Shown here: one piece after another, positions 1 to 49,318 of the stretch | How positions within the stretch are numbered: the stretch's first letter is position 1 | How the letters are laid out: every line of letters starts with the position of its first letter | NCBI GenBank assembly: GCA_016181885.1 | Contig: JACOYJ010000023.1 | Location: 1 to 49,318 of the forward strand | DNA length: 49,318 bases | Direction: 5' to 3' | Source of the DNA: Candidatus Pacearchaeota archaeon | GTDB lineage: Archaea > Nanobdellota > Nanobdellia > Pacearchaeales > GW2011-AR1 | Position numbers and translations under genes: made by a program | The notes under the pieces: model-generated | What the model saw: the letters and a program-made list of their open reading frames with translations, nothing else | What the model was told of the DNA's origin: nothing | Database searches by the model: none

Positions 1-119
1 TTGTAAATATTCGTAGATGTTTGATTAGATCCATAATTTGTAGAATTGCAAAAAATAATAGCAGTCAATTATGTATTAAAATATTTAAGCGACTCAACCT
101 AGCTTCAAATAGATAAATT

Positions 120-669
120 ATGTATCAACAAAGAAAAAATAAAATTTCTGTAAAAAAAATAGCTGTTTTTTTAAAGAGAAATTATGAAGGAAAAGATTTC
201 AATGTGACTTCTTTTAGTTCACTTAATAATGTGAAAAATAATTCTATACTTTTTTATTCTGCTCTTGCAAATTCGCAGTTCAAAATAAAAGATAACATAA
301 ACTATGATCTAAAAAAATTAGAAAAATTCAAAAATATTGTTCTTATAGCTACTGATGAAATTTAAAAAAAAGTTAACATGCCAATAATTTCTTCAAAAAA
401 TCCAAGATTAGACTTTCAGCGTGTAATAATAGAATTTTTTACAGATGATGAGTTTAAAGCTGGGATCCACAAAACTGCCGTTGTTGAAAAAAACGCTATA
501 ATTGGGAAATGTGTGTATGTTGGTTCAAATTGTTACATAGGAAATAATGTAAAAATTGGTGATAAAACTAAGATATTAAGTAACACCTGTATTTATGGCA
601 AAACAGAAATTGGTTCTAATTCTGTAATACTATCCAACACCACAATCGGTAGTGAGGGATTTGGTTTTA
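120..669 (+). pseudogene. LpxD-like UDP-3-O-acylglucosamine N-acyltransferase remnant, with an in-frame stop and a 3' truncation
   Basis: An LpxD-type N-terminal domain (120-362) and left-handed beta-helix hexapeptide repeats ending IGSEGFGF (cf. LpxD IGxDGFGY) share one reading frame. They are split by TAA at 363-365. Similarity stops near 670, where the sequence becomes antisense of the FabH-like remnant. Confidence 0.5.
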
Positions 670-689
670 GTTTTAATCCGTGTTTTCTT

Positions 690-1309
690 TCAGTTGTTAG
701 GAAGCCATTTTTCCAGTCTTCGTTTCCTAAATCAGGCTCGCCTCCGATAAAACATTTTATTATTCCCTCACCTTTTCCTTTAACTCTTTCGAGTTTGTGG
801 GCTACAACTGCATCGCCGAACAAAATGCAAGTATTTCTATCGCTGTAATCGGTCATATCTGTTAAATGTTCTGCTCCCACGACAAGAATTTCTCTTTTAT
901 CTTCTTCAACTTTTAGAATATTATAGCTTTCTCTTAACGCAAAAATCAAGCCAGTGCATCCAGCAAGTGTATCGTGGGTTGCTACCTTTGCATTTAATTT
1001 TCCGGCAATATAGCTCCCAGAATTTGGAAATTCTCTTTCTTTAAAGTGCCTGTTTGTTGCAAAAATTATTTCGTCCGGATTCAAATCTTCTTGGGCATAT
1101 AAATCGAGAACTGCCTCGTCAGCCATTTGCAAAATATTTTTATCAAATGAAATTCTTCTCTCTTTCATCCCGGTTCTGTTAATTATCCATTCATCGCTTG
1201 TGTCAATTATTTTTTCAAGATCAGCGTTAGTAATAACGTTTCTATCGTTTTCGCCTCTTGGAGGAATGTAAACACCCGGAGCTGAGAGCCTTATATAATA
1301 ATTGTCCAT
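690..1309 (-). pseudogene. FabH-like 3-oxoacyl-ACP synthase III, N-terminal about two thirds only
   Basis: Contains SDEWIINRTGMKERR (FabH WIxxRTGIxxR motif), the active-site Cys context LAGCTG, and LFGDAVVA. Only about 205 FabH-like residues are present, and the His/Asn catalytic half is absent. The ORF tail (593-690) is antisense of the hexapeptide repeats. Confidence 0.5.
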
Positions 1310-1389
1310 AAACCAGTCACTTTTGTTTTATTTATATGGTTTTCTGTAGTTTTTTGCTTAGAAATGCTTAAAAATGAAAGGTATGTTTT

Positions 1390-2115
1390 ATGAAGATGGT
1401 TAAATTCATTGATGCACATGTTCATTTAGGCTCTATTCCATATAACAAAGTAGAATGGGGCAGTTTTGCAGAATATCAAAGTATTTCCAAGAAATTAGAT
1501 ATAGAAAGATATTGTGTTGTACCCATAGGTTTACCAGAAAATTTTGTTGACAATTCCACCCCCAATAACAAGATGGTTTTGCAAGAGTTAAAAAGAGACG
1601 ATTCAATAATTCCCATCTATTGGTTTAATGTTTTTGACTTGCCAAAGTCTATTGATAAAAGATATAAAGCGGTTAAATTTCATCCAGATATCGGCGAAGT
1701 TTCTATAAATGATAAAAGAGTTGTTGACTTTGTTGGTAAAATGGGTCTTCCGCTTTTTGCGCATACTAATGAGAGTAAAGATTATTCTAACCTGGGTCTG
1801 ATATCTGAATTAGCCAGAAAAGTCAGTGTTCCCGTTATTGCAGTCCATTCAGGGTCTGTTACTAGAACTTTTTTTAGATTAGATAATTATAGGTTTCCCG
1901 ATAACGTTTATTTTGAAACTTCAGGAATACAATATGCGATTATATTAAAAAAGATTTATAATATGTTTGGAGCCGAGAGGATTGTTTTTGGGAGTGATTA
2001 TCCATTTGGAGATCCAAGGGTTTCTTTGGCTATGATTGATACACTCAATTTATCTAATAAAGAACATGAATTAGTAATGAGAAATAATATCTCAGGGATT
2101 TTAAACATAAAATGA
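1390..2115 (+). CDS. Amidohydrolase-family metal-dependent hydrolase (TIM barrel)
   Basis: N-terminal IDAHVHLG metal-binding motif, internal HSGS, and C-terminal FGSDYPF. The stop overlaps the next start (ATGA at 2112-2115). Confidence 0.65.
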   Translation: MKMVKFIDAHVHLGSIPYNKVEWGSFAEYQSISKKLDIERYCVVPIGLPENFVDNSTPNNKMVLQELKRDDSIIPIYWFNVFDLPKSIDKRYKAVKFHPDIGEVSINDKRVVDFVGKMGLPLFAHTNESKDYSNLGLISELARKVSVPVIAVHSGSVTRTFFRLDNYRFPDNVYFETSGIQYAIILKKIYNMFGAERIVFGSDYPFGDPRVSLAMIDTLNLSNKEHELVMRNNISGILNIK

Positions 2116-2777
2116 AACTTGGCGATGTTGAAATTCATTGGCTTGGGCATTCCGGGTTTTTAATAAAGAATTCAAGGAATATTTACATTGACCCGTATAA
2201 TATAAAGGAAAGAGATGAGAAGGCAGACATTGTTTTGATAACTCATGGGCATTACGATCATTGCAGTTTGGATGACTTGAAAAAAGTTGTAAAAGAAGGG
2301 ACTAAGATTTTTGTTACCGCGGATGCACAAAGCAAAGTTACAAGATTCGATTTTTCAATTGATATCTCTATTGTTGAGCCTGGAATGGAAATTGATTTAG
2401 GTGAAATTAAAATTGCTACGATGCCGGCCTATAATATAGATAAGCATTTTCATCCAAAAGAAGAGGGATGGGTCGGTTATATTCTGAAATTTAATGATTT
2501 GATTATCTACCATACTGGGGATGCTGATTTAATTCCAGAAATGCAGAAACTTACTGGATTTAAACAGCCAAATAAAAGATTTATTGCTCTTCTTCCTATT
2601 GGCGGAAGATTCACTATGAGCGCAGACGAGGCTATTGAAGCTGTGAAAGTTATTCAGCCTTCTCTCGCTATTCCTATGCATTGGGGTTCGATAATTGGCA
2701 CGGAAGAAGACGCAAAAGAGTTTGTTGAAGGATGCAAGGAAGCAGGAATTGATGCAACTATCTTGGAGAAGGAGTAA
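2112..2777 (+). CDS. Metallo-beta-lactamase-fold hydrolase
   Basis: ITHGHYDHC (HxHxDH motif), later HTGD and PMHWG. Length is typical of the UPF0173-like MBL family. Confidence 0.7.
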   Translation: MKLGDVEIHWLGHSGFLIKNSRNIYIDPYNIKERDEKADIVLITHGHYDHCSLDDLKKVVKEGTKIFVTADAQSKVTRFDFSIDISIVEPGMEIDLGEIKIATMPAYNIDKHFHPKEEGWVGYILKFNDLIIYHTGDADLIPEMQKLTGFKQPNKRFIALLPIGGRFTMSADEAIEAVKVIQPSLAIPMHWGSIIGTEEDAKEFVEGCKEAGIDATILEKE

Positions 2778-2848
2778 AACTATTTTTGAATATTTTGTAA
2801 ACAATTCGAGAAGAAAAGTCTTATATACTTTAATGAATTTTATAAATT

Positions 2849-3370
2849 ATGAGAAATAATTTAGGAAAGAAATTGTTGGGCCGTTCTACGTTGTTTATTT
2901 TAGCTTCAATCTTGGCATATGGTTTGTATGATTCTAAGAGATTCATGTCACAAAATGCTAATTTTCAGAGAGCTCACAAAATGGAGAGTGTTTCTAATAA
3001 CTTAATTATCGCGAGTGGAAATCTGTCATTTTATAGGAAAAGAGTAGGCCAAGCTAAACCACCGATGATTGGCAGAATAGTAACTCATCCGCCTCATCCT
3101 GAAAGAGCAATGTATTACATAAATGAAGGTATTAAGGTGTTAGGTGACGAGGAAAGTTTTGACGATACATTAAGATTTGTATATAACTCTTTACTTGGTG
3201 CAGCTCCATTAGATACCCCATTTACAAATCAAAAAGAATTGATTGGAGAGATTATAGAATATGCTGAGAGAGAGGCCGCTTCTGCTCGTGATGCTGGTTC
3301 GAAGGACTTGCGAGATAAATATAGTGTGGATATTCCTCCCCTAAATGATATTTTTAAAGGACGTTTTTAG
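2849..3370 (+). CDS. Hypothetical protein with an N-terminal transmembrane anchor
   Basis: Long ORF with a hydrophobic N-terminus (STLFILASILAYGLY). No recognisable motif. Confidence 0.35.
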   Translation: MRNNLGKKLLGRSTLFILASILAYGLYDSKRFMSQNANFQRAHKMESVSNNLIIASGNLSFYRKRVGQAKPPMIGRIVTHPPHPERAMYYINEGIKVLGDEESFDDTLRFVYNSLLGAAPLDTPFTNQKELIGEIIEYAEREAASARDAGSKDLRDKYSVDIPPLNDIFKGRF

Positions 3371-3453
3371 TTTTCAAACCAAACATAATGATAAAGTTAA
3401 TTCCTACTTATATGTAGGAAAAAGTTTAAATATCCATTCTTACTTAGATTTCT

Positions 3454-3699
3454 ATGATAATGAGAAGAGAAATTGGAGAAAAAGGACAAGTGGTTATTCC
3501 CAAGGACATAAGGGAAATGCTGAAGCTGAAAAGAGGTGAAAGAGTTGTTTTTGAGGTTAGAGGCAATGAAGTTGTTTTAAGGCAAGAGCAAGACCCGATT
3601 GAGTTTTTAGAAAACTTTTTAAACACTCCAAAAATTAAGAGAGGCAAGAAATCAATTAAAAAGATGATTTTAGAGCAATATGAAGAAGGGCTACATTGA
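3454..3699 (+). CDS. vapB: AbrB/SpoVT-domain antitoxin (VapB-like)
   Basis: GQVVIPKDIREMLKLKRGERVVFEV is a swapped-hairpin AbrB motif. The gene overlaps the downstream PIN gene by 20 nt. Confidence 0.7.
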   Translation: MIMRREIGEKGQVVIPKDIREMLKLKRGERVVFEVRGNEVVLRQEQDPIEFLENFLNTPKIKRGKKSIKKMILEQYEEGLH

Positions 3700-4084
3700 T
3701 TCTAATATTTTTTTGAATCCAATATTGTATGGCGATAAAAAAGCAGAAGCTTATAAAAAAATACTGAACAATATCATTAATAATGGCTTTTATGCCGTCA
3801 CTTCTGTTTTAACTTGGGATGAAGTAGTTTTTATTATTGGGAAAAAAATTGGGAGAGATTTGGCGGTTAAAGAAGGCAGGAAGTTTTTAGCGTTCCCAAA
3901 TTTGTTTTTTGTTAGCGTTAGTATGGATATTGTTTTAAGGGCACAGAAAATAATTGAAAAATATAACTTAAAACCTAGGGATGCAATACATATTGCGACT
4001 GCTTTATCTCAAGGATGCAACGAAATAGTATCTGATGATGCTGATTTTGATAAGGTAAAGGAAATAAAAAGAGTTGGTTTTTAG
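3680..4084 (+). CDS. vapC: PIN-domain ribonuclease toxin (VapC-like)
   Basis: Acidic residues at the PIN positions: N-terminal IDSNIF, WDEV, RDAIHIATAL, and IVSDDADFD near the C-terminus. Confidence 0.7.
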   Translation: MKKGYIDSNIFLNPILYGDKKAEAYKKILNNIINNGFYAVTSVLTWDEVVFIIGKKIGRDLAVKEGRKFLAFPNLFFVSVSMDIVLRAQKIIEKYNLKPRDAIHIATALSQGCNEIVSDDADFDKVKEIKRVGF

Positions 4085-4138
4085 TTAAGTATATAAGATT
4101 TGTTGTGTTGCGTTATAACAAAATGGAGAAGGAATAAA

Positions 4139-4813
4139 ATGTCCATAAGGGGAATTAAAAGTTCTGTTGATGATAAAATTCCTGTAAACACAATTTTGGT
4201 TAGCGTGTTTGATAAGGAAGGAATTTCTGATTTTGTTAATGAGTTAATAAAGATAAATCCAAATCTATGCATAGTTTCTAGCGGAGGGACTTATAGCCAT
4301 CTTAAGAAATATTTTGAAAAGAATATCGTGGAAGTTTCTGATTATACAGCATTTCCTGAGATGGAGGGCGGGCTAGTTAAAACATTACATCCCAAGATTT
4401 ATGTGGGGATTTTGGGAGAAAGAAACAATATTGAACATAAGAGATATCTAGAATCTATTGGCGGGAAATATATTGACATGGTTATTGTTAACCTTTATCC
4501 ATTTAGTGAAGTTATTACAAGAGAAAATTCTATTTTTGAAGATGCTCGGGGAAATATTGATATTGGAGGACCGGCATCCCTTAGAGCAGCTGCTAAGAAC
4601 TTTTTGGGCTGTGTTGCAGTTTGTGGTTTGGATGATTATGCTCCTTTGGTTAATGAAATAAGAAAAGGCGGTGGAACAACATTAGCTACAAGATTTAAAT
4701 TATCCATAAAAACCCTTAAAAAAATTGCTGATTATGATGCGCAAATTGCAAGTTATTTTTCTCGATTTGATTTGGAATCTCAAGGCGTAGTAGATAATTA
4801 TTTAACTAAATGA
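4139..4813 (+). CDS. purH: Stand-alone IMP cyclohydrolase (MGS-like) domain of PurH
   Basis: ILVSVFDKEG, VSSGGT, GGLVKTLHPKI, IDMVIVNLYPF and NIDIGGPASLRAAAKNF match the N-terminal IMPCH half of PurH. No AICARFT half follows. The ATG at 4139 is preferred over the TTG at 4100. Confidence 0.7.
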   Translation: MSIRGIKSSVDDKIPVNTILVSVFDKEGISDFVNELIKINPNLCIVSSGGTYSHLKKYFEKNIVEVSDYTAFPEMEGGLVKTLHPKIYVGILGERNNIEHKRYLESIGGKYIDMVIVNLYPFSEVITRENSIFEDARGNIDIGGPASLRAAAKNFLGCVAVCGLDDYAPLVNEIRKGGGTTLATRFKLSIKTLKKIADYDAQIASYFSRFDLESQGVVDNYLTK

Positions 4814-4833
4814 ATCTTTATTTTTTAGGTAAA

Positions 4834-5118
4834 ATGCCATTAGAAAATTATCTTTTAATGAATGTGAAAGAAAGAGCTTCTGCTGTTGAGAAATTTATTA
4901 ATGATGTTGTTGTTCCTGCAGTCCAGATGGACGGGGGAAATATAGAGTTTATTGGATTAGAAGGAGACAAAGTCAAGGTTGCTTTGTACGGGGCGTGCAG
5001 CAGCTGTTCTATGACTGGGGCAACTCTTTATAGGGGAGTTCAAGAGATGCTTAGAAACGAAATTTATGAAAACTTAATGGTCGAAGATGCCACACCTCAT
5101 CCGTCGGTGGGGTGGTGA
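4834..5118 (+). CDS. NifU-like Fe-S cluster assembly domain protein
   Basis: VVPAVQMDGGNIEFIGLEGDKVKVALYGACSSCSMTGATL matches the NifU C-terminal CxxC domain. The start is uncertain (4810, 4834 or 4858). Confidence 0.65.
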   Translation: MPLENYLLMNVKERASAVEKFINDVVVPAVQMDGGNIEFIGLEGDKVKVALYGACSSCSMTGATLYRGVQEMLRNEIYENLMVEDATPHPSVGW

Positions 5119-5356
5119 AATAAAAATTAAAAAGAAATCAAAAAAAGAAAAAATTATAGAGTTAGATGGTGCAAACATGGATATTGATTTAATTCCAAAG
5201 AAGAATTTAAGTTGGAAACAAGATAAATGTCCATGGAATGTTGAAGAGGGAAAAAATATTCACAAATGTGCTGTGAAAGATGTTTCTATATGCAAATATT
5301 TTCGTGGAATTATAAGGGATGATGCAGTTTTATGTGCTTATGCTGGGAAAAAATAA
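5087..5356 (+). CDS. Small Cys-containing hypothetical protein
   Basis: ORF with five Cys residues (CPWN, HKC, ICKY, LCAY). It may start at the internal Met (MDIDL, near 5177). Confidence 0.25.
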   Translation: MPHLIRRWGGEIKIKKKSKKEKIIELDGANMDIDLIPKKNLSWKQDKCPWNVEEGKNIHKCAVKDVSICKYFRGIIRDDAVLCAYAGKK

Positions 5357-5372
5357 TAAAAAACTTTGATAG

Positions 5373-5675
5373 TTAGTTTTTTAGAAATTTATTAGAGAAT
5401 TTATTCAGCAAACTTAATATAGCTATCCCAAATACAATTAAAAGTATTGTGTAAAAAACAATCCCTATTATCTTGTTTATTGGGTTTGGGTCGCTAAAAT
5501 TATTAAAATTATTTTTTAATAAATCATCTGCTAGTTGATATAATATAACTGAAGTTACAATAATGATTGCCTGAAAATTTAATTGCTTTCTAGAGAATAA
5601 GCTTTTATTTTTCATATTAAGAATATTTTTCTCAGCTGTCCACATAAAAAATGTTTGTTCCTTGTTCGAACCCAT
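5373..5675 (-). CDS. Hypothetical membrane protein
   Basis: Two hydrophobic segments. The ORF lies directly downstream of, and overlaps, the Cys-rich protein gene. Confidence 0.3.
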   Translation of the reverse strand: MGSNKEQTFFMWTAEKNILNMKNKSLFSRKQLNFQAIIIVTSVILYQLADDLLKNNFNNFSDPNPINKIIGIVFYTILLIVFGIAILSLLNKFSNKFLKN

Positions 5676-6504
5676 TTTCAGTTACCACTTCTTCAACACT
5701 GATTTGTCTACCATCCTTGGCATAAATTTCGGAATAATCCAGCCAGTTTTCATTATAGTTTGGACTTTGCCCAACGTTTAATTTTATGCATACATCTGCC
5801 ATCTTTGTAACTGCCCTTGTTTTCTCAATGTTTTTATACACAATAACATTTTCGCAGATTCTCTTTTGAGGAACCCCGATAATCCTTTTGCTACAACCTT
5901 TACTTTCTCCAGCGTTGTAAACAAAACTCCACGTTGCAATATTTGATTTGGTGGGTTGCACATAAACCTGTACTTCTTTAACTAATTCTCCAAGGCGATT
6001 AAAATCATCATCCCAAATATAGCCCTCAACTTTCCAAACCCCTGGTTCATCATCTATGTTCTCTATTTTTAAATCACACTTCTGTTCATATTTGGTGCAA
6101 GCATAATGAGTACATCTTTCTGCAAATTGGATGCAATTTCCAAGCCAGTTTTTGTCAACACAATATTGTTCATGTTGGTCGCATATTTCGTTAATACATT
6201 GTCGAGGATTATTTTGCCACTCTTCTAAATATTTTAAAGGAATTTCTTTACATTGTTTCTCGGTGAAGGGTAAGCTTTCAGTATATTGTTCAGTAGTTTC
6301 ATAAGACTGCTGTTTACATTCTAATTTACTCGTTGCTTCATTTATACTTCCAATAACATTTCCAGTTAGTTTTCCTTTTCCAAAAATACCATCTGCAATA
6401 AAGATTAATCCAAAAATGGCTATTACAAGTACGCCCCAATACACAATAGTCATAAAACGAGACTTGGTTTTTCCTTGATAGGTTACTAAATCATCTTCAG
6501 CCAT
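5632..6504 (-). CDS. Cys-rich extracellular protein with an N-terminal membrane anchor
   Basis: N-terminal TM segment (YWGVLVIAIFGLIFIADGIF) followed by about 14 Cys residues in CxxxxC-type spacings. No known catalytic motif. Confidence 0.4.
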   Translation of the reverse strand: MAEDDLVTYQGKTKSRFMTIVYWGVLVIAIFGLIFIADGIFGKGKLTGNVIGSINEATSKLECKQQSYETTEQYTESLPFTEKQCKEIPLKYLEEWQNNPRQCINEICDQHEQYCVDKNWLGNCIQFAERCTHYACTKYEQKCDLKIENIDDEPGVWKVEGYIWDDDFNRLGELVKEVQVYVQPTKSNIATWSFVYNAGESKGCSKRIIGVPQKRICENVIVYKNIEKTRAVTKMADVCIKLNVGQSPNYNENWLDYSEIYAKDGRQISVEEVVTENGFEQGTNIFYVDS

Positions 6505-6600
6505 GCTATTTGTTTATTTGTGGGGTATATAAATATTTTGGTAATTAGTTAGTAAGTCGTTAATGACTAATGAATTAAATATTAGTAAGCCATTAGTTAT

Positions 6601-6858
6601 ATGAAAGATGATTATTCTCTAATCAGTTTTATTTTGAGAGGCAAGAGGAGAAAAACTGTTCTAAAATGCTTGAATTCTCCGAAGATTCCAAAAGATATTG
6701 CTACCGAATGCAACTTAAGCATCTCCAACGTTTCAAACACCCTTCCAGAATTAGTTAAAAAAGGCCTTGTTAAATGTAAAAATCCAAAAGACCACTATTA
6801 TAAGTATTACGAGCTAACTAATCTTGGAAATAACTTGCTGAAAAAATTGAATTTATAA
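6601..6858 (+). CDS. Winged-helix transcriptional regulator (ArsR/MarR-like)
   Basis: Small protein with an HTH-like PKDIATECNLSISNVSNTLPELVKKGLV segment and a C-terminal wing (YYKYYELT). Confidence 0.5.
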   Translation: MKDDYSLISFILRGKRRKTVLKCLNSPKIPKDIATECNLSISNVSNTLPELVKKGLVKCKNPKDHYYKYYELTNLGNNLLKKLNL

Positions 6859-6884
6859 TTTTTCTTTTTAAAAATTATGAAAAG

Positions 6885-7496
6885 TTAGCAACTGCATAAT
6901 TTTTCTTCTTTTAACGCATTATAACCTTCCCTAAACAAAAATACCACTATTATTAATCCAACAATTGGGTCTGCCTGCCATAAGCCGAATAAGTAATTTA
7001 GCCCCAACCCAGCCAATAAGGCAATAGACAAGAAAATGCATGCAAGCGTTTGTTTAGAGTCTAATAGCAAACTTCTGCTGTTTATCGACGTTCCTATTTT
7101 ATATTTAGAATAAAACAAAGACAGCATAATTACTATAGATATTACGGGAATAATCAATCCAAAAAGGTTTGGGTCTGGTTTTTCCTGCATATAAATTTTT
7201 TTGATTGATTCGTACAAAACATAAAGCCCCAGGATGAAGAAAGCGTAAGCTATAAGTTTTATGGCTCTTTTTTCAGCCTTTTCTTCTTCAATTTCAGAAA
7301 TTCTTCCGTGCTTTTTAAATCTCCAGATTATTATTCCTCCAGACAAAGATTCAACAAAACTGTCTAAACCAAAACCAACTAATGCGATGCTTTTTGACAA
7401 TAGTCCAATGAAAATTGATAATATTCCTTCCAGTATATTGTAAAAAACTGTGAAATAAGATAGAATTAATGTTCTTTTATGTAATGATAATTCCAT
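6885..7496 (-). CDS. Cation-efflux (CDF-like) membrane protein, transmembrane domain only
   Basis: About six hydrophobic helices. SKSIALVGFGLDSFVESLSG resembles the metal-binding TM2 motif of CDF transporters. Confidence 0.45.
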   Translation of the reverse strand: MELSLHKRTLILSYFTVFYNILEGILSIFIGLLSKSIALVGFGLDSFVESLSGGIIIWRFKKHGRISEIEEEKAEKRAIKLIAYAFFILGLYVLYESIKKIYMQEKPDPNLFGLIIPVISIVIMLSLFYSKYKIGTSINSRSLLLDSKQTLACIFLSIALLAGLGLNYLFGLWQADPIVGLIIVVFLFREGYNALKEEKLCSC

Positions 7497-7692
7497 TTTA
7501 ATATTATTTAGCTTAAGTTTTTAATTAATTTTACGAAACTTTATCAAAACAACACCGCTTCTTGAGAATAAAAAAGTTTAAATAGAAGAAGTGAATAACT
7601 TTTTTATAATATTAATTGACGCCAATCAATTAATATCCTTTGCATGCAGAGGTGTTTCCTCATTTATTCTAACTAGTTAGCAGTGTGCTAAC

Positions 7693-7700
7693 TATATAAA
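7693..7700 (+). promoter_or_regulatory. Candidate TATA box upstream of ftsZ
   Basis: TATATAAA lies 74 nt upstream of the ftsZ ATG. GGAGG at 7754-7758 is a plausible ribosome-binding site. Confidence 0.3.
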
Positions 7701-7773
7701 CCTTTCGCGAAGACGAAAGCATCTTGTTTAGCAAGGTGTTTAGAAAGCTGAAAGGAGGTATAAAAAAAGAAAA

Positions 7774-8853
7774 ATGGTATTAGATTTTGCAAAAGAAGCA
7801 ATTCAGAATGCGGATTCGCACAGCATTAATTTTGACGAGTTGAGAGCTGGAAAAGCTAACATCAAAGTTGTTGGTGTTGGCGGGATGGGTTGCAATGCAG
7901 TTACATGGCTTTACAACAAAGGAATTAGCGGCGCTACTATTTTAGGGGCAAATACAGACGCCCTGCACTTGAGCGTTACAAAAGCCGATGATAAAATCCT
8001 TATTGGCAAAGAGCTTACAAGAGGATTGGGATGCGGCGGAATGCCTCAAAGAGGCAGAGAAGCTGCTAAAGAAGCTCTGGTTGACCTTAAGAAAGCTGTT
8101 GCCAATGCAGACATGGTGTTCGTAATTACTGGCGAAGGCGGCGGCACTGGCACTGGCGCTGCTCCGGTTATTGCTCAGCTTGCAAAGGAAACTGGCGCTG
8201 TTGTTATTGGAGTGGTTACAATGCCTTTTGAATCCGAGAAAGCCAGAATTGACAAGGCTGAATTTGGATTACAGGAGCTTAGGGAAAATTCCAACACTTG
8301 CATCGTTCTTGACAACAACAGGCTTGTAGATATTGCAGGACAATTGCCTATTGAACAGGCTTTTGCTGTTGCCAACGAGTTGGTTTCAACTATGGTTAAG
8401 GGTATTGTAGAAACAATTACTCTTCCAAGCTTGATTAACCTTGACTATGCTGACGTTTCTGCTATCATGAAAGATGGCGGTGTTGCAGTTATTGGCATTG
8501 GTGAAGCAGATACACAAGACCGTGTTAACGAAGCTGTAAAGCAAGCGCTTACACATCCTCTACTTGACGTGGATTACAAGGGCGCTACTGGAGCTTTGAT
8601 ACACATAACTTGCGGACCTGACTTGAAGCTTGAAGAGTTCGACCAAATCGGCAGACTTGTTTCTGATAACTTAGGGCCAGAAGCCCAGGTTATTATTGGA
8701 GCAAGAATAAGCAAAGAGTTTGCGGGCAGAGTAAGAGTTATAACTATTATGACTGGCGTTAAATCTCCGTATGTTCTTGGGAGAGACACTGAAGACAGGG
8801 TTCATGGAGCTTCGAGAGAAATGTCTGATCTTGGAATAGAGGTTTGGAGATAA
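7774..8853 (+). CDS. ftsZ: Cell division GTPase FtsZ
   Basis: Tubulin signature GEGGGTGTGAAPVIAQLAKE, plus NTDALHL, VVTMPFESE and IVLDNNRL. Confidence 0.95.
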   Translation: MVLDFAKEAIQNADSHSINFDELRAGKANIKVVGVGGMGCNAVTWLYNKGISGATILGANTDALHLSVTKADDKILIGKELTRGLGCGGMPQRGREAAKEALVDLKKAVANADMVFVITGEGGGTGTGAAPVIAQLAKETGAVVIGVVTMPFESEKARIDKAEFGLQELRENSNTCIVLDNNRLVDIAGQLPIEQAFAVANELVSTMVKGIVETITLPSLINLDYADVSAIMKDGGVAVIGIGEADTQDRVNEAVKQALTHPLLDVDYKGATGALIHITCGPDLKLEEFDQIGRLVSDNLGPEAQVIIGARISKEFAGRVRVITIMTGVKSPYVLGRDTEDRVHGASREMSDLGIEVWR

Positions 8854-8876
8854 AACTCTAGAACGCATTAATTAAA

Positions 8877-8910
8877 TTTTTTTATTTTTTCTTTTCTTTT
8901 CTTTTTTATT
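8877..8910 (+). terminator. Oligo-T tract downstream of ftsZ (archaeal-type terminator candidate)
   Basis: Runs of T (TTTTTTT, TTTTTT, TTTT, TTTT, TTTTTT) start 24 nt after the ftsZ stop. Confidence 0.35.
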
Positions 8911-9044
8911 GACTTGCCGAGAGGCTTGGGGATATTTTCAGTTCAAACTTAAAAAATCAAATATTGAGAATACATGTTTAAAAGGTGTTGTAAGGAATAG
9001 AAAGATCTATAAACTTGAACTGATCTACTTAGAAATAAAAGACG

Positions 9045-9860
9045 ATGAAAACTACACATAAAATAATTTTAGGCAATGCGTTAAAAGTTCTCAAAACTCT
9101 TCCAGATAATTCAGTCGATCTTGTATTTGCTGATCCACCTTATAATATGTCTAAAAAGAAGGGATTAGCATGGAAATATAGTAAACATGTGACTATGCAA
9201 GAAGGTTGGGACATGTTTTCAAAAGACGAATACTTTAAATTTAGTCGTGAATGGTTATCCGAATGTTTCAGGATTCTAAAACATGGCGGTAGCTTATGGG
9301 TTTCTGGTAGTTTTCATAATATTTATCAAACTGGCTTTATAATTCAAGAGTTTAATCAAGATGTTAAGATAAATAACAGCATCGTCTGGTTTAAACCAAA
9401 TGCACAGCCCAATATTACCTGCAGGTTTTTTACAGAGAGTACCGAGCATCTTATTTGGGCATCGAAAAATGGTGATGGAAAAAAGTGGAAATTTAATTAT
9501 GCTTGGAGTAAGGAGATAACAGATCCAATCAATCCAAAAGGGAAACAAACTAGAAATGTTTGGAGTATCCCCCTAACTCCCAAAACCGAAAAATGGGCCG
9601 GAGCACACCCAACTCAAAAACCATTTGAATTATTGAAGAGGATAATACTTTCTTGTACTGACGAAGGAGATTTAGTCTTAGATCCTTTCGTTGGATCAGG
9701 GACAACATCTGTTGTTGCTAAATATTATGGAAGAAATTCTATTGGGATAGAAGTGGACAGAAAATATTTAGAAATAATTAAAAGAAGGTTGAGCAAAGAT
9801 CATAAAACTTTTACCGATGGAGAGACTGAAATCTTCTTTGAAGAGTTTAAGGAGAATTAG
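9045..9860 (+). CDS. Beta-class N6-adenine/N4-cytosine DNA methyltransferase
   Basis: Motif IV FADPPYN lies near the N-terminus and motif I DPFVGSGTT near the C-terminus, with HPTQKPFELL between them. The DPPY form favours an N6-adenine enzyme. Confidence 0.85.
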   Translation: MKTTHKIILGNALKVLKTLPDNSVDLVFADPPYNMSKKKGLAWKYSKHVTMQEGWDMFSKDEYFKFSREWLSECFRILKHGGSLWVSGSFHNIYQTGFIIQEFNQDVKINNSIVWFKPNAQPNITCRFFTESTEHLIWASKNGDGKKWKFNYAWSKEITDPINPKGKQTRNVWSIPLTPKTEKWAGAHPTQKPFELLKRIILSCTDEGDLVLDPFVGSGTTSVVAKYYGRNSIGIEVDRKYLEIIKRRLSKDHKTFTDGETEIFFEEFKEN

Positions 9861-10416
9861 GATCAGGGAGTCCTAAATATCTGAGGGGCAATCTTTCAAA
9901 AAAGAATTTACATCCAACGAATTCTATATAGTCAAGAGTGTCTTTGTATTGCTTTTGCATAAACCATTTACTAAGAATGTAACAATATTCGACTTTTATT
10001 CCAGTTCCAGAAAGTAGCTTCTGGTATGTTTTCTTTTTAAAATCACATGTTTGCAACTTTTCGTCAACAGATCCACCAACTTTTTGAAATTTCATCTCTA
10101 TGATGAAGAGAGTGTTGTTTGTTAGAACCAAAATAGCTTCATCTGGCAACCACCTTTTAGAAATCTTATCCTCCCATCTTATATTATACTTCAGTAGTAG
10201 TTTGTTGTATAGTTCATATTTTCCATAAAAACTAGCAATAATTCTTCCTCTGTAAAATAAATCATCTCCTTTAACTCCATAGTCTTTGATTTGTTCAAAT
10301 TTTTGTTTTAGATCAGCCTTTCTCTCAAAATTTAGTCCAGTTAAGGTTCTTGCCCCACCTTTTCCGCCTTCAATCATAATCTCATTTAGAAACTTGACCT
10401 TTTTAAAGAGATCCAT
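9847..10416 (-). CDS. Candidate type II restriction endonuclease (PD-(D/E)XK)
   Basis: The gene is convergent with the methyltransferase and overlaps it by 14 nt. LPDEAILVLTNNTLFIIEMKF gives a PD...ExK arrangement. Confidence 0.45.
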   Translation of the reverse strand: MDLFKKVKFLNEIMIEGGKGGARTLTGLNFERKADLKQKFEQIKDYGVKGDDLFYRGRIIASFYGKYELYNKLLLKYNIRWEDKISKRWLPDEAILVLTNNTLFIIEMKFQKVGGSVDEKLQTCDFKKKTYQKLLSGTGIKVEYCYILSKWFMQKQYKDTLDYIEFVGCKFFFERLPLRYLGLPDPNSP

Positions 10417-10539
10417 CTTGGTTATTATCTCCCGGCTTCTTTTAAACTCCCTAAATTCAGTTTTGGGATTTAATTTTCTCCAAGAAGTCTTTTTATATAA
10501 CTCATCTCATTTTGAAGATTTTTTGGCTCATCTTTCCAA

Positions 10540-10788
10540 TCACTGCTCATCTTTGTGATAAATATCTAAGATATAGATCAAATTTTTATCCTTAAAAAAT
10601 TCATATGAAAGTCTGTATGGCTTAACATATAATTCTCGAGTTCCCTTTCTTACATTTCTCATCGGCTTTCCAACCTCGGGATTAATCTTAATTTTTTCAA
10701 TTTGTTTTATAATCCTCTCTTTTAATGAGTTATCTTTAATCTTAGAAAAGATATTTTTGAATTTGTCAATAAAGATAACTTCTACCAT
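10540..10788 (-). CDS. relE: RelE/ParE-family toxin
   Basis: 82 aa. GTRELYVKPYRLSYEFFKDKNLIYILDIYHKDE matches the RelE C-terminal pattern. Overlaps the upstream antitoxin gene by 7 nt. Confidence 0.65.
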   Translation of the reverse strand: MVEVIFIDKFKNIFSKIKDNSLKERIIKQIEKIKINPEVGKPMRNVRKGTRELYVKPYRLSYEFFKDKNLIYILDIYHKDEQ

Positions 10789-11048
10789 TTTTTCATTTCT
10801 TTTATGAAATCATCAAAATTCATTCTAGTGCCTTCGCCGGCCTCAATTCTTTTATAGGCTTCTTCAGTTCTTCTTGCGAATTCAAGGTCTTCTTTAAGCT
10901 GCTTACTCACTTTATCAGCTTTTTTAAGTATTATATGGTCTTTGTTTCTAATTATTACAAGCTTATCCCCTTCCTTCAGGCCTTTTCTCATCCCTGCTGG
11001 AATAACTATCTGACCTTTAGAGCTTAGTTTTGTTATATCAAATTCCAT
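10782..11048 (-). CDS. AbrB/SpoVT-domain antitoxin
   Basis: SSKGQIVIPAGMRKGLKEGDKLVI is an AbrB swapped-hairpin motif. The gene sits upstream of the RelE-like toxin. Confidence 0.65.
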   Translation of the reverse strand: MEFDITKLSSKGQIVIPAGMRKGLKEGDKLVIIRNKDHIILKKADKVSKQLKEDLEFARRTEEAYKRIEAGEGTRMNFDDFIKEMKKW

Positions 11049-11275
11049 AGTAAGACATATCTTACCTACTATATAAATGTTTTTGTTTTTTTAGCGCTCA
11101 CTCACAGGGCTCGTTCGCGAGATTGATGCATTTAGAAATCGCCTTTGGCAGATTTCTTCCTTGATAAAAGATATTAATGCTGAGGATTATTTTTTGATTA
11201 TTGGATAGAGCAAAAGTGGGTTCAAGATATTGTAAAATGAATATCGCGGAGCGAGAAATTTTAAAGTGAGCGATT

Positions 11276-11917
11276 TCACCCAAAAAATAAAATTCCAAAT
11301 CCGATTGCCGCCAAGATTAATAAGAGGAGAATCCATGGCGCGACTGGCGTCTGTTTTTCTTTGTCTTCAATAATTCTATTAATCTCGTATTGGATGTAGA
11401 GAGAGCCAAAGATAATTGTGAATAATAGGGAAATGTTTTTTTCTCCCTTATTTTTTAAAGCTTCGTTGATTATGCCTCTAGATTTTATCCCAAGGGCAAT
11501 TGATGAGAGTGTTGAAATAACAAAGAAGATTATCACCAACATTAATGTAATTATCTGGGCTGTTGTAACGTTTTGGCTGAAGCTTCCAGGATTTTCCGAA
11601 ATTGTGAACGGCAGGATGATTATTGATAAGATGAAAAGAACCTGCATTGCAAGATAAAATGCGGCGAGGTTTTTGCCAAGCTTTTTTTCTGTGCCGAGAT
11701 TTACAAATTCCCGCGATCTTCGCATATACCAAAAAGCAGGGTAAATCCAAAGGGTAACCAGCGAAATAATTCCCAAGACAAAAACGCTGTTTTTTTGCGG
11801 AACTTTTTCAATGTCTATCGACGGCAGGTAGGCCGGAGTGCTTAATGATTTAAATTCTGGCTTTTTTCTCTCAAATAATTGCGGGAGATTTCCCATTTTA
11901 TCACCTCTAAACATCAA
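11276..11917 (-). CDS. Hypothetical multi-pass membrane protein
   Basis: Four to five hydrophobic segments. No catalytic motif recognised. Confidence 0.35.
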   Translation of the reverse strand: MMFRGDKMGNLPQLFERKKPEFKSLSTPAYLPSIDIEKVPQKNSVFVLGIISLVTLWIYPAFWYMRRSREFVNLGTEKKLGKNLAAFYLAMQVLFILSIIILPFTISENPGSFSQNVTTAQIITLMLVIIFFVISTLSSIALGIKSRGIINEALKNKGEKNISLLFTIIFGSLYIQYEINRIIEDKEKQTPVAPWILLLLILAAIGFGILFFG

Positions 11918-12464
11918 ATCTTTTCAGCGCCTTCATTCTTTTTTCACCGAATTTTTCGAAATAAAGAATGCTATTAAGTTCTATTTTTGCTTTTCTTGTT
12001 TTTGGTTTCTCGAATTCGTATCCTATCGGGAATACTGCTTCTACAGAAATGTCATCAGAAATACTCAGAGTTTCCTTAACAATTTTTTCAACAAAATGTG
12101 ATATCCAGCATGTTGAGAGCCCTTTTTCAGTTAGTTTTAGCATAAAGTTCTGAATTGCAGCCCCTGCCTGGTGTTTAATCCAGTTTTCTGCCTGAGGGCC
12201 GTAAGCCAAAATTGGTCTTTCGCGGATAGAACATACTACAATAATATATTTTGCTGTTCCGACAAAAGCCTGTTGTGTTGCCGCCGCAATTTTTTTTATT
12301 TTATCTGCCTCTGAAACGAGGATAAATCTTGGAGTGTAATTATTGCCGGCCATCGGTGTAAACCTGGCAGAATCGATGGCTTCTAAAATGTCGCGCCAGT
12401 CTGGAGACCGCATTTTGAATTTTCTTACACTTCTTCTTGCTCTCAAGACGTGGTCTAATTCCAT
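11907..12464 (-). CDS. Nitroreductase-family protein
   Basis: N-terminal LRARRSVRKF, PMAGNNYTPRFILV, and an overall length of about 185 aa, typical of FMN nitroreductases. Confidence 0.75.
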   Translation of the reverse strand: MELDHVLRARRSVRKFKMRSPDWRDILEAIDSARFTPMAGNNYTPRFILVSEADKIKKIAAATQQAFVGTAKYIIVVCSIRERPILAYGPQAENWIKHQAGAAIQNFMLKLTEKGLSTCWISHFVEKIVKETLSISDDISVEAVFPIGYEFEKPKTRKAKIELNSILYFEKFGEKRMKALKRFDV

Positions 12465-12636
12465 GATTTATAGAGTAAAGAGGATTATAAAAAGGTTTTT
12501 GATTGTCATAACTTCCATAGGAGGCATTGAAAGGAAGTTGTGTCAGGGATAAAAAACCGTAGGTTTTTGAGGTTTGTTTTATCAGTGTTATGCAATATTT
12601 ATATATGGCTTGGATTTTATAACAATTGTTAAGAAA

Positions 12637-15456
12637 ATGCTCCTGGAAGAGATCATTAAAGACATTAAAGAGATTTCTGCAGACAAAGAAAATGATGTTT
12701 ACATAAATCCGCCGATAGAGATTGAAGGTGTTTCGCGGCAGAATATTCTTAAAATTGTCCGCACTTCTGCAAAAGTTCAGGCAGTTGAAGAAGATATCTC
12801 ATGCCTGTCAAATAGGGGGGCTGTCCCAGGTTCAAGGCATGCTGATTTAATCCTGCAAGCAGAGAAGTTTGGTTTTAGCGGGCAAAGGATGGATGCTATT
12901 AGGAATTTTAAAGACTATCTTCCATTTTTTATCACCTCTCTTGGGCCGCATGTTTCGAATGTTACTGATGCCTTTTTTGCTTCTGAATATTTGAAGCAGA
13001 GGAAATCTCTTCGTCCATTGGATGTTTTTTTCTCGTATTACAGGACATCTACAGGAATAACTCTTGGACTGGGAGAGTTTTCTCCTTTGGCTAAAGGCGT
13101 TGATGTTGTAAGTGAAATGTTTAAGACTGCTTTAGGTTCTAAAGATGCATGCTCTAAGGTTATGCCGGAGCATCTTTCTTTTCCAAGAATAGGATTGATG
13201 ACTGAGACTTCTGTTATCGGAGCGTATTGCGGCGAAGCTGCTGGCATGGCTATGGCTTTAAGCCCGTGGCTGTACTCAAAAGATATGCCTTACGAAAAAG
13301 GCACTGTTGTTCACACGCTTCTTGGCGATTCCGGGGTTAATGAACCTTCTTTTAGAATGGCGTATGGAATGGTGGAGAATTTTCTTTATCTTATGGCCAG
13401 AGAATCTTTGGATTTAAAAACTGATGATATTGATGAAGCGAGAAAGAATGTTAAGAAACAAAAAGAAATATACTCAAGATTGAACCAGGAAAACAAAGTA
13501 AGACTGGCCGCGCATATTTTTGATAATGGGGTTGGAATTTCGTGCAAGTCTGATATTGTTCATCCGTTTGCAGACCCGCTTTCTTCTTTGAGGAGGCTGG
13601 AGGATCTGGGATTGATAAATATTTATGAGTATAGCGGTTTAGATTTTTTTGAAGTTCTTAAATATGGACGAATTATAAGCGAGGAATCTAGAAAAGGGCT
13701 TGTTGCAGCGCATGTTAAAGTTCCAAGGCCCGGCGGACATTCCATGAGCAACTTTTACGGACTTGGCAAAATTCAAGGAAGAAAAAACTCTCCCATAGGG
13801 AGCTTGAGTTTAGAAGAGGTAATGTTTGACAATAACAATGATCCTTTGTTTAATGCCGTATCAGCTTTAATTAAGAATAAATATTTAACGTCTCAAGATG
13901 CGCGGGAAATGCTTTTAGCTGAACAGAAATCTGTTTTAGAGGTTCTTGCCGACGAGATTGCGGGGTATAAGCATAAGACAGTTGTTGATCTGAATCCCGT
14001 TACCGCCAGTCATCTGAAAGATAATAAGGACAGATGGAATTTTTTTATAAAAAATTCTCCTTTAGAAATGAGGGAGAAATTATGGAAGGGCGGCGATAAT
14101 GAGCAGGGGCATCTCGAAATAATCTCAGGAGTTCCAGGATTAGGGATTGGGTTAAAGAAAACCGATGATGTTTATCTGCCAGAGCATCTCGAATCAATCA
14201 CGCCCCTACAAGCTGAAAATATGTCTTTGGCAGATATTATGATGCTTTCTAATGGGAATCTTTATTGCATCGGCGAGGATATTCCAGATGCCAGCCCGTT
14301 CGATTTTGAGAGAGTATATCAACATCCAAGATCAGGAACTGGCGGAATTGATCATGCTACTGCGAGGTTGCAAGTTCTTGCAGATAAAATAAATCCAGGC
14401 GGGAAGAGGAGAATTACAGACATAGGAATAAATGAGGCTGGAATTTATGATTTAGGCGCCGGAATAAAACATGCAATAGAGGATAAAGGAGTTGTTTTGG
14501 CAGAGATTCAATTTAATGACTATAATTTTCCTTTGTTTGCCCTGGAACAAATTTCTTCACTTTATCAACGCAGCAATGGAAATGAAAATATTCCAATAAT
14601 AATTCGTCATTCTGCGGGATTTATGAGAACCGGGAATATCGAAGAATTTTTTGAAAGGGGCGGGGCAGCGGGGATGTACCATTCTGCGTGCACTGCTGCA
14701 AGTCTGGCAGGGGCTTATCCTGGGTTAAGCGTTGTTATGCCGAATACTTCCAGGGCTGTTCAGATGGCTTACAGAAATGCCGTGGCCAGTCAAACTCCGA
14801 CGCTGATTTTGATGACATCTCCTGTAATGCATAAACTTCCGCTTGGTTCTTTTAATTATTCTGATAAGTATGCTCCATTGGATGAGTTAGATCCAGTTCA
14901 TACAGCTTATGTTCATAGAGTTAAGGATGAAAAAGGAGTTGGCTTTCCAGTAGGCGCTCACGACCATATTATTTTAACTTATGGAGAGTATGTTCCATTA
15001 AGCTATATGGTTGCAGAGAATTTATTTATGAATAAAGGAGTAAAAACTTTAGTCGTGGATTATAATTCAATTGTGCCCAGGGATAAATCTTTAATAAGGA
15101 AAATTATGCGGGAATATCATTCATTCAGCAAAAAACCCAAATTTTCTATAGTGTCTCAAGAGGCAGATTTCGGTTTTTCGGGAGTTATTCTGCAAGATTT
15201 AGTTTCCGTAGTAGTTGATGGCGTTAGAGAAAATGACCTTACGCTGCTTACCAAGGCTGCAAGGAAGAGCGGCTGGTTAGAGGAGCATCTAATCAATCCA
15301 ACACCAAAAGAAATTTATTTTAGCATTCTTAGCCAACATTCTGATAAAAATACTATGAGCGAGGATATTTTGCTTTATACCTTGGGGAGACAAAGACAAA
15401 CAGAAAGAATGAGAGATTTTACATCTTCATTTCAGGATAAGTATATATTGAGATAA
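12637..15456 (+). CDS. Divergent thiamine-diphosphate-dependent 2-oxoacid dehydrogenase E1-like protein, alpha/beta fusion
   Basis: An alpha-like TPP motif, GDSGVNEPSFRMAYGMVEN...HIFDNGVGIS, is interrupted by a charged insert. The beta-like pyrimidine-binding part reads INEAGIYDLGAGIKHA...LAEIQFNDYNFPLFALEQI. The ATG at 12637 is preferred over the TTG at 12574. Confidence 0.5.
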   Translation: MLLEEIIKDIKEISADKENDVYINPPIEIEGVSRQNILKIVRTSAKVQAVEEDISCLSNRGAVPGSRHADLILQAEKFGFSGQRMDAIRNFKDYLPFFITSLGPHVSNVTDAFFASEYLKQRKSLRPLDVFFSYYRTSTGITLGLGEFSPLAKGVDVVSEMFKTALGSKDACSKVMPEHLSFPRIGLMTETSVIGAYCGEAAGMAMALSPWLYSKDMPYEKGTVVHTLLGDSGVNEPSFRMAYGMVENFLYLMARESLDLKTDDIDEARKNVKKQKEIYSRLNQENKVRLAAHIFDNGVGISCKSDIVHPFADPLSSLRRLEDLGLINIYEYSGLDFFEVLKYGRIISEESRKGLVAAHVKVPRPGGHSMSNFYGLGKIQGRKNSPIGSLSLEEVMFDNNNDPLFNAVSALIKNKYLTSQDAREMLLAEQKSVLEVLADEIAGYKHKTVVDLNPVTASHLKDNKDRWNFFIKNSPLEMREKLWKGGDNEQGHLEIISGVPGLGIGLKKTDDVYLPEHLESITPLQAENMSLADIMMLSNGNLYCIGEDIPDASPFDFERVYQHPRSGTGGIDHATARLQVLADKINPGGKRRITDIGINEAGIYDLGAGIKHAIEDKGVVLAEIQFNDYNFPLFALEQISSLYQRSNGNENIPIIIRHSAGFMRTGNIEEFFERGGAAGMYHSACTAASLAGAYPGLSVVMPNTSRAVQMAYRNAVASQTPTLILMTSPVMHKLPLGSFNYSDKYAPLDELDPVHTAYVHRVKDEKGVGFPVGAHDHIILTYGEYVPLSYMVAENLFMNKGVKTLVVDYNSIVPRDKSLIRKIMREYHSFSKKPKFSIVSQEADFGFSGVILQDLVSVVVDGVRENDLTLLTKAARKSGWLEEHLINPTPKEIYFSILSQHSDKNTMSEDILLYTLGRQRQTERMRDFTSSFQDKYILR

Positions 15457-15540
15457 TCTTTAACATTGTTACTAGTCGCTTATTTTCATTAAGCGAGATT
15501 TTAGTAAGCTTTAAAAGGAATTTTATTTTATGATGTTTAT

Positions 15541-15644
15541 GCCCAGGTAGCTCAGTCGGTAGAGCACACGGCTGTTACCTGTAAGGGAATTAAATTCTCT
15601 AAGCAGAAACCGTGGGGTCGCAGGTTCAAGTCCTGCCTTGGGCG
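15541..15644 (+). tRNA. tRNA-Asn (GUU) with a 31-nt canonical intron (15578-15608)
   Basis: Acceptor GCCCAGG/CTTGGGC, D arm GCTC-AGTCGGTA-GAGC, anticodon stem CACGG/CCGTG, loop CUGUUA+A, T arm GCAGG-TTCAAGT-CCTGC. The bulge-helix-bulge has helix CTGT:GCAG flanked by 3-nt bulges TAC and AAA. Confidence 0.85.
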
Positions 15645-15661
15645 TTTTACGAAGTAAAACG
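15643..15661 (+). other. Perfect 8-bp hairpin abutting the tRNA-Asn 3' end
   Basis: CGTTTTAC-GAA-GTAAAACG. A T-run follows at about 15686-15700. Possible processing or termination signal. Confidence 0.3.
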
Positions 15662-15716
15662 GACTTGCAAAATCCGTGAATTTTAGCTTGGACGTTTTTA
15701 TTTCTTGATCTAAATC

Positions 15717-16424
15717 TTATTTTGCTCTTTTCCAAAGCAACTCAAAATGTTTTTTATAAGAGTTAGATAGCTCTCGACTCTTTATGATTATAATAACAGG
15801 TATAAGGGTATAAATCATTGAGGCGACACGATCGCCATAAATTAATGTTGTAGATGGGCTTGCAAACTCTGTTGGGATTTTTTTAAAAGACGTTAATTCA
15901 GTTTTTAAAGGAGATTCTTGTTCCACATATAACATTTTTCCCTTAATATTATTTTTCTTACGAAGCAACAAATAACGATCAACAACATAGTCAGGAAGGT
16001 AATTTCTAACTTTGTCCGAACCTCCCCAACCTACAAAATTTTGACCAACTTTGATTATATCATTCATTAACGTTTTGAAACCTTCAACTCCTTCATAGAC
16101 TTCTACCAAAGGCATTTCTTTTTTTGATTGATAAATATTAAGTAAAGAATCTAAATTATTCAATATTCTCTCTTTCTTTTCATCCATATAATCAACAATT
16201 TTTTCAGGGTCAGAAGGAATATAATGTGTTTTATTATTTTTGTTGATAAAGCTTATCAGCTCTTTTTTTCTTAATTTATTTAAGTAATCGTAAACATTTG
16301 GTCTTGCTATTTTTGTATGCTTTGCGATTTGTGAAGCCGTAGCTTCTCCTATTTTTAGAAGAATAAGGTAAATTTCAGCTTCACCTCTGCTTAATCCCGC
16401 CTCCTCGAGTATTTTTGAATCCAT
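15717..16424 (-). CDS. TrmB-family transcriptional regulator
   Basis: N-terminal wHTH LSRGEAEIYLILLKIGEATASQIAKHTKIARPNVYDYLNKLRKKELI, followed by a C-terminal effector-like domain. Confidence 0.7.
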   Translation of the reverse strand: MDSKILEEAGLSRGEAEIYLILLKIGEATASQIAKHTKIARPNVYDYLNKLRKKELISFINKNNKTHYIPSDPEKIVDYMDEKKERILNNLDSLLNIYQSKKEMPLVEVYEGVEGFKTLMNDIIKVGQNFVGWGGSDKVRNYLPDYVVDRYLLLRKKNNIKGKMLYVEQESPLKTELTSFKKIPTEFASPSTTLIYGDRVASMIYTLIPVIIIIKSRELSNSYKKHFELLWKRAK

Positions 16425-16510
16425 GAATAGAAGCAGTATTACCTCTTTTTAAATTTAGTGTATATTTTAATACAACATAAAATTTTAAAGAGGCAGAATT
16501 GAGATTTTTT

Positions 16511-17188
16511 ATGAAATTAGAAGATATTGAAATGTTAGTAAATGCAGGAGAAAATGATAGCTTTAGCTCTTGGGTTTCAGCCAAATCCTACAGAACTGTC
16601 CTAGAGGAAGTTAGACAAAATTGTCCTCCCGGGAGACATATTATGACATTAGGAGACTACATTGATCTATGGAGAGAAACAGTTCAAGGCGGAAGCAGAG
16701 CATGTAACGAGGCAGATGTCTGGGCAAGGTTTGAGCAAGATAGAAAGGACGATAATCCTATGTCATACGTTAGACATCCATTTCTATCGACCGTTCTAGT
16801 AGATACTCATTTAAGAAATTTTTCTTTAAGAGAGGATCCAGTATGGGACCGACCTAAATACTATGAAGCTGAACTTGTTGAAGGAGCACAATCTCAAGGG
16901 AAAGTTTATGTTCCACCAACTGGGAAAATTTATGGAGTTAACCAATGGGGTTTGCCAAATAAAACAGGAGGAAAGAAGACTAAAGAAAGTGAAGATTTTG
17001 AACATCGCTGGTGGTCATTTTCTTCCGACCAAATTAGGGATACTAAAGACGGGATAAATCCAAATTTTGAAATGGCTTTGTTTGGAAATGGGGGAACTAT
17101 AGGATGTTTCTGTGAGCTAATAAAAGCACATTATTCTTTAGATGACGCAGGGGGGTTCTACAGAATATTAACTTTGCCAAGTGAATAA
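16511..17188 (+). CDS. Hypothetical protein
   Basis: Long ORF with protein-like composition that looks more G+C-rich than its neighbours. No motif recognised. Confidence 0.4.
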   Translation: MKLEDIEMLVNAGENDSFSSWVSAKSYRTVLEEVRQNCPPGRHIMTLGDYIDLWRETVQGGSRACNEADVWARFEQDRKDDNPMSYVRHPFLSTVLVDTHLRNFSLREDPVWDRPKYYEAELVEGAQSQGKVYVPPTGKIYGVNQWGLPNKTGGKKTKESEDFEHRWWSFSSDQIRDTKDGINPNFEMALFGNGGTIGCFCELIKAHYSLDDAGGFYRILTLPSE

Positions 17189-17206
17189 TCCTTTTCAAAT
17201 TCTAAA

Positions 17207-17830
17207 ATGAAAGAAATGTTAAAAGCGTTATTAGCTTCTGGAACTGTTTTGCTATCAAATACTACCCCAACAAACGCTGATTCGTTTAAGTGAAACGTCC
17301 AATACGTGCACTCTGATAACTCTCTTATTAGACACAATCTTCGTTACAATCTTCCTTTAGGTATCAAAGGCTCTAGTTATATTGAGCTGTATCCAGAAAA
17401 CGGCTATTATGGGAAAACAAGTTTAGAAAAAGAGCTTGTCAGAGTGGTCAGCTTCAAATTACAAGCAAAACATCCTAATACCCTTCTTTATAGCGTTGGT
17501 TTAGGTGTCAGTGGTCAAGTTTCAACTCCAAACGGGACTTCTCTTAAATTAAGCATTATGCCTGTATGGATAGATAAAAATGGGAAACAAAATAATCGAT
17601 CATACTTATCATATTACTCTAGATTTAAATTTCCATTAAGGTTCAAGATCGACTCGTTTGGTGAATGGAATATAGCAAGTGAAAACGGAATAAATTGGAC
17701 TTATGGAGAATTATTCCTAAATAAAAGTATCAGTAAAAGTATTGATGTTGGCTATAACCCTCGTCTTGTAAGTGATGGAGATGCCATGCCAATGGTAGAA
17801 CAGGGAGTTGGTTTTAGAGTAAATTTTTAA
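17207..17830 (+). pseudogene. Secreted hypothetical protein interrupted by an in-frame TGA after the signal peptide
   Basis: The ATG at 17207 encodes MKEMLKALLASGTVLLSNTTPTNADSFK, then TGA (17291-17293). The same frame continues into the 174-aa ORF. The C-terminus ends ...GVGFRVNF. Confidence 0.35.
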
Positions 17831-17965
17831 CTTTTCTTGAAGTTCATTTATGTTTTCCCGAGCTTCTTTCTTTTATCGATCTGTAAACTGTTTTTATAGA
17901 GTATATAATCCAGTCTAAAATTCTCATTCAAAAACCTTTTTAATTCTTTTAAGGCTCTATATCTT

Positions 17966-19261
17966 ATGAAAAAACAAAAAGTTCTTGTTGCGATGTCTGG
18001 TGGAGTTGATTCTTCAGTCGCAGCTCTCCTCATGAAAAAGCAAGGATACGAAGTTATAGGGGCTTTCATGAAGAATTGGAGCGATACAAAAAACGACTTT
18101 GGCGAGTGTACATGGAGGGGTGAGAGGAGAATGGCGTTAAGAGTTGCAGCCATGCTTAAGATTCCTCTGATAACTCTTGATTTTGAAAAAGAATACAGAA
18201 AATTAGTTGTTGAAGAAATGTATAAAAAATATAGGCAAGGAATAACTCCAAATCCAGATATTGACTGCAATGATAAGGTTAAATTTCCATTGTTGATTAG
18301 GGCAATGAGAAAATTAAAATGTGATTTTTTAGTTACAGGGCATTATGCAAGGATAAAAAAGAGTGTAATAAGAAATAAACTTGATAATAAGAATAACAGC
18401 AAAGTTAATAATAAATATGCGAATGTTAATGAGTCTATTTCTGGATTTGATGGCAGCAACAAATATACTTACAAACTTTTAAGGGCAAAAGATGAAATGA
18501 AGGACCAGTCTTATTTTCTTTATAAGTTGAAACAGAAAGAGCTTGCTTGCGTGCAATTTCCCATTGGAGAATACAAAAAAGAAGAAGTTAGGGAAATTGC
18601 CAGAAGAAACAAATTCCCAAATTACAAAAAGAAATCAACCGTGGGGATTTGTTTTATAGGAAAAGTGAATTTGAAAAAATTCCTGCAGAAAAAAATAAAA
18701 CCGAGACCAGGAATAATTATTGATCCACTGGGAAATGTGATTGGAGAACACGATGGAATTTTTTATTATACTATTGGGCAGAGGATTGGACCGAGATTTG
18801 GAATAGAAGTGGCAAAAAATGAAAAGCAACAGAAAAAATGGTATATTGCAAGGAAAAATGCCAAGAAAAATGTTCTTGTTGCTGCGCCGGAAGGACATGA
18901 ATTAAATTTTAGGGAGGAGATATATGCTAATGACATTCACTGGATAAGCAAGGGTTTAGTTAATGAACTAAAAAACAATATAAAAAATGTTAATAACTCA
19001 AAAAGTCGTTTGTTAATATCTAATGGTAAATATGCGAGCGTTAGCGAGCCTATCTCTGAATGGGCGAGGGGGAATAAACCTGTTAAAGTTTTTTCAAGAA
19101 TAAGACAGGTTGGAGAGTTATTGTCTTCAATTATCTCTTTTAAAAATAATAAAATAAAAGTAACTTTAAGGAAACCAATTACGGGGGTTTCAGAAGGGCA
19201 GGCGATAGTTTTGTATAGGGGAAAAGAGGTTTTAGGTGGCGGGGTTATTGGGTTTTCCTAA
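17966..19261 (+). CDS. mnmA: tRNA 2-thiouridylase MnmA, with N/K-rich insertions
   Basis: PP-loop VLVAMSGGVDSSVAA, NPDIDCN, LVTGHYAR, DQSYFL. Two low-complexity Asn/Lys-rich inserts make it longer than a typical MnmA. Confidence 0.85.
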   Translation: MKKQKVLVAMSGGVDSSVAALLMKKQGYEVIGAFMKNWSDTKNDFGECTWRGERRMALRVAAMLKIPLITLDFEKEYRKLVVEEMYKKYRQGITPNPDIDCNDKVKFPLLIRAMRKLKCDFLVTGHYARIKKSVIRNKLDNKNNSKVNNKYANVNESISGFDGSNKYTYKLLRAKDEMKDQSYFLYKLKQKELACVQFPIGEYKKEEVREIARRNKFPNYKKKSTVGICFIGKVNLKKFLQKKIKPRPGIIIDPLGNVIGEHDGIFYYTIGQRIGPRFGIEVAKNEKQQKKWYIARKNAKKNVLVAAPEGHELNFREEIYANDIHWISKGLVNELKNNIKNVNNSKSRLLISNGKYASVSEPISEWARGNKPVKVFSRIRQVGELLSSIISFKNNKIKVTLRKPITGVSEGQAIVLYRGKEVLGGGVIGFS

Positions 19262-19305
19262 TATTCCTTCCCACCCTCCTAACCAAGATTTAGTCGCTCC
19301 ACTTC

Positions 19306-19317
19306 ATTTCGCGAAAT
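19306..19317. promoter_or_regulatory. 12-nt palindrome ATTTCGCGAAAT (copy 1 of 2)
   Basis: An exact CG-containing palindrome in an AT-rich intergenic region. An identical copy lies at 38686-38697. Confidence 0.25.
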
Positions 19318-19465
19318 TTAATCTTATATTAACTTAGATATGATTTGTTCAGCTTAACCAAACTTTAAAATTTATTTTTCATTAATTTTATTTTTATCGA
19401 AGCATTGTGACACAGTCCAATGCGGAATTATCAATTTATGAGCTTAAAATTTAAAGAGAATAACT

Positions 19466-19993
19466 TCACTTCGTCTTCTTTTTCTTAACTTCTTTCAGCC
19501 CTAAATCTATTATTGGCTGAATCTGGTGTTTTTCTAAATATGCGTAGACATTAGTCTGCTTCGACCCCTGGATAATCATAATGACTGCCTGTTGCGCGTT
19601 TTTAATGAACTCCGTATCGCCGATTATTCCAACAAGATTGCCATTTATTTCAAAATGACATTTTGTGAGCTCTGTAAGCGTTCTGAGAGTTTTTCCCTTA
19701 GTTCCAATAATCCTCGCTCTTATTTTTTCTAAGTCTTTTTTATGGGTGTAATTTTTTATATTAATTATTTCAAACAAATTGCTTTCCTCTTTTATCAAAA
19801 ATGCAACAGAAAACGGAAAACCCATCTCAACGGCTTCAATTACTTTCTCTGCAATGTATTCATCTTCCGGTAGTCCATCAATGCAAACTTCTTTTCCAAT
19901 GCTTGTTATCTTGACATTTAGGGCTTTTTCTAAACGTGTCCTGTTTTTGATTATTTCCTTGAAGTCATCGATTATTGCTGTTATCATTTTCAT
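19466..19993 (-). CDS. KH-domain RNA-binding protein (PNO1/Dim2-like)
   Basis: Two KH-like modules. ARIIGTKGKTLRTLTELTKC carries the GxxG loop. Confidence 0.65.
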   Translation of the reverse strand: MKMITAIIDDFKEIIKNRTRLEKALNVKITSIGKEVCIDGLPEDEYIAEKVIEAVEMGFPFSVAFLIKEESNLFEIINIKNYTHKKDLEKIRARIIGTKGKTLRTLTELTKCHFEINGNLVGIIGDTEFIKNAQQAVIMIIQGSKQTNVYAYLEKHQIQPIIDLGLKEVKKKKTK

Positions 19994-20208
19994 GCAAATA
20001 TTTCTTCTAAAGTTAAACCAGCTGATTTTATTATATTATGCAAAGTTCCTTTCTTTAGCAAAGAGTGGTTTGGAACAGTTATTTTTATTGTCCTTTCAGG
20101 CGTGTTCTTTTCCAGCCTTATGTGGGAGCCTTTTTGTCTTGTTACAACAAACCCAAATCGCATTATTTTTTTAATAAGTTCTTTTCCAGAAATCTGTGGA
20201 AGTTTCAT
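19990..20208 (-). CDS. hicA: HicA-family toxin
   Basis: GKELIKKIMRFGFVVTRQKGSHIRL is a HicA dsRBD-like motif with the catalytic His. The stop overlaps the KH gene start (ATGA). Confidence 0.8.
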   Translation of the reverse strand: MKLPQISGKELIKKIMRFGFVVTRQKGSHIRLEKNTPERTIKITVPNHSLLKKGTLHNIIKSAGLTLEEIFA

Positions 20209-20417
20209 ATTGTGATTATTTCTGTTTTAACATTATCACTATAAACGCTTAATTCATTATCATCTGCTTCTAAGTATAATTCTATTGCTTCTTTTATATT
20301 TCTTAGCGCTTCTTCAATTGTTTCTCCCTGTGAAATACATCCGCTTAATGAAGGCGCATATGCAGTATATCCGCCTTCTTCTTGTTCTTCTAATACTATT
20401 TTGATTTTCATGTCCAT
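20205..20417 (-). CDS. hicB: HicB-family antitoxin
   Basis: GGYTAYAPSLSGCISQGETIEEALRNIKEAIELYLE matches the HicB N-terminal domain. The stop overlaps the hicA start. Confidence 0.75.
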   Translation of the reverse strand: MDMKIKIVLEEQEEGGYTAYAPSLSGCISQGETIEEALRNIKEAIELYLEADDNELSVYSDNVKTEIITI

Positions 20418-20570
20418 TACAAATTTGTCTGATTTATAAGTTTTATGTATCAAGGCGTTCTTTTTAAAATTTCATTAGCAAAGGGATTTCCGAGAGCTAC
20501 TAAAACAATTGTTCCAAGAAATAATAAAATTACTAAAATGAGGAGCGCTGTCTTCCAAAATTTTTTCATT

Positions 20571-20936
20571 TTAAAACTCAAGTTTTTCGCTTTTTAGGTA
20601 CCCCTTGTTTTTCAACCACGATACCTGTGTCGGGGTATATTTGAATATTATATCCCCCCTGTTTTTATCAAATTCCCACAATTCAACTATGACGATATCT
20701 CCTGGTCTGAGCCAGAGAGCTCTTTTTAATCTTCCAGGAACTCTGCAATTTCTCGATTTTCCATCGAGGCAGGCAACCATCATTTTGTTCCCCCCGTGCC
20801 TTTGTTCTATAATTCCGATTAATTGCTCTCCTCTTGGAAGCCTTACTCTAATTGGGCCTATTGATTGATTTGGGTTTTCAGGATTTGCTTCATTTTCATT
20901 TATGTCCTTAAATTCTTCTTCATTATTAAATCCCAT
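20571..20936 (-). CDS. eif1a: Translation initiation factor aIF-1A
   Basis: S1-like OB core RVRLPRGEQLIGIIEQRHGGNKMMVACLDGKSRNCRVPGRLKRALWLRPGDIVIVELWEF. Confidence 0.9.
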   Translation of the reverse strand: MGFNNEEEFKDINENEANPENPNQSIGPIRVRLPRGEQLIGIIEQRHGGNKMMVACLDGKSRNCRVPGRLKRALWLRPGDIVIVELWEFDKNRGDIIFKYTPTQVSWLKNKGYLKSEKLEF

Positions 20937-21207
20937 GCTAATTCAAAAATAAGTTTGTTTATAAAACTGACGGAGATTGAAAAAATGCACTAATATTGAT
21001 TTAATGAGAATAATACTTCCAAATACTTAATATCAAAACGATCAATGAATGTTTTTCCAACATATCTTCTTGGAAATGGTGAAGTTTGTCTTGAGTTAAT
21101 TTCGCTTTCTTCTGAAATAATTAGTTTTCCTTGTGTTGCGATTCTAAACATATATTGCGTATTAGTTTCCATATCAGAACCTTGTTTTTGTAATTTATAA
21201 AGATATC

Positions 21208-21699
21208 TCACGAAGACAAGGCTGCCGGCAAAATTCCCAAAACAATTACTCCAAGGATAAAAATCCAGTCTTTCTTTACTCTTTTCTTAATGTTGTCCTT
21301 ATGCTCGGAAATATCAAGCATAGAATAAGTTAATGCCCCCCCGATATTCAGCAGAAAGAAAATAATTGCTATATTAAACGAGATCACATAAGATAAGATA
21401 ATTCCCACAGAGTTTATCAAAAAAGTGTATGCAATTATAAAAGTGTAAAATCCGTAATCAGACCATTTTTTTGTTCTTTTTGTATAGGTTAGTTTTGATC
21501 TGGCGAATATAGATGAGATAATTAATGGAATTGCAAGAGTCAATTGCAGCGCAAGAAAAACATTATCTCTAAGCATCTGCGCATTCAGCGCCGAGATAAA
21601 AGTAAAAAGAGTGAAAGACATAGCGAGCAAAGTCAGATTAACTCTTACTCTGATTTCTGATTTTTTCCTGTAAAATTCAGTTGGCAGGTCGCCTTCCAT
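21208..21699 (-). CDS. Hypothetical membrane protein
   Basis: Four hydrophobic helices. No motif recognised. Confidence 0.35.
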   Translation of the reverse strand: MEGDLPTEFYRKKSEIRVRVNLTLLAMSFTLFTFISALNAQMLRDNVFLALQLTLAIPLIISSIFARSKLTYTKRTKKWSDYGFYTFIIAYTFLINSVGIILSYVISFNIAIIFFLLNIGGALTYSMLDISEHKDNIKKRVKKDWIFILGVIVLGILPAALSS

Positions 21700-21976
21700 A
21701 CCAAATTTATAAATAAGTTATATAAATAGTTTTCTGAATTGTTAAGCCAAGTTCATAGCCAAACCTTTCATGGTTTAATTTCTTGGATAATCTGCAGACA
21801 ATAAATAAAAATAGCTATCCATTTCATTCGCAGATTTGCTGTTAATATTAATGCTAAAACATGCAAGATAAGGCGAGAATTTTATGTTGAGATTATGGGT
21901 TTACTTTACATGAAGAGAATTTTAATATATACTGAATTATATAAATTCCTTTTAAATGTGAAAAATATCATATTCA

Positions 21977-22423
21977 ATGTCAAAAGCTTTACCTTCCTTG
22001 TTAAAAGAAAATCCAACGCATTTCGGAAGTTTACTTTATAGATTAGACAAACGCGCCCATAATTTAAGGTTTTATATAAAACGCCACATGTTTTCTATAG
22101 GGGCATTCTTTCTTTTAATATATACTGTCTTAAACTTGTTTCTAGTTTACATTGTTAGGACAGCGATAGTTAGTGTATTTGTAACAATTTTTTTATTCTT
22201 TTTAAGTCTTGAGAGGTTGATAATTCATTTAAAATCAAGAATAGATAAAGAAGCCATAGAAAATAAAGAATTGCAAATTAGAGATGAGATGTTCGACGCA
22301 TTAGATGAATCTGGAAAAAACCTTGATAAATTACAAGAAGAAAATAGAGTGTTAATTAGCCAGAATGACTACTTAAAATTTCAGATTAAATACCTTAAAG
22401 AAAAATTAAAGAACGAGAGATAA
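21977..22423 (+). CDS. Hypothetical membrane protein with a C-terminal coiled coil
   Basis: Two TM segments followed by a heptad-like charged tail (ENKELQIRDEMF...LKEKLKNER). Confidence 0.35.
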   Translation: MSKALPSLLKENPTHFGSLLYRLDKRAHNLRFYIKRHMFSIGAFFLLIYTVLNLFLVYIVRTAIVSVFVTIFLFFLSLERLIIHLKSRIDKEAIENKELQIRDEMFDALDESGKNLDKLQEENRVLISQNDYLKFQIKYLKEKLKNER

Positions 22424-22623
22424 TCCGCTGATAGTCTTATCTAGTTTTCTTTTTTTCATTTCTAATTCTCTTGCGAGTTTACGTATCTTCTCCGCTCTAT
22501 TCCTTTCTTCTTTTTCTATTTCTTTTAAAACCAGATTAATATTTGCTATCATAGAATAAGTCACCCTTTTCCATATTTAAAGATATACCTCTTCTTTTAT
22601 ATACTTTACTAAAGAGATATCTC

Positions 22624-22923
22624 TTAAGCCAAAACCAAAGCAAAGGGAACGCCAGAAACTTCTCCGACAGAATCATTGTCGATAATTCCAGCTTTCAGCG
22701 CAGCATTCACAGATTCTTTTCCGACGATGTTGAAAGTTGCGTCGTCTTTGGCCATGTCCTGCAGGAAATCTACGACTTGTTTTTCGGACGCTTCATCGCC
22801 TTTATAAAAAGATTCTTTAACCTCTAGCTGAAAATCACCATCTTCAAAAACTTTTCCAAGCAAGTTAGAGTCGCACACTGCTACTATATCTCTGTACGTG
22901 CTTATTACCTTTACGCAAATCAT
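22624..22923 (-). CDS. DUF424-family protein
   Basis: IVAVCDSNLLGKVFEDGDFQLEVKESFYKGDE...NIVGKESV...VSGVPFALV matches the conserved archaeal DUF424 pattern. Confidence 0.6.
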   Translation of the reverse strand: MICVKVISTYRDIVAVCDSNLLGKVFEDGDFQLEVKESFYKGDEASEKQVVDFLQDMAKDDATFNIVGKESVNAALKAGIIDNDSVGEVSGVPFALVLA

Positions 22924-22929
22924 TATAAT

Positions 22930-23091
22930 TTATTTCTTACCGCCAATTCTGCAGACAGTTGTACCGCACGATGGACACTTTCCTTTGAACATTAATGTTC
23001 CTCTGGAAGTCTTTGTTTCCTTTGGGTCCTTCATTTCAACCTTCTTCTTGCATTTAACGCAATATCCCTCAACCATTTTTTGTCTCCTCAT
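22930..23091 (-). CDS. Small zinc-ribbon protein (DUF5679-like), absent from the supplied ORF track
   Basis: My own translation gives MRRQKMVEGYCVKCKKKVEMKDPKETKTSRGTLMFKGKCPSCGTTVCRIGGKK, with a CxxC...CxxC ribbon. It is 53 aa, so it probably fell below the track's length cutoff (nothing shorter than 60 aa is listed). The listed + strand ORF 22898-23095 is its antisense. Confidence 0.6.
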   Translation of the reverse strand: MRRQKMVEGYCVKCKKKVEMKDPKETKTSRGTLMFKGKCPSCGTTVCRIGGKK

Positions 23092-23146
23092 TTAATTGTT
23101 ATGAATGTGATAGTAAAAATGCTTTTATAAATATTTTGAATGTGCA

Positions 23147-23428
23147 TTATCTGTTTTCAACAAGCAGTTCTTGAATATCTTCATAATTAATTCTTGAAAC
23201 ATAGCCTGGTTGATTCATGGAGAAATAAACTTCATTAGGGCTCTCAATTCTCCCAAACAAATAAGCTTCAGGGAGGTACTGTTTCGTTTTCACTAAAGCA
23301 AATTTTCCGGAATTAGATTCTACTGCTCGCTTTTTTGTTTCCATACTTGTTTTTGAAGTCCACCCAGAACTTTTAACAATAAAGAAGGAAGTTAAATCTC
23401 TAATCTTTACAGACTCTAAATCTCTCAT
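23147..23428 (-). CDS. Hypothetical protein
   Basis: ORF only. No motif recognised. Confidence 0.3.
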   Translation of the reverse strand: MRDLESVKIRDLTSFFIVKSSGWTSKTSMETKKRAVESNSGKFALVKTKQYLPEAYLFGRIESPNEVYFSMNQPGYVSRINYEDIQELLVENR

Positions 23429-23470
23429 TCATCTAAAACTTGTTTTTGCTTTATAAGGATTATTATTCAG

Positions 23471-23881
23471 TTATATCTTGCTTCTAACGCTATGTTTCGC
23501 GCCGCAGGCAAGGCAATTTAGCGTTGTGACGCGGTCTTCCCTTCTTAATTCTGTGTCTGGTTTCCCGCATTCCTGGCAGATTACAAACTCTTTTGCATAT
23601 TCTTCAACTTTCTGATTTATCTTCGCGCTTGGAACTTTTATGTTTAAAACTAGCCTTTCGCCATCTGTCTGCCCAGACGCTGCAAGCTCTCTCAATAAAA
23701 ATTTCTGAAAATGTTCAGGAGTTCTCCTGATATAGGAAGCAATTGCAAGAAAATTTGTGAGTACTGTTTTCTTTCCTTCGAAGTGACCTTCAGCTTTAGG
23801 AATCTCAAATCTTTCTCCGGAAGATTCCAACTTCCTGACTTTTTTGTAGGCATCATTTAGCAATTCTTCGTATGTTTCCAT
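23471..23881 (-). CDS. eif2b: Translation initiation factor aIF-2 beta subunit
   Basis: C-terminal zinc ribbon ICQECGKPDTEL...CLACGA, and a conserved central region FLLRELAASG. Confidence 0.9.
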   Translation of the reverse strand: METYEELLNDAYKKVRKLESSGERFEIPKAEGHFEGKKTVLTNFLAIASYIRRTPEHFQKFLLRELAASGQTDGERLVLNIKVPSAKINQKVEEYAKEFVICQECGKPDTELRREDRVTTLNCLACGAKHSVRSKI

Positions 23882-23941
23882 ATTTATGAATTTGAAATCT
23901 GGTATATAAATGTTTATAAAAGATTAAGGAGAGTATTTATT

Positions 23942-24253
23942 ATGGTTAAAATAGAAAAAAGTGATGCAAGAAAGAAAGAAGAGTTATTTAATCGGGTAAC
24001 AGGATTAGCTAGAAGATGTTTTCCTAATTGTAATATTCATCGTGACACCTTTAATCAATATTCATTTTCAGTGTTTACAAGAGCTAGTCCACTTAAGAGA
24101 ATTTTTGATGTTGGCAGTCCTGTTATAGAATTATCTTGTGGAGAAGCAGAGGTAGAAGTTTATACTCCCACTTGGTTGGATACTGCTAAAGGATTTGCAG
24201 AACAATACCAAAAAATGATTGGGGCGGAAGTTACCTTGTATACTAATTTTTAA
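23942..24253 (+). CDS. Small hypothetical protein, paralog family member 1
   Basis: The C-terminal pattern LDTAKGFAEQYQKMIGAEVTLYTNF is shared with the ORFs at 25649 and 25936. Confidence 0.4.
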   Translation: MVKIEKSDARKKEELFNRVTGLARRCFPNCNIHRDTFNQYSFSVFTRASPLKRIFDVGSPVIELSCGEAEVEVYTPTWLDTAKGFAEQYQKMIGAEVTLYTNF

Positions 24254-24291
24254 TAATAATTTTAACACTTCATAACCTTTATAAATCTTTT

Positions 24292-24840
24292 ATGCTTTTT
24301 TTGTTCATGAATTTGAAGAATGTGATACTTGGGATCGCAATAATTGTTTTGACTATTTTTGTAACTTTTTATGGAATTAATACTTTATTTCCCAAGCCAG
24401 ACTATAATGCTTATTGCACCGCAGACAGGTATAATATTTATGTGAACAATTCTGCTGAGTGTGCTGCAGCTGATGGGAGATGGAATCCCAGTTATGGCGG
24501 TCCTGTCAAAGCGACTTCTGAAGGTTATTGTGACTTGACATGGAAGTGCAATCAGGAATACAATGATGCAGACAGGGCAAGATCAAAAAAAGTTTTCTTT
24601 GTTGCATTGCCGTTGGGAATTTTAATTATTGCTCTTGGAGCATTTATCTTTGGGCTTGAAGCGGTCGGCGCGGGATTAATGGGCGGCGGAGTTGGAACTT
24701 TAATTTATGGGAGCGGGGCTTACTGGCCTTATTCGCAGAATTGGATTAGGTTTTTAATTTCTTTAATAGGACTGGCCTTATTAATTTGGCTTTCTTATTT
24801 CTGGAATAAGAGAATGAAAGGGAAGGAAAGGATTTCATAA
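24292..24840 (+). CDS. Hypothetical membrane protein with a Cys-containing ectodomain
   Basis: N-terminal TM segment, a Cys-containing loop (CTADRY...CAAADGRW...CDLTWKC), then Gly-rich TM segments. Confidence 0.4.
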   Translation: MLFLFMNLKNVILGIAIIVLTIFVTFYGINTLFPKPDYNAYCTADRYNIYVNNSAECAAADGRWNPSYGGPVKATSEGYCDLTWKCNQEYNDADRARSKKVFFVALPLGILIIALGAFIFGLEAVGAGLMGGGVGTLIYGSGAYWPYSQNWIRFLISLIGLALLIWLSYFWNKRMKGKERIS

Positions 24841-24893
24841 GTAAGATTTAGCTTCGCCCAAGCTTGGTCAAAGTAGGAAAGAAAAATGGATAA

Positions 24894-25256
24894 TTACTTT
24901 CTCGATGGATATTCTTTAACTAATCTTTCGATGGCCTTTTCAGTTAACATAAATCCTGAGTCATCTCTCCTTAAAAGACCTCTATTCACCATTCCTTGAG
25001 TATCGTAGTCTGGATGAAACTGTTGAATAGAAGTCCAATCTCCATTCCTTTGACTTTTTGAAACCAAATATGCGGCAACAAGTTCCCATTCAATTCTACC
25101 CATTGTTCCACAAAATGGATTAACAACGCCAACTGGTGATTGAATACAGCTAGGATTATAATTTACTTCTTTCATTATTTTTAGGATATCTGGCTGTTTA
25201 TAAACTTTTTTATCAAAGTCTAAATAATCCGGCACATAAATTCTTAAAAACCCCAT
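24894..25256 (-). CDS. Hypothetical protein
   Basis: ORF only. Divergent from 25272. Confidence 0.35.
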   Translation of the reverse strand: MGFLRIYVPDYLDFDKKVYKQPDILKIMKEVNYNPSCIQSPVGVVNPFCGTMGRIEWELVAAYLVSKSQRNGDWTSIQQFHPDYDTQGMVNRGLLRRDDSGFMLTEKAIERLVKEYPSRK

Positions 25257-25271
25257 TAAGTAATTATAAAT

Positions 25272-25640
25272 ATGGGAGTTATTGATTATGGCGATAGAAT
25301 GTGCGTGGTTAGAAATGGATTACGGGAAGAAATTCAGCCTACAAGTTATGCAATAGATGGAAAAAAGATGTATGAGTTTAATCAAGATTCTGGAGTTCTA
25401 AAACTTAATAAAGACATGCTTCCGGAAGGGACATTAGAAAAAATGTCCAGGGCGATAAGAGAAAACCCTAGTGGAGTATCAGTAACTATCCCTATGATGC
25501 TTCATAGCCCTGCAAGATTACAAAGAGTAAGGGAAGTTGAATATTTATCCGAATCAGAGGTTAATGTTGGAACTGAAGAATGTTCTGGAACTAATAAACC
25601 AAAACTGGGTTTCATTAAAAGATTATTTAGAAGAACCTAG
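25272..25640 (+). CDS. Hypothetical protein
   Basis: ORF only. Confidence 0.35.
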   Translation: MGVIDYGDRMCVVRNGLREEIQPTSYAIDGKKMYEFNQDSGVLKLNKDMLPEGTLEKMSRAIRENPSGVSVTIPMMLHSPARLQRVREVEYLSESEVNVGTEECSGTNKPKLGFIKRLFRRT

Positions 25641-25648
25641 GTTTTATC

Positions 25649-25888
25649 ATGGCAAGCGTCGAAGATTTAATCAAAGAATCTTTTGGAAGCGATTGCACTA
25701 TTGAAAAAAGTTCGCAATTTTTATCCGTTTATCGTGAAAACGTAAAGATGGCTGTAATTAATGTCATTACACACAGGATGATTCTATATTCTGGGAATTT
25801 CCTTGATGGTGCCGCAAAGTTCTCGGAAGGATACACAAAAATTGTTCAGGGCGTTGGCAAATTCCAAGTTCTTTCGAATTATGACTAG
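25649..25888 (+). CDS. Small hypothetical protein, paralog family member 2
   Basis: VEDLIKESFGSDCTI... and HRMILYSGNFLDGAAKFSEGYTKIV align with member 3. Confidence 0.4.
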   Translation: MASVEDLIKESFGSDCTIEKSSQFLSVYRENVKMAVINVITHRMILYSGNFLDGAAKFSEGYTKIVQGVGKFQVLSNYD

Positions 25889-25935
25889 AAATTTTAGACA
25901 TAAATTTTTATAAACTTGAGTTTTTATTTAAATAG

Positions 25936-26301
25936 ATGGTTTTTATAGAAAATATTACTAAAAATCAAGAAAGTAAAAAGAAAAAAACTAGCCTTAGTAA
26001 ACTAGAGAGAGATGAGATTGATGAATTAGTAAAAGAGGTTTTTGGACAAGATGTCAAAACTGTGCCAGTTTATGCTAGTTTAATATTTGGGAGTGGAGAT
26101 AATACTTTTGATATAAGCCCAATAGACCATTTACAAATCAAAACAATTAATGACGGTTTGATAGCTCGTCTATACCCCTTTAATCATAACATGGTTTTAT
26201 ATAATAAAATTGATATTGATAATGCTCGATTATTTGGAGAAAAATACGAGGAAAATTATATACTATACGGAAACTTTGTTATTAGAACAGATTATTCTTG
26301 A
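25936..26301 (+). CDS. Small hypothetical protein, paralog family member 3
   Basis: IDELVKEVFGQDVKTV... and NHNMVLYNKIDIDNARLFGEKYEENY align with member 2. Confidence 0.4.
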   Translation: MVFIENITKNQESKKKKTSLSKLERDEIDELVKEVFGQDVKTVPVYASLIFGSGDNTFDISPIDHLQIKTINDGLIARLYPFNHNMVLYNKIDIDNARLFGEKYEENYILYGNFVIRTDYS

Positions 26302-26304
26302 TTT

Positions 26305-26931
26305 TCACCCCAAATACCTAACCTTCCCCGGTCTTGGCTCAAATGCAATCCCGTCCTCAAGGAGCTTTTGGATTTCCTGATTTATCATTTCTGGAGAGAT
26401 TTCCCGCAAAGTCAAGATTAAATCTTCTCTTTCAATTCCGCCTTTTTCTTCCGCAGATTTTATTTCGTTGAGGACCCTGTCTTTTATTGCTACAATCTGG
26501 CTTCTTTCGAGGGTTGGAGCATTTTTTGATTTTTCTTTGTCGATTTCTATTTTCCTTATTAGAAGATATTTTGAGTCTTGCTCTCTTATTATCTCGGGAG
26601 CAATGTAAATTTCGTTGTTCCAGTGCCTCATTAAACCTATGACTATTACTGTCTGCCCGAGAGTGAGGTTAGAGAATTTTGCTGTGTCGTCTCCAAAAGA
26701 TTTTAGCTTTATCTGCCCGGAGCCGTCGTCAATAGTTATGCTCAAGAATTTTGATTCTCCCTGACCTTCATACTTGTCGACGACATTGCCAGCAACATTG
26801 ACTCTTATTATTTTTTTGCCTCCAAACTCCAAAAAAGAAAATCTTTCAGAGTTCATTATAGGCTTTCCTATCAACAAATCTCCGATTCTGAATTTAAATG
26901 CAATGTGCCTCTTGAATTCCTGGTCAGGCAT
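26305..26931 (-). CDS. OB-fold nucleic-acid-binding protein with a C-terminal winged helix (RPA2-like)
   Basis: The central segment RVNVAGNVVDKYEGQGESKFLSITIDDGSGQIKLKSFGDD is typical of RPA/tRNA-anticodon OB folds. The C-terminal wHTH-like tail ends GKVRYLG. The gene lies next to mcm. Confidence 0.45.
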   Translation of the reverse strand: MPDQEFKRHIAFKFRIGDLLIGKPIMNSERFSFLEFGGKKIIRVNVAGNVVDKYEGQGESKFLSITIDDGSGQIKLKSFGDDTAKFSNLTLGQTVIVIGLMRHWNNEIYIAPEIIREQDSKYLLIRKIEIDKEKSKNAPTLERSQIVAIKDRVLNEIKSAEEKGGIEREDLILTLREISPEMINQEIQKLLEDGIAFEPRPGKVRYLG

Positions 26932-27163
26932 TTTAACTTGTTAAAATGATCTTGCGAAATTTTATATTTTTACTTGGCATTTTAATTTTTTATGCTGTAT
27001 TTTGCGCTTTCTTGACATTTAATTAATGACAACTTAAATACGCTTGGTTTATTTAATTTAATATTAACTCTAACATAGTTCGCAGCAACATCAATTCGTG
27101 AGCTAATTTATATTTCCCCCTTGTTTTTTATTTTTATATCACCAGATTTCATTTTTTAAACAT

Positions 27164-30100
27164 TTATGTTCTGCCAACATACCCCCTTCTTGGCTTGAAT
27201 ATTTCTCCCTGCGAGTTTAACTTGTTTATGGCCTCTTCTATTTCATCTTTACTCAGCTTGCCTTCCAGTTCCTGCTCTATCTCATTAATAGGAATCATTT
27301 TTCCAAGCCTGTTTTCCAAATCAATGATTGTATCTCTAACCAGGAATATCTTGCTCCTTTGGGAAGAAGTTATCCCGCTGGTTGCCTTATCTATGTCAAA
27401 AGTCTTGGATTCGTAGTCATAGCCAACCTGCATCAAATAGTACTTAACTAATTCAATTGCATTTTTAGCATCATCCAACGAAACCTTATTTGACAATCTC
27501 AGTTTAGCAGAAGCCTCAGCCATTCTTATAAGAGCCTGGAGCTGCCTGGCAGAAATAGGTATAGGCCTAAGCGCGCTATCAGAACTAATTGGTTTATTCC
27601 TAAGCTCAACATAAAATTTTTTTACCTCTTCAACTGCCTCATCGCTCAAAACTGGCTTGAATCTTTGCTTGGCATATGCAACATATTTCCTGAATAACTC
27701 CCTGTGAATGAGCATGTTCTCTCCTTTTTTCTGATGTTCGAATAAAACATGGGTGGCGATTTTTTCATCTTTTTCTCTGTTGGGAATATCCCTTAATGTG
27801 AAGATAACGTCAAATCTGTTTATTAATGTTGGAGGCAGATCAATTTGCTGCGCAATTGTCTGATAAGGATCAAACCTTCCAAATTTAGGATTTGCGGCAG
27901 CTAAGACTGATGTCTCCGCTCTCAAAGTTGCCTGCACGTTAGCTTTGCTGATTGTGATGGTATTGTGAAGAACTGCTGCTTGAGACACAAAAGCATGATT
28001 TGGCTCTATTGTAATATCATAAACCCATTTTTCGTTTTCATTTTGAATTATTTCTATTCCAGAAACTTTTTCCCACCCAATGTCATTTACCAAACCACTG
28101 ATAAATTCAATGTTCTCTTCATTTTTTAAGGATGGAAGCAGATTTCTTAAAAATTCTGTAGAAAAAGCGAATAAGTCTTTTCTCTTTGAATGATCATATA
28201 TCATGCCGTATTGTTTATATTCTCCAACTTCTTTGATATTTTCACTTTTTATTATGTCAATTATCTTTTCATTAAACCCCAAGGGAACTCTGTTTTTTAC
28301 ATGCCTTTTTATTGTTTTTTCTTTTAAATAATTGTTTACAATTGCATTTTTTCTTTTCGTAACAAATCCTACTTCCTTGCTAAATTTTTCCAGGTTGCTA
28401 TATTCGGTTACTCCAACCCTATAAAATTCCCTATTTTCGGTTATTGAGCTTCTTATTTTAAATCTAAGCAATAGGTCTTGTATTTGCTCTGCAAGCCTTT
28501 TACTTTTTGTTTTGTAACCAACTCTTATTGTCCTATTTTTGACTGATGCGTAGCCGTCTCCTTCAAATAAGGTTGAAAGCATTTTAGCTATGTGCTCTTT
28601 TTTTCCCATCATTATAAATCTAGGAATGTTCTTTTCTCCAGATAGCTTAAGAATTTCAGGCATCGTCTCTTCAAAGAACCTGGCTAGTTGAGAAGAAGTA
28701 TATCTATATGAAAACCTTGCTTTATGGGAGTCGATTTTAAGCTGCTTATAAGGATTAATATTAAATACTTTTTTCATCAAAAACTCAAAATCGTTCAATA
28801 CTTCTTCATTTCCATTAGTAAAGTTAATCCCTATTAATTTTCCCCTATTTTTCTCTCTAGAGCCTTCTGAAATAAGATACCCTACAATTTTAAATAACTC
28901 TCCACAATTTTTCTTGGGTATTGTTGGAATTTGTTTTATCCTTTTGTCTTCAATTTCTTTCATATTTATATTAAAGTACTGCTCTTCTCCCATAATTGGC
29001 AAAAACAAAGGAATTGGAATATCGTCGCCTATTTTTATTTCATCCGCTCTTTTTGTTATTATTTTTCCCCCCCATGCAATAAAAATGGGATGTTCCGGTG
29101 TAACTTTTATTTCCCTTCCATGAGAAAATTTTATTTTCACAAATTTGTCAAATGCTTTGTGTTTACTTATTCTATCCACTTTTGTCTTGTAAACTTGATT
29201 AAAGTCTGTTGTTAAAATCTCCATTTGACCATCTTTTAATATGAAACAATCTTTTCCTTCAACAATTTTATCTTTATTTTTTTCCATGAGCTCTTCAACA
29301 AGCTCTCCAATTTTTTTCTCTTCACCATTTGCAAGAGTTATTAAGGTATCATAGTGATAACATTGTTGCTCCATTGCCTCGTGCATCGCACTTCTGTCAT
29401 TAGGATCCATTTTCTCTAATTCATCTATGCACACAAGTCCCTTATTGGATAAGACCATTGCCCCTGCTTCAAGCGCCCATCCTCTTAAATATTCATCCCT
29501 CACAACAGTAGCTGTAAGCCCTGCTCCAGAAGCGCTTTTTCCAACTACGTATCTTCCTTTAGGAGAAATCTTTGCCATAAAATCTAAAGTAACTGACTTG
29601 GCGACTCCCGGATCTCCAATCAATAAAATATGAATGTCGCCTCTGCTCTTCTGTCCATCAGCATGAACTTTTTCAACTCCCCCAAAGAGCTGCAGTATAA
29701 GAGCTTTTTTTATTTCTTCATAACCCCAGATACTTGGAGTTATGCTCCTAGCCAGCTTGTCAAAGATTTTAGGATCAACTGCCAGCTCAAGAATCTGCTT
29801 CTCATCCTCATCAGAAATATCCAATTCCTCAAAAGTCTCTTCAAGTGGAATTATATTATTTGCTTCTATAGCAAGCTCAAATCTCGTTGATAACCCGCCA
29901 GACTGCAATGGGACAGGAACTTCTTTCAAAACCCCTATTACCTTAACTCTGCTGCCGGGAGTTGTTTTCTCCTCCATCTTAGGCTCGACCAAATCCTCCT
30001 TGACAAAAACATGAATTCTTTTGGGCTGCTCTCCTCCAGAAAGAGATTCAGGAGCTTCTTCAACAACCAGCCTTTGAGTATCAACCATTTCTTTGCTTAG

Positions 30101-30589
30101 TAGTTTAAATCCGCCTCTTCTGCCGCAAGAGCATCGTGAAGGCTCTCGAAATTTCTTTTCAATCTGCAAAACAGACATTATTGTTCCGCAGCTCGGGCAT
30201 TCAAACTTAGCATTTACAACTTGCGGCCTTACATCGCTGGCCTGCCTGATTATTCCTTCGACAACAATCATTTCGTCAAGATTTTTTGAGCGTATATTCC
30301 TAACTTTCATTTCCTGGCTTTTAGGAAGATCGTAAATTCTGACCCGGACATTTGAAACTAATCCCGATTCTTCAATTGCCAGCTCGATTATCGCTAAAGT
30401 TTCTTCCGGATTGGTGATAATTTCTTCAGATAGAATGTTAGAGAACTCTGTTAATTTTAGAAAATCGATGTAAATAATATTATTCCCTTTCCTTAACGAA
30501 TCCCCAAGCTCTTTCTTGTAAGAATCGAAAAAATTCTTAGCCTCAATTATAAGGTCCTCTTTCTTAGGCTTTATAGTTTTCTTGGCCAT
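27164..30589 (-). CDS. mcm: Replicative helicase MCM, extein about 674 aa, interrupted by one intein
   Basis: Zinc ribbon CPSCG...CSCG, Walker A IHILLIGDPGVAKS, Walker B LVCIDELEKMD, and the arginine-finger region SVLAAANP..GRFD. GGAGG lies 8 nt upstream of the ATG at 30589. Confidence 0.95.
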   Translation of the reverse strand: MAKKTIKPKKEDLIIEAKNFFDSYKKELGDSLRKGNNIIYIDFLKLTEFSNILSEEIITNPEETLAIIELAIEESGLVSNVRVRIYDLPKSQEMKVRNIRSKNLDEMIVVEGIIRQASDVRPQVVNAKFECPSCGTIMSVLQIEKKFREPSRCSCGRRGGFKLLSKEMVDTQRLVVEEAPESLSGGEQPKRIHVFVKEDLVEPKMEEKTTPGSRVKVIGVLKEVPVPLQSGGLSTRFELAIEANNIIPLEETFEELDISDEDEKQILELAVDPKIFDKLARSITPSIWGYEEIKKALILQLFGGVEKVHADGQKSRGDIHILLIGDPGVAKSVTLDFMAKISPKGRYVVGKSASGAGLTATVVRDEYLRGWALEAGAMVLSNKGLVCIDELEKMDPNDRSAMHEAMEQQCYHYDTLITLANGEEKKIGELVEELMEKNKDKIVEGKDCFILKDGQMEILTTDFNQVYKTKVDRISKHKAFDKFVKIKFSHGREIKVTPEHPIFIAWGGKIITKRADEIKIGDDIPIPLFLPIMGEEQYFNINMKEIEDKRIKQIPTIPKKNCGELFKIVGYLISEGSREKNRGKLIGINFTNGNEEVLNDFEFLMKKVFNINPYKQLKIDSHKARFSYRYTSSQLARFFEETMPEILKLSGEKNIPRFIMMGKKEHIAKMLSTLFEGDGYASVKNRTIRVGYKTKSKRLAEQIQDLLLRFKIRSSITENREFYRVGVTEYSNLEKFSKEVGFVTKRKNAIVNNYLKEKTIKRHVKNRVPLGFNEKIIDIIKSENIKEVGEYKQYGMIYDHSKRKDLFAFSTEFLRNLLPSLKNEENIEFISGLVNDIGWEKVSGIEIIQNENEKWVYDITIEPNHAFVSQAAVLHNTITISKANVQATLRAETSVLAAANPKFGRFDPYQTIAQQIDLPPTLINRFDVIFTLRDIPNREKDEKIATHVLFEHQKKGENMLIHRELFRKYVAYAKQRFKPVLSDEAVEEVKKFYVELRNKPISSDSALRPIPISARQLQALIRMAEASAKLRLSNKVSLDDAKNAIELVKYYLMQVGYDYESKTFDIDKATSGITSSQRSKIFLVRDTIIDLENRLGKMIPINEIEQELEGKLSKDEIEEAINKLNSQGEIFKPRRGYVGRT
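27962..29362 (-). mobile_element. MCM intein (467 aa) with a LAGLIDADG homing-endonuclease domain
   Basis: The host motif EAMEQQ|TITISKA is split. The insert starts CYHYDTLITL and ends AAVLHN, followed by T. LAGLIDADG blocks are IVGYLISEGS and LSTLFEGDGYAS. Confidence 0.9.
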
Positions 30590-30601
30590 TATAAAAACCT
30601 C

Positions 30602-30846
30602 CAGCGGGTTTTTAGATTCCAGCATCCAGCAGAGCCTTCTCGATGCCTCTGATTGGCTCTGACAAAAAACCGGAATTTTATGAATCCAGCAACTGAAGAC
30701 AACCTACGGTTTTCTCCGATTCGGCCGTTGGACGATGGTATTTGATGGACGAATCTTGTCCACATCCAACAACCTCTCACACACTTTCCCTTAATTTGCC
30801 TCAGATAGATTCTATTAATTCCCATAGAACTCAAAAATAGCCCTGC
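30602..30846. ncRNA. Candidate structured RNA or leader in a G+C-enriched non-coding block. Identity and strand unresolved.
   Basis: About 48% G+C over 30601-30780 by hand count, against about 30% in the flanks. The ends are complementary (GCGGGTTTTT ... AAAAA-TAG-CCC). Internal stems: AGAGCC/GGCTCT (30632-30660), TGGAC/GTCCA (30746-30762), CCG-ATT-CGG (30716-30724). The only ORF here is W/R/C-rich and looks non-protein-like. Confidence 0.25.
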
Positions 30847-30899
30847 TTTTTATAGATTTATGTCCATTTTTTTGTAGTTTTTTAGATACAGAATTATTT

Positions 30900-31523
30900 T
30901 TAAGTAGTAATTTTCTTTTTGTTCAGATACTCAAGTATTGGCGGAATTACCGAGATTAGTATTATTACTATTACAATAAGCATAAGGTTATCCTGCACAA
31001 AAGGAATCTCTCCGAATAGGTAACCAGAAAAGAGGAATACTCCGACCCAGATAACGCCTCCGGTGATATTGTATATGAAAAATTTCTTATAATCCATTTT
31101 TCCAACGCCGGCAACGAACGGCGCAATAGTTCTTAATATCGGCATAAATCTGGCAATTATTATTGTTTTAACTCCATATTTCTTGTAAAAATTTTCAGTT
31201 TTCTGCAGATGTTCTCTTTTTATTAATTTAGAGTTTGAAAAAAATCTTTTCCCGAAATAACTTCCAATCCAATAATTTACCGAGTCTCCAATTATTGCCG
31301 CTCCTGCAAGAATTACAAAAAGCAGGAGGACGTTCAGGTAGCCTTTGCCGGCGAAAGTTCCGATTATAAAAATTAAAGAATCGCCTGGGAGGAAAGGGGC
31401 TATTACTAATCCGGTTTCTGTAAAAATTATCAAGAATAAAATGAGGTATGTTGAAACTCCGTATGTTTGGATTATTTCTCCAATATATTTATCAAGATGG
31501 AGGAGGAAATCAGCGATTGCCAT
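30900..31523 (-). CDS. dedA: DedA/VTT-family membrane protein
   Basis: TGLVIAPFLPGDSLIFIIG, YGVKTIIIARFMPILRTIAPFVAGV; about 200 aa. Confidence 0.8.
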   Translation of the reverse strand: MAIADFLLHLDKYIGEIIQTYGVSTYLILFLIIFTETGLVIAPFLPGDSLIFIIGTFAGKGYLNVLLLFVILAGAAIIGDSVNYWIGSYFGKRFFSNSKLIKREHLQKTENFYKKYGVKTIIIARFMPILRTIAPFVAGVGKMDYKKFFIYNITGGVIWVGVFLFSGYLFGEIPFVQDNLMLIVIVIILISVIPPILEYLNKKKITT

Positions 31524-31820
31524 GAGTTAGAGAAAGAATTTGAGTTTATATGAGTTTTTGTTATATGATTATTAACATAAATCCTATGATAGATAATAAT
31601 AAAGAAAGTCTAATATTCCAAATTAATTTAGTCAGTTTTCTATCTTTAGGTTTATCATTGATTTTCCTAAAGTCAATATTGATAAAACCCTTTCTTTACT
31701 GGATTTTTTATATTTTATCCAAATAGTATAACTTTAATAATATTGCAGAATTAAGTACTATGCAAGTCCTATCATGGTTATTGTTTCACCAAATATTCTT
31801 TGTCTGTTTCATTTCCATAA

Positions 31821-32390
31821 TTACTTCTCGTAATTTTTCAGCGCAGTCTTAACATTTTTTAAAAGCTGGGTCATTGAATCTTCAAGCTGCTGTTTGTTTT
31901 TTGTTCCTGTACAGACAAGTTTCCCGTTGCTGAAAAGAAGAAAAGTTGCGGTTGGAGAAACAAGCTTGTAAACCAATCCTGGAAACTGTTCAGGCTCATA
32001 CTCTGTATTTTCCATTTCCAAAGCCAAAAAATTCAAATTCAATTTTAAGTCAATTGAACCAGAAGCAACTATATTCTGCACGGTTATCTTTGGTTTTGCT
32101 GTAATGTTAACGTTAATCTTCCTAAGCTGTTTTATAACTGCCTGAATTACCTGCTTTACCTGGGCAATAGATTTTGTTCCAGTGCATACAAGATTCCCAG
32201 AACTGAATACAAGAACTGCTGACTTAGGCTCTTTTATTCTCAATACAAGTCCGGGAAAAGTCTCTGGATTATATTCTGTATTTGGCTGTGTTCTAGCCAA
32301 TTTTGTCAACGGCACTGGCTTTTCTAAAGAAGTTGTAGCAACAATGTTCTGAATTTTGTAGTCGCTTTTTGTTCCTGCCATTTTAAACAC
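31821..32390 (-). CDS. tbp: TATA-box binding protein
   Basis: Two direct TBP repeats: IQNIVATTSLE...FPGLVLRIKEPKSAVLVFSSGNLVCTG and VQNIVASGSID...FPGLVYKLVSPTATFLLFSNGKLVCTG. Confidence 0.95.
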   Translation of the reverse strand: MFKMAGTKSDYKIQNIVATTSLEKPVPLTKLARTQPNTEYNPETFPGLVLRIKEPKSAVLVFSSGNLVCTGTKSIAQVKQVIQAVIKQLRKINVNITAKPKITVQNIVASGSIDLKLNLNFLALEMENTEYEPEQFPGLVYKLVSPTATFLLFSNGKLVCTGTKNKQQLEDSMTQLLKNVKTALKNYEK

Positions 32391-32560
32391 ATACGGTTTT
32401 TATGCTTGAGCCCACACATTTTTGGATTATTAGTGTAAGCTCTCGTCCCTCAAGCGATTTTCTTTCTGCATCTTGAGGAAAATCTTTATCCCATATCTAT
32501 TTATAAACACTGCGAGGATGGTTTATAAAGGTTTTTAAATGAATTTCGGTCTTAAATTTT

Positions 32561-33127
32561 ATGAAAAGATGTCCTTGGCCCGGCAACAATCTTCTTATGA
32601 TTAAGTATCATGATGAGGAATGGGGCGTGCCTTTGCATGATGATAAGAAGATATTTGAGTTTTTTGTCCTTGACACTTTTCAAGCTGGCTTGAGCTGGGA
32701 AATTGTTTTAAAAAAGAGAGAAGGCTTTAGAAAAGCGTTTGACAATTTTGACTTCAGAAAAATTGCCAAATATACAGAGAAAGATTTTGAAAGGCTTAGA
32801 AATGACGAAAGAATAATAAGAAACCGGGCTAAAATAAGGGCAACAATAGTCAATGCCAAGAGATTTTTAGAAGTTAAAAAAGATTACGGAAGCTTTGGCA
32901 AATACATTTGGCAATTTGTTAATAACAAGCCTATAAAGAATAAATGGAAAAACATTAAAGAACTCCCGACAACTTCAATGGAATCTGATGCTATGAGCAT
33001 TGATTTAAAAAAACGCGGGTTCAAATTTGCGGGAAGCACTATTTGCTACGCCTTTATGCAGGCTGCAGGAATGGTTAATGATCATTTAACTGGCTGTTTT
33101 AGATATAAAGAAATCAGCGATTCATGA
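32561..33127 (+). CDS. tag: DNA-3-methyladenine glycosylase I
   Basis: YHDEEWGVPLHDDKKIFEFFVLDTFQAGLSWEIVLKKRE, plus the C-terminal CYAFMQAAGMVNDH zinc-snap context. Confidence 0.9.
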   Translation: MKRCPWPGNNLLMIKYHDEEWGVPLHDDKKIFEFFVLDTFQAGLSWEIVLKKREGFRKAFDNFDFRKIAKYTEKDFERLRNDERIIRNRAKIRATIVNAKRFLEVKKDYGSFGKYIWQFVNNKPIKNKWKNIKELPTTSMESDAMSIDLKKRGFKFAGSTICYAFMQAAGMVNDHLTGCFRYKEISDS

Positions 33128-33191
33128 ATTTTTTATTAATATCAAAAATCTATTTTCAAGTATAGAAGTGTTTATTTAGTCCTTTCAGTTT

Positions 33192-33512
33192 GTGTGTTTT
33201 ATGGAAAAGCAGACATTTTCCAGGAACGAAATCCATGGAGGCATAGGCGAATGGGGGCATTCTTCTATAACTAGAAAAGTTCACGCTGGAGATTTAGTTG
33301 AGCTTCTTGTTGATGGAAAATTCTTTCAAAGACATGATAATGAATACGAGAGATATACTGGATACATTACATTAATTAGTGATTTTAGTATAGGTTTATC
33401 TCCAACACATACTGCTAATAAATGCCACGGATATGCAGATAGAAAAGCTTGCCATAACCAAACCATAGTAAATATAGAAACATGTTTTGTAAGAAAATAT
33501 AGAATTATTTAA
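33192..33512 (+). CDS. Hypothetical protein
   Basis: ORF with a GTG start. No motif recognised. Confidence 0.25.
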   Translation: MCFMEKQTFSRNEIHGGIGEWGHSSITRKVHAGDLVELLVDGKFFQRHDNEYERYTGYITLISDFSIGLSPTHTANKCHGYADRKACHNQTIVNIETCFVRKYRII

Positions 33513-33532
33513 TTATAATTAATTTTTTTCAT

Positions 33533-33967
33533 TCAATAACTTTTCTTAAATCTTTTTATGATAATCCAAACAGCTCCTACAATGAAAATTATTGTTACAG
33601 CAACTATAAAATAAAATATCCATGAGAAATCTCTCTGAAATTCACAAGTTTGTATCTCTTCAGGTTTGCCATCAATTTTTCCGCAATTATTGGAATCTGC
33701 GCACCCCCTAATTTGCGTTTGGTTTTCTGGGCATCTTTCCGGAGTCCATTCAGAACAAGTCCAGTTTGCATTGCATATTGCCCCGCAAAATTGCTCTTCT
33801 AAGGGTTTGCTGGTTTCATCAGCGCATGCGTTGAAATCAATGCAGTTTCTTATTTGAGTGTTGTTTATGCAGGGGCTCCACAAGCTGCACTGCCAATCAG
33901 GATTGCATGTTGCTGACGAGGCCAGTGGAATGAGAAATAAAAATAGGAATACTATTTGGTAATTCAT
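33533..33967 (-). CDS. Secreted Cys-rich protein with two tandem W-x-C-S-x-W modules and a C-terminal TM anchor
   Basis: Signal peptide, then CNPDWQCSLWSPCINNTQIRNCIDFNAC and CNANWTCSEWTPERCPENQTQIRGCADSNNC, then a hydrophobic tail. Confidence 0.5.
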   Translation of the reverse strand: MNYQIVFLFLFLIPLASSATCNPDWQCSLWSPCINNTQIRNCIDFNACADETSKPLEEQFCGAICNANWTCSEWTPERCPENQTQIRGCADSNNCGKIDGKPEEIQTCEFQRDFSWIFYFIVAVTIIFIVGAVWIIIKRFKKSY

Positions 33968-34104
33968 TTACTTTCAAATCAAAGGAAATTTATAAATGTT
34001 TTAATTTTCAATAAATCTATAAACTCTGATTCTTATTTAATTTGAGCGGGAAAATTAAAATTTCGCATAAATTCATTTAACTCACAAAGATATAGGTGAA
34101 AATA

Positions 34105-35601
34105 ATGAAGGATAAGTTTGTTCTTGATGAATCGTCAAAAAAGGGGATTGCGCTGACTTTTGATGATGTCAGGCTAAGAACCGGGTATTCTGAAGTTTTG
34201 CCAGATAATGTTGATATAGGCTCTCGCTTTTCCAGAAATGTTTCTTTGAAAGCCCCCATAGTTAGTGCGGCGATGGATACTGTGACTGAATATAAAATGG
34301 CTATTCAGATTGCAAAACTTGGGGGGATAGGAGTCATACACAGAAATTTGAGCGTTGAGGAGCAGGCATTTAATGTATCCAAGGTTAAACATCATCTTAA
34401 TGGGTTAATAGAAAAACCAGTTTGTGTATTTGAGAATGATTCTATTAAATCCATTTTTGACAGGATAGAAGAGAAGAAATTTACCTTTAGAAGTTTTCCA
34501 GTTCTTAATAATGAATTAAAAATAGTTGGATTGATAACCCGAAATGATTTTGACTTCTGCGACAGCTTAGATTGCAGCGCGAAGGATATTATGTCAATAG
34601 ATTTGTTAACTGCTCCCCAAGAAACAACTGTTGAGGAGGCATTTGTTATAATGAAAAAAGAGAAAAAGAAAGTATTGCCTTTAATTGATGGAAATGGTTT
34701 TCTTGCAGGAATGTATTCTTTTAGCGATGTTAAAAGAGTTAAGACTGGAGCTCTTTCCAGCTACAATTTAGATAGTAAAGGAAGATTAAGAGTTGCTGCG
34801 GCAGTCGGGGTTGGCGAAGAGGCGCTAAGAAGAGTCAGGGCGCTTGTCGAAAAAGATGTCGATGTTATCGTTATAGATACTGCGCATGGAGACACGAAAT
34901 TAGTTATAGATACTTTAAAGAAAATAAAAAGTGAATTTGCTGTTGACGTTGTTGTTGGAAATGTCTCTGTTGGCGAATCTGCGAGGAGGCTTGCTGAGGC
35001 AGGAGCTGATGGAATAAAAGTAGGGCAGGGAGGAGGGTCTATATGCACTACAAGGATTATTGCAGGAATAGGGAGGCCTCAAGTTTCCGCGATTTATGAT
35101 TGCGCTAAAGCCGTTGAGAGCTTTGGAATTCCCATTTGTGCCGACGGGGGATTAAGGCATTCTGGAGATATTCCCATAGCTATTGCTGCAGGAGCACATT
35201 CTGTCATGATGGGAAGCATGCTTGCTGGAACCGAAGAAGCTCCCGGAGAAGTTGTTTTTTATCAGGGAAGAAAGTGGAAAGTTTACAGGGGAATGGGGTC
35301 TTTGGAAGCAATGAAGTCCAATGAATCTTCAAGAGAGAGATATCTTCAAGGCGAAGGAAAAAAACAAATCATTCCTGAAGGCGTTGAGGGCCTTGTTCCA
35401 TGTAAGGGAAATGTTGAGGAAACAATCTTCCAATATCTTGGTGGTTTGAGGAGGGGAATGGGTTATGCAGGGGCCAATACCATTGAAGAATTAAGGGAAA
35501 AAGGAGAGTTTGATCAGATTAGCTTGGCAGGAATTCAAGAATCTCATACTCACGATGTTTTGATCACAAAAGATTCGCCTAACTATACCAAAGAGATTTA
35601 A
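34105..35601 (+). CDS. guaB: IMP dehydrogenase with a CBS pair
   Basis: The catalytic loop [39 protein letters not shown], and a CBS insert between residues about 95 and 215. Confidence 0.95.
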
Positions 35602-35619
35602 ACACGAAAATTGCCAAAA

Positions 35620-36138
35620 TTAAAATTCCTTTTTTATTTCTCTGAGGCCTTTAATCACATAATCTGTTCCAGATACGACACTTAACAATGCAGCTGCCCC
35701 CAACAGAATTGTTCCTAGATTTATTTCCAGAATTATCAATATTAATGAAATCATTTCTATAGTGGTTTTTATTTTTCCCAGAATACTCACTCCGATTATT
35801 TTTCTGTATTCAAGCGCTAAAGCCCTTACACCAGAAACGATTATGTCCCTTGATATTAAAATTAGGGCCATCCAATGGGGGATTCCGTTTCCAACGTAGA
35901 GAATAATTACCGCTATCGTGATTAGTTTATCTGCGATTGGGTCCAATAGTGCTCCTGACTTTGTTACCTTCTTGTTCTTTCTGGCCAAGTAACCATCGAG
36001 GAAATCACTTAAAGCCATTATTGCAAACAAAATTGCAAGAATTATCTTTTTATTAGGATTTTCAAGAAAATAAAATAAAGTTATGAACACCGGAATTAGT
36101 AAAATTCTTGAAATTGTTATTCGATTAGGGAGGTTCAT
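35620..36138 (-). CDS. CDP-alcohol phosphatidyltransferase
   Basis: DFLDGYLARKNKKVTKSGALLDPIADK matches the D-x2-DG-x2-AR-x8-G-x3-D-x3-D signature. Confidence 0.85.
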   Translation of the reverse strand: MNLPNRITISRILLIPVFITLFYFLENPNKKIILAILFAIMALSDFLDGYLARKNKKVTKSGALLDPIADKLITIAVIILYVGNGIPHWMALILISRDIIVSGVRALALEYRKIIGVSILGKIKTTIEMISLILIILEINLGTILLGAAALLSVVSGTDYVIKGLREIKKEF

Positions 36139-36268
36139 TTTAAAACCGGTGGTTTTATATCTCTAACGCAACTTTTCTTCTGCTCGGCCATTGGAAATCG
36201 ATATTGATTTAATGTTTGCCTCATTCCAATAACCTCGATCTCCGCTGAAAGCCTATACAAAACTTAAT

Positions 36269-36745
36269 TTATTTGTTGATAGGTTTAGCTACGATTTCAA
36301 TATGGCTTGGGGAATTTTCTGTTAAAACTTTACAAAAGCCACCATGAGTACATTCTCCCCATAAAAATCTATCTGGCTCTTTGATTATCCCTTCTCTATA
36401 AATATTTGTTGTAACATAATAACCTCTTTCAGAATTAATAGTTTTATCATTTTCATAAAACTGAAATTGTAAGCGATTTTCAGTACCTTTTTGATGAGAA
36501 ATTGTCAATGATATTGAATCAAATTTGTCTGCAGAAGCGTCAGCAAGATTTTGGTCATATTCAAATAAGACTATCTCGGCTATTGCATTTTGAAACGATT
36601 CCAATTCTTCTGAAACAACCAAAGAACCATCAAATAAGATGTTTCTTGATTTTATAGAATCTGGTTTGTTTAATAAATATATTGCAAAAAAAGAAACTAT
36701 TATTAATACTATTACGATCACAGTTAATAATATTTTATTTTTCAT
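36269..36745 (-). CDS. Hypothetical protein with an N-terminal membrane anchor
   Basis: ORF with an N-terminal TM segment (ILLTVIVIVLIIVSFFAIYLL). Confidence 0.35.
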   Translation of the reverse strand: MKNKILLTVIVIVLIIVSFFAIYLLNKPDSIKSRNILFDGSLVVSEELESFQNAIAEIVLFEYDQNLADASADKFDSISLTISHQKGTENRLQFQFYENDKTINSERGYYVTTNIYREGIIKEPDRFLWGECTHGGFCKVLTENSPSHIEIVAKPINK

Positions 36746-36876
36746 AAAATTATAATGCTTATTTTATTTATAAAGATTTGTAAAGCTTAAGTTTCCTTCT
36801 GAAAAACCAACGCGGTCTTAATTAAAGTTGAGGCGTTTTTCCTAAAAAAACGGCGTTGGTTTTTTGTATTATGTAA

Positions 36877-38559
36877 TTATTTTCCACCTTGTTTTTCATA
36901 AGCATTTTCTATATCTTCTAAAGATGCAATGTCTTCCGTGTTTCTGTCTGGTCTTAAAGCTGTAAATCTTGGAAACCTTAATGCAAAGCCGGAAGAGTAT
37001 TTAGGGGATTTTTGAATTTCCTGATACGTTATTGTAACAACAATTTTTGGCCTTACTTTTATATTTCTTCCATCTTCTGAGATTATCAAAGGCTTTAGGA
37101 GTTTTGTTATTTCATCATATGAAACGCCTTCTTCCCGCTTTTCTTTCACTCCTGTTGAAACCTTGCCGACTTCTAAAAATCCATTTCCGCTTCCGCACCC
37201 AAGATCAAAACTTGAAAGCCATCCGCTTCTTTTTCCTGTGCCATATTCTGCGCCAATGATAACTAAATCAAAATCTTTTTCACTCGGTTTTATTTTTAGC
37301 ATGTGGCCTACTCGCGAGCCAGGATTATAAGGCGAGTTTAGGTTTTTCATCATAACTCCTTCTTGATTGTTTTCCAGAGCCTGCTTGTAGAATTTTTCAG
37401 CTTTTTCTAAATTATCTGTTATTATTTGTTTTGCAGGAATAATTTTGTAAGGAGTTGATTTTATTATCTGTTTTAGAAGTTTTGTTCTTTTTTCAAATGG
37501 CTCATCAAGAAGGGATTTTCCATTGTAATATAAAATATCAAAAACATTTATTTCAATCGGCAATTCATTTTTCATTTTTTCAATTTCGTATTTTCTTTTT
37601 ATTCTCTGGCTGATTGCCTGAAATGGCATGTATTTTTTTGTTTCTTTATCAAATCCAACTGCTTCGCTGTCTAAAATAAAAGAGTTTCCTTTAACATATT
37701 TATTGACGTATTCAATTGCTTCTGGAAATTGGCGAGTGACGTTCTCTAGCCTTCTTGTATAAAGAGTTATTTTATCTTTGTCTTTGTTGATGACAAGTCT
37801 AAAACCATCATACTTATATTCTATTGCACACGGCTTTCCGACTTCTTCAAAACCTTCCGGGATGTCTGATGCTTTTTGAGCTAACATTACTTTTACTGGC
37901 TTGCCAACTTCTAAGGAAACTTTTTCTAAATTTTCTAATTTGCCTTTTTTTGATATTTCGAAAACATGTCCTAAATCATTGGATTTATCTAAGGCCTTTT
38001 GTATTGCAACATTTGATTCTTTTGTGTTAAAGAACGCTTTGGCAATCGCATCTCTTATTGTGCTTTGCTGAATTCCGATTCTTAAATCTTCTAACAGAGT
38101 TCTTACAATGTATTTTGATTCTGTAGGCTCTGCTGAAGTTAAAAGCTCTGTTATTAAACTTAGTTTTTTGTCAACTGTTCCTTTTCCCTCTAGTTCTGGG
38201 AGTTTTCTTAAATTGTCTAGGATTTTTTCTGTTGTCAAAACATGAGAGCTTAAGGTGTGTTGTTTTTTACTTTTAATTAAGGCTTTAGCGACTTCACCTA
38301 AATCTCCTATTTTTTTCCATTCTTGAACAACTTTTTCACTAGAAACCCCAGTTGATTTTGAAATTGCTTTAATAACTAATTGCTCGCTTATTCCGATTTT
38401 TTTATCTTCATGCTCTGGGTAAATATTCCCTAGAAGCAAGTAAATTACATTTTTATCATCAATAGTATGCAAAAATTTTGATAGGATTTCTGTTTTTTCA
38501 AGCCTCTTAGTAGTTGAAGCGAGTTCTTCATATATTTTTGCAAGGTTTGAGTAGCGCAT
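36877..38559 (-). CDS. lig: ATP-dependent DNA ligase
   Basis: Adenylation motif I AIEYKYDGFR, motif III FILDSEAV, motif V GVMMKN...KIKP, and a C-terminal OB domain. Confidence 0.95.
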   Translation of the reverse strand: MRYSNLAKIYEELASTTKRLEKTEILSKFLHTIDDKNVIYLLLGNIYPEHEDKKIGISEQLVIKAISKSTGVSSEKVVQEWKKIGDLGEVAKALIKSKKQHTLSSHVLTTEKILDNLRKLPELEGKGTVDKKLSLITELLTSAEPTESKYIVRTLLEDLRIGIQQSTIRDAIAKAFFNTKESNVAIQKALDKSNDLGHVFEISKKGKLENLEKVSLEVGKPVKVMLAQKASDIPEGFEEVGKPCAIEYKYDGFRLVINKDKDKITLYTRRLENVTRQFPEAIEYVNKYVKGNSFILDSEAVGFDKETKKYMPFQAISQRIKRKYEIEKMKNELPIEINVFDILYYNGKSLLDEPFEKRTKLLKQIIKSTPYKIIPAKQIITDNLEKAEKFYKQALENNQEGVMMKNLNSPYNPGSRVGHMLKIKPSEKDFDLVIIGAEYGTGKRSGWLSSFDLGCGSGNGFLEVGKVSTGVKEKREEGVSYDEITKLLKPLIISEDGRNIKVRPKIVVTITYQEIQKSPKYSSGFALRFPRFTALRPDRNTEDIASLEDIENAYEKQGGK

Positions 38560-38620
38560 TAATATGGTAATTTAAGAAACTATATGAATTTTTTGGTTAC
38601 TATAATTAAATTTATATAGT

Positions 38621-38633
38621 TCTCTCTCTCTCT
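38621..38633. repeat. (TC)n dinucleotide microsatellite
   Basis: TCTCTCTCTCTCT in the lig / 38729 divergent intergenic region. Confidence 0.8.
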
Positions 38634-38640
38634 AATTGTA

Positions 38641-38661
38641 ACTTTTTGCTTGGCAAAAAGT
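38641..38661. other. Perfect 9-bp hairpin
   Basis: ACTTTTTGC-TTG-GCAAAAAGT. Confidence 0.6.
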
Positions 38662-38685
38662 TTGACTGAAAGGAGGTGACGAGCG

Positions 38686-38697
38686 ATTTCGCGAAAT
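38686..38697. promoter_or_regulatory. 12-nt palindrome ATTTCGCGAAAT (copy 2 of 2)
   Basis: Lies 32 nt upstream of the 38729 ATG and is identical to 19306-19317. A related TCGCGA core occurs at 38713-38718. Confidence 0.25.
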
Positions 38698-38728
38698 AAT
38701 CCAAAAATGAGCGAGGTCGCGAGAATAA

Positions 38729-39448
38729 ATGGCGAAAAATAATAATGCGCTTTGGTGGGTTGTTTTTATTGTTCTAGCACTTGTTGTAGGTTATCTTGTT
38801 GGCTCAACTCTAACAGGAAATATCATTGGAAGTCGTTGGAATGTAAGGGGCGGGACACCAGCTGATGGAGGAGGTGGTGGGACGACTAGCTCTACAATTA
38901 AAGCAAATTCTTGTGATGCTGATGACAATTGTGAGGTTAATGCAATAAGTAGCCCCAATGACAGGAGTTTAATATTATCAACTGGGGCAACAGCAGGAAG
39001 TCAAAGAACTCTTCAGATAGACGGAGAGCAAATTATTTTATCTAAATTAGGAATTGCTCACGGGGTTGGCTTTCAAACAAATGATCTTGGTAGTTTAATA
39101 ATAACACCTGAATCTGGCGCGGCTAAAATTAATGCTGTATTATCTTTGGCTAGATTAGGAGCTGCTAATGCGGTTGAGTTAGAATCTAACGATTTAGGTA
39201 GTTTTGTTGTTACACCGGGCTCTGGATCAGCGAAAATAAATGCGGATTTGACTTTAGCAAGAGTTGGAAGTGCTGGAGGAGTGGTTTTAAAATCGAATGA
39301 ATTTGGAAGTTTAACTGTGACTCCTCAATCTGGAGCCGCTAAAATTGAAGGTTATTTAAGTATAACAAACCTAACTGGCTCAGGAAATGCTTATGTTTGT
39401 GTAAATAGTGCTGGGCTTATTTATAGAAGCTTGACTGCTTGCAGGTAA
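38729..39448 (+). CDS. Membrane-anchored surface protein with three 34-aa tandem repeats
   Basis: N-terminal TM segment (ALWWVVFIVLALVVGYLVG), a Gly-rich linker, then repeats from about 39080: NDLGSLIITPESGAAKINAVLSLARLGAANAVELES / NDLGSFVVTPGSGSAKINADLTLARVGSAGGVVLKS / NEFGSLTVTPQSGAAKIEGYLS. Confidence 0.5.
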   Translation: MAKNNNALWWVVFIVLALVVGYLVGSTLTGNIIGSRWNVRGGTPADGGGGGTTSSTIKANSCDADDNCEVNAISSPNDRSLILSTGATAGSQRTLQIDGEQIILSKLGIAHGVGFQTNDLGSLIITPESGAAKINAVLSLARLGAANAVELESNDLGSFVVTPGSGSAKINADLTLARVGSAGGVVLKSNEFGSLTVTPQSGAAKIEGYLSITNLTGSGNAYVCVNSAGLIYRSLTACR

Positions 39449-39630
39449 TCATTTTTTCTTATTCTTTTATTTTTTTAGAACTAGTTGTTACTTCTTTGCT
39501 TTTTTGCAGTTTTGCTGAAGTTTATTTTTGAAAAAATGTGGGGCGTGGCTAGGAAATAATAAAACCGAAAGGTATATAAATAAGTTATATCTTATAAATA
39601 AGATTAAACTTATTGGAGGTAAAACAAGAA

Positions 39631-39900
39631 ATGGAAGAAAAAATTGAAATGGCAACTGTGAGTTCAAGAGGACAAATTTGTATCCCAAATGACATAAGGG
39701 AAGAAATGGGATTAAAAGAAGGAAGCAAGGTTTTGTTTGCTTTGACTGGAGATTCTTTGATTATGAAGAAAGTTAGCATGCAGACCTTTGCAGAAATCAC
39801 TAAACCTTTGAAGGAAGCCATGAAAAAATCTGGCTTGAAAGAGTCTGATGTTGTTGGTATAATTCACAGATTTAGAGCTCAAAAAAGAGCTGGAAAATGA
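39631..39900 (+). CDS. AbrB/SpoVT-domain antitoxin
   Basis: SSRGQICIPNDIREEMGLKEGSKVLF. GGAGG lies 11 nt upstream of the ATG at 39631. The stop overlaps the PIN gene start (ATGA). Confidence 0.7.
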   Translation: MEEKIEMATVSSRGQICIPNDIREEMGLKEGSKVLFALTGDSLIMKKVSMQTFAEITKPLKEAMKKSGLKESDVVGIIHRFRAQKRAGK

Positions 39901-40316
39901 GAATCACAACAGATACGAATGTCCTTATTTCTTCTACGTTTTGGGAAGGTGCGTCTGATAAAATTATGCAAAAAGTTGAAAATAAAGAAGTTGAGCTTGT
40001 TCTATCTAAGGAGTTAATAAGTGAATTCACAAAAGTATTAGGTTATGATGAAATCAAAGATAAAATTAAAGACAAAAATCTTGAAGTTAGGAGAAGTGTA
40101 GAAAAGATAGTTTCCATTTCAACAATAGTGGAGTCGAGCCAGAAATTTGAAATTGTTAAAGATGACCCGGATGATAATATGGTTATTAATTGCGCTGCTG
40201 AAGGAGATGTTGATTATGTAGTTACTCAAGATAACCATTTGCTTAAAATAAAAGAGTTTAAAGGAATAAAAATTCTAAATCCAGAAGAATTTTTGGAAAT
40301 TTTTGAAAAAGTGTAA
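39897..40316 (+). CDS. PIN-domain toxin
   Basis: N-terminal TTDTNVLISS, DPDDNMVINCA, and YVVTQDNHLL, the typical PIN acidic positions. Confidence 0.7.
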   Translation: MRITTDTNVLISSTFWEGASDKIMQKVENKEVELVLSKELISEFTKVLGYDEIKDKIKDKNLEVRRSVEKIVSISTIVESSQKFEIVKDDPDDNMVINCAAEGDVDYVVTQDNHLLKIKEFKGIKILNPEEFLEIFEKV

Positions 40317-40317
40317 A

Positions 40318-40926
40318 TTATTTTTTAACAGCTTTTTTATAGTTGTTGTTTACCTTATCCCAGTTAATCACATTAAAAAAGTTTTTCACATACTCAGCTC
40401 TGTTGTTTTTGTAAAGGAGATAATAACTATGCTCCCAGACATCTATTCCAAGAATCGGGGTTTTCTCCTGACTTAAAGGAGATTCTTGGTTTTTTGTTTG
40501 CATTATTTCAAGATTTCCTTTTGAATCAACAACAAGCCAGGCCCAACCGCTTCCAAATAAAGTTAATGCTGAATTTGAAAATTGTTCTTTAAAATATTCA
40601 AAACTCGTAAACTTCTTTGTTATTGCCTTTTCAATTTCTCCAGAAATATTGATATCTTTTTTTAGAATTTCCCAGAAAAAGTTGTGATTTACAAAACCAC
40701 CGCCATGATTGATTACTGCTTGTCTTATTTTTTCAGGAACTTTGTTTATCTCTTTGAGCAAGTCTTCTGCTTTTTTCTTCTGCAAGTCAGGAAATTCTTT
40801 TAATGCGTCATTGAGCTTGTCAGTATATGTTTGGTGATGCTTGTCATGATGGATTTTCATCGTTAGTTCATCTATGAAAGGCTCTAAGGAATTGTATGCG
40901 TATTGGAGGGGCTTTAGTTCAAACAT
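40318..40926 (-). CDS. sod: Fe/Mn superoxide dismutase
   Basis: HHDKHHQTY, GGGFVNHNFFW, and the metal-ligand motif DVWEHSYYL. Confidence 0.95.
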   Translation of the reverse strand: MFELKPLQYAYNSLEPFIDELTMKIHHDKHHQTYTDKLNDALKEFPDLQKKKAEDLLKEINKVPEKIRQAVINHGGGFVNHNFFWEILKKDINISGEIEKAITKKFTSFEYFKEQFSNSALTLFGSGWAWLVVDSKGNLEIMQTKNQESPLSQEKTPILGIDVWEHSYYLLYKNNRAEYVKNFFNVINWDKVNNNYKKAVKK

Positions 40927-41009
40927 AAAATTAACTATTGTTTAGTATTTATATAGATTACGATTAATGATTTAGTGAGAAAAACTATCGAAATGTTAAT
41001 AAATGTTGA

Positions 41010-41426
41010 ATGTCCTTGATAATCATGGTTGGTTTAATGGATAGAGTTGGGTTGGTTAATGGCATGGGACATGGCGATGTTGTGCAAGAAAAACCAATAT
41101 CTGCCGCTTATCTTCAAATAACCCCAAGAAAAGGTTTGTTGAAAGATCGTTTTGCTGATGGAAAATTGGAAAAATTCTTTGATGATTTTAAAGGTTTGTT
41201 CGAATTTGACGAATTTGAGAAAGATATGAGAGTTTTTATTGAAAATGAAGAGTCTCTAATCGAACAAGGCCATTTTGGGAAATACGCTTTGTTTTACCAT
41301 GGAAAGTTATGGGGAATTTTACCTGTTTTTAAGCCTTTGATTGATTCATTTCATAAGAAAGAGGGGAATCACTCGTGTTATTGCGACAGAATCGGCGAAG
41401 GATTTGATCCAAATAAAGAATTTTAA
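41010..41426 (+). CDS. Hypothetical protein
   Basis: ORF only. Confidence 0.3.
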   Translation: MSLIIMVGLMDRVGLVNGMGHGDVVQEKPISAAYLQITPRKGLLKDRFADGKLEKFFDDFKGLFEFDEFEKDMRVFIENEESLIEQGHFGKYALFYHGKLWGILPVFKPLIDSFHKKEGNHSCYCDRIGEGFDPNKEF

Positions 41427-41644
41427 TAATAATGCCTTGAACTTGCTGGGGTTAGCTAAAAATTATTAGTTTTTTATATTTATGGGTTTTATTTAAGCTA
41501 TTTTATCTGTTCCAACCAGCCCACCATGCGAAAATGGGACTAATATAGAATTAAATTTTTTATATAGTTAGTTTAAATATCCGCCAAATTGTTTTTCAAT
41601 CATTAATATTTTCGCTGTGAAATAGATAATCAATTTATATTTTT

Positions 41645-42160
41645 TTAAGCCCTTAGCCCTCTTGATTTTATGGCCGCAGAAGTCAATCCTCTCAAAGCTC
41701 TTTTTTTATTTTTTCTATCGCATATCCAATTTATTGTCGGGTCGTTTTTTATCTCCGGCTTTGAAGGATCGACGCAGATTACCTCGAAGAAATAATGAAT
41801 TCCGTCTTTGCCAACTTGGTAGGAATTTAGGACTTCAAGATTTGGATATTTTTTTGCAACACGCGACTCTGCAATCCACTTGTAAGACATTGAAAGATTT
41901 TTTCTTGTATGCATTCTCTTGCTTCTGCGGGCTTTTTTCGGCCTTGTTCTTTTGTGGCCGCCCCTCATTAACCTTGCGCGTATAACTACAAATCCAACTT
42001 TTGCTTTGTAGCCCAATGCCCTTGCTTTATCCAGCCTTAATGGCTTTTCAACTCTAGTGAATGTTTCTGATTTTCTCCATTTAATCATTCTTTCTCTTAG
42101 AGTTTTTGTGTCTGGCTTTTTCCACGCTTGTTTTATATAGTGATAAGCTCCGTGTGTCAT
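41645..42160 (-). CDS. rpl15e: Ribosomal protein L15e
   Basis: GAYHYIKQAWKKP...RLDKARALGYKAKVGFVVIRARLMRGG...RP is a hallmark L15e sequence. Confidence 0.95.
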   Translation of the reverse strand: MTHGAYHYIKQAWKKPDTKTLRERMIKWRKSETFTRVEKPLRLDKARALGYKAKVGFVVIRARLMRGGHKRTRPKKARRSKRMHTRKNLSMSYKWIAESRVAKKYPNLEVLNSYQVGKDGIHYFFEVICVDPSKPEIKNDPTINWICDRKNKKRALRGLTSAAIKSRGLRA

Positions 42161-42291
42161 AGACTATTTATAGAAAAATGGTTTTTAAATATAACTAATA
42201 TGTGAGCTGTAAAGTAAACGTCATCTAATTACCAATGAACTGACCGAAATCTATTAAAGTATTAAGGTATTAGTTAAAGAGAGGTTTTAAA

Positions 42292-42511
42292 ATGACTGAT
42301 GTCCATACTAAAAAAAATAGCAGTTTTTGTGGATGGATGTTTTTGGCACAGATGTCCAAAGCACTATAAAGAACCAGAACAAAATAAGAAATTTTGGAAA
42401 AACAAAATAAATAAAAACACTGCAAGAGATAAATTAGTAACAAAAAAGTTAAAAAAAGAGGGATGGAGGGTTATCCGCGTCTGGGAACACTCTCTCCGAA
42501 GAATAAAATGA
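42292..42511 (+). pseudogene. vsr: Very-short-patch repair endonuclease (Vsr) remnant: C-terminal core only, with a frameshift at an A8 run
   Basis: The frame from 42299 encodes IAVFVDGCFWHRCPKH...FWKNKINKNTARDKLVTKKLKKEGWRVIRVWEHSL, the Vsr core. About half of a normal ~150-aa Vsr is missing. The ATG at 42292 in another frame encodes MTDVHTKK, and it would join the core frame if one A were lost from 42310-42317. Confidence 0.7.
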
Positions 42512-43347
42512 AAAAAGAGGTAAACGTTATAGATTTATTCTGCGGTGCTGGCGGTCTGAGCACCGGATTTAAACAGGCAGGGTTTAATGTTATTCTTGGG
42601 ATAGATAATGACGGCAGTGCGCTGAAAACCTTTAAACTAAATCATCCTGAGTCTGAAATTTTGGAGAAAGATATCTCTAAAAATGACCCAAGAAATTTTT
42701 TAATAAACCAGTTTTTACGAATTGTTTCTTTGGTTGAACCAGAAATTTTTGTTATAGAAAATGTTCATGGATTAAGATCTATGAAAGATGAAAATGGCAG
42801 ATTAGTCTTGGATCTAATAGGAAAAAGAATCAAAAAATTAAGATATTCGTTAAAAACATATATTTTAAACGCAGAAGAATATGGGGTTTCTCAAAAGAGA
42901 AAAAGGATTTTTTTAGTCGGAGGAAGAAAATCGGTTGACTTAAAAATAAAAAAAACAAATAAAACCCTCCTGAAAAATATTTTATTAGATAAAAATGATG
43001 TACCTGGTAAATATTTTTATTCACAGAAACTTATTAAAGGTTTTAAAAGACGAGAAAAAATAAATAAAAAATTAGGGAGGGGGTTTGGATGGAGATTTCT
43101 AAGTCCAGATGATACTTCGTATACAATATCAGCAAGGTATTACAAAGACGGAGCTGAAGCACTTGTTAAATATTCTGAAAATCAAATAAGAAGACTTACT
43201 CCTGAAGAATGTGCATTGATTCAGTCATTCCCTAAGGATTATAGATTCGAAGGGGGAATAATTAAGATGTACAAACAAATAGGTAATGCTGTGCCCCCTA
43301 AGCTGGGTTTTGCAGTTGCGAAAGCTATAAAAAACGCTGTATTTTAG
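42508..43347 (+). CDS. dcm: Dcm-family DNA (cytosine-5) methyltransferase homolog lacking catalytic motif IV (PCQ)
   Basis: Motif I DLFCGAGG, motif VI ENV, motif VIII QKRKRIFLVG, motif IX RRLTPEECALIQSFP and motif X GNAVPP are all present. Between KDISKN and DPRNFLINQF the roughly 28-aa segment that normally carries GGPPCQxFS is absent, in frame. The start overlaps the vsr stop (ATGA). Confidence 0.85.
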   Translation: MKKEVNVIDLFCGAGGLSTGFKQAGFNVILGIDNDGSALKTFKLNHPESEILEKDISKNDPRNFLINQFLRIVSLVEPEIFVIENVHGLRSMKDENGRLVLDLIGKRIKKLRYSLKTYILNAEEYGVSQKRKRIFLVGGRKSVDLKIKKTNKTLLKNILLDKNDVPGKYFYSQKLIKGFKRREKINKKLGRGFGWRFLSPDDTSYTISARYYKDGAEALVKYSENQIRRLTPEECALIQSFPKDYRFEGGIIKMYKQIGNAVPPKLGFAVAKAIKNAVF

Positions 43348-43355
43348 CTTTTTTA

Positions 43356-44672
43356 ATGAATGAAACCTACGAAGTAATCCCAAGTGCAAAAAGATTAATA
43401 AAATCTTTAAGAGATATAGGATATGATTTTTCAACAGCTGTTGCTGATCTTATTGACAATTCAATTGAAGCAGGAGCTTCTAAGGTAGACATTGATGTTG
43501 CATTTTATGGTAATGATTCGTATGTCCGTATTTCAGATAATGGAAACGGAATGAAAAGTGAAAATTTAAAGGAAGCAATGCGTTATGGTTCTGAAAGAGA
43601 CTATCTTGAAGAGGATCTTGGCCGCTTTGGATTAGGATTAAAAACTGCTTCAATGAGCCAATGTCAGTATTTTTCTGTTGCAAGCAGAAGTAAAGAAAAT
43701 AAACAAATTGCTGTTTTTAGTTGGGATTTGTCCCATATTGAACGGACAAATAAATGGGAAATATTGCAACCGAAAGAAAAAGATATACCTGAATTATTGA
43801 AGACTCCAATCTCAGAGCATTCTGGTACTGTTGTTCTGTGGGAGAAATTAGATAGGATTATAGGTTTTAAAAACTCGGAAGGAGAAGCGGCCCGCAACAA
43901 AGTTATTTCTATGTGCAGAGAACTTGAAAATTATTTGAGCATGGTTTTTCATAAATTTTTATCAAATGAGGTTCTCGGAAAATCTTTAGAAATATATCTC
44001 AATCGCAATAAAATTCAACCATGGGATCCTTTTGGACGTCATGAATCCAAAACAAATATACTATCTCCTATAAAAATTAAAATAATCCATAACGGTGCTG
44101 AAAATAAAATATTCCTACAGCCTTATATTCTACCAACAAAAGAAGAATTCTCATCACAAGATTCTTTTCAGAAATTATCCGGCATATCAGGATGGAATCC
44201 CCAGCAGGGATTTTATATTTATCGTGCAAACAGAATGATACAAAGCGGGGGATGGTGTGGTTTAAGAGTAATAGATGAACATACCAAACTCGCCAGAATA
44301 GAATTAAATTTTTCTCCGGCACTCGATGATTTATTTAAAATAAATGTTGCCAAAATGAAAGTTCAATTACCTGTTCAGGCCAGAGAGGAGATTGAACGGG
44401 TGGTTAAACCAATAGTTTCACTGGCCCGTGAACGTTACGATCATGAAAAGAAAAATTTGTTTAAACCATCTGCTCCCAAAGTAACTGAGATTCAACAAAC
44501 TTCTCCAATTAATAAAAACATTTTAATTAAAAATAGCTCTCAAGATATTAAATTTGATCTATTCACATTGAATGAAGTTGAACAAAAGGTAAAAGAATTT
44601 GCAACGAAATACGAAAGTAAAACAATTTCAGATGTTTTTTCACGCTTAAGAAGGAGATTATTTGGGAGATAA
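43356..44672 (+). CDS. MORC-like GHKL (Bergerat-fold) ATPase
   Basis: N box DLIDNSIEAGA, G1 box DNGNGM, G2 box GRFGLGLKTAS. 438 aa. Starts 8 nt after the methyltransferase stop. Confidence 0.8.
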   Translation: MNETYEVIPSAKRLIKSLRDIGYDFSTAVADLIDNSIEAGASKVDIDVAFYGNDSYVRISDNGNGMKSENLKEAMRYGSERDYLEEDLGRFGLGLKTASMSQCQYFSVASRSKENKQIAVFSWDLSHIERTNKWEILQPKEKDIPELLKTPISEHSGTVVLWEKLDRIIGFKNSEGEAARNKVISMCRELENYLSMVFHKFLSNEVLGKSLEIYLNRNKIQPWDPFGRHESKTNILSPIKIKIIHNGAENKIFLQPYILPTKEEFSSQDSFQKLSGISGWNPQQGFYIYRANRMIQSGGWCGLRVIDEHTKLARIELNFSPALDDLFKINVAKMKVQLPVQAREEIERVVKPIVSLARERYDHEKKNLFKPSAPKVTEIQQTSPINKNILIKNSSQDIKFDLFTLNEVEQKVKEFATKYESKTISDVFSRLRRRLFGR

Positions 44673-44673
44673 A

Positions 44674-47307
44674 ATGAATGAAACTGAAACACTTGGATTG
44701 GTAAGACACTTTATTGACATAGGAATTTCCTTGGATGAAGCAGTGAATAATCCTGCTATACCTCTTAATTTTAAGGACAAGATTTTGCAAACAATCAAGG
44801 AAGAAGAAAATATTATACTAGAACCAGCAAACATAATAAAAGACAGCGAAAACTATGAAGATTGGCTAATCAAAGAAGACAGGTCTGATTGGTATTACTG
44901 GAATACTTTACGAAGATATCTACTTGATAAAAAGGGATGGTCTGGACCATCAGTCCAGTCATTAGATAAAGAAACAGACAGAATCTTGGGAATGCTCGAT
45001 TCTCCGAAAAAAGAGATCTTTGATAAAAAAGGTCTTGTACTGGGATTTGTACAAAGCGGGAAAACCTCTAATTACACTGCATTGATAGCAAAAGCTGCTG
45101 ATTCTAGTTATCGGCTCATTATCGTGCTTTCAGGAACAGATAATGGTCTCCGTTTACAGACTCATAGAAGATTAAAAAATGAGTTAGTTGGTAGTAATGA
45201 AGGAAAGGGCGTACCTCTCCCCCCGATAGGTAAACAATGGCATGAGTTTACACGTGTTGATTTAAATGGAGATTTCCAAGCAGGATTTGTTAATACTGCG
45301 GCATTGCAGGGAAATCAACCAGTGTTGATGGTAATTAAGAAAAACGGAGCAGTACTCAGACGACTTATTAGCTGGCTAAATTCAGCATCAGAGGAAATTA
45401 AAAGAACTCTCCCTCTTTTAGTAATTGATGATGAAGCAGATTTGGCAAGCATAGATACAAAAGGATCATATCAGGCAGAAGATGAACTTCTGCCAGAAGA
45501 TTATGAAGCTCCTTCTGTAATAAACGGGTTAATACGTGATTTATTAAATAAGTTCAATCGCAAAGCGTATATTGCTTATACAGCAACACCATTCGCTAAT
45601 ATTTTAATCCCTCATGATAATTATAATCCAAGATTTAGCGATGATTTATATCCCAAAAATTTTATAGTTAATTTACCAAAACCAAATGAATATTTCGGAG
45701 CAGAAGAATTATTTGGACCTATGGACTATGTTTCAGAAGACGAAAACGAAGGGCTTGATGTTATAAGAACCGTTAATGATTCAAATGATTTTTTATTAGA
45801 ACAATACTCTATAATGCATCCTGATATGGAAAAGGCTATTCTTAGTTTCGTGCTGGCTGGTGCGTCAAGAAGTTACAGAAGTAAAAAAGATTTTCCAGCT
45901 ACAATGCTTATTCATATAACTTTAAGAACAATAAAACAAGAGCAACTTAAGGAGATTGTCGATAGGAAATTCACTGAATTTAAAGATGAGTGGAGATACA
46001 ATCGCAAAGAAAAGATTTATGATCAATTACGCAGAATCTGGGGAGAAGATTTTTTACCTGTTATTCAAGCAAAATATCCTAATAAATTGATTAACTTTAA
46101 AGATATTGAAACTAATATTAGTACCTTCTTCGAATCGGTTCAAATAAGATCTCTGAATAGCGTTTCTGGGGACTCTCAGGCACTTGACTACGAAAAAGAA
46201 CCAAATCTTAAGTTAATTGCAATTGGCGGAAATAAACTCTCCAGAGGATTAACTCTTGAAGGACTCTTGATAAGTTTCTTTACAAGAAGAACAAAGCAAT
46301 ATGATACTTTAATGCAGATGGGAAGATGGTTTGGTTTTCGCGGAGGATATGAAGATTTAACAAGAATATATACTACCCCTGAGCTTTCAGGATGGTTTAG
46401 TAGTCTATCACAGATTGAAGCGGAATTACGGGAAGATATTAAAATATATGAAGAACTAAAACTTACTCCTTTTGAAGTTGGTTTGCGAATTAAAGCTCAC
46501 CCAGTTATGCAGGTTACATCGCCTTCAAAACGAAGATTTGCCAATGAAGTATTAATTTCAAAAACTTATAGAGGATTATTATCACAAACTATAAAGTTTC
46601 CTTTGAATAACCTTGAGGTTCTTTCAAAGAGAGAAGAAGAGAATATTGCTATAGTTAAAAAATTTTTATCTGAATTGGGAGAACTTACAGGATTTCATAA
46701 TGAAAGACCATTTTGGAAAAATGTGCCCGCACAAAAAGTGATAGATTTTCTAAATAAATTTCAAACAGATGAAAGCAATTTATCTTTTCGTCCCCAACTA
46801 ATTATTGAATATATAAAAAAATTAAATGAGGAAAACGAATTGATAAAATGGACCGTAGCTATATGCGGAAATAAATCTTATGATTCAGATCTTGGAGATG
46901 TTGATTTAGGGTTAAAAATTAAAATTAATCAGATCAATATTAGCCAAGAAGAAAAAAATAGAAATAGTCTTAAAGGCATTGTAAGTCAGGGAGATGAATT
47001 GATAGGGTTATCATCCGAAAAAGAAGATGAAGTTAATAACCTTATTGCTAGCACGAAAATTCAGAAGAATAATGCTGCCAGATTAATTAGAGACCCTTCC
47101 GAAGGTTTAATTCTATTATACCCTATAAGTAAGAATTCAAAACCTCACTCAAAAAATAGAATTCCTTTATATGAAGATCCAAAAGATCCTCTTGCAAAAA
47201 ATCTAATTGGAATAGCTATCTCTTTTCCTGAGAAATCAAAAATTCCTCAATCTGATGAGTTATATGTCATTGGAACAGTTCCTTGGAGGCCTGAAGATGA
47301 GTCTTAA
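44674..47307 (+). CDS. Z1-domain SF2-like P-loop NTPase
   Basis: Walker A GFVQSGKTSNY, Walker B LLVIDDEADLAS, motif III AYTATPFAN. Z1 signature GGNKLSRGLTLEGLLISFFTRR...DTLMQMGRWFGFRGGYEDLTRIY. The ATG lies 1 nt after the GHKL stop. Confidence 0.8.
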   Translation: MNETETLGLVRHFIDIGISLDEAVNNPAIPLNFKDKILQTIKEEENIILEPANIIKDSENYEDWLIKEDRSDWYYWNTLRRYLLDKKGWSGPSVQSLDKETDRILGMLDSPKKEIFDKKGLVLGFVQSGKTSNYTALIAKAADSSYRLIIVLSGTDNGLRLQTHRRLKNELVGSNEGKGVPLPPIGKQWHEFTRVDLNGDFQAGFVNTAALQGNQPVLMVIKKNGAVLRRLISWLNSASEEIKRTLPLLVIDDEADLASIDTKGSYQAEDELLPEDYEAPSVINGLIRDLLNKFNRKAYIAYTATPFANILIPHDNYNPRFSDDLYPKNFIVNLPKPNEYFGAEELFGPMDYVSEDENEGLDVIRTVNDSNDFLLEQYSIMHPDMEKAILSFVLAGASRSYRSKKDFPATMLIHITLRTIKQEQLKEIVDRKFTEFKDEWRYNRKEKIYDQLRRIWGEDFLPVIQAKYPNKLINFKDIETNISTFFESVQIRSLNSVSGDSQALDYEKEPNLKLIAIGGNKLSRGLTLEGLLISFFTRRTKQYDTLMQMGRWFGFRGGYEDLTRIYTTPELSGWFSSLSQIEAELREDIKIYEELKLTPFEVGLRIKAHPVMQVTSPSKRRFANEVLISKTYRGLLSQTIKFPLNNLEVLSKREEENIAIVKKFLSELGELTGFHNERPFWKNVPAQKVIDFLNKFQTDESNLSFRPQLIIEYIKKLNEENELIKWTVAICGNKSYDSDLGDVDLGLKIKINQINISQEEKNRNSLKGIVSQGDELIGLSSEKEDEVNNLIASTKIQKNNAARLIRDPSEGLILLYPISKNSKPHSKNRIPLYEDPKDPLAKNLIGIAISFPEKSKIPQSDELYVIGTVPWRPEDES

Positions 47308-48289
47308 CCAAAATATATGGACAAAATTAGAAGATGGCTTACCTTCCGGAGAAAGAATCGCTGCAAGATTAGCTATACCTAACAAATCAAGGAAATTGTA
47401 TGCTGGTCTTGATTCATATAAACAACGTCATTTACTTATCCCCCTTGAAGAAAACGAAGAAGAATATTATGATTCAGAAAGCAGAGGTATATCTGTTAAA
47501 ACAAAAGAATTAATCATTAAAGGGTCTGAACAAAAAAAGTATATTGATATTATTTGTCAAGATGTTTCTGGGCACGTTATTTTTGATGCAATTGCTGAAG
47601 ATATCGCAGAAAAATTAGATAAAGGAATTTCAAGAGAGATAATAATAAATGTTATAGGTAAATGGCGTAATTTCTGGGATAAATCCGTACAAGACTTATT
47701 ATCTTATAATGTGATGACCGGACTTTTTGCAGAGTTATGGTTTCTATATTATTGGCTGTTCCCTAGGATGGATAAACTTTCTGCGCTTGCTGCATGGAGA
47801 GGTCCATTTTCAAGCAGGCACGATTTTGAATGGATTGGAAAATCTGTTGAGGTAAAGGCTACTACAAATGTACATAGCAGAACACATAAAATAAATGGAA
47901 TAGAACAACTGTCCCCTCCAGAAAACGGAGAGTTATTTTTATTTAGTTTGCGTATTCGTGAAGAACACGGAGCAAACAACGATCTTCCAAAACTTATTTC
48001 TCTCTGCAGAGAGAAATTAAAAGATAACTCTAAAGCCATAACAAAATTTGAAAATATACTAGGAATTATAGGTTATTCTCCAATACATGACAATGAATAC
48101 TCAAAAATTAAATTTAGAGTTGTTGATGAGAGATTATACAGGGTTACTGATGAGTTTCCGCGTTTGATAGAAGATTCATTTGTGAATGGAATACCTCCAG
48201 GAATCGGAACAATAGAGTATAATATCAATCTAGATGGGTATGACAATTTATGTCTTGCTAAATCCCATGAAGAAAAAATTGACTTTTAG
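47297..48289 (+). CDS. PD-(D/E)XK motif protein (predicted nuclease)
   Basis: SRHDFEWIGKSVEVKATT gives a D...ExK arrangement. The ATG at 47297 overlaps the Z1 gene end by 11 nt. Confidence 0.6.
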   Translation: MSLNQNIWTKLEDGLPSGERIAARLAIPNKSRKLYAGLDSYKQRHLLIPLEENEEEYYDSESRGISVKTKELIIKGSEQKKYIDIICQDVSGHVIFDAIAEDIAEKLDKGISREIIINVIGKWRNFWDKSVQDLLSYNVMTGLFAELWFLYYWLFPRMDKLSALAAWRGPFSSRHDFEWIGKSVEVKATTNVHSRTHKINGIEQLSPPENGELFLFSLRIREEHGANNDLPKLISLCREKLKDNSKAITKFENILGIIGYSPIHDNEYSKIKFRVVDERLYRVTDEFPRLIEDSFVNGIPPGIGTIEYNINLDGYDNLCLAKSHEEKIDF

Positions 48290-48417
48290 TTTTGTACTGA
48301 TAATTTAATTAGGTCGAGCCATCTACTCTCCCCTAAATCTAAATTAACACCTGCTTTTTCAGAAGGAACTTCTCCCGTAGTTGAATGGTTTTCTATTAAC
48401 TGCAAAAGGTATAGAAT

Positions 48418-48666
48418 TCAAACCGAAATATTAATAGGAAGTTTAAGATTAATTTTATCTAAAATCTGCTTTAAGATTATGGCTCTTTTTTTAAAATCCA
48501 ATATGCCAACATTCTTTATTTCGTTGGTGGCAACATCTTTTGTAATAAAAATTCCTTGCTCAATTTCTTCTGTTGTTCCTTCATCTGCTGGCAATCCAAA
48601 GGATATCTCTAAAAAATCCCCTTCCTCGTCATAGTAAATGTCATAGGTATTATATTCTTCCTTCAT
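48418..48666 (-). CDS. DUF2283-family small protein (putative antitoxin)
   Basis: IYYDEEGDFLEISFG...GIFITKD..TNEIKNVGILDFKK matches the DUF2283 pattern. It overlaps its upstream partner by 4 nt. Confidence 0.6.
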   Translation of the reverse strand: MKEEYNTYDIYYDEEGDFLEISFGLPADEGTTEEIEQGIFITKDVATNEIKNVGILDFKKRAIILKQILDKINLKLPINISV

Positions 48667-48953
48667 TTTATGTCCTTACTTAAATAGGCAGTTATAATAA
48701 AACCCTCTCCATTTAAATATTTAACTACAACTAAAACAAAGCGGTTGGGATATTTAAGGTATTTGTAGTTTTTATAATAATAACCCTTTTCAAAGTCTTG
48801 GTTAATTATCTTACTCGGGATTTGAAGCGTTTGTTTTATTTCTTCTAAATATTTCTCCAGATATGGATGCCTTTTCGTAATATGTTTCCATTGTTTTTTA
48901 GTTAATCTTATTTTCCTCTCTGTCTTATCACTTATTTCAAAGATATAACTCAT
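48663..48953 (-). CDS. Small basic protein, putative toxin partner of DUF2283
   Basis: 96 aa and translationally coupled to the DUF2283 gene. The family could not be assigned by eye. Confidence 0.35.
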   Translation of the reverse strand: MSYIFEISDKTERKIRLTKKQWKHITKRHPYLEKYLEEIKQTLQIPSKIINQDFEKGYYYKNYKYLKYPNRFVLVVVKYLNGEGFIITAYLSKDIK

Positions 48954-49041
48954 AGAGCAATTAAGTAAAAAAAGTTTTTAACTTTAACTAAGATTCCTTC
49001 AGTCACAAGACTTATAAATAGATTAATTTTTCTCTTTTGGA

Positions 49042-49091
49042 ATGAGGCCGTAGCTCTATGAGATTTCCGTATTCAAATGGAGAGTCTCATC
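49042..49091 (+). repeat. Collapsed tRNA mini-copy (duplicate of the downstream tRNA's 5' end, T-loop and 3' end)
   Basis: ATGAGGCCGTAGCTC (49042-49056) is identical to 49109-49123. TTCAAAT (49072-49078) matches the tRNA T-loop. GTCTCAT (49084-49090) matches the tRNA 3' end at 49254-49260. Confidence 0.45.
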
Positions 49092-49110
49092 GTAGCGAGG
49101 TTTCATTTAT

Positions 49111-49259
49111 GAGGCCGTAGCTCAGCCTGGCTAGAGCACTGCATTCTAGCTTGGTGTAAAAGCCAATCAGAAGGTGATTCTGATAGGAATAGGACGAGGT
49201 TCTATCTTATCCTATCTTTAGCAAGGCAGGGGTCCTCGGTTCAAATCCGAGCGGTCTCA
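49111..49259 (+). tRNA. tRNA gene with a 74-nt insertion in the anticodon loop. Isotype unresolved; anticodon is CUA if spliced at 37/38.
   Basis: Acceptor GAGGCCG/CGGTCTC (G4:U69), D arm GCTC-AGCCTGGCTA-GAGC, T arm CTCGG-TTCAAAT-CCGAG, discriminator A. Anticodon stem CTGCA/GGCAG (A31-G39 mismatch). The 5' loop half is TTCTAG. The insertion spans about 49150-49223. Confidence 0.65.
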
Positions 49260-49318
49260 TTTAATCTATTTCCGCAATGTCGTCCAAGCTTGGCCAATAT
49301 AGAGCGGTCTAATTTTAT

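What the first reader, a model, noticed from the sequence alone, without database searches (positions are those of the whole stretch)
42508..43347. Dcm-family methyltransferase with the catalytic PCQ motif cleanly excised
Motifs I, VI, VIII, IX and X, plus a target-recognition-length region, are all present and in order. The sequence jumps from KDISKN directly to DPRNFLINQFLRIV...ENV. In M.HaeIII-type enzymes about 28-30 residues lie between those points, including GGPPCQ with the nucleophilic Cys. The deletion is in frame and the ORF is otherwise undamaged. The protein could still bind AdoMet and DNA but should not be able to methylate C5. That is the expected signature of a methyltransferase repurposed as a DNA-reading subunit, or of very recent inactivation.
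Basis: partly seen in the sequence, partly recalled or inferred. Interest (0 to 1): 0.65.

Follow-up and report, generated by a model that had tools for sequence, protein, structure and literature searches.

The report
Recently deleted methylase in archaeal defence operon
The gene is an ordinary DNA cytosine methyltransferase that has lost a 35-codon piece holding its catalytic cysteine; an otherwise identical intact copy occurs in the same groundwater, so this is a very recent knock-out (or an assembly error), not a repurposed protein.

Summary
ORF 42508-43347 is a Dcm-family C5-methyltransferase with motifs I, VI, VIII, IX and X, but without motif IV (GGPPCQ).

It is not a lineage feature. 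Logan contigs from six runs of one groundwater study carry the same locus. The two retrieved contigs (L001, L082) are 100% identical to the window apart from one SNP in L001 and two extra segments:
- 105 bp (35 codons, ITKK...GGPPCQGFSLAGRRNP) in dcm
- 143 bp (frameshifting) in the adjacent vsr gene

No public run or collection searched holds either deletion junction. Over the rest of the window from 656 onward, the long contigs listed lie collinear with no gaps. 118 of the 120 best homologues keep PCQ; the exceptions are the window's own protein and a fragment.

The deletion removes a helix, core strand beta-4 and the whole catalytic loop, so a folded "DNA-reading" protein is unlikely.

The gene sits in a five-gene operon in a DPANN-type archaeon: vsr, dcm, a GHKL ATPase (MzaB-like), a Z1 motor (MzaC-like) and a DUF4420 nuclease (MzaD-like). 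This operon type has already been described computationally.

Best reading: a very recent double loss-of-function haplotype of the methylation module. Strong rival: an artefact of this one assembly. Interest is low to moderate.

The parts
42292..42369 (+). Native start of vsr, running into a frameshift. It gives a 25-aa peptide (MTDVHTKK then out-of-frame residues) and a stop.
   Evidence: Translation. The intact allele L001 2163-2525 encodes a 120-aa Vsr (TIGR00632 E 3.1e-38; PF03852 E 9.6e-26).
42314..42317 (.). Junction of a 143-bp deletion in vsr, relative to L001 2187-2329. It has 2-bp (AA) microhomology and is not a multiple of 3.
   Evidence: blastn and junction print-out. Logan contigs of X1-X4 and X6 that reach this point continue into the intact sequence here.
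42299..42511 (+). A 70-aa ORF that happens to read the C-terminal half of Vsr from an internal out-of-frame ATG. The N-terminal 47 residues are missing.
   Evidence: The Pfam Vsr hit covers only profile positions 56-69 of 74 and is below the cut-off (23 vs 27 bits).
42508..43347 (+). dcm allele lacking residues 59-93 of the intact 314-aa enzyme. Motif IV with the nucleophilic Cys82, strand beta-4 and helix 61-68 are absent. Motifs I, VI, VIII, IX and X and the variable region are present.
42681..42684 (.). Junction of the 105-bp (35-codon) in-frame deletion, relative to L001 2697-2801. It has 2-bp (AA) microhomology.
   Evidence: Contigs of all six runs carry the intact sequence here or continue into it from this point. 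Junction words and pattern were not found in any run or collection.
43356..44672 (+). GHKL (HATPase_c_3) ATPase, MzaB-like, 438 aa. Identical to the copy on L082.
   Evidence: PF13589 E 1.6e-30. NF041932 MzaB E 5.4e-76, but 256 bits against a cut-off of 850. PADLOC MzaB E 3.3e-63. L082 encodes the same protein.
44662..47307 (+). Z1-domain helicase-like protein, MzaC-like, 881 aa. The likely true start is the ATG at 44674, by comparison with L005.
   Evidence: PF10593 E 5.5e-71. NF041933 MzaC E 5.8e-150, 501 bits against a cut-off of 1500. PADLOC MzaC E 2.2e-124. 73% identical to the L005 homologue.
47255..48289 (+). DUF4420 PD-(D/E)XK-motif protein, MzaD-like, the presumed nuclease. The likely true start is the ATG at 47297.
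   Evidence: PF14390 E 6.9e-62. NF041934 MzaD E 1.9e-28, 99.6 bits against a cut-off of 420. 66% identical to the L005 homologue.

Best explanation
The ORF is a freshly made null allele of an ordinary Dcm-family m5C methyltransferase.

In its intact form the operon has five genes: vsr, dcm, a GHKL ATPase, a Z1 motor and a DUF4420 nuclease. It most likely works as a restriction-modification-like defence:
- Dcm marks host DNA at C5.
- Vsr repairs the T:G mismatches that m5C deamination causes.
- The MzaBCD-like trio attacks unmarked DNA. The GHKL ATPase and the DEAD-Z1 translocase drive a PD-(D/E)XK nuclease.

In the haplotype captured by this window, two short deletions with 2-bp microhomology have knocked out both genes of the methylation module:
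- 105 bp removes helix, beta-4 and the catalytic loop of Dcm.
- 143 bp frameshifts vsr.

The three restriction-type genes are untouched.

Shown: the deletions, their uniqueness, the intact sister allele, and the operon content. Inferred: that the product is inactive or misfolded, that the two losses belong together (Vsr is pointless or mutagenic without Dcm, and Dcm is mutagenic without Vsr), and the roles of the five proteins.
For: - The intact allele L001 (SRR12113424) is identical to window 40130-44273 except for one SNP, a 143-bp segment and a 105-bp segment. L082 (SRR12113430) is 100% identical over 42314-46487 apart from the 105 bp.
- From 656 onward, the long contigs listed for two runs cover most of the window and lie gap-free. 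Two random events both falling in the 1.3-kb vsr-dcm pair have a chance of roughly (1.3/49)^2, about 7e-4. That points to a linked or selected event rather than scattered damage.
- All full-length homologues keep PCQ.
- The same five-gene order, with an intact PPCQ Dcm and a 120-aa Vsr, occurs in a Woesearchaeota MAG (L005).
- AF2 of the intact enzyme gives pLDDT 87.8. Residues 59-93 hold helix 61-68, strand 75-78 and the flexible loop. The deleted form gives pLDDT 80.9, with the N-terminal half falling to 50-85 and the five models ranging from 62.9 to 80.9.
- The population is demonstrably multi-strain. Alternative alleles co-occur within runs, so a deletion haplotype is plausible.
- MzaABCDE, the validated relative of the BCD genes, is described as five genes with MzaA a sigma factor, and no methylase is mentioned among them (PMC9523054). 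It cuts DNA through MzaD (bioRxiv 10.1101/2022.06.16.496414). An M-less state need not therefore be lethal.
Against: - No public evidence for the deletion junctions exists outside this window. The best runs hold 0.96 of the sampled words, which is what the intact allele would give. Junction words are in no indexed run. The junction pattern is absent from genome contigs and metagenome contigs.
- Contigs of all six runs examined show the intact form.
- Raw reads could not be inspected, because all runs are held only as contigs.
- In a classical R-M system, losing M while R stays intact should be lethal.
- The AF2 comparison is weak evidence, because the two alignments had different depths.
Confidence: 0.55

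Rival explanations
1. The two deletions are artefacts of the assembly or processing that produced this contig, such as a mis-closed gap, a chimeric template or a consensus error. The organism then carries the intact vsr-dcm genes seen in every other assembly.
For: - All six runs of the only study that holds this genome give the intact form.
- Junction words or pattern are found nowhere else.
- Depth is low, about 4-15x, and Logan contigs often break inside or near these two segments, so this stretch assembles poorly.
- The 105-bp segment contains GGGGGGCCCCC in a genome of about 33% GC.
- Both junctions have the same look, CTAAAA(A..)T.
- The window's first 655 bases also disagree with the Logan contigs, so the contig is not flawless.
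Against: - As I understand de Bruijn assemblers (my own knowledge, not tested here), they cannot create a junction with only 2 bp of overlap unless reads span it.
- The long contigs listed elsewhere in the window lie gap-free.
- Both hits fall in two functionally coupled genes, which is what selection would give. They are also neighbours, though, so a local artefact could hit both.
Confidence: 0.33
2. The motif-IV-less protein is a functional, catalytically dead methyltransferase retained as the DNA-recognition subunit of the GHKL-Z1-DUF4420 complex.
For: The ORF is open and in frame, and the variable (target-recognition) region and motifs IX and X are intact. The partner genes are intact.
Against: - The deletion is unique among 120 homologues.
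- There has been no sequence change since the deletion.
- The partner deletion in vsr is a plain frameshift.
- Core strand beta-4 is lost, not only the loop, and model confidence falls across the AdoMet half.
- By inference, site recognition without self-methylation would direct restriction at the host.
Confidence: 0.04
3. The deletion haplotype is a selected 'defence-off' variant. The MzaBCD-like restriction needs the methyltransferase for target recognition, as in Type I/III logic, so destroying Dcm safely switches the whole system off, and vsr is lost with it.
For: - The restriction-type genes carry no lesion, and a carrier of the allele was evidently abundant enough to assemble, if the allele is real.
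- No other recognition domain was detected in the three partners by Pfam or NCBIfam.
- Close Vsr-Dcm pairs sit next to different HATPase_c_3 partners in relatives.
Against: This is pure inference from gene content. The reality of the allele is unproven. MzaABCDE is described without a methylase among its five genes (PMC9523054), which suggests BCD-type modules find DNA on their own.
Confidence: 0.08

Closest known systems
Dcm-family C5-cytosine DNA methyltransferases (M.HaeIII, M.HhaI; Pfam PF00145)
   Same: Clear homologue: E 5e-32 to M.HaeIII and E 9e-18 to M.HhaI. Motifs I, VI, VIII, IX and X are in order. It is paired with Vsr, as many m5C systems are.
   Different: It lacks the 35 residues that hold motif IV (PCQ), beta-4 and the preceding helix. 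It is a deletion allele, not a variant enzyme.
Putative Z1 / PD-(D/E)XK (DUF4420) / cytosine-methyltransferase defence system, type I (Miller et al. 2022, PMC9523054)
   Same: The same three core genes. The Vsr here would fit the reported association of type I with known DNA-repair endonucleases. It is operonic and widely spread by horizontal transfer.
   Different: That paper reports the system across the bacterial kingdom; this copy is in a DPANN-type archaeon. The methylase and Vsr are disrupted in this copy. The system has never been tested experimentally.
MzaABCDE anti-phage system (Salmonella/E. coli; NCBIfam NF041932-4, PADLOC MzaB/C/D)
   Same: The GHKL ATPase, Z1 protein and DUF4420 nuclease are homologous to MzaB, MzaC and MzaD. 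MzaD is a DNA nuclease (bioRxiv 10.1101/2022.06.16.496414).
   Different: All three scores are far below the equivalog cut-offs. There is no MzaA or AIPR MzaE in the window. MZA is described without a methylase or Vsr (PMC9523054).
CglI / NgoAVII ATP-dependent restriction systems (PMC4267653, PMC5861437)
   Same: An m5C methylase combined with a DEAD-Z1 helicase-like motor that translocates on dsDNA to activate cleavage.
   Different: Their nuclease is an R-protein with its own site-recognition and nuclease domains. Here the nuclease candidate is DUF4420, and there is an extra GHKL ATPase.

Membership tests
Dcm-family C5-MTase (PF00145 / TIGR00675) | Profile match above the curated cut-off | tested here: met
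   185.3 bits against a cut-off of 22. 158.4 bits against a cut-off of 100.65.
Dcm-family C5-MTase (PF00145 / TIGR00675) | Motif I FxGxG (AdoMet binding), motif VI ENV, motif VIII QxRxR, motif IX and motif X GNAVP | tested here: met
   FCGAGG, ENV, QKRKR, RRLTPEECALIQSFP and GNAVPP all sit in conserved columns.
Dcm-family C5-MTase (PF00145 / TIGR00675) | Motif IV Pro-Cys with the catalytic nucleophile | tested here: not met
   There is a 35-column gap over GGPPCQ. HaeIII residues 56-83 are unmatched. There is no PC dipeptide and no G.PC[QS] in six frames. The protein is a homologue but cannot be filed as an active C5-MTase.
Vsr very-short-patch endonuclease (TIGR00632) | Full-length domain of about 120 aa, including the N-terminal half | tested here: not met
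   The window copy is frameshifted after codon 8. Only the C-terminal 70 aa are readable, and the Pfam hit is below cut-off. The intact allele passes at 130.7 bits against a cut-off of 97.85.
MzaABCDE anti-phage system | MzaB, MzaC and MzaD equivalogs | tested here: not met
   The hits are significant but far below the equivalog cut-offs: 256 against 850, 501 against 1500 and 99.6 against 420. These are relatives, not equivalogs.
MzaABCDE anti-phage system | MzaA (sigma-factor-like) and MzaE (AIPR) present | tested here: inconclusive
   Neither is adjacent. Upstream is L15e. Downstream is a PBECR2-like ORF and a tRNA, and then the contig ends at 49318. In L005 no sixth gene abuts the five-gene run; the next ORF of at least 100 aa starts about 1.5 kb further on.
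Z1 / DUF4420 / C5-MTase putative defence system, type I (Miller 2022) | Co-oriented genes for a Z1 protein of about 900 aa, a DUF4420 PD-(D/E)XK protein and a cytosine methyltransferase, associated with a repair endonuclease | tested here: met
   PF10593, PF14390, PF00145 and Vsr lie in one co-directional, overlapping gene string. The methylase and Vsr are disrupted in this copy.
CglI/NgoAVII restriction system | An R-protein with its own site-recognition and nuclease domains, partnered with the Z1 helicase | tested here: not met
   No such protein was found. The partners are HATPase_c_3 and DUF4420.

The most novel reading that the evidence does not exclude
If the deletion haplotype is real and its carriers are viable, nature has performed a clean 'M-minus, R-intact' knock-out of a Z1/DUF4420/GHKL defence operon. 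That would imply one of two things. Either this untested class of system depends on its methyltransferase for target recognition, as in Type I/III logic, or it discriminates self from non-self without methylation, as MzaABCDE appears to. The two co-existing alleles in one aquifer would give a natural experiment on that question.
Probability: 0.15. Interest if true: 0.5.

Novelty: new member of a known kind. Interest (0 to 1): 0.25.

Why it matters
On its own it matters little. Disrupted methylase genes are common, and this one has an intact twin in the same habitat.

It is useful as a caution. A "cleanly excised catalytic motif" in a single metagenomic contig should be checked against sister assemblies before it is read as neofunctionalisation.

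Modest positive value lies in two points:
- It places the Vsr-Dcm-GHKL-Z1-DUF4420 operon type in DPANN-type archaea.
- If the allele is genuine, it offers a natural methylase-null variant of a defence system whose self/non-self logic is unknown.

Tried and rejected
- **Displaced catalytic loop or split gene.** There is no PC motif in the protein and no G.PC[QS] in six frames, and the missing DNA and peptide are not elsewhere in the window. Rejected.
- **Slippage between flanking direct repeats.** Local alignment of the junction contexts against 3000 random position pairs gave p = 0.63 and p = 0.09. There is no significant repeat, only 2-bp microhomology.
- **Finding the window's own record or a second carrier of the junction.** The look-up of encoding contigs on the deleted protein and on the TTG-start Z1 ORF found nothing. 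The exact junction pattern gave 0 hits in genome contigs and in metagenome contigs. A junction-centred run search returned only runs holding 1 of 3 words.
- **Inferring the methylase's target from palindrome avoidance in the window.** GATC is the most depleted (0.53) and GGCC is at 0.72. With 49 kb this is uninformative for this system.
- **Sigma-70 promoter and terminator scan of 42100-43400.** Nothing was found, and the scan is not suited to archaea anyway.
- **Spliced intron or transcript-derived sequence.** Rejected, because the missing pieces encode the most conserved protein motifs.
- **One literature query** failed on a term-length rule.

Full report
**What is in the window**

ORF 42508-43347 (+, 279 aa) is a Dcm-family C5-cytosine methyltransferase. 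Pfam PF00145 gives E 2.5e-54 and TIGR00675 gives E 3.3e-46. Against solved structures it matches M.HaeIII in three blocks. Residues 6-60 align to HaeIII 2-55, and residues 59-149 align to HaeIII 84-171. About 28 HaeIII residues, the stretch where the Pro-Cys catalytic motif lies (from my knowledge of the enzyme), have no counterpart.

In an alignment with 11 close homologues, the window protein alone shows a 35-column gap over ITKKD...IIGGPPCQGFSxAGRRNP. Motifs I (FCGAGG), VI (ENV), VIII (QKRKR), IX and X (GNAVPP) sit in conserved columns.

There is no hidden catalytic loop. The protein has only two Cys, neither preceded by Pro. No G.PC[QS] occurs in any frame of the window. The missing DNA is not elsewhere in the window.

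**The deletion is an allele, not a lineage trait**

The best database hit, P0002 (314 aa), is identical to the window protein apart from the 35 residues. Its contig, L001, is a Logan assembly of SRR12113424 from a groundwater metagenome, 4392 bp long. It matches window 40130-44273 with one SNP and two extra segments:
- 105 bp (35 codons) in dcm, after window position 42682
- 143 bp in the upstream gene, after window position 42315

A second contig from another run, L082 (SRR12113430), is 100% identical over 42314-46487 apart from the same 105 bp.

The upstream gene in L001 is a complete 120-aa Vsr endonuclease (TIGR00632 E 3.1e-38). In the window the 143-bp loss is not a multiple of three. The native vsr frame stops after 25 codons, and only the C-terminal half remains readable, from a fortuitous ATG at 42299. 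It matters because one deletion is in frame and the other is not, so in-frameness carries no message.

**How specific and how real**

I laid Logan contigs of six runs of the one study that holds this genome on the window. At both sites the contigs carry the intact sequence or continue into it. None spans a deletion junction.

The best runs hold 0.96 of the sampled words of 42100-43500. That is the share expected from the intact allele, because about 4% of the words cross the junctions. A junction-centred query found no run holding the junction words. The exact junction string is absent from the genome and metagenome collections.

Elsewhere, from 656 to the end of the window, the long contigs listed for two runs lie gap-free. 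Two independent random events both landing in the 1.3-kb vsr-dcm pair would have a probability of about 7e-4.

The junctions have only 2-bp (AA) microhomology and no significant flanking repeats. Both follow a CTAAAA string, which occurs 29 times on the + strand of the window. I cannot explain that.

Because all runs are held only as contigs, which drop minor variants, I could not count reads. Whether the deletions exist in cells or only in this assembly remains open. I put it at roughly 2:1 in favour of a real haplotype, for three reasons:
- As I understand graph assemblers (my own knowledge, not tested here), they need reads across a 2-bp-overlap junction.
- The rest of the contig agrees with the other assemblies.
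- The population is visibly multi-strain.

**Consequence for the protein**

An AlphaFold model of the intact enzyme has mean pLDDT 87.8. It places helix 61-68, strand 75-78 (beta-4 of the AdoMet-binding sheet) and the flexible catalytic loop (pLDDT below 50 at 84-88) inside the deleted residues 59-93.

The deleted form models worse. Its mean pLDDT is 80.9, the five models range from 62.9 to 80.9, and the N-terminal half drops from about 95 to 50-85. This comparison is only suggestive, because the two alignments had different depths.

Losing a central strand makes a well-folded "reader" protein that binds AdoMet and DNA unlikely.

**Context**

The host is archaeal and AT-rich, about 33% GC. Supporting features are ribosomal protein L15e directly upstream on the minus strand, an ATP-dependent DNA ligase, and two intron-bearing tRNAs. 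The closest methylase relatives are in Woesearchaeota, Pacearchaeota and Nanoarchaeia MAGs.

The gene string is:
- vsr
- dcm
- a GHKL ATPase (43356-44672, HATPase_c_3)
- a Z1-domain protein (44662-47307)
- a DUF4420 PD-(D/E)XK protein (47255-48289)

The last three are relatives of MzaB, MzaC and MzaD of the MZA anti-phage system, but they score far below the equivalog cut-offs. No MzaA or AIPR MzaE is present.

The same five genes, in the same order and with an intact PPCQ methylase and full Vsr, occur in a Woesearchaeota MAG (L005). A similar set occurs in a SAR86 genome (L015). Other close Vsr-Dcm pairs sit beside single large HATPase_c_3 proteins instead.

A Z1 + DUF4420-type PD-(D/E)XK + cytosine-methyltransferase operon associated with repair endonucleases has already been proposed as a defence system (PMC9523054). 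Z1 domains are part of a DEAD-Z1 dsDNA translocase in CglI/NgoAVII restriction (PMC5861437, PMC4267653). MzaD is a DNA nuclease (bioRxiv 10.1101/2022.06.16.496414).

**Most likely mechanism and meaning**

In the intact operon, Dcm marks self DNA. Vsr repairs the T:G mismatches left by m5C deamination. The GHKL, Z1 and DUF4420 trio cuts unmarked DNA. These roles are inferred from homology.

The window shows a haplotype in which both methylation-side genes are knocked out and the restriction-side genes are untouched. Co-loss of dcm and vsr is coherent, since each is useless or mutagenic without the other. This is a recent loss of function, or an artefact. It is not a repurposed subunit: no relative shares it, no time has passed since it arose, and a dead methylase that still guided restriction would target the unmethylated host.

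The only non-trivial implication applies if the allele is real. Losing the methylase would then be tolerated while the restriction-type genes stay intact. That would say something about how this untested system class tells self from non-self.

**Verdict**

The finding is a new member of a known kind, and its interest is low to moderate.

Noticed in passing
window 42292-42511: The vsr gene next to the methylase carries its own 143-bp frameshifting deletion relative to the intact allele on L001.
   Followed up: yes
window 42310-42316 and 42677-42683: Both deletion junctions lie immediately after a CTAAAA(AA) string and read CTAAAAA..T in the window. CTAAAA occurs only 29 times on the + strand. 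This is a post-hoc pattern and is unexplained. It could be a mutational hotspot or a processing signature.
   Followed up: partly
window 15541-15644 and 49111-49259: Rfam finds two tRNA genes, 104 and 149 nt long, that are probably intron-bearing and typical of archaea. ARAGORN found none. A 15-nt copy of the second tRNA's 5' end (ATGAGGCCGTAGCTC) lies 67 nt upstream, at 49042-49056. Logan contigs show an alternative arrangement there.
   Followed up: partly
window 1-655: The long Logan contigs of two runs that are collinear with the window from 656 onward continue with different sequence to the left, and depth over 1-667 is low (1.5-2.9). This is a structural difference or a chimeric contig end.
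   Followed up: no
window 39613-40316: A MazE/AbrB-type antitoxin ORF (39613-39900) overlaps a PIN-domain toxin ORF (39897-40316). This toxin-antitoxin pair lies about 2 kb upstream of the defence operon.
   Followed up: no
window 48663-48953 (-): A 96-aa ORF with a PBECR2 (Barnase/EndoU/ColicinE5-RelE-like nuclease) domain lies just downstream of the DUF4420 gene.
   Followed up: no
window 45106: An A/G polymorphism in the Z1 gene (Ser149 vs Gly, shortly after the GKT Walker A motif) segregates among the runs. It is not linked to the deletions.
   Followed up: partly
Logan contigs of runs X5 and X6 laid at window 42361 and 42461: Contigs begin with AGATGTGTATAAGAGACAG, which I recognise as the Nextera transposase mosaic end (from memory, not tested). 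If so, these public assemblies contain adapter-derived ends and the libraries are tagmentation-based.
   Followed up: no

Follow-up and report, generated by a model that had tools for sequence, protein, structure and literature searches.

Is an operon that pairs three apparently intact effector genes with a broken DNA methyltransferase and a broken mismatch-repair partner a design in its own right, or an ordinary system that has recently been damaged? The question is raised by a five-gene locus in Candidatus Pacearchaeota archaeon contig JACOYJ010000023.1, analysed over its 49,318 nucleotides (the window). The initial annotation, made from the DNA alone, offered among other readings a defence complex that uses the dead methyltransferase as its specificity subunit and a system caught mid-decay. 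The locus was examined using protein family profiles, strain-level sequence comparison, a survey of gene neighbourhoods and structural models.

Organization of the locus

Window positions 42292-48289 carry a co-directional vsr–dcm–GHKL–Z1–DUF4420 operon of five genes on the + strand, as delimited in the ORF list:

42292/42299-42511, + strand: vsr remnant (ORF and TIGR00632)
42508-43347, + strand: dcm, joined to vsr by an ATGA overlap (DNA_methylase)
43356-44672, + strand: GHKL ATPase gene, after an 8-nt gap from dcm (HATPase_c_3)
44674-47307, + strand: Z1 gene, after a 1-nt gap from the GHKL gene (Z1 profile)
47297-48289, + strand: DUF4420 gene, with an 11-nt overlap with Z1 (DUF4420 profile)

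The gene junctions are as first annotated, and the five family assignments are backed by Pfam or NCBIfam profiles (Vsr by TIGR00632). The cassette is flanked upstream by rpl15e and downstream by a PBECR2/DUF2283 toxin–antitoxin pair. Neither an AIPR ORF or remnant nor an MzaA (sigma-70/ankyrin) gene was found at the locus. The host is a Woesearchaeota-like DPANN archaeon, in agreement with the first impression of a DPANN-like genome, and the cassette is chromosomal. A scan for bacterial promoters and terminators gave the same counts as shuffled sequence, the bacterial models being unsuited to an archaeon.

Deletions in vsr and dcm

The original vsr start codon lies at 42292 (MTDVHTKK...). A 143-nt deletion, with its junction between 42315 and 42316, takes out codons 9-56 and throws the gene out of frame. 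Among the codons lost are those for GKPDF, which holds the catalytic Asp ('PDF', D51 in E. coli). What remains is a 70-aa ORF (42299-42511), the C-terminal half of Vsr; the N-terminal half is gone. It matches TIGR00632 over profile positions 57-118 of 119 only (E = 2.5e-23), and its match to Pfam Vsr (E = 7e-5, 23 bits) falls under the Pfam cutoff of 27. An intact Vsr of 120 aa is encoded on L108, a contig of the same strain that is 100% identical on either side of the vsr junction, and full-length Vsr was found in all the relatives compared. The window vsr is a pseudogene, and its Vsr is dead.

The dcm lesion is an in-frame deletion of 105 nt (junction 42682|42683). The 35 codons lost, ITKKDVTSKIGNRKVDIIIGGPPCQGFSLAGRRNP, comprise motif IV with the catalytic Cys (GGPPCQGFS), and the missing segment aligns to motif IV of M.HaeIII. 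The match of the protein to DNA_methylase (E = 2.5e-54) is split in two and skips profile positions ~55-82. Motifs I, VI, VIII, IX and X are kept, and among columns at least 90% conserved the only deviations are at G-P-C-Q-S inside the deletion. The intact allele (P0122/L108) encodes 314 aa and is otherwise identical to the window dcm. Motif IV occurs in all relatives compared; the deletion is absent from each of the 120 best of 1469 Dcm homologs, and among the Dcm matches listed all are at least 310 aa long save one 206-aa fragment from a 906-nt contig. With motif IV and its catalytic Cys absent, the window Dcm is a predicted dead methyltransferase. Both partners are thus defective, as was first proposed.

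Counts of C-containing 4- and 6-mer palindromes were aimed at site avoidance as a reason for a dispensable methylase. They revealed no striking depletion of GGCC, CCGG, GCGC or CCWGG in the 49-kb window, and the Dcm TRD was unalignable to that of M.HaeIII.

The effector genes

The GHKL protein (HATPase_c_3, E = 1.6e-30) is a MORC/MutL-like ATPase related to MzaB, with intact N (DLIDNS), G1 (DNGNGM) and G2 (GRFGLGLK) boxes. The Z1 protein (Pfam Z1, E = 5.5e-71), a relative of MzaC, is an SF2 NTPase composed of a DEAD-type N-core, a Z1 C-core and a C-terminal domain. Walker A (GFVQSGKT), Walker B (DDEAD), TAT (motif III) and DTLMQMGRWFGFR are intact; so is the QMGRWFGFR block, within a region (DTLMQMGRWFG) that is invariant in the Z1 alignment. 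No match to the Z1 protein was found among PDB chains with phmmer. A low-confidence model of it matches SF2 translocases, among them HsdR (E ~1e-4, TM-scores ~0.25), which would support a generic SF2 assignment only. DUF4420 (profile E = 5.9e-62), a relative of MzaD, is a putative PD-(D/E)XK nuclease: E146, D176 and E185-x-K187 (330-aa numbering) are invariant in the alignment, and in an AF2 model (pLDDT 87.7) these residues are carried on an αβββαβ core. A Foldseek search of the PDB with this model gave no match below E 0.07, and a sequence search of the PDB gave none. No recognisable sequence-specific DNA-binding domain was found by Pfam in any of the three proteins.

Hidden lesions were sought by comparison with ~75-93 homologs at columns at least 95% conserved. 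None of 53 such columns deviates in GHKL, none of 13 in DUF4420 and 2 of 87 in Z1, where other sequences vary as much; the effector motifs are intact, as first described. The two Z1 deviations were rejected as candidate compensatory inactivating changes: the strain with the intact allele also carries S145 (G145S), and at position 756 a non-Arg residue, L, also occurs in the closest relative, whose Dcm is intact.

Age of the deletions

Logan contigs from sequencing runs, with locus identities to the window of 99.95-100%, served as comparators. Apart from a single base, they depart from the window at this locus only where it lacks 143 nt of vsr and 105 nt of dcm, in both cases as a clean deletion. 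L108 (SRR12113424) covers window positions 40130-44273 with just two gaps and a single mismatch; L110 (SRR12113430) aligns to 42314-46487 with 100% identity save the dcm gap; L111 (SRR12113422) has an intact vsr; and L112 (SRR12113383) is 100% identical over 47115-48483. Intact vsr and dcm are thus carried by sister contigs from three other runs, and the deletion allele was seen in a single assembly, the window's own contig. The exact window DNA had no match in the GTDB genome or JGI metagenome collections. The deletion junctions are flanked by 2-3 nt of A-rich microhomology, and other window genes with comparators show no length differences.

The effectors are equally close. GHKL is 100% identical to that of L110, a strain with intact dcm; Z1 is identical to L110 over residues 1-604 and to L112 over the last 63 residues; and DUF4420 is 100% identical to L112. 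Over the ~7.7 kb of DNA compared, which covers ~88% of the effector coding sequence and lies outside the Z1 segment 46488-47114 (627 nt), one base differs. Given a 100%-identical comparator, the relative divergence of the five genes was uninformative as a sign of relaxed selection and was set aside.

Because all relatives have a full-length Vsr and retain motif IV in Dcm, the intact forms are taken as ancestral, and both deletions are, as read from these alignments, very recent strain-level events. With near-zero divergence since they arose, neither the intactness of the effectors nor the preserved dcm frame is informative on selection. On the same evidence, what keeps the effectors intact, and dcm in frame, is best read as the shortness of the time elapsed and not as purifying selection. 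The lesions are population variants days to years old, not an evolved architecture. What had looked like a conserved design of dead methylase and live effectors is explained away by this comparison, and "mid-decay" proved the best-fitting of the initial options.

Distribution of the cassette

The initial annotation had suggested a survey of Z1 neighbourhoods together with a check of Dcm motif IV, which, as seen above, is kept in relatives. Z1 homologs number more than 7800 at E at most 1e-20, across Bacteria and Archaea. Dozens of unrelated genomes have the Vsr–Dcm–GHKL–Z1–DUF4420 order, as do close relatives, and ~100 surveyed loci show the same gene association. Since it recurs in unrelated genomes, the arrangement is not due to chance; the cassette is widespread and horizontally mobile. 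It had been considered unusual in a DPANN genome, but other Woesearchaeota-type MAGs also have it in intact form, and Methanoregula has a broken copy. The lack of AIPR, also thought unusual, turned out to be the rule in this subfamily: at a Z1 identity of 40% or more, 0 of 11 loci have AIPR, versus 45 of 74 more distant loci. Throughout the subfamily dcm lies directly upstream of the effectors with tight spacing, and in many distant loci it is on the opposite strand or is parted from the effectors by AIPR. The family thus splits into an AIPR-less, Dcm-adjacent subfamily and an AIPR-containing, Mza-like one.

Relationship to known systems

In 2008 Iyer, Abhiman and Aravind predicted a third type of prokaryotic MORC/paraMORC restriction-modification operon. 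In it an SFII helicase with a C-terminal 'DThhQXuRhFG' domain is accompanied by Dcm, Vsr and a protein of RE fold with E-D-ExK; the description is computational only (PMC2292703). The link to this prediction, made in the initial annotation, is borne out: all five parts (GHKL+S5-type ATPase, SFII/Z1, RE-fold protein, Dcm and Vsr) are present in the window operon. A linked functional Dcm, and often Vsr, is expected in this type; the window copies are inactivated, whereas the L108 allele is intact.

The effectors are also homologous to components of Mza (MzaABCDE; PADLOC PDLC02204-6, NCBIfam NF041931-5): GHKL to MzaB (5e-76), Z1 to MzaC (6e-150) and DUF4420 to MzaD (2e-28). However, their scores fall far short of the equivalog cut-offs (255.9 vs 850 for MzaB, 500.7 vs 1500 for MzaC and 99.7 vs 420 for MzaD), all of which are passed by a Mza locus used as positive control (L068). 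Neither Dcm nor Vsr is encoded within 7 kb of that true Mza, whereas the window cassette is built around both; Mza in turn has MzaA (sigma-70/ankyrin) and MzaE (AIPR), and the window locus has neither. By these comparisons the window cassette is classed as a sister of Mza, not a member. Mza goes unmentioned in the PADLOC 2021 paper.

Two families of characterised enzymes share parts of the cassette. CglI and NgoAVII are C5-methyltransferase-linked, ATP-dependent restriction systems whose DEAD-Z1 motor shares with the window Z1 protein its Pfam Z1 domain (PF10593) and an unusual motif VI region (PMC4267653, PMC5861437), and the CglI DEAD-Z1 H-subunit translocates on dsDNA (PMC5861437). The hallmarks of this subunit, the Pfam Z1 domain and an N-core with Walker A and B, are found in the window protein. 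The R subunit of these enzymes combines a B3 DNA-binding domain with a PLD nuclease; the window has no such gene, DUF4420 being the candidate nuclease, and it has an additional GHKL ATPase. HsdR of Type I systems (EcoR124I) likewise couples an SF2 dsDNA translocase to a PD-(D/E)XK nuclease with methylation-based self-protection, but in the window the nuclease is a separate polypeptide and a C5 enzyme of the monomeric type takes the place of the N6 HsdM/S complex. BsuMI (ydiR/ydiS/ydjA), considered as a characterised equivalent, was dropped, the BsuMI paper offering no domain evidence. The early statement that such systems lack biochemical characterisation stands for the exact Vsr–Dcm–GHKL–Z1–DUF4420 cassette, on which no biochemistry was found in the searchable literature. 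It does not stand for the parts: biochemical data exist for the Z1 motor of the CglI/NgoAVII restriction enzymes (PMC5861437, PMC4267653), and an mza-like system gave phage protection of at least 1000-fold (bioRxiv 10.1101/2024.01.28.577318).

Model and alternative explanations

The best explanation, to which we assign a probability of roughly 0.7, is that an ordinary representative of the cassette family is seen here in a strain variant with two recent deletions, which mark either the beginning of its decay or a knock-out favoured by selection. The window system is of a known kind, not a distinct methylation-independent design. In the intact system, Dcm would mark host DNA with 5-methylcytosine and Vsr would repair the T:G mismatches arising from m5C deamination. 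By homology of the parts, GHKL, Z1 and DUF4420 would form an ATP-dependent restriction complex acting against unmarked DNA, in which the Z1 SF2 motor would translocate on dsDNA like the CglI H-subunit, the MORC/MutL-like ATPase may act as a dimerising clamp or loop-former, and DUF4420 would supply the PD-(D/E)XK cleavage site. In the window variant, the two microhomology-flanked deletions (143 and 105 nt) have cut the catalytic core out of both vsr and dcm.

In classical restriction–modification, methylase loss with restriction intact should be lethal. The methylase-minus, effector-plus genotype was abundant enough to assemble, and some unobserved factor must make it tolerable. One candidate, possible though rather unlikely, refines the best explanation: the Dcm protein itself serves the effectors as an obligatory subunit for target recognition or licensing, and the destruction of its fold switched the whole system off without harm. 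Type III Res needs Mod, and Type I HsdR needs HsdM/S. If the effectors were Dcm-dependent, the methylase-minus genotype would be viable, and such a genotype exists, with effectors identical to those of a methylase-plus strain. The lack of a recognisable DNA-binding domain in the effectors and the tight placement of dcm just upstream of them across the subfamily point the same way. Yet an interaction between Dcm and the effectors is hypothetical, the Mza B-C-D module occurs without Dcm within 7 kb, and distant loci often have dcm on the opposite strand or behind AIPR. A broader version, in which the strain, found alongside the intact one in the same sample series, is viable through Dcm-dependent targeting or licensing or through a Mza-like methylation-independent mode, and the paired deletions were positively selected, shedding m5C while keeping or neutralising defence, is unlikely.

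It is also improbable that both deletions were introduced into one MAG contig during assembly or consensus calling, the organism's own operon being intact. The confinement of the deletion allele to the window's own contig, and the presence of the intact allele in assemblies of the same strain from three further runs, are what an artefact would leave. But microhomology of only 2-3 nt provides no repeated k-mer to short-circuit a de Bruijn graph, the gaps strike two adjacent and functionally linked genes and remove the catalytic motifs of each, and no further length difference turns up in the flanks and other genes compared (~7.7 kb). The initial proposal that the dead Dcm is kept as the specificity subunit of a methylation-independent or modification-sensing complex is very improbable. 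The in-frame deletion with every other conserved motif kept, the existence of methylase-free relatives of the effector triad (Mza) and the phage protection by an mza-like system speak for it. Retention of frame and motifs carries no weight, however, when there has been essentially no divergence since the deletion, and the allele is on one contig only, intact in sister contigs and absent from the best Dcm homologs. Moreover, the 35 lost residues lie in the core of the catalytic domain by homology to M.HaeIII, making misfolding likely, the frameshift in vsr breaks translational coupling into dcm, and the partners of Mza, the sigma-factor MzaA and AIPR, are both absent here.

Implications

The locus is a cautionary case: intact effectors beside a dead partner need time calibration. 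As a natural genotype that separates methylation from restriction, it is also a small lead on the cassette. The allele pair, intact in L108/L110 and deleted in the window, could be cloned to ask whether the effectors are toxic without Dcm. If viability of the methylase-minus strain did reflect Dcm-dependent targeting or a Mza-like mode, it would be the first functional clue to DNA recognition by this large cassette family.

The five-gene cassette

Five closely spaced ORFs, all on the + strand, make up the cassette at 42292-48289 of the window:

42299-42511, +, Vsr-like ORF (70 aa), with an out-of-frame ATG upstream at 42292
42508-43347, +, Dcm-like ORF (279 aa), ATGA overlap with the Vsr-like ORF
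43356-44672, +, GHKL ATPase (438 aa), 8-nt gap after dcm
44674-47307, +, Z1 protein (877 aa), 1-nt gap after the GHKL gene
47297-48289, +, DUF4420 protein (330 aa), 11-nt overlap with the Z1 gene

The profile searches proposed in the initial annotation support all five family assignments, and the ORF coordinates agree with the co-directional genes and junctions that it described; the annotation thus described the sequence correctly. The effectors match HATPase_c_3 (GHKL protein, E 1.6e-30), the Z1 family (E 5.5e-71) and the DUF4420 family (E 5.9e-62). The Dcm-like ORF matches DNA_methylase (E 2.5e-54) in two stretches, with the motif-IV region absent between them, and the Vsr-like ORF aligns to TIGR00632 only from position 57 to 118 of the profile's 119. 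In phmmer searches of the PDB, the GHKL protein matches the N-terminal domains of MutL, PMS2 and MORC3, and no chain matches the Z1 or DUF4420 protein. A low-confidence model of the Z1 protein (pLDDT 66.9) matches SF2 helicases/translocases only, HsdR among them. The AF2 model of the DUF4420 protein (pLDDT 87.7) has an N-terminal five-stranded β domain and an αβββαβ core bearing the E/D/ExK residues; a Foldseek search with this model gave no significant hit in the PDB.

Integrity of the effectors, Dcm and Vsr

Each protein was aligned with 75-93 homologs drawn from ~100 related loci, and deviations were scored at columns at least 95% conserved among the other sequences (at least 90% for Dcm). 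None of the conserved columns deviates in the GHKL protein (0/53) or the DUF4420 protein (0/13); the Z1 protein has two deviations among 87 columns, a level matched by 27 of the other 93 sequences. The signatures are in place: DLIDNS, DNGNGM and GRFGLGLK in the GHKL protein, GFVQSGKT, DDEAD, TAT and DTLMQMGRWFGFR in the Z1 protein, and E146, D176 and E185-x-K187 in the DUF4420 protein. For Dcm, whose motif IV the initial annotation proposed to score, 5 of the 27 conserved columns deviate, all of them the G-P-C-Q-S of that motif and within one gap; the catalytic Cys is missing. Vsr lacks the half bearing the catalytic Asp (the 'PDF' segment; D51 in E. coli Vsr). Both parts of the initial claim, intact effector motifs beside a defective Dcm and Vsr, thus hold on alignment.

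At residue 31 of the GHKL protein (window 43356-44672) the N-box general base is Asp, where MutL/MORC have the Glu of 'E-x-x-x-N'. At least 95% of 75 homologs share this Asp, which is therefore characteristic of the family, not a lesion.

Deleted and intact alleles

A protein search with Dcm recovered a 314-aa protein (P0122) that is the same as the window Dcm plus 35 additional residues. It is encoded on a 4392-nt contig of a sister assembly (L108; Logan assembly SRR12113424), syntenic with the window in the order SOD, orf133, rpl15e, Vsr (120 aa), Dcm (314 aa), GHKL. DNA alignment of L108 with window 40130-44273 shows one mismatch and exactly two gaps, both in the window. The vsr gap of 143 nt (L108 2187-2329) deletes codons 9-56 and causes a frameshift; in dcm the gap is 105 nt (L108 2697-2801) and takes out ITKKDVTSKIGNRKVDIIIGGPPCQGFSLAGRRNP. 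Microhomology at both junctions is merely 2-3 nt and A-rich. The sole mismatch is a G/T SNP (Ser/Tyr) at 40595 in the SOD gene; its Tyr allele is found also in SRR12113430, where dcm is intact.

The SRR12113430 contig (L110) is 100% identical to window 42314-46487 except for the dcm gap, spanning the remainder of dcm, the whole GHKL gene and Z1 residues 1-604. In SRR12113422 (L111) vsr is intact too, and the SRR12113383 contig (L112) is 100% identical to window 47115-48483, spanning the Z1 end and the whole DUF4420 gene. The comparison covers the locus except 46488-47114. The deletion allele was found on the window's own contig only, and the best 120 of 1469 Dcm homologs are all at least 310 aa apart from a 206-aa fragment encoded on a contig of 906 nt. 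The intact vsr and dcm forms are ancestral because every homolog has them.

The two deletions are confined to two adjacent, functionally coupled genes, each of which loses its catalytic core. We take the double deletion to be genuine: a strain variant of very recent origin, in which decay has just begun or a knock-out was selected. Assembly artefact is an unlikely account: it would have had to strike these two coupled genes at their catalytic cores, and the window genes with comparators are otherwise free of length variants, so the contig is not generally full of gaps. The deleted allele differs from the intact one by almost no substitutions. No time for decay has elapsed, and the open dcm frame, kept motifs and unblemished effectors are therefore uninformative on selection. 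The suggestion that the dead methylase had evolved into a specificity subunit consequently loses its footing, whereas that of a system 'caught mid-decay' stands, the near-zero divergence dating the loss as extremely recent. The two Z1 deviations are unconnected with the methylase loss, because S145 is also present in the intact-allele strain and position 756 is Leu in the closest relative, which retains a full Dcm at its locus.

Distribution and decay across the family

At E<=1e-20, over 7800 homologs of the Z1 protein are found across phyla, many of them with identity above 50%. The loci of its nearest relatives keep the order of the five genes, with Vsr (120-139 aa) and Dcm (330-440 aa) both full-length, and include those of other Woesearchaeota-type archaeal MAGs with the full cassette. 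The host is DPANN-like as annotated, with a DNA ligase 82% identical to its Woesearchaeota MAG counterpart, an intein-bearing archaeal MCM and rpL15e, but the cassette is not unusual there.

Nor is the lack of AIPR unusual. The proposed neighborhood survey of Z1 homologs showed the same order recurring, with AIPR split by Z1 identity: loci with Z1 at least 40% identical carry GHKL in 11/11, Dcm in 10/11 and AIPR in 0/11, whereas an AIPR gene directly follows DUF4420 in 45 of 74 more distant loci (confirmed by Pfam on five examples). AIPR absence is thus the norm for this subfamily.

Decay of the cassette is not rare in the family. Vsr is absent from several surveyed loci. A Methanoregula sp. 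MAG (L048, 3890-9550) is a second archaeal locus that pairs a broken methylase with complete effectors: its Dcm is in two pieces, an N-terminal ORF of 227 aa that retains PPCQ and a C-terminal one of 103 aa, adjoining full-length GHKL, Z1 and DUF4420. Later stages are seen in a Dokdonella sp. MAG (L027, 3740-10969), where the cassette is wholly fragmented (a 154-aa Dcm piece, four Z1 pieces), and at L030 (10644-12173), where Vsr is split and partly duplicated.

Other architectures occur. At L109 (7610-10695), Vsr and a Dcm 64% identical to that of the window precede one 583-aa HATPase_c_3 protein in a neighborhood without Z1 or DUF4420, which shows the Vsr-Dcm module to be shuffled among different GHKL effector sets. 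A third architecture (L011 7845-15411 and L014 1846-9329; Sulfopaludibacter, Cyanobium, Prochlorococcus, others) has the order Z1, DUF4420, a ~640-aa protein without Pfam match carrying an N-box-like 'LRExLQNSWDA' motif, a ~300-aa protein and a DUF6339 protein, with Dcm and Vsr close by and AIPR absent.

Genomic surroundings

The cassette is bracketed by two toxin-antitoxin-like pairs, MazE/AbrB-type antitoxin plus PIN-domain protein (39613-40316, +) and PBECR2 (barnase/EndoU/RelE-like) nuclease plus DUF2283 (48418-48953, -); cassette and pairs make up a small defence/addiction cluster adjoining rpl15e and SOD. The archaeal MCM helicase gene (27164-30625, -) is split by an intein with Intein_splicing and LAGLIDADG_3 homing-endonuclease domains. 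Palindrome statistics within the window gave no sign of site avoidance that might account for survival without the methylase. GATC is ~two-fold under-represented in the whole window (77 observed, 147 expected under a maximal-order Markov model), which hints at GATC-directed restriction pressure unconnected with the cassette.

Known systems and proposed mechanism

The initial citation of Iyer, Abhiman and Aravind 2008 was apt: this neighborhood is their third MORC operon type, in which an SFII helicase whose C-terminal domain carries 'DThhQXuRhFG' lies next to an E-D-ExK RE-fold protein, often together with cytosine methylases and Vsr (PMC2292703). The effectors are also related to MzaB, MzaC and MzaD of the MzaABCDE anti-phage system (NCBIfam, PADLOC) but score far below the NCBIfam equivalog cut-offs. 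A genuine Mza locus from Enterobacter (L068) passes all five models, includes sigma-70/ankyrin MzaA and AIPR MzaE, and lacks Dcm and Vsr within 7 kb. By these scores and this composition the cassette is a sister of Mza, not a member; L068 shows that no neighboring methylase is needed for the effector triad to exist, though its partners there are different. An mza-like system, SDIC2, protects at least 1000-fold against phage (bioRxiv 10.1101/2024.01.28.577318), and the DEAD-Z1 protein of CglI/NgoAVII translocates along dsDNA, driven by ATP, and activates a nuclease that is a separate subunit (PMC5861437).

Family membership and intact motifs are shown; how the complex assembles and chooses its targets is inferred by analogy with CglI, the Type I restriction enzymes and the 2008 proposal. 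On that basis the intact cassette would be a methylation-protected, ATP-dependent restriction complex. Dcm would mark self DNA and Vsr mend damage caused by m5C deamination; the Z1 protein would translocate, the GHKL protein clamp or loop DNA, and the DUF4420 protein cut. An M-minus, effector-plus cell may survive through an unseen suppressor or silencing, or through another methylase, encoded elsewhere in the genome, that protects it; the refinement we favor, tentatively and at odds well below even, is that the effectors depend on the Dcm protein. The locus adds a member to a cassette family known from computation and unstudied in biochemistry, and it carries a strain-level double knock-out. 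Its main value is the natural pair of deleted and intact alleles, which provides a handle for experiments.
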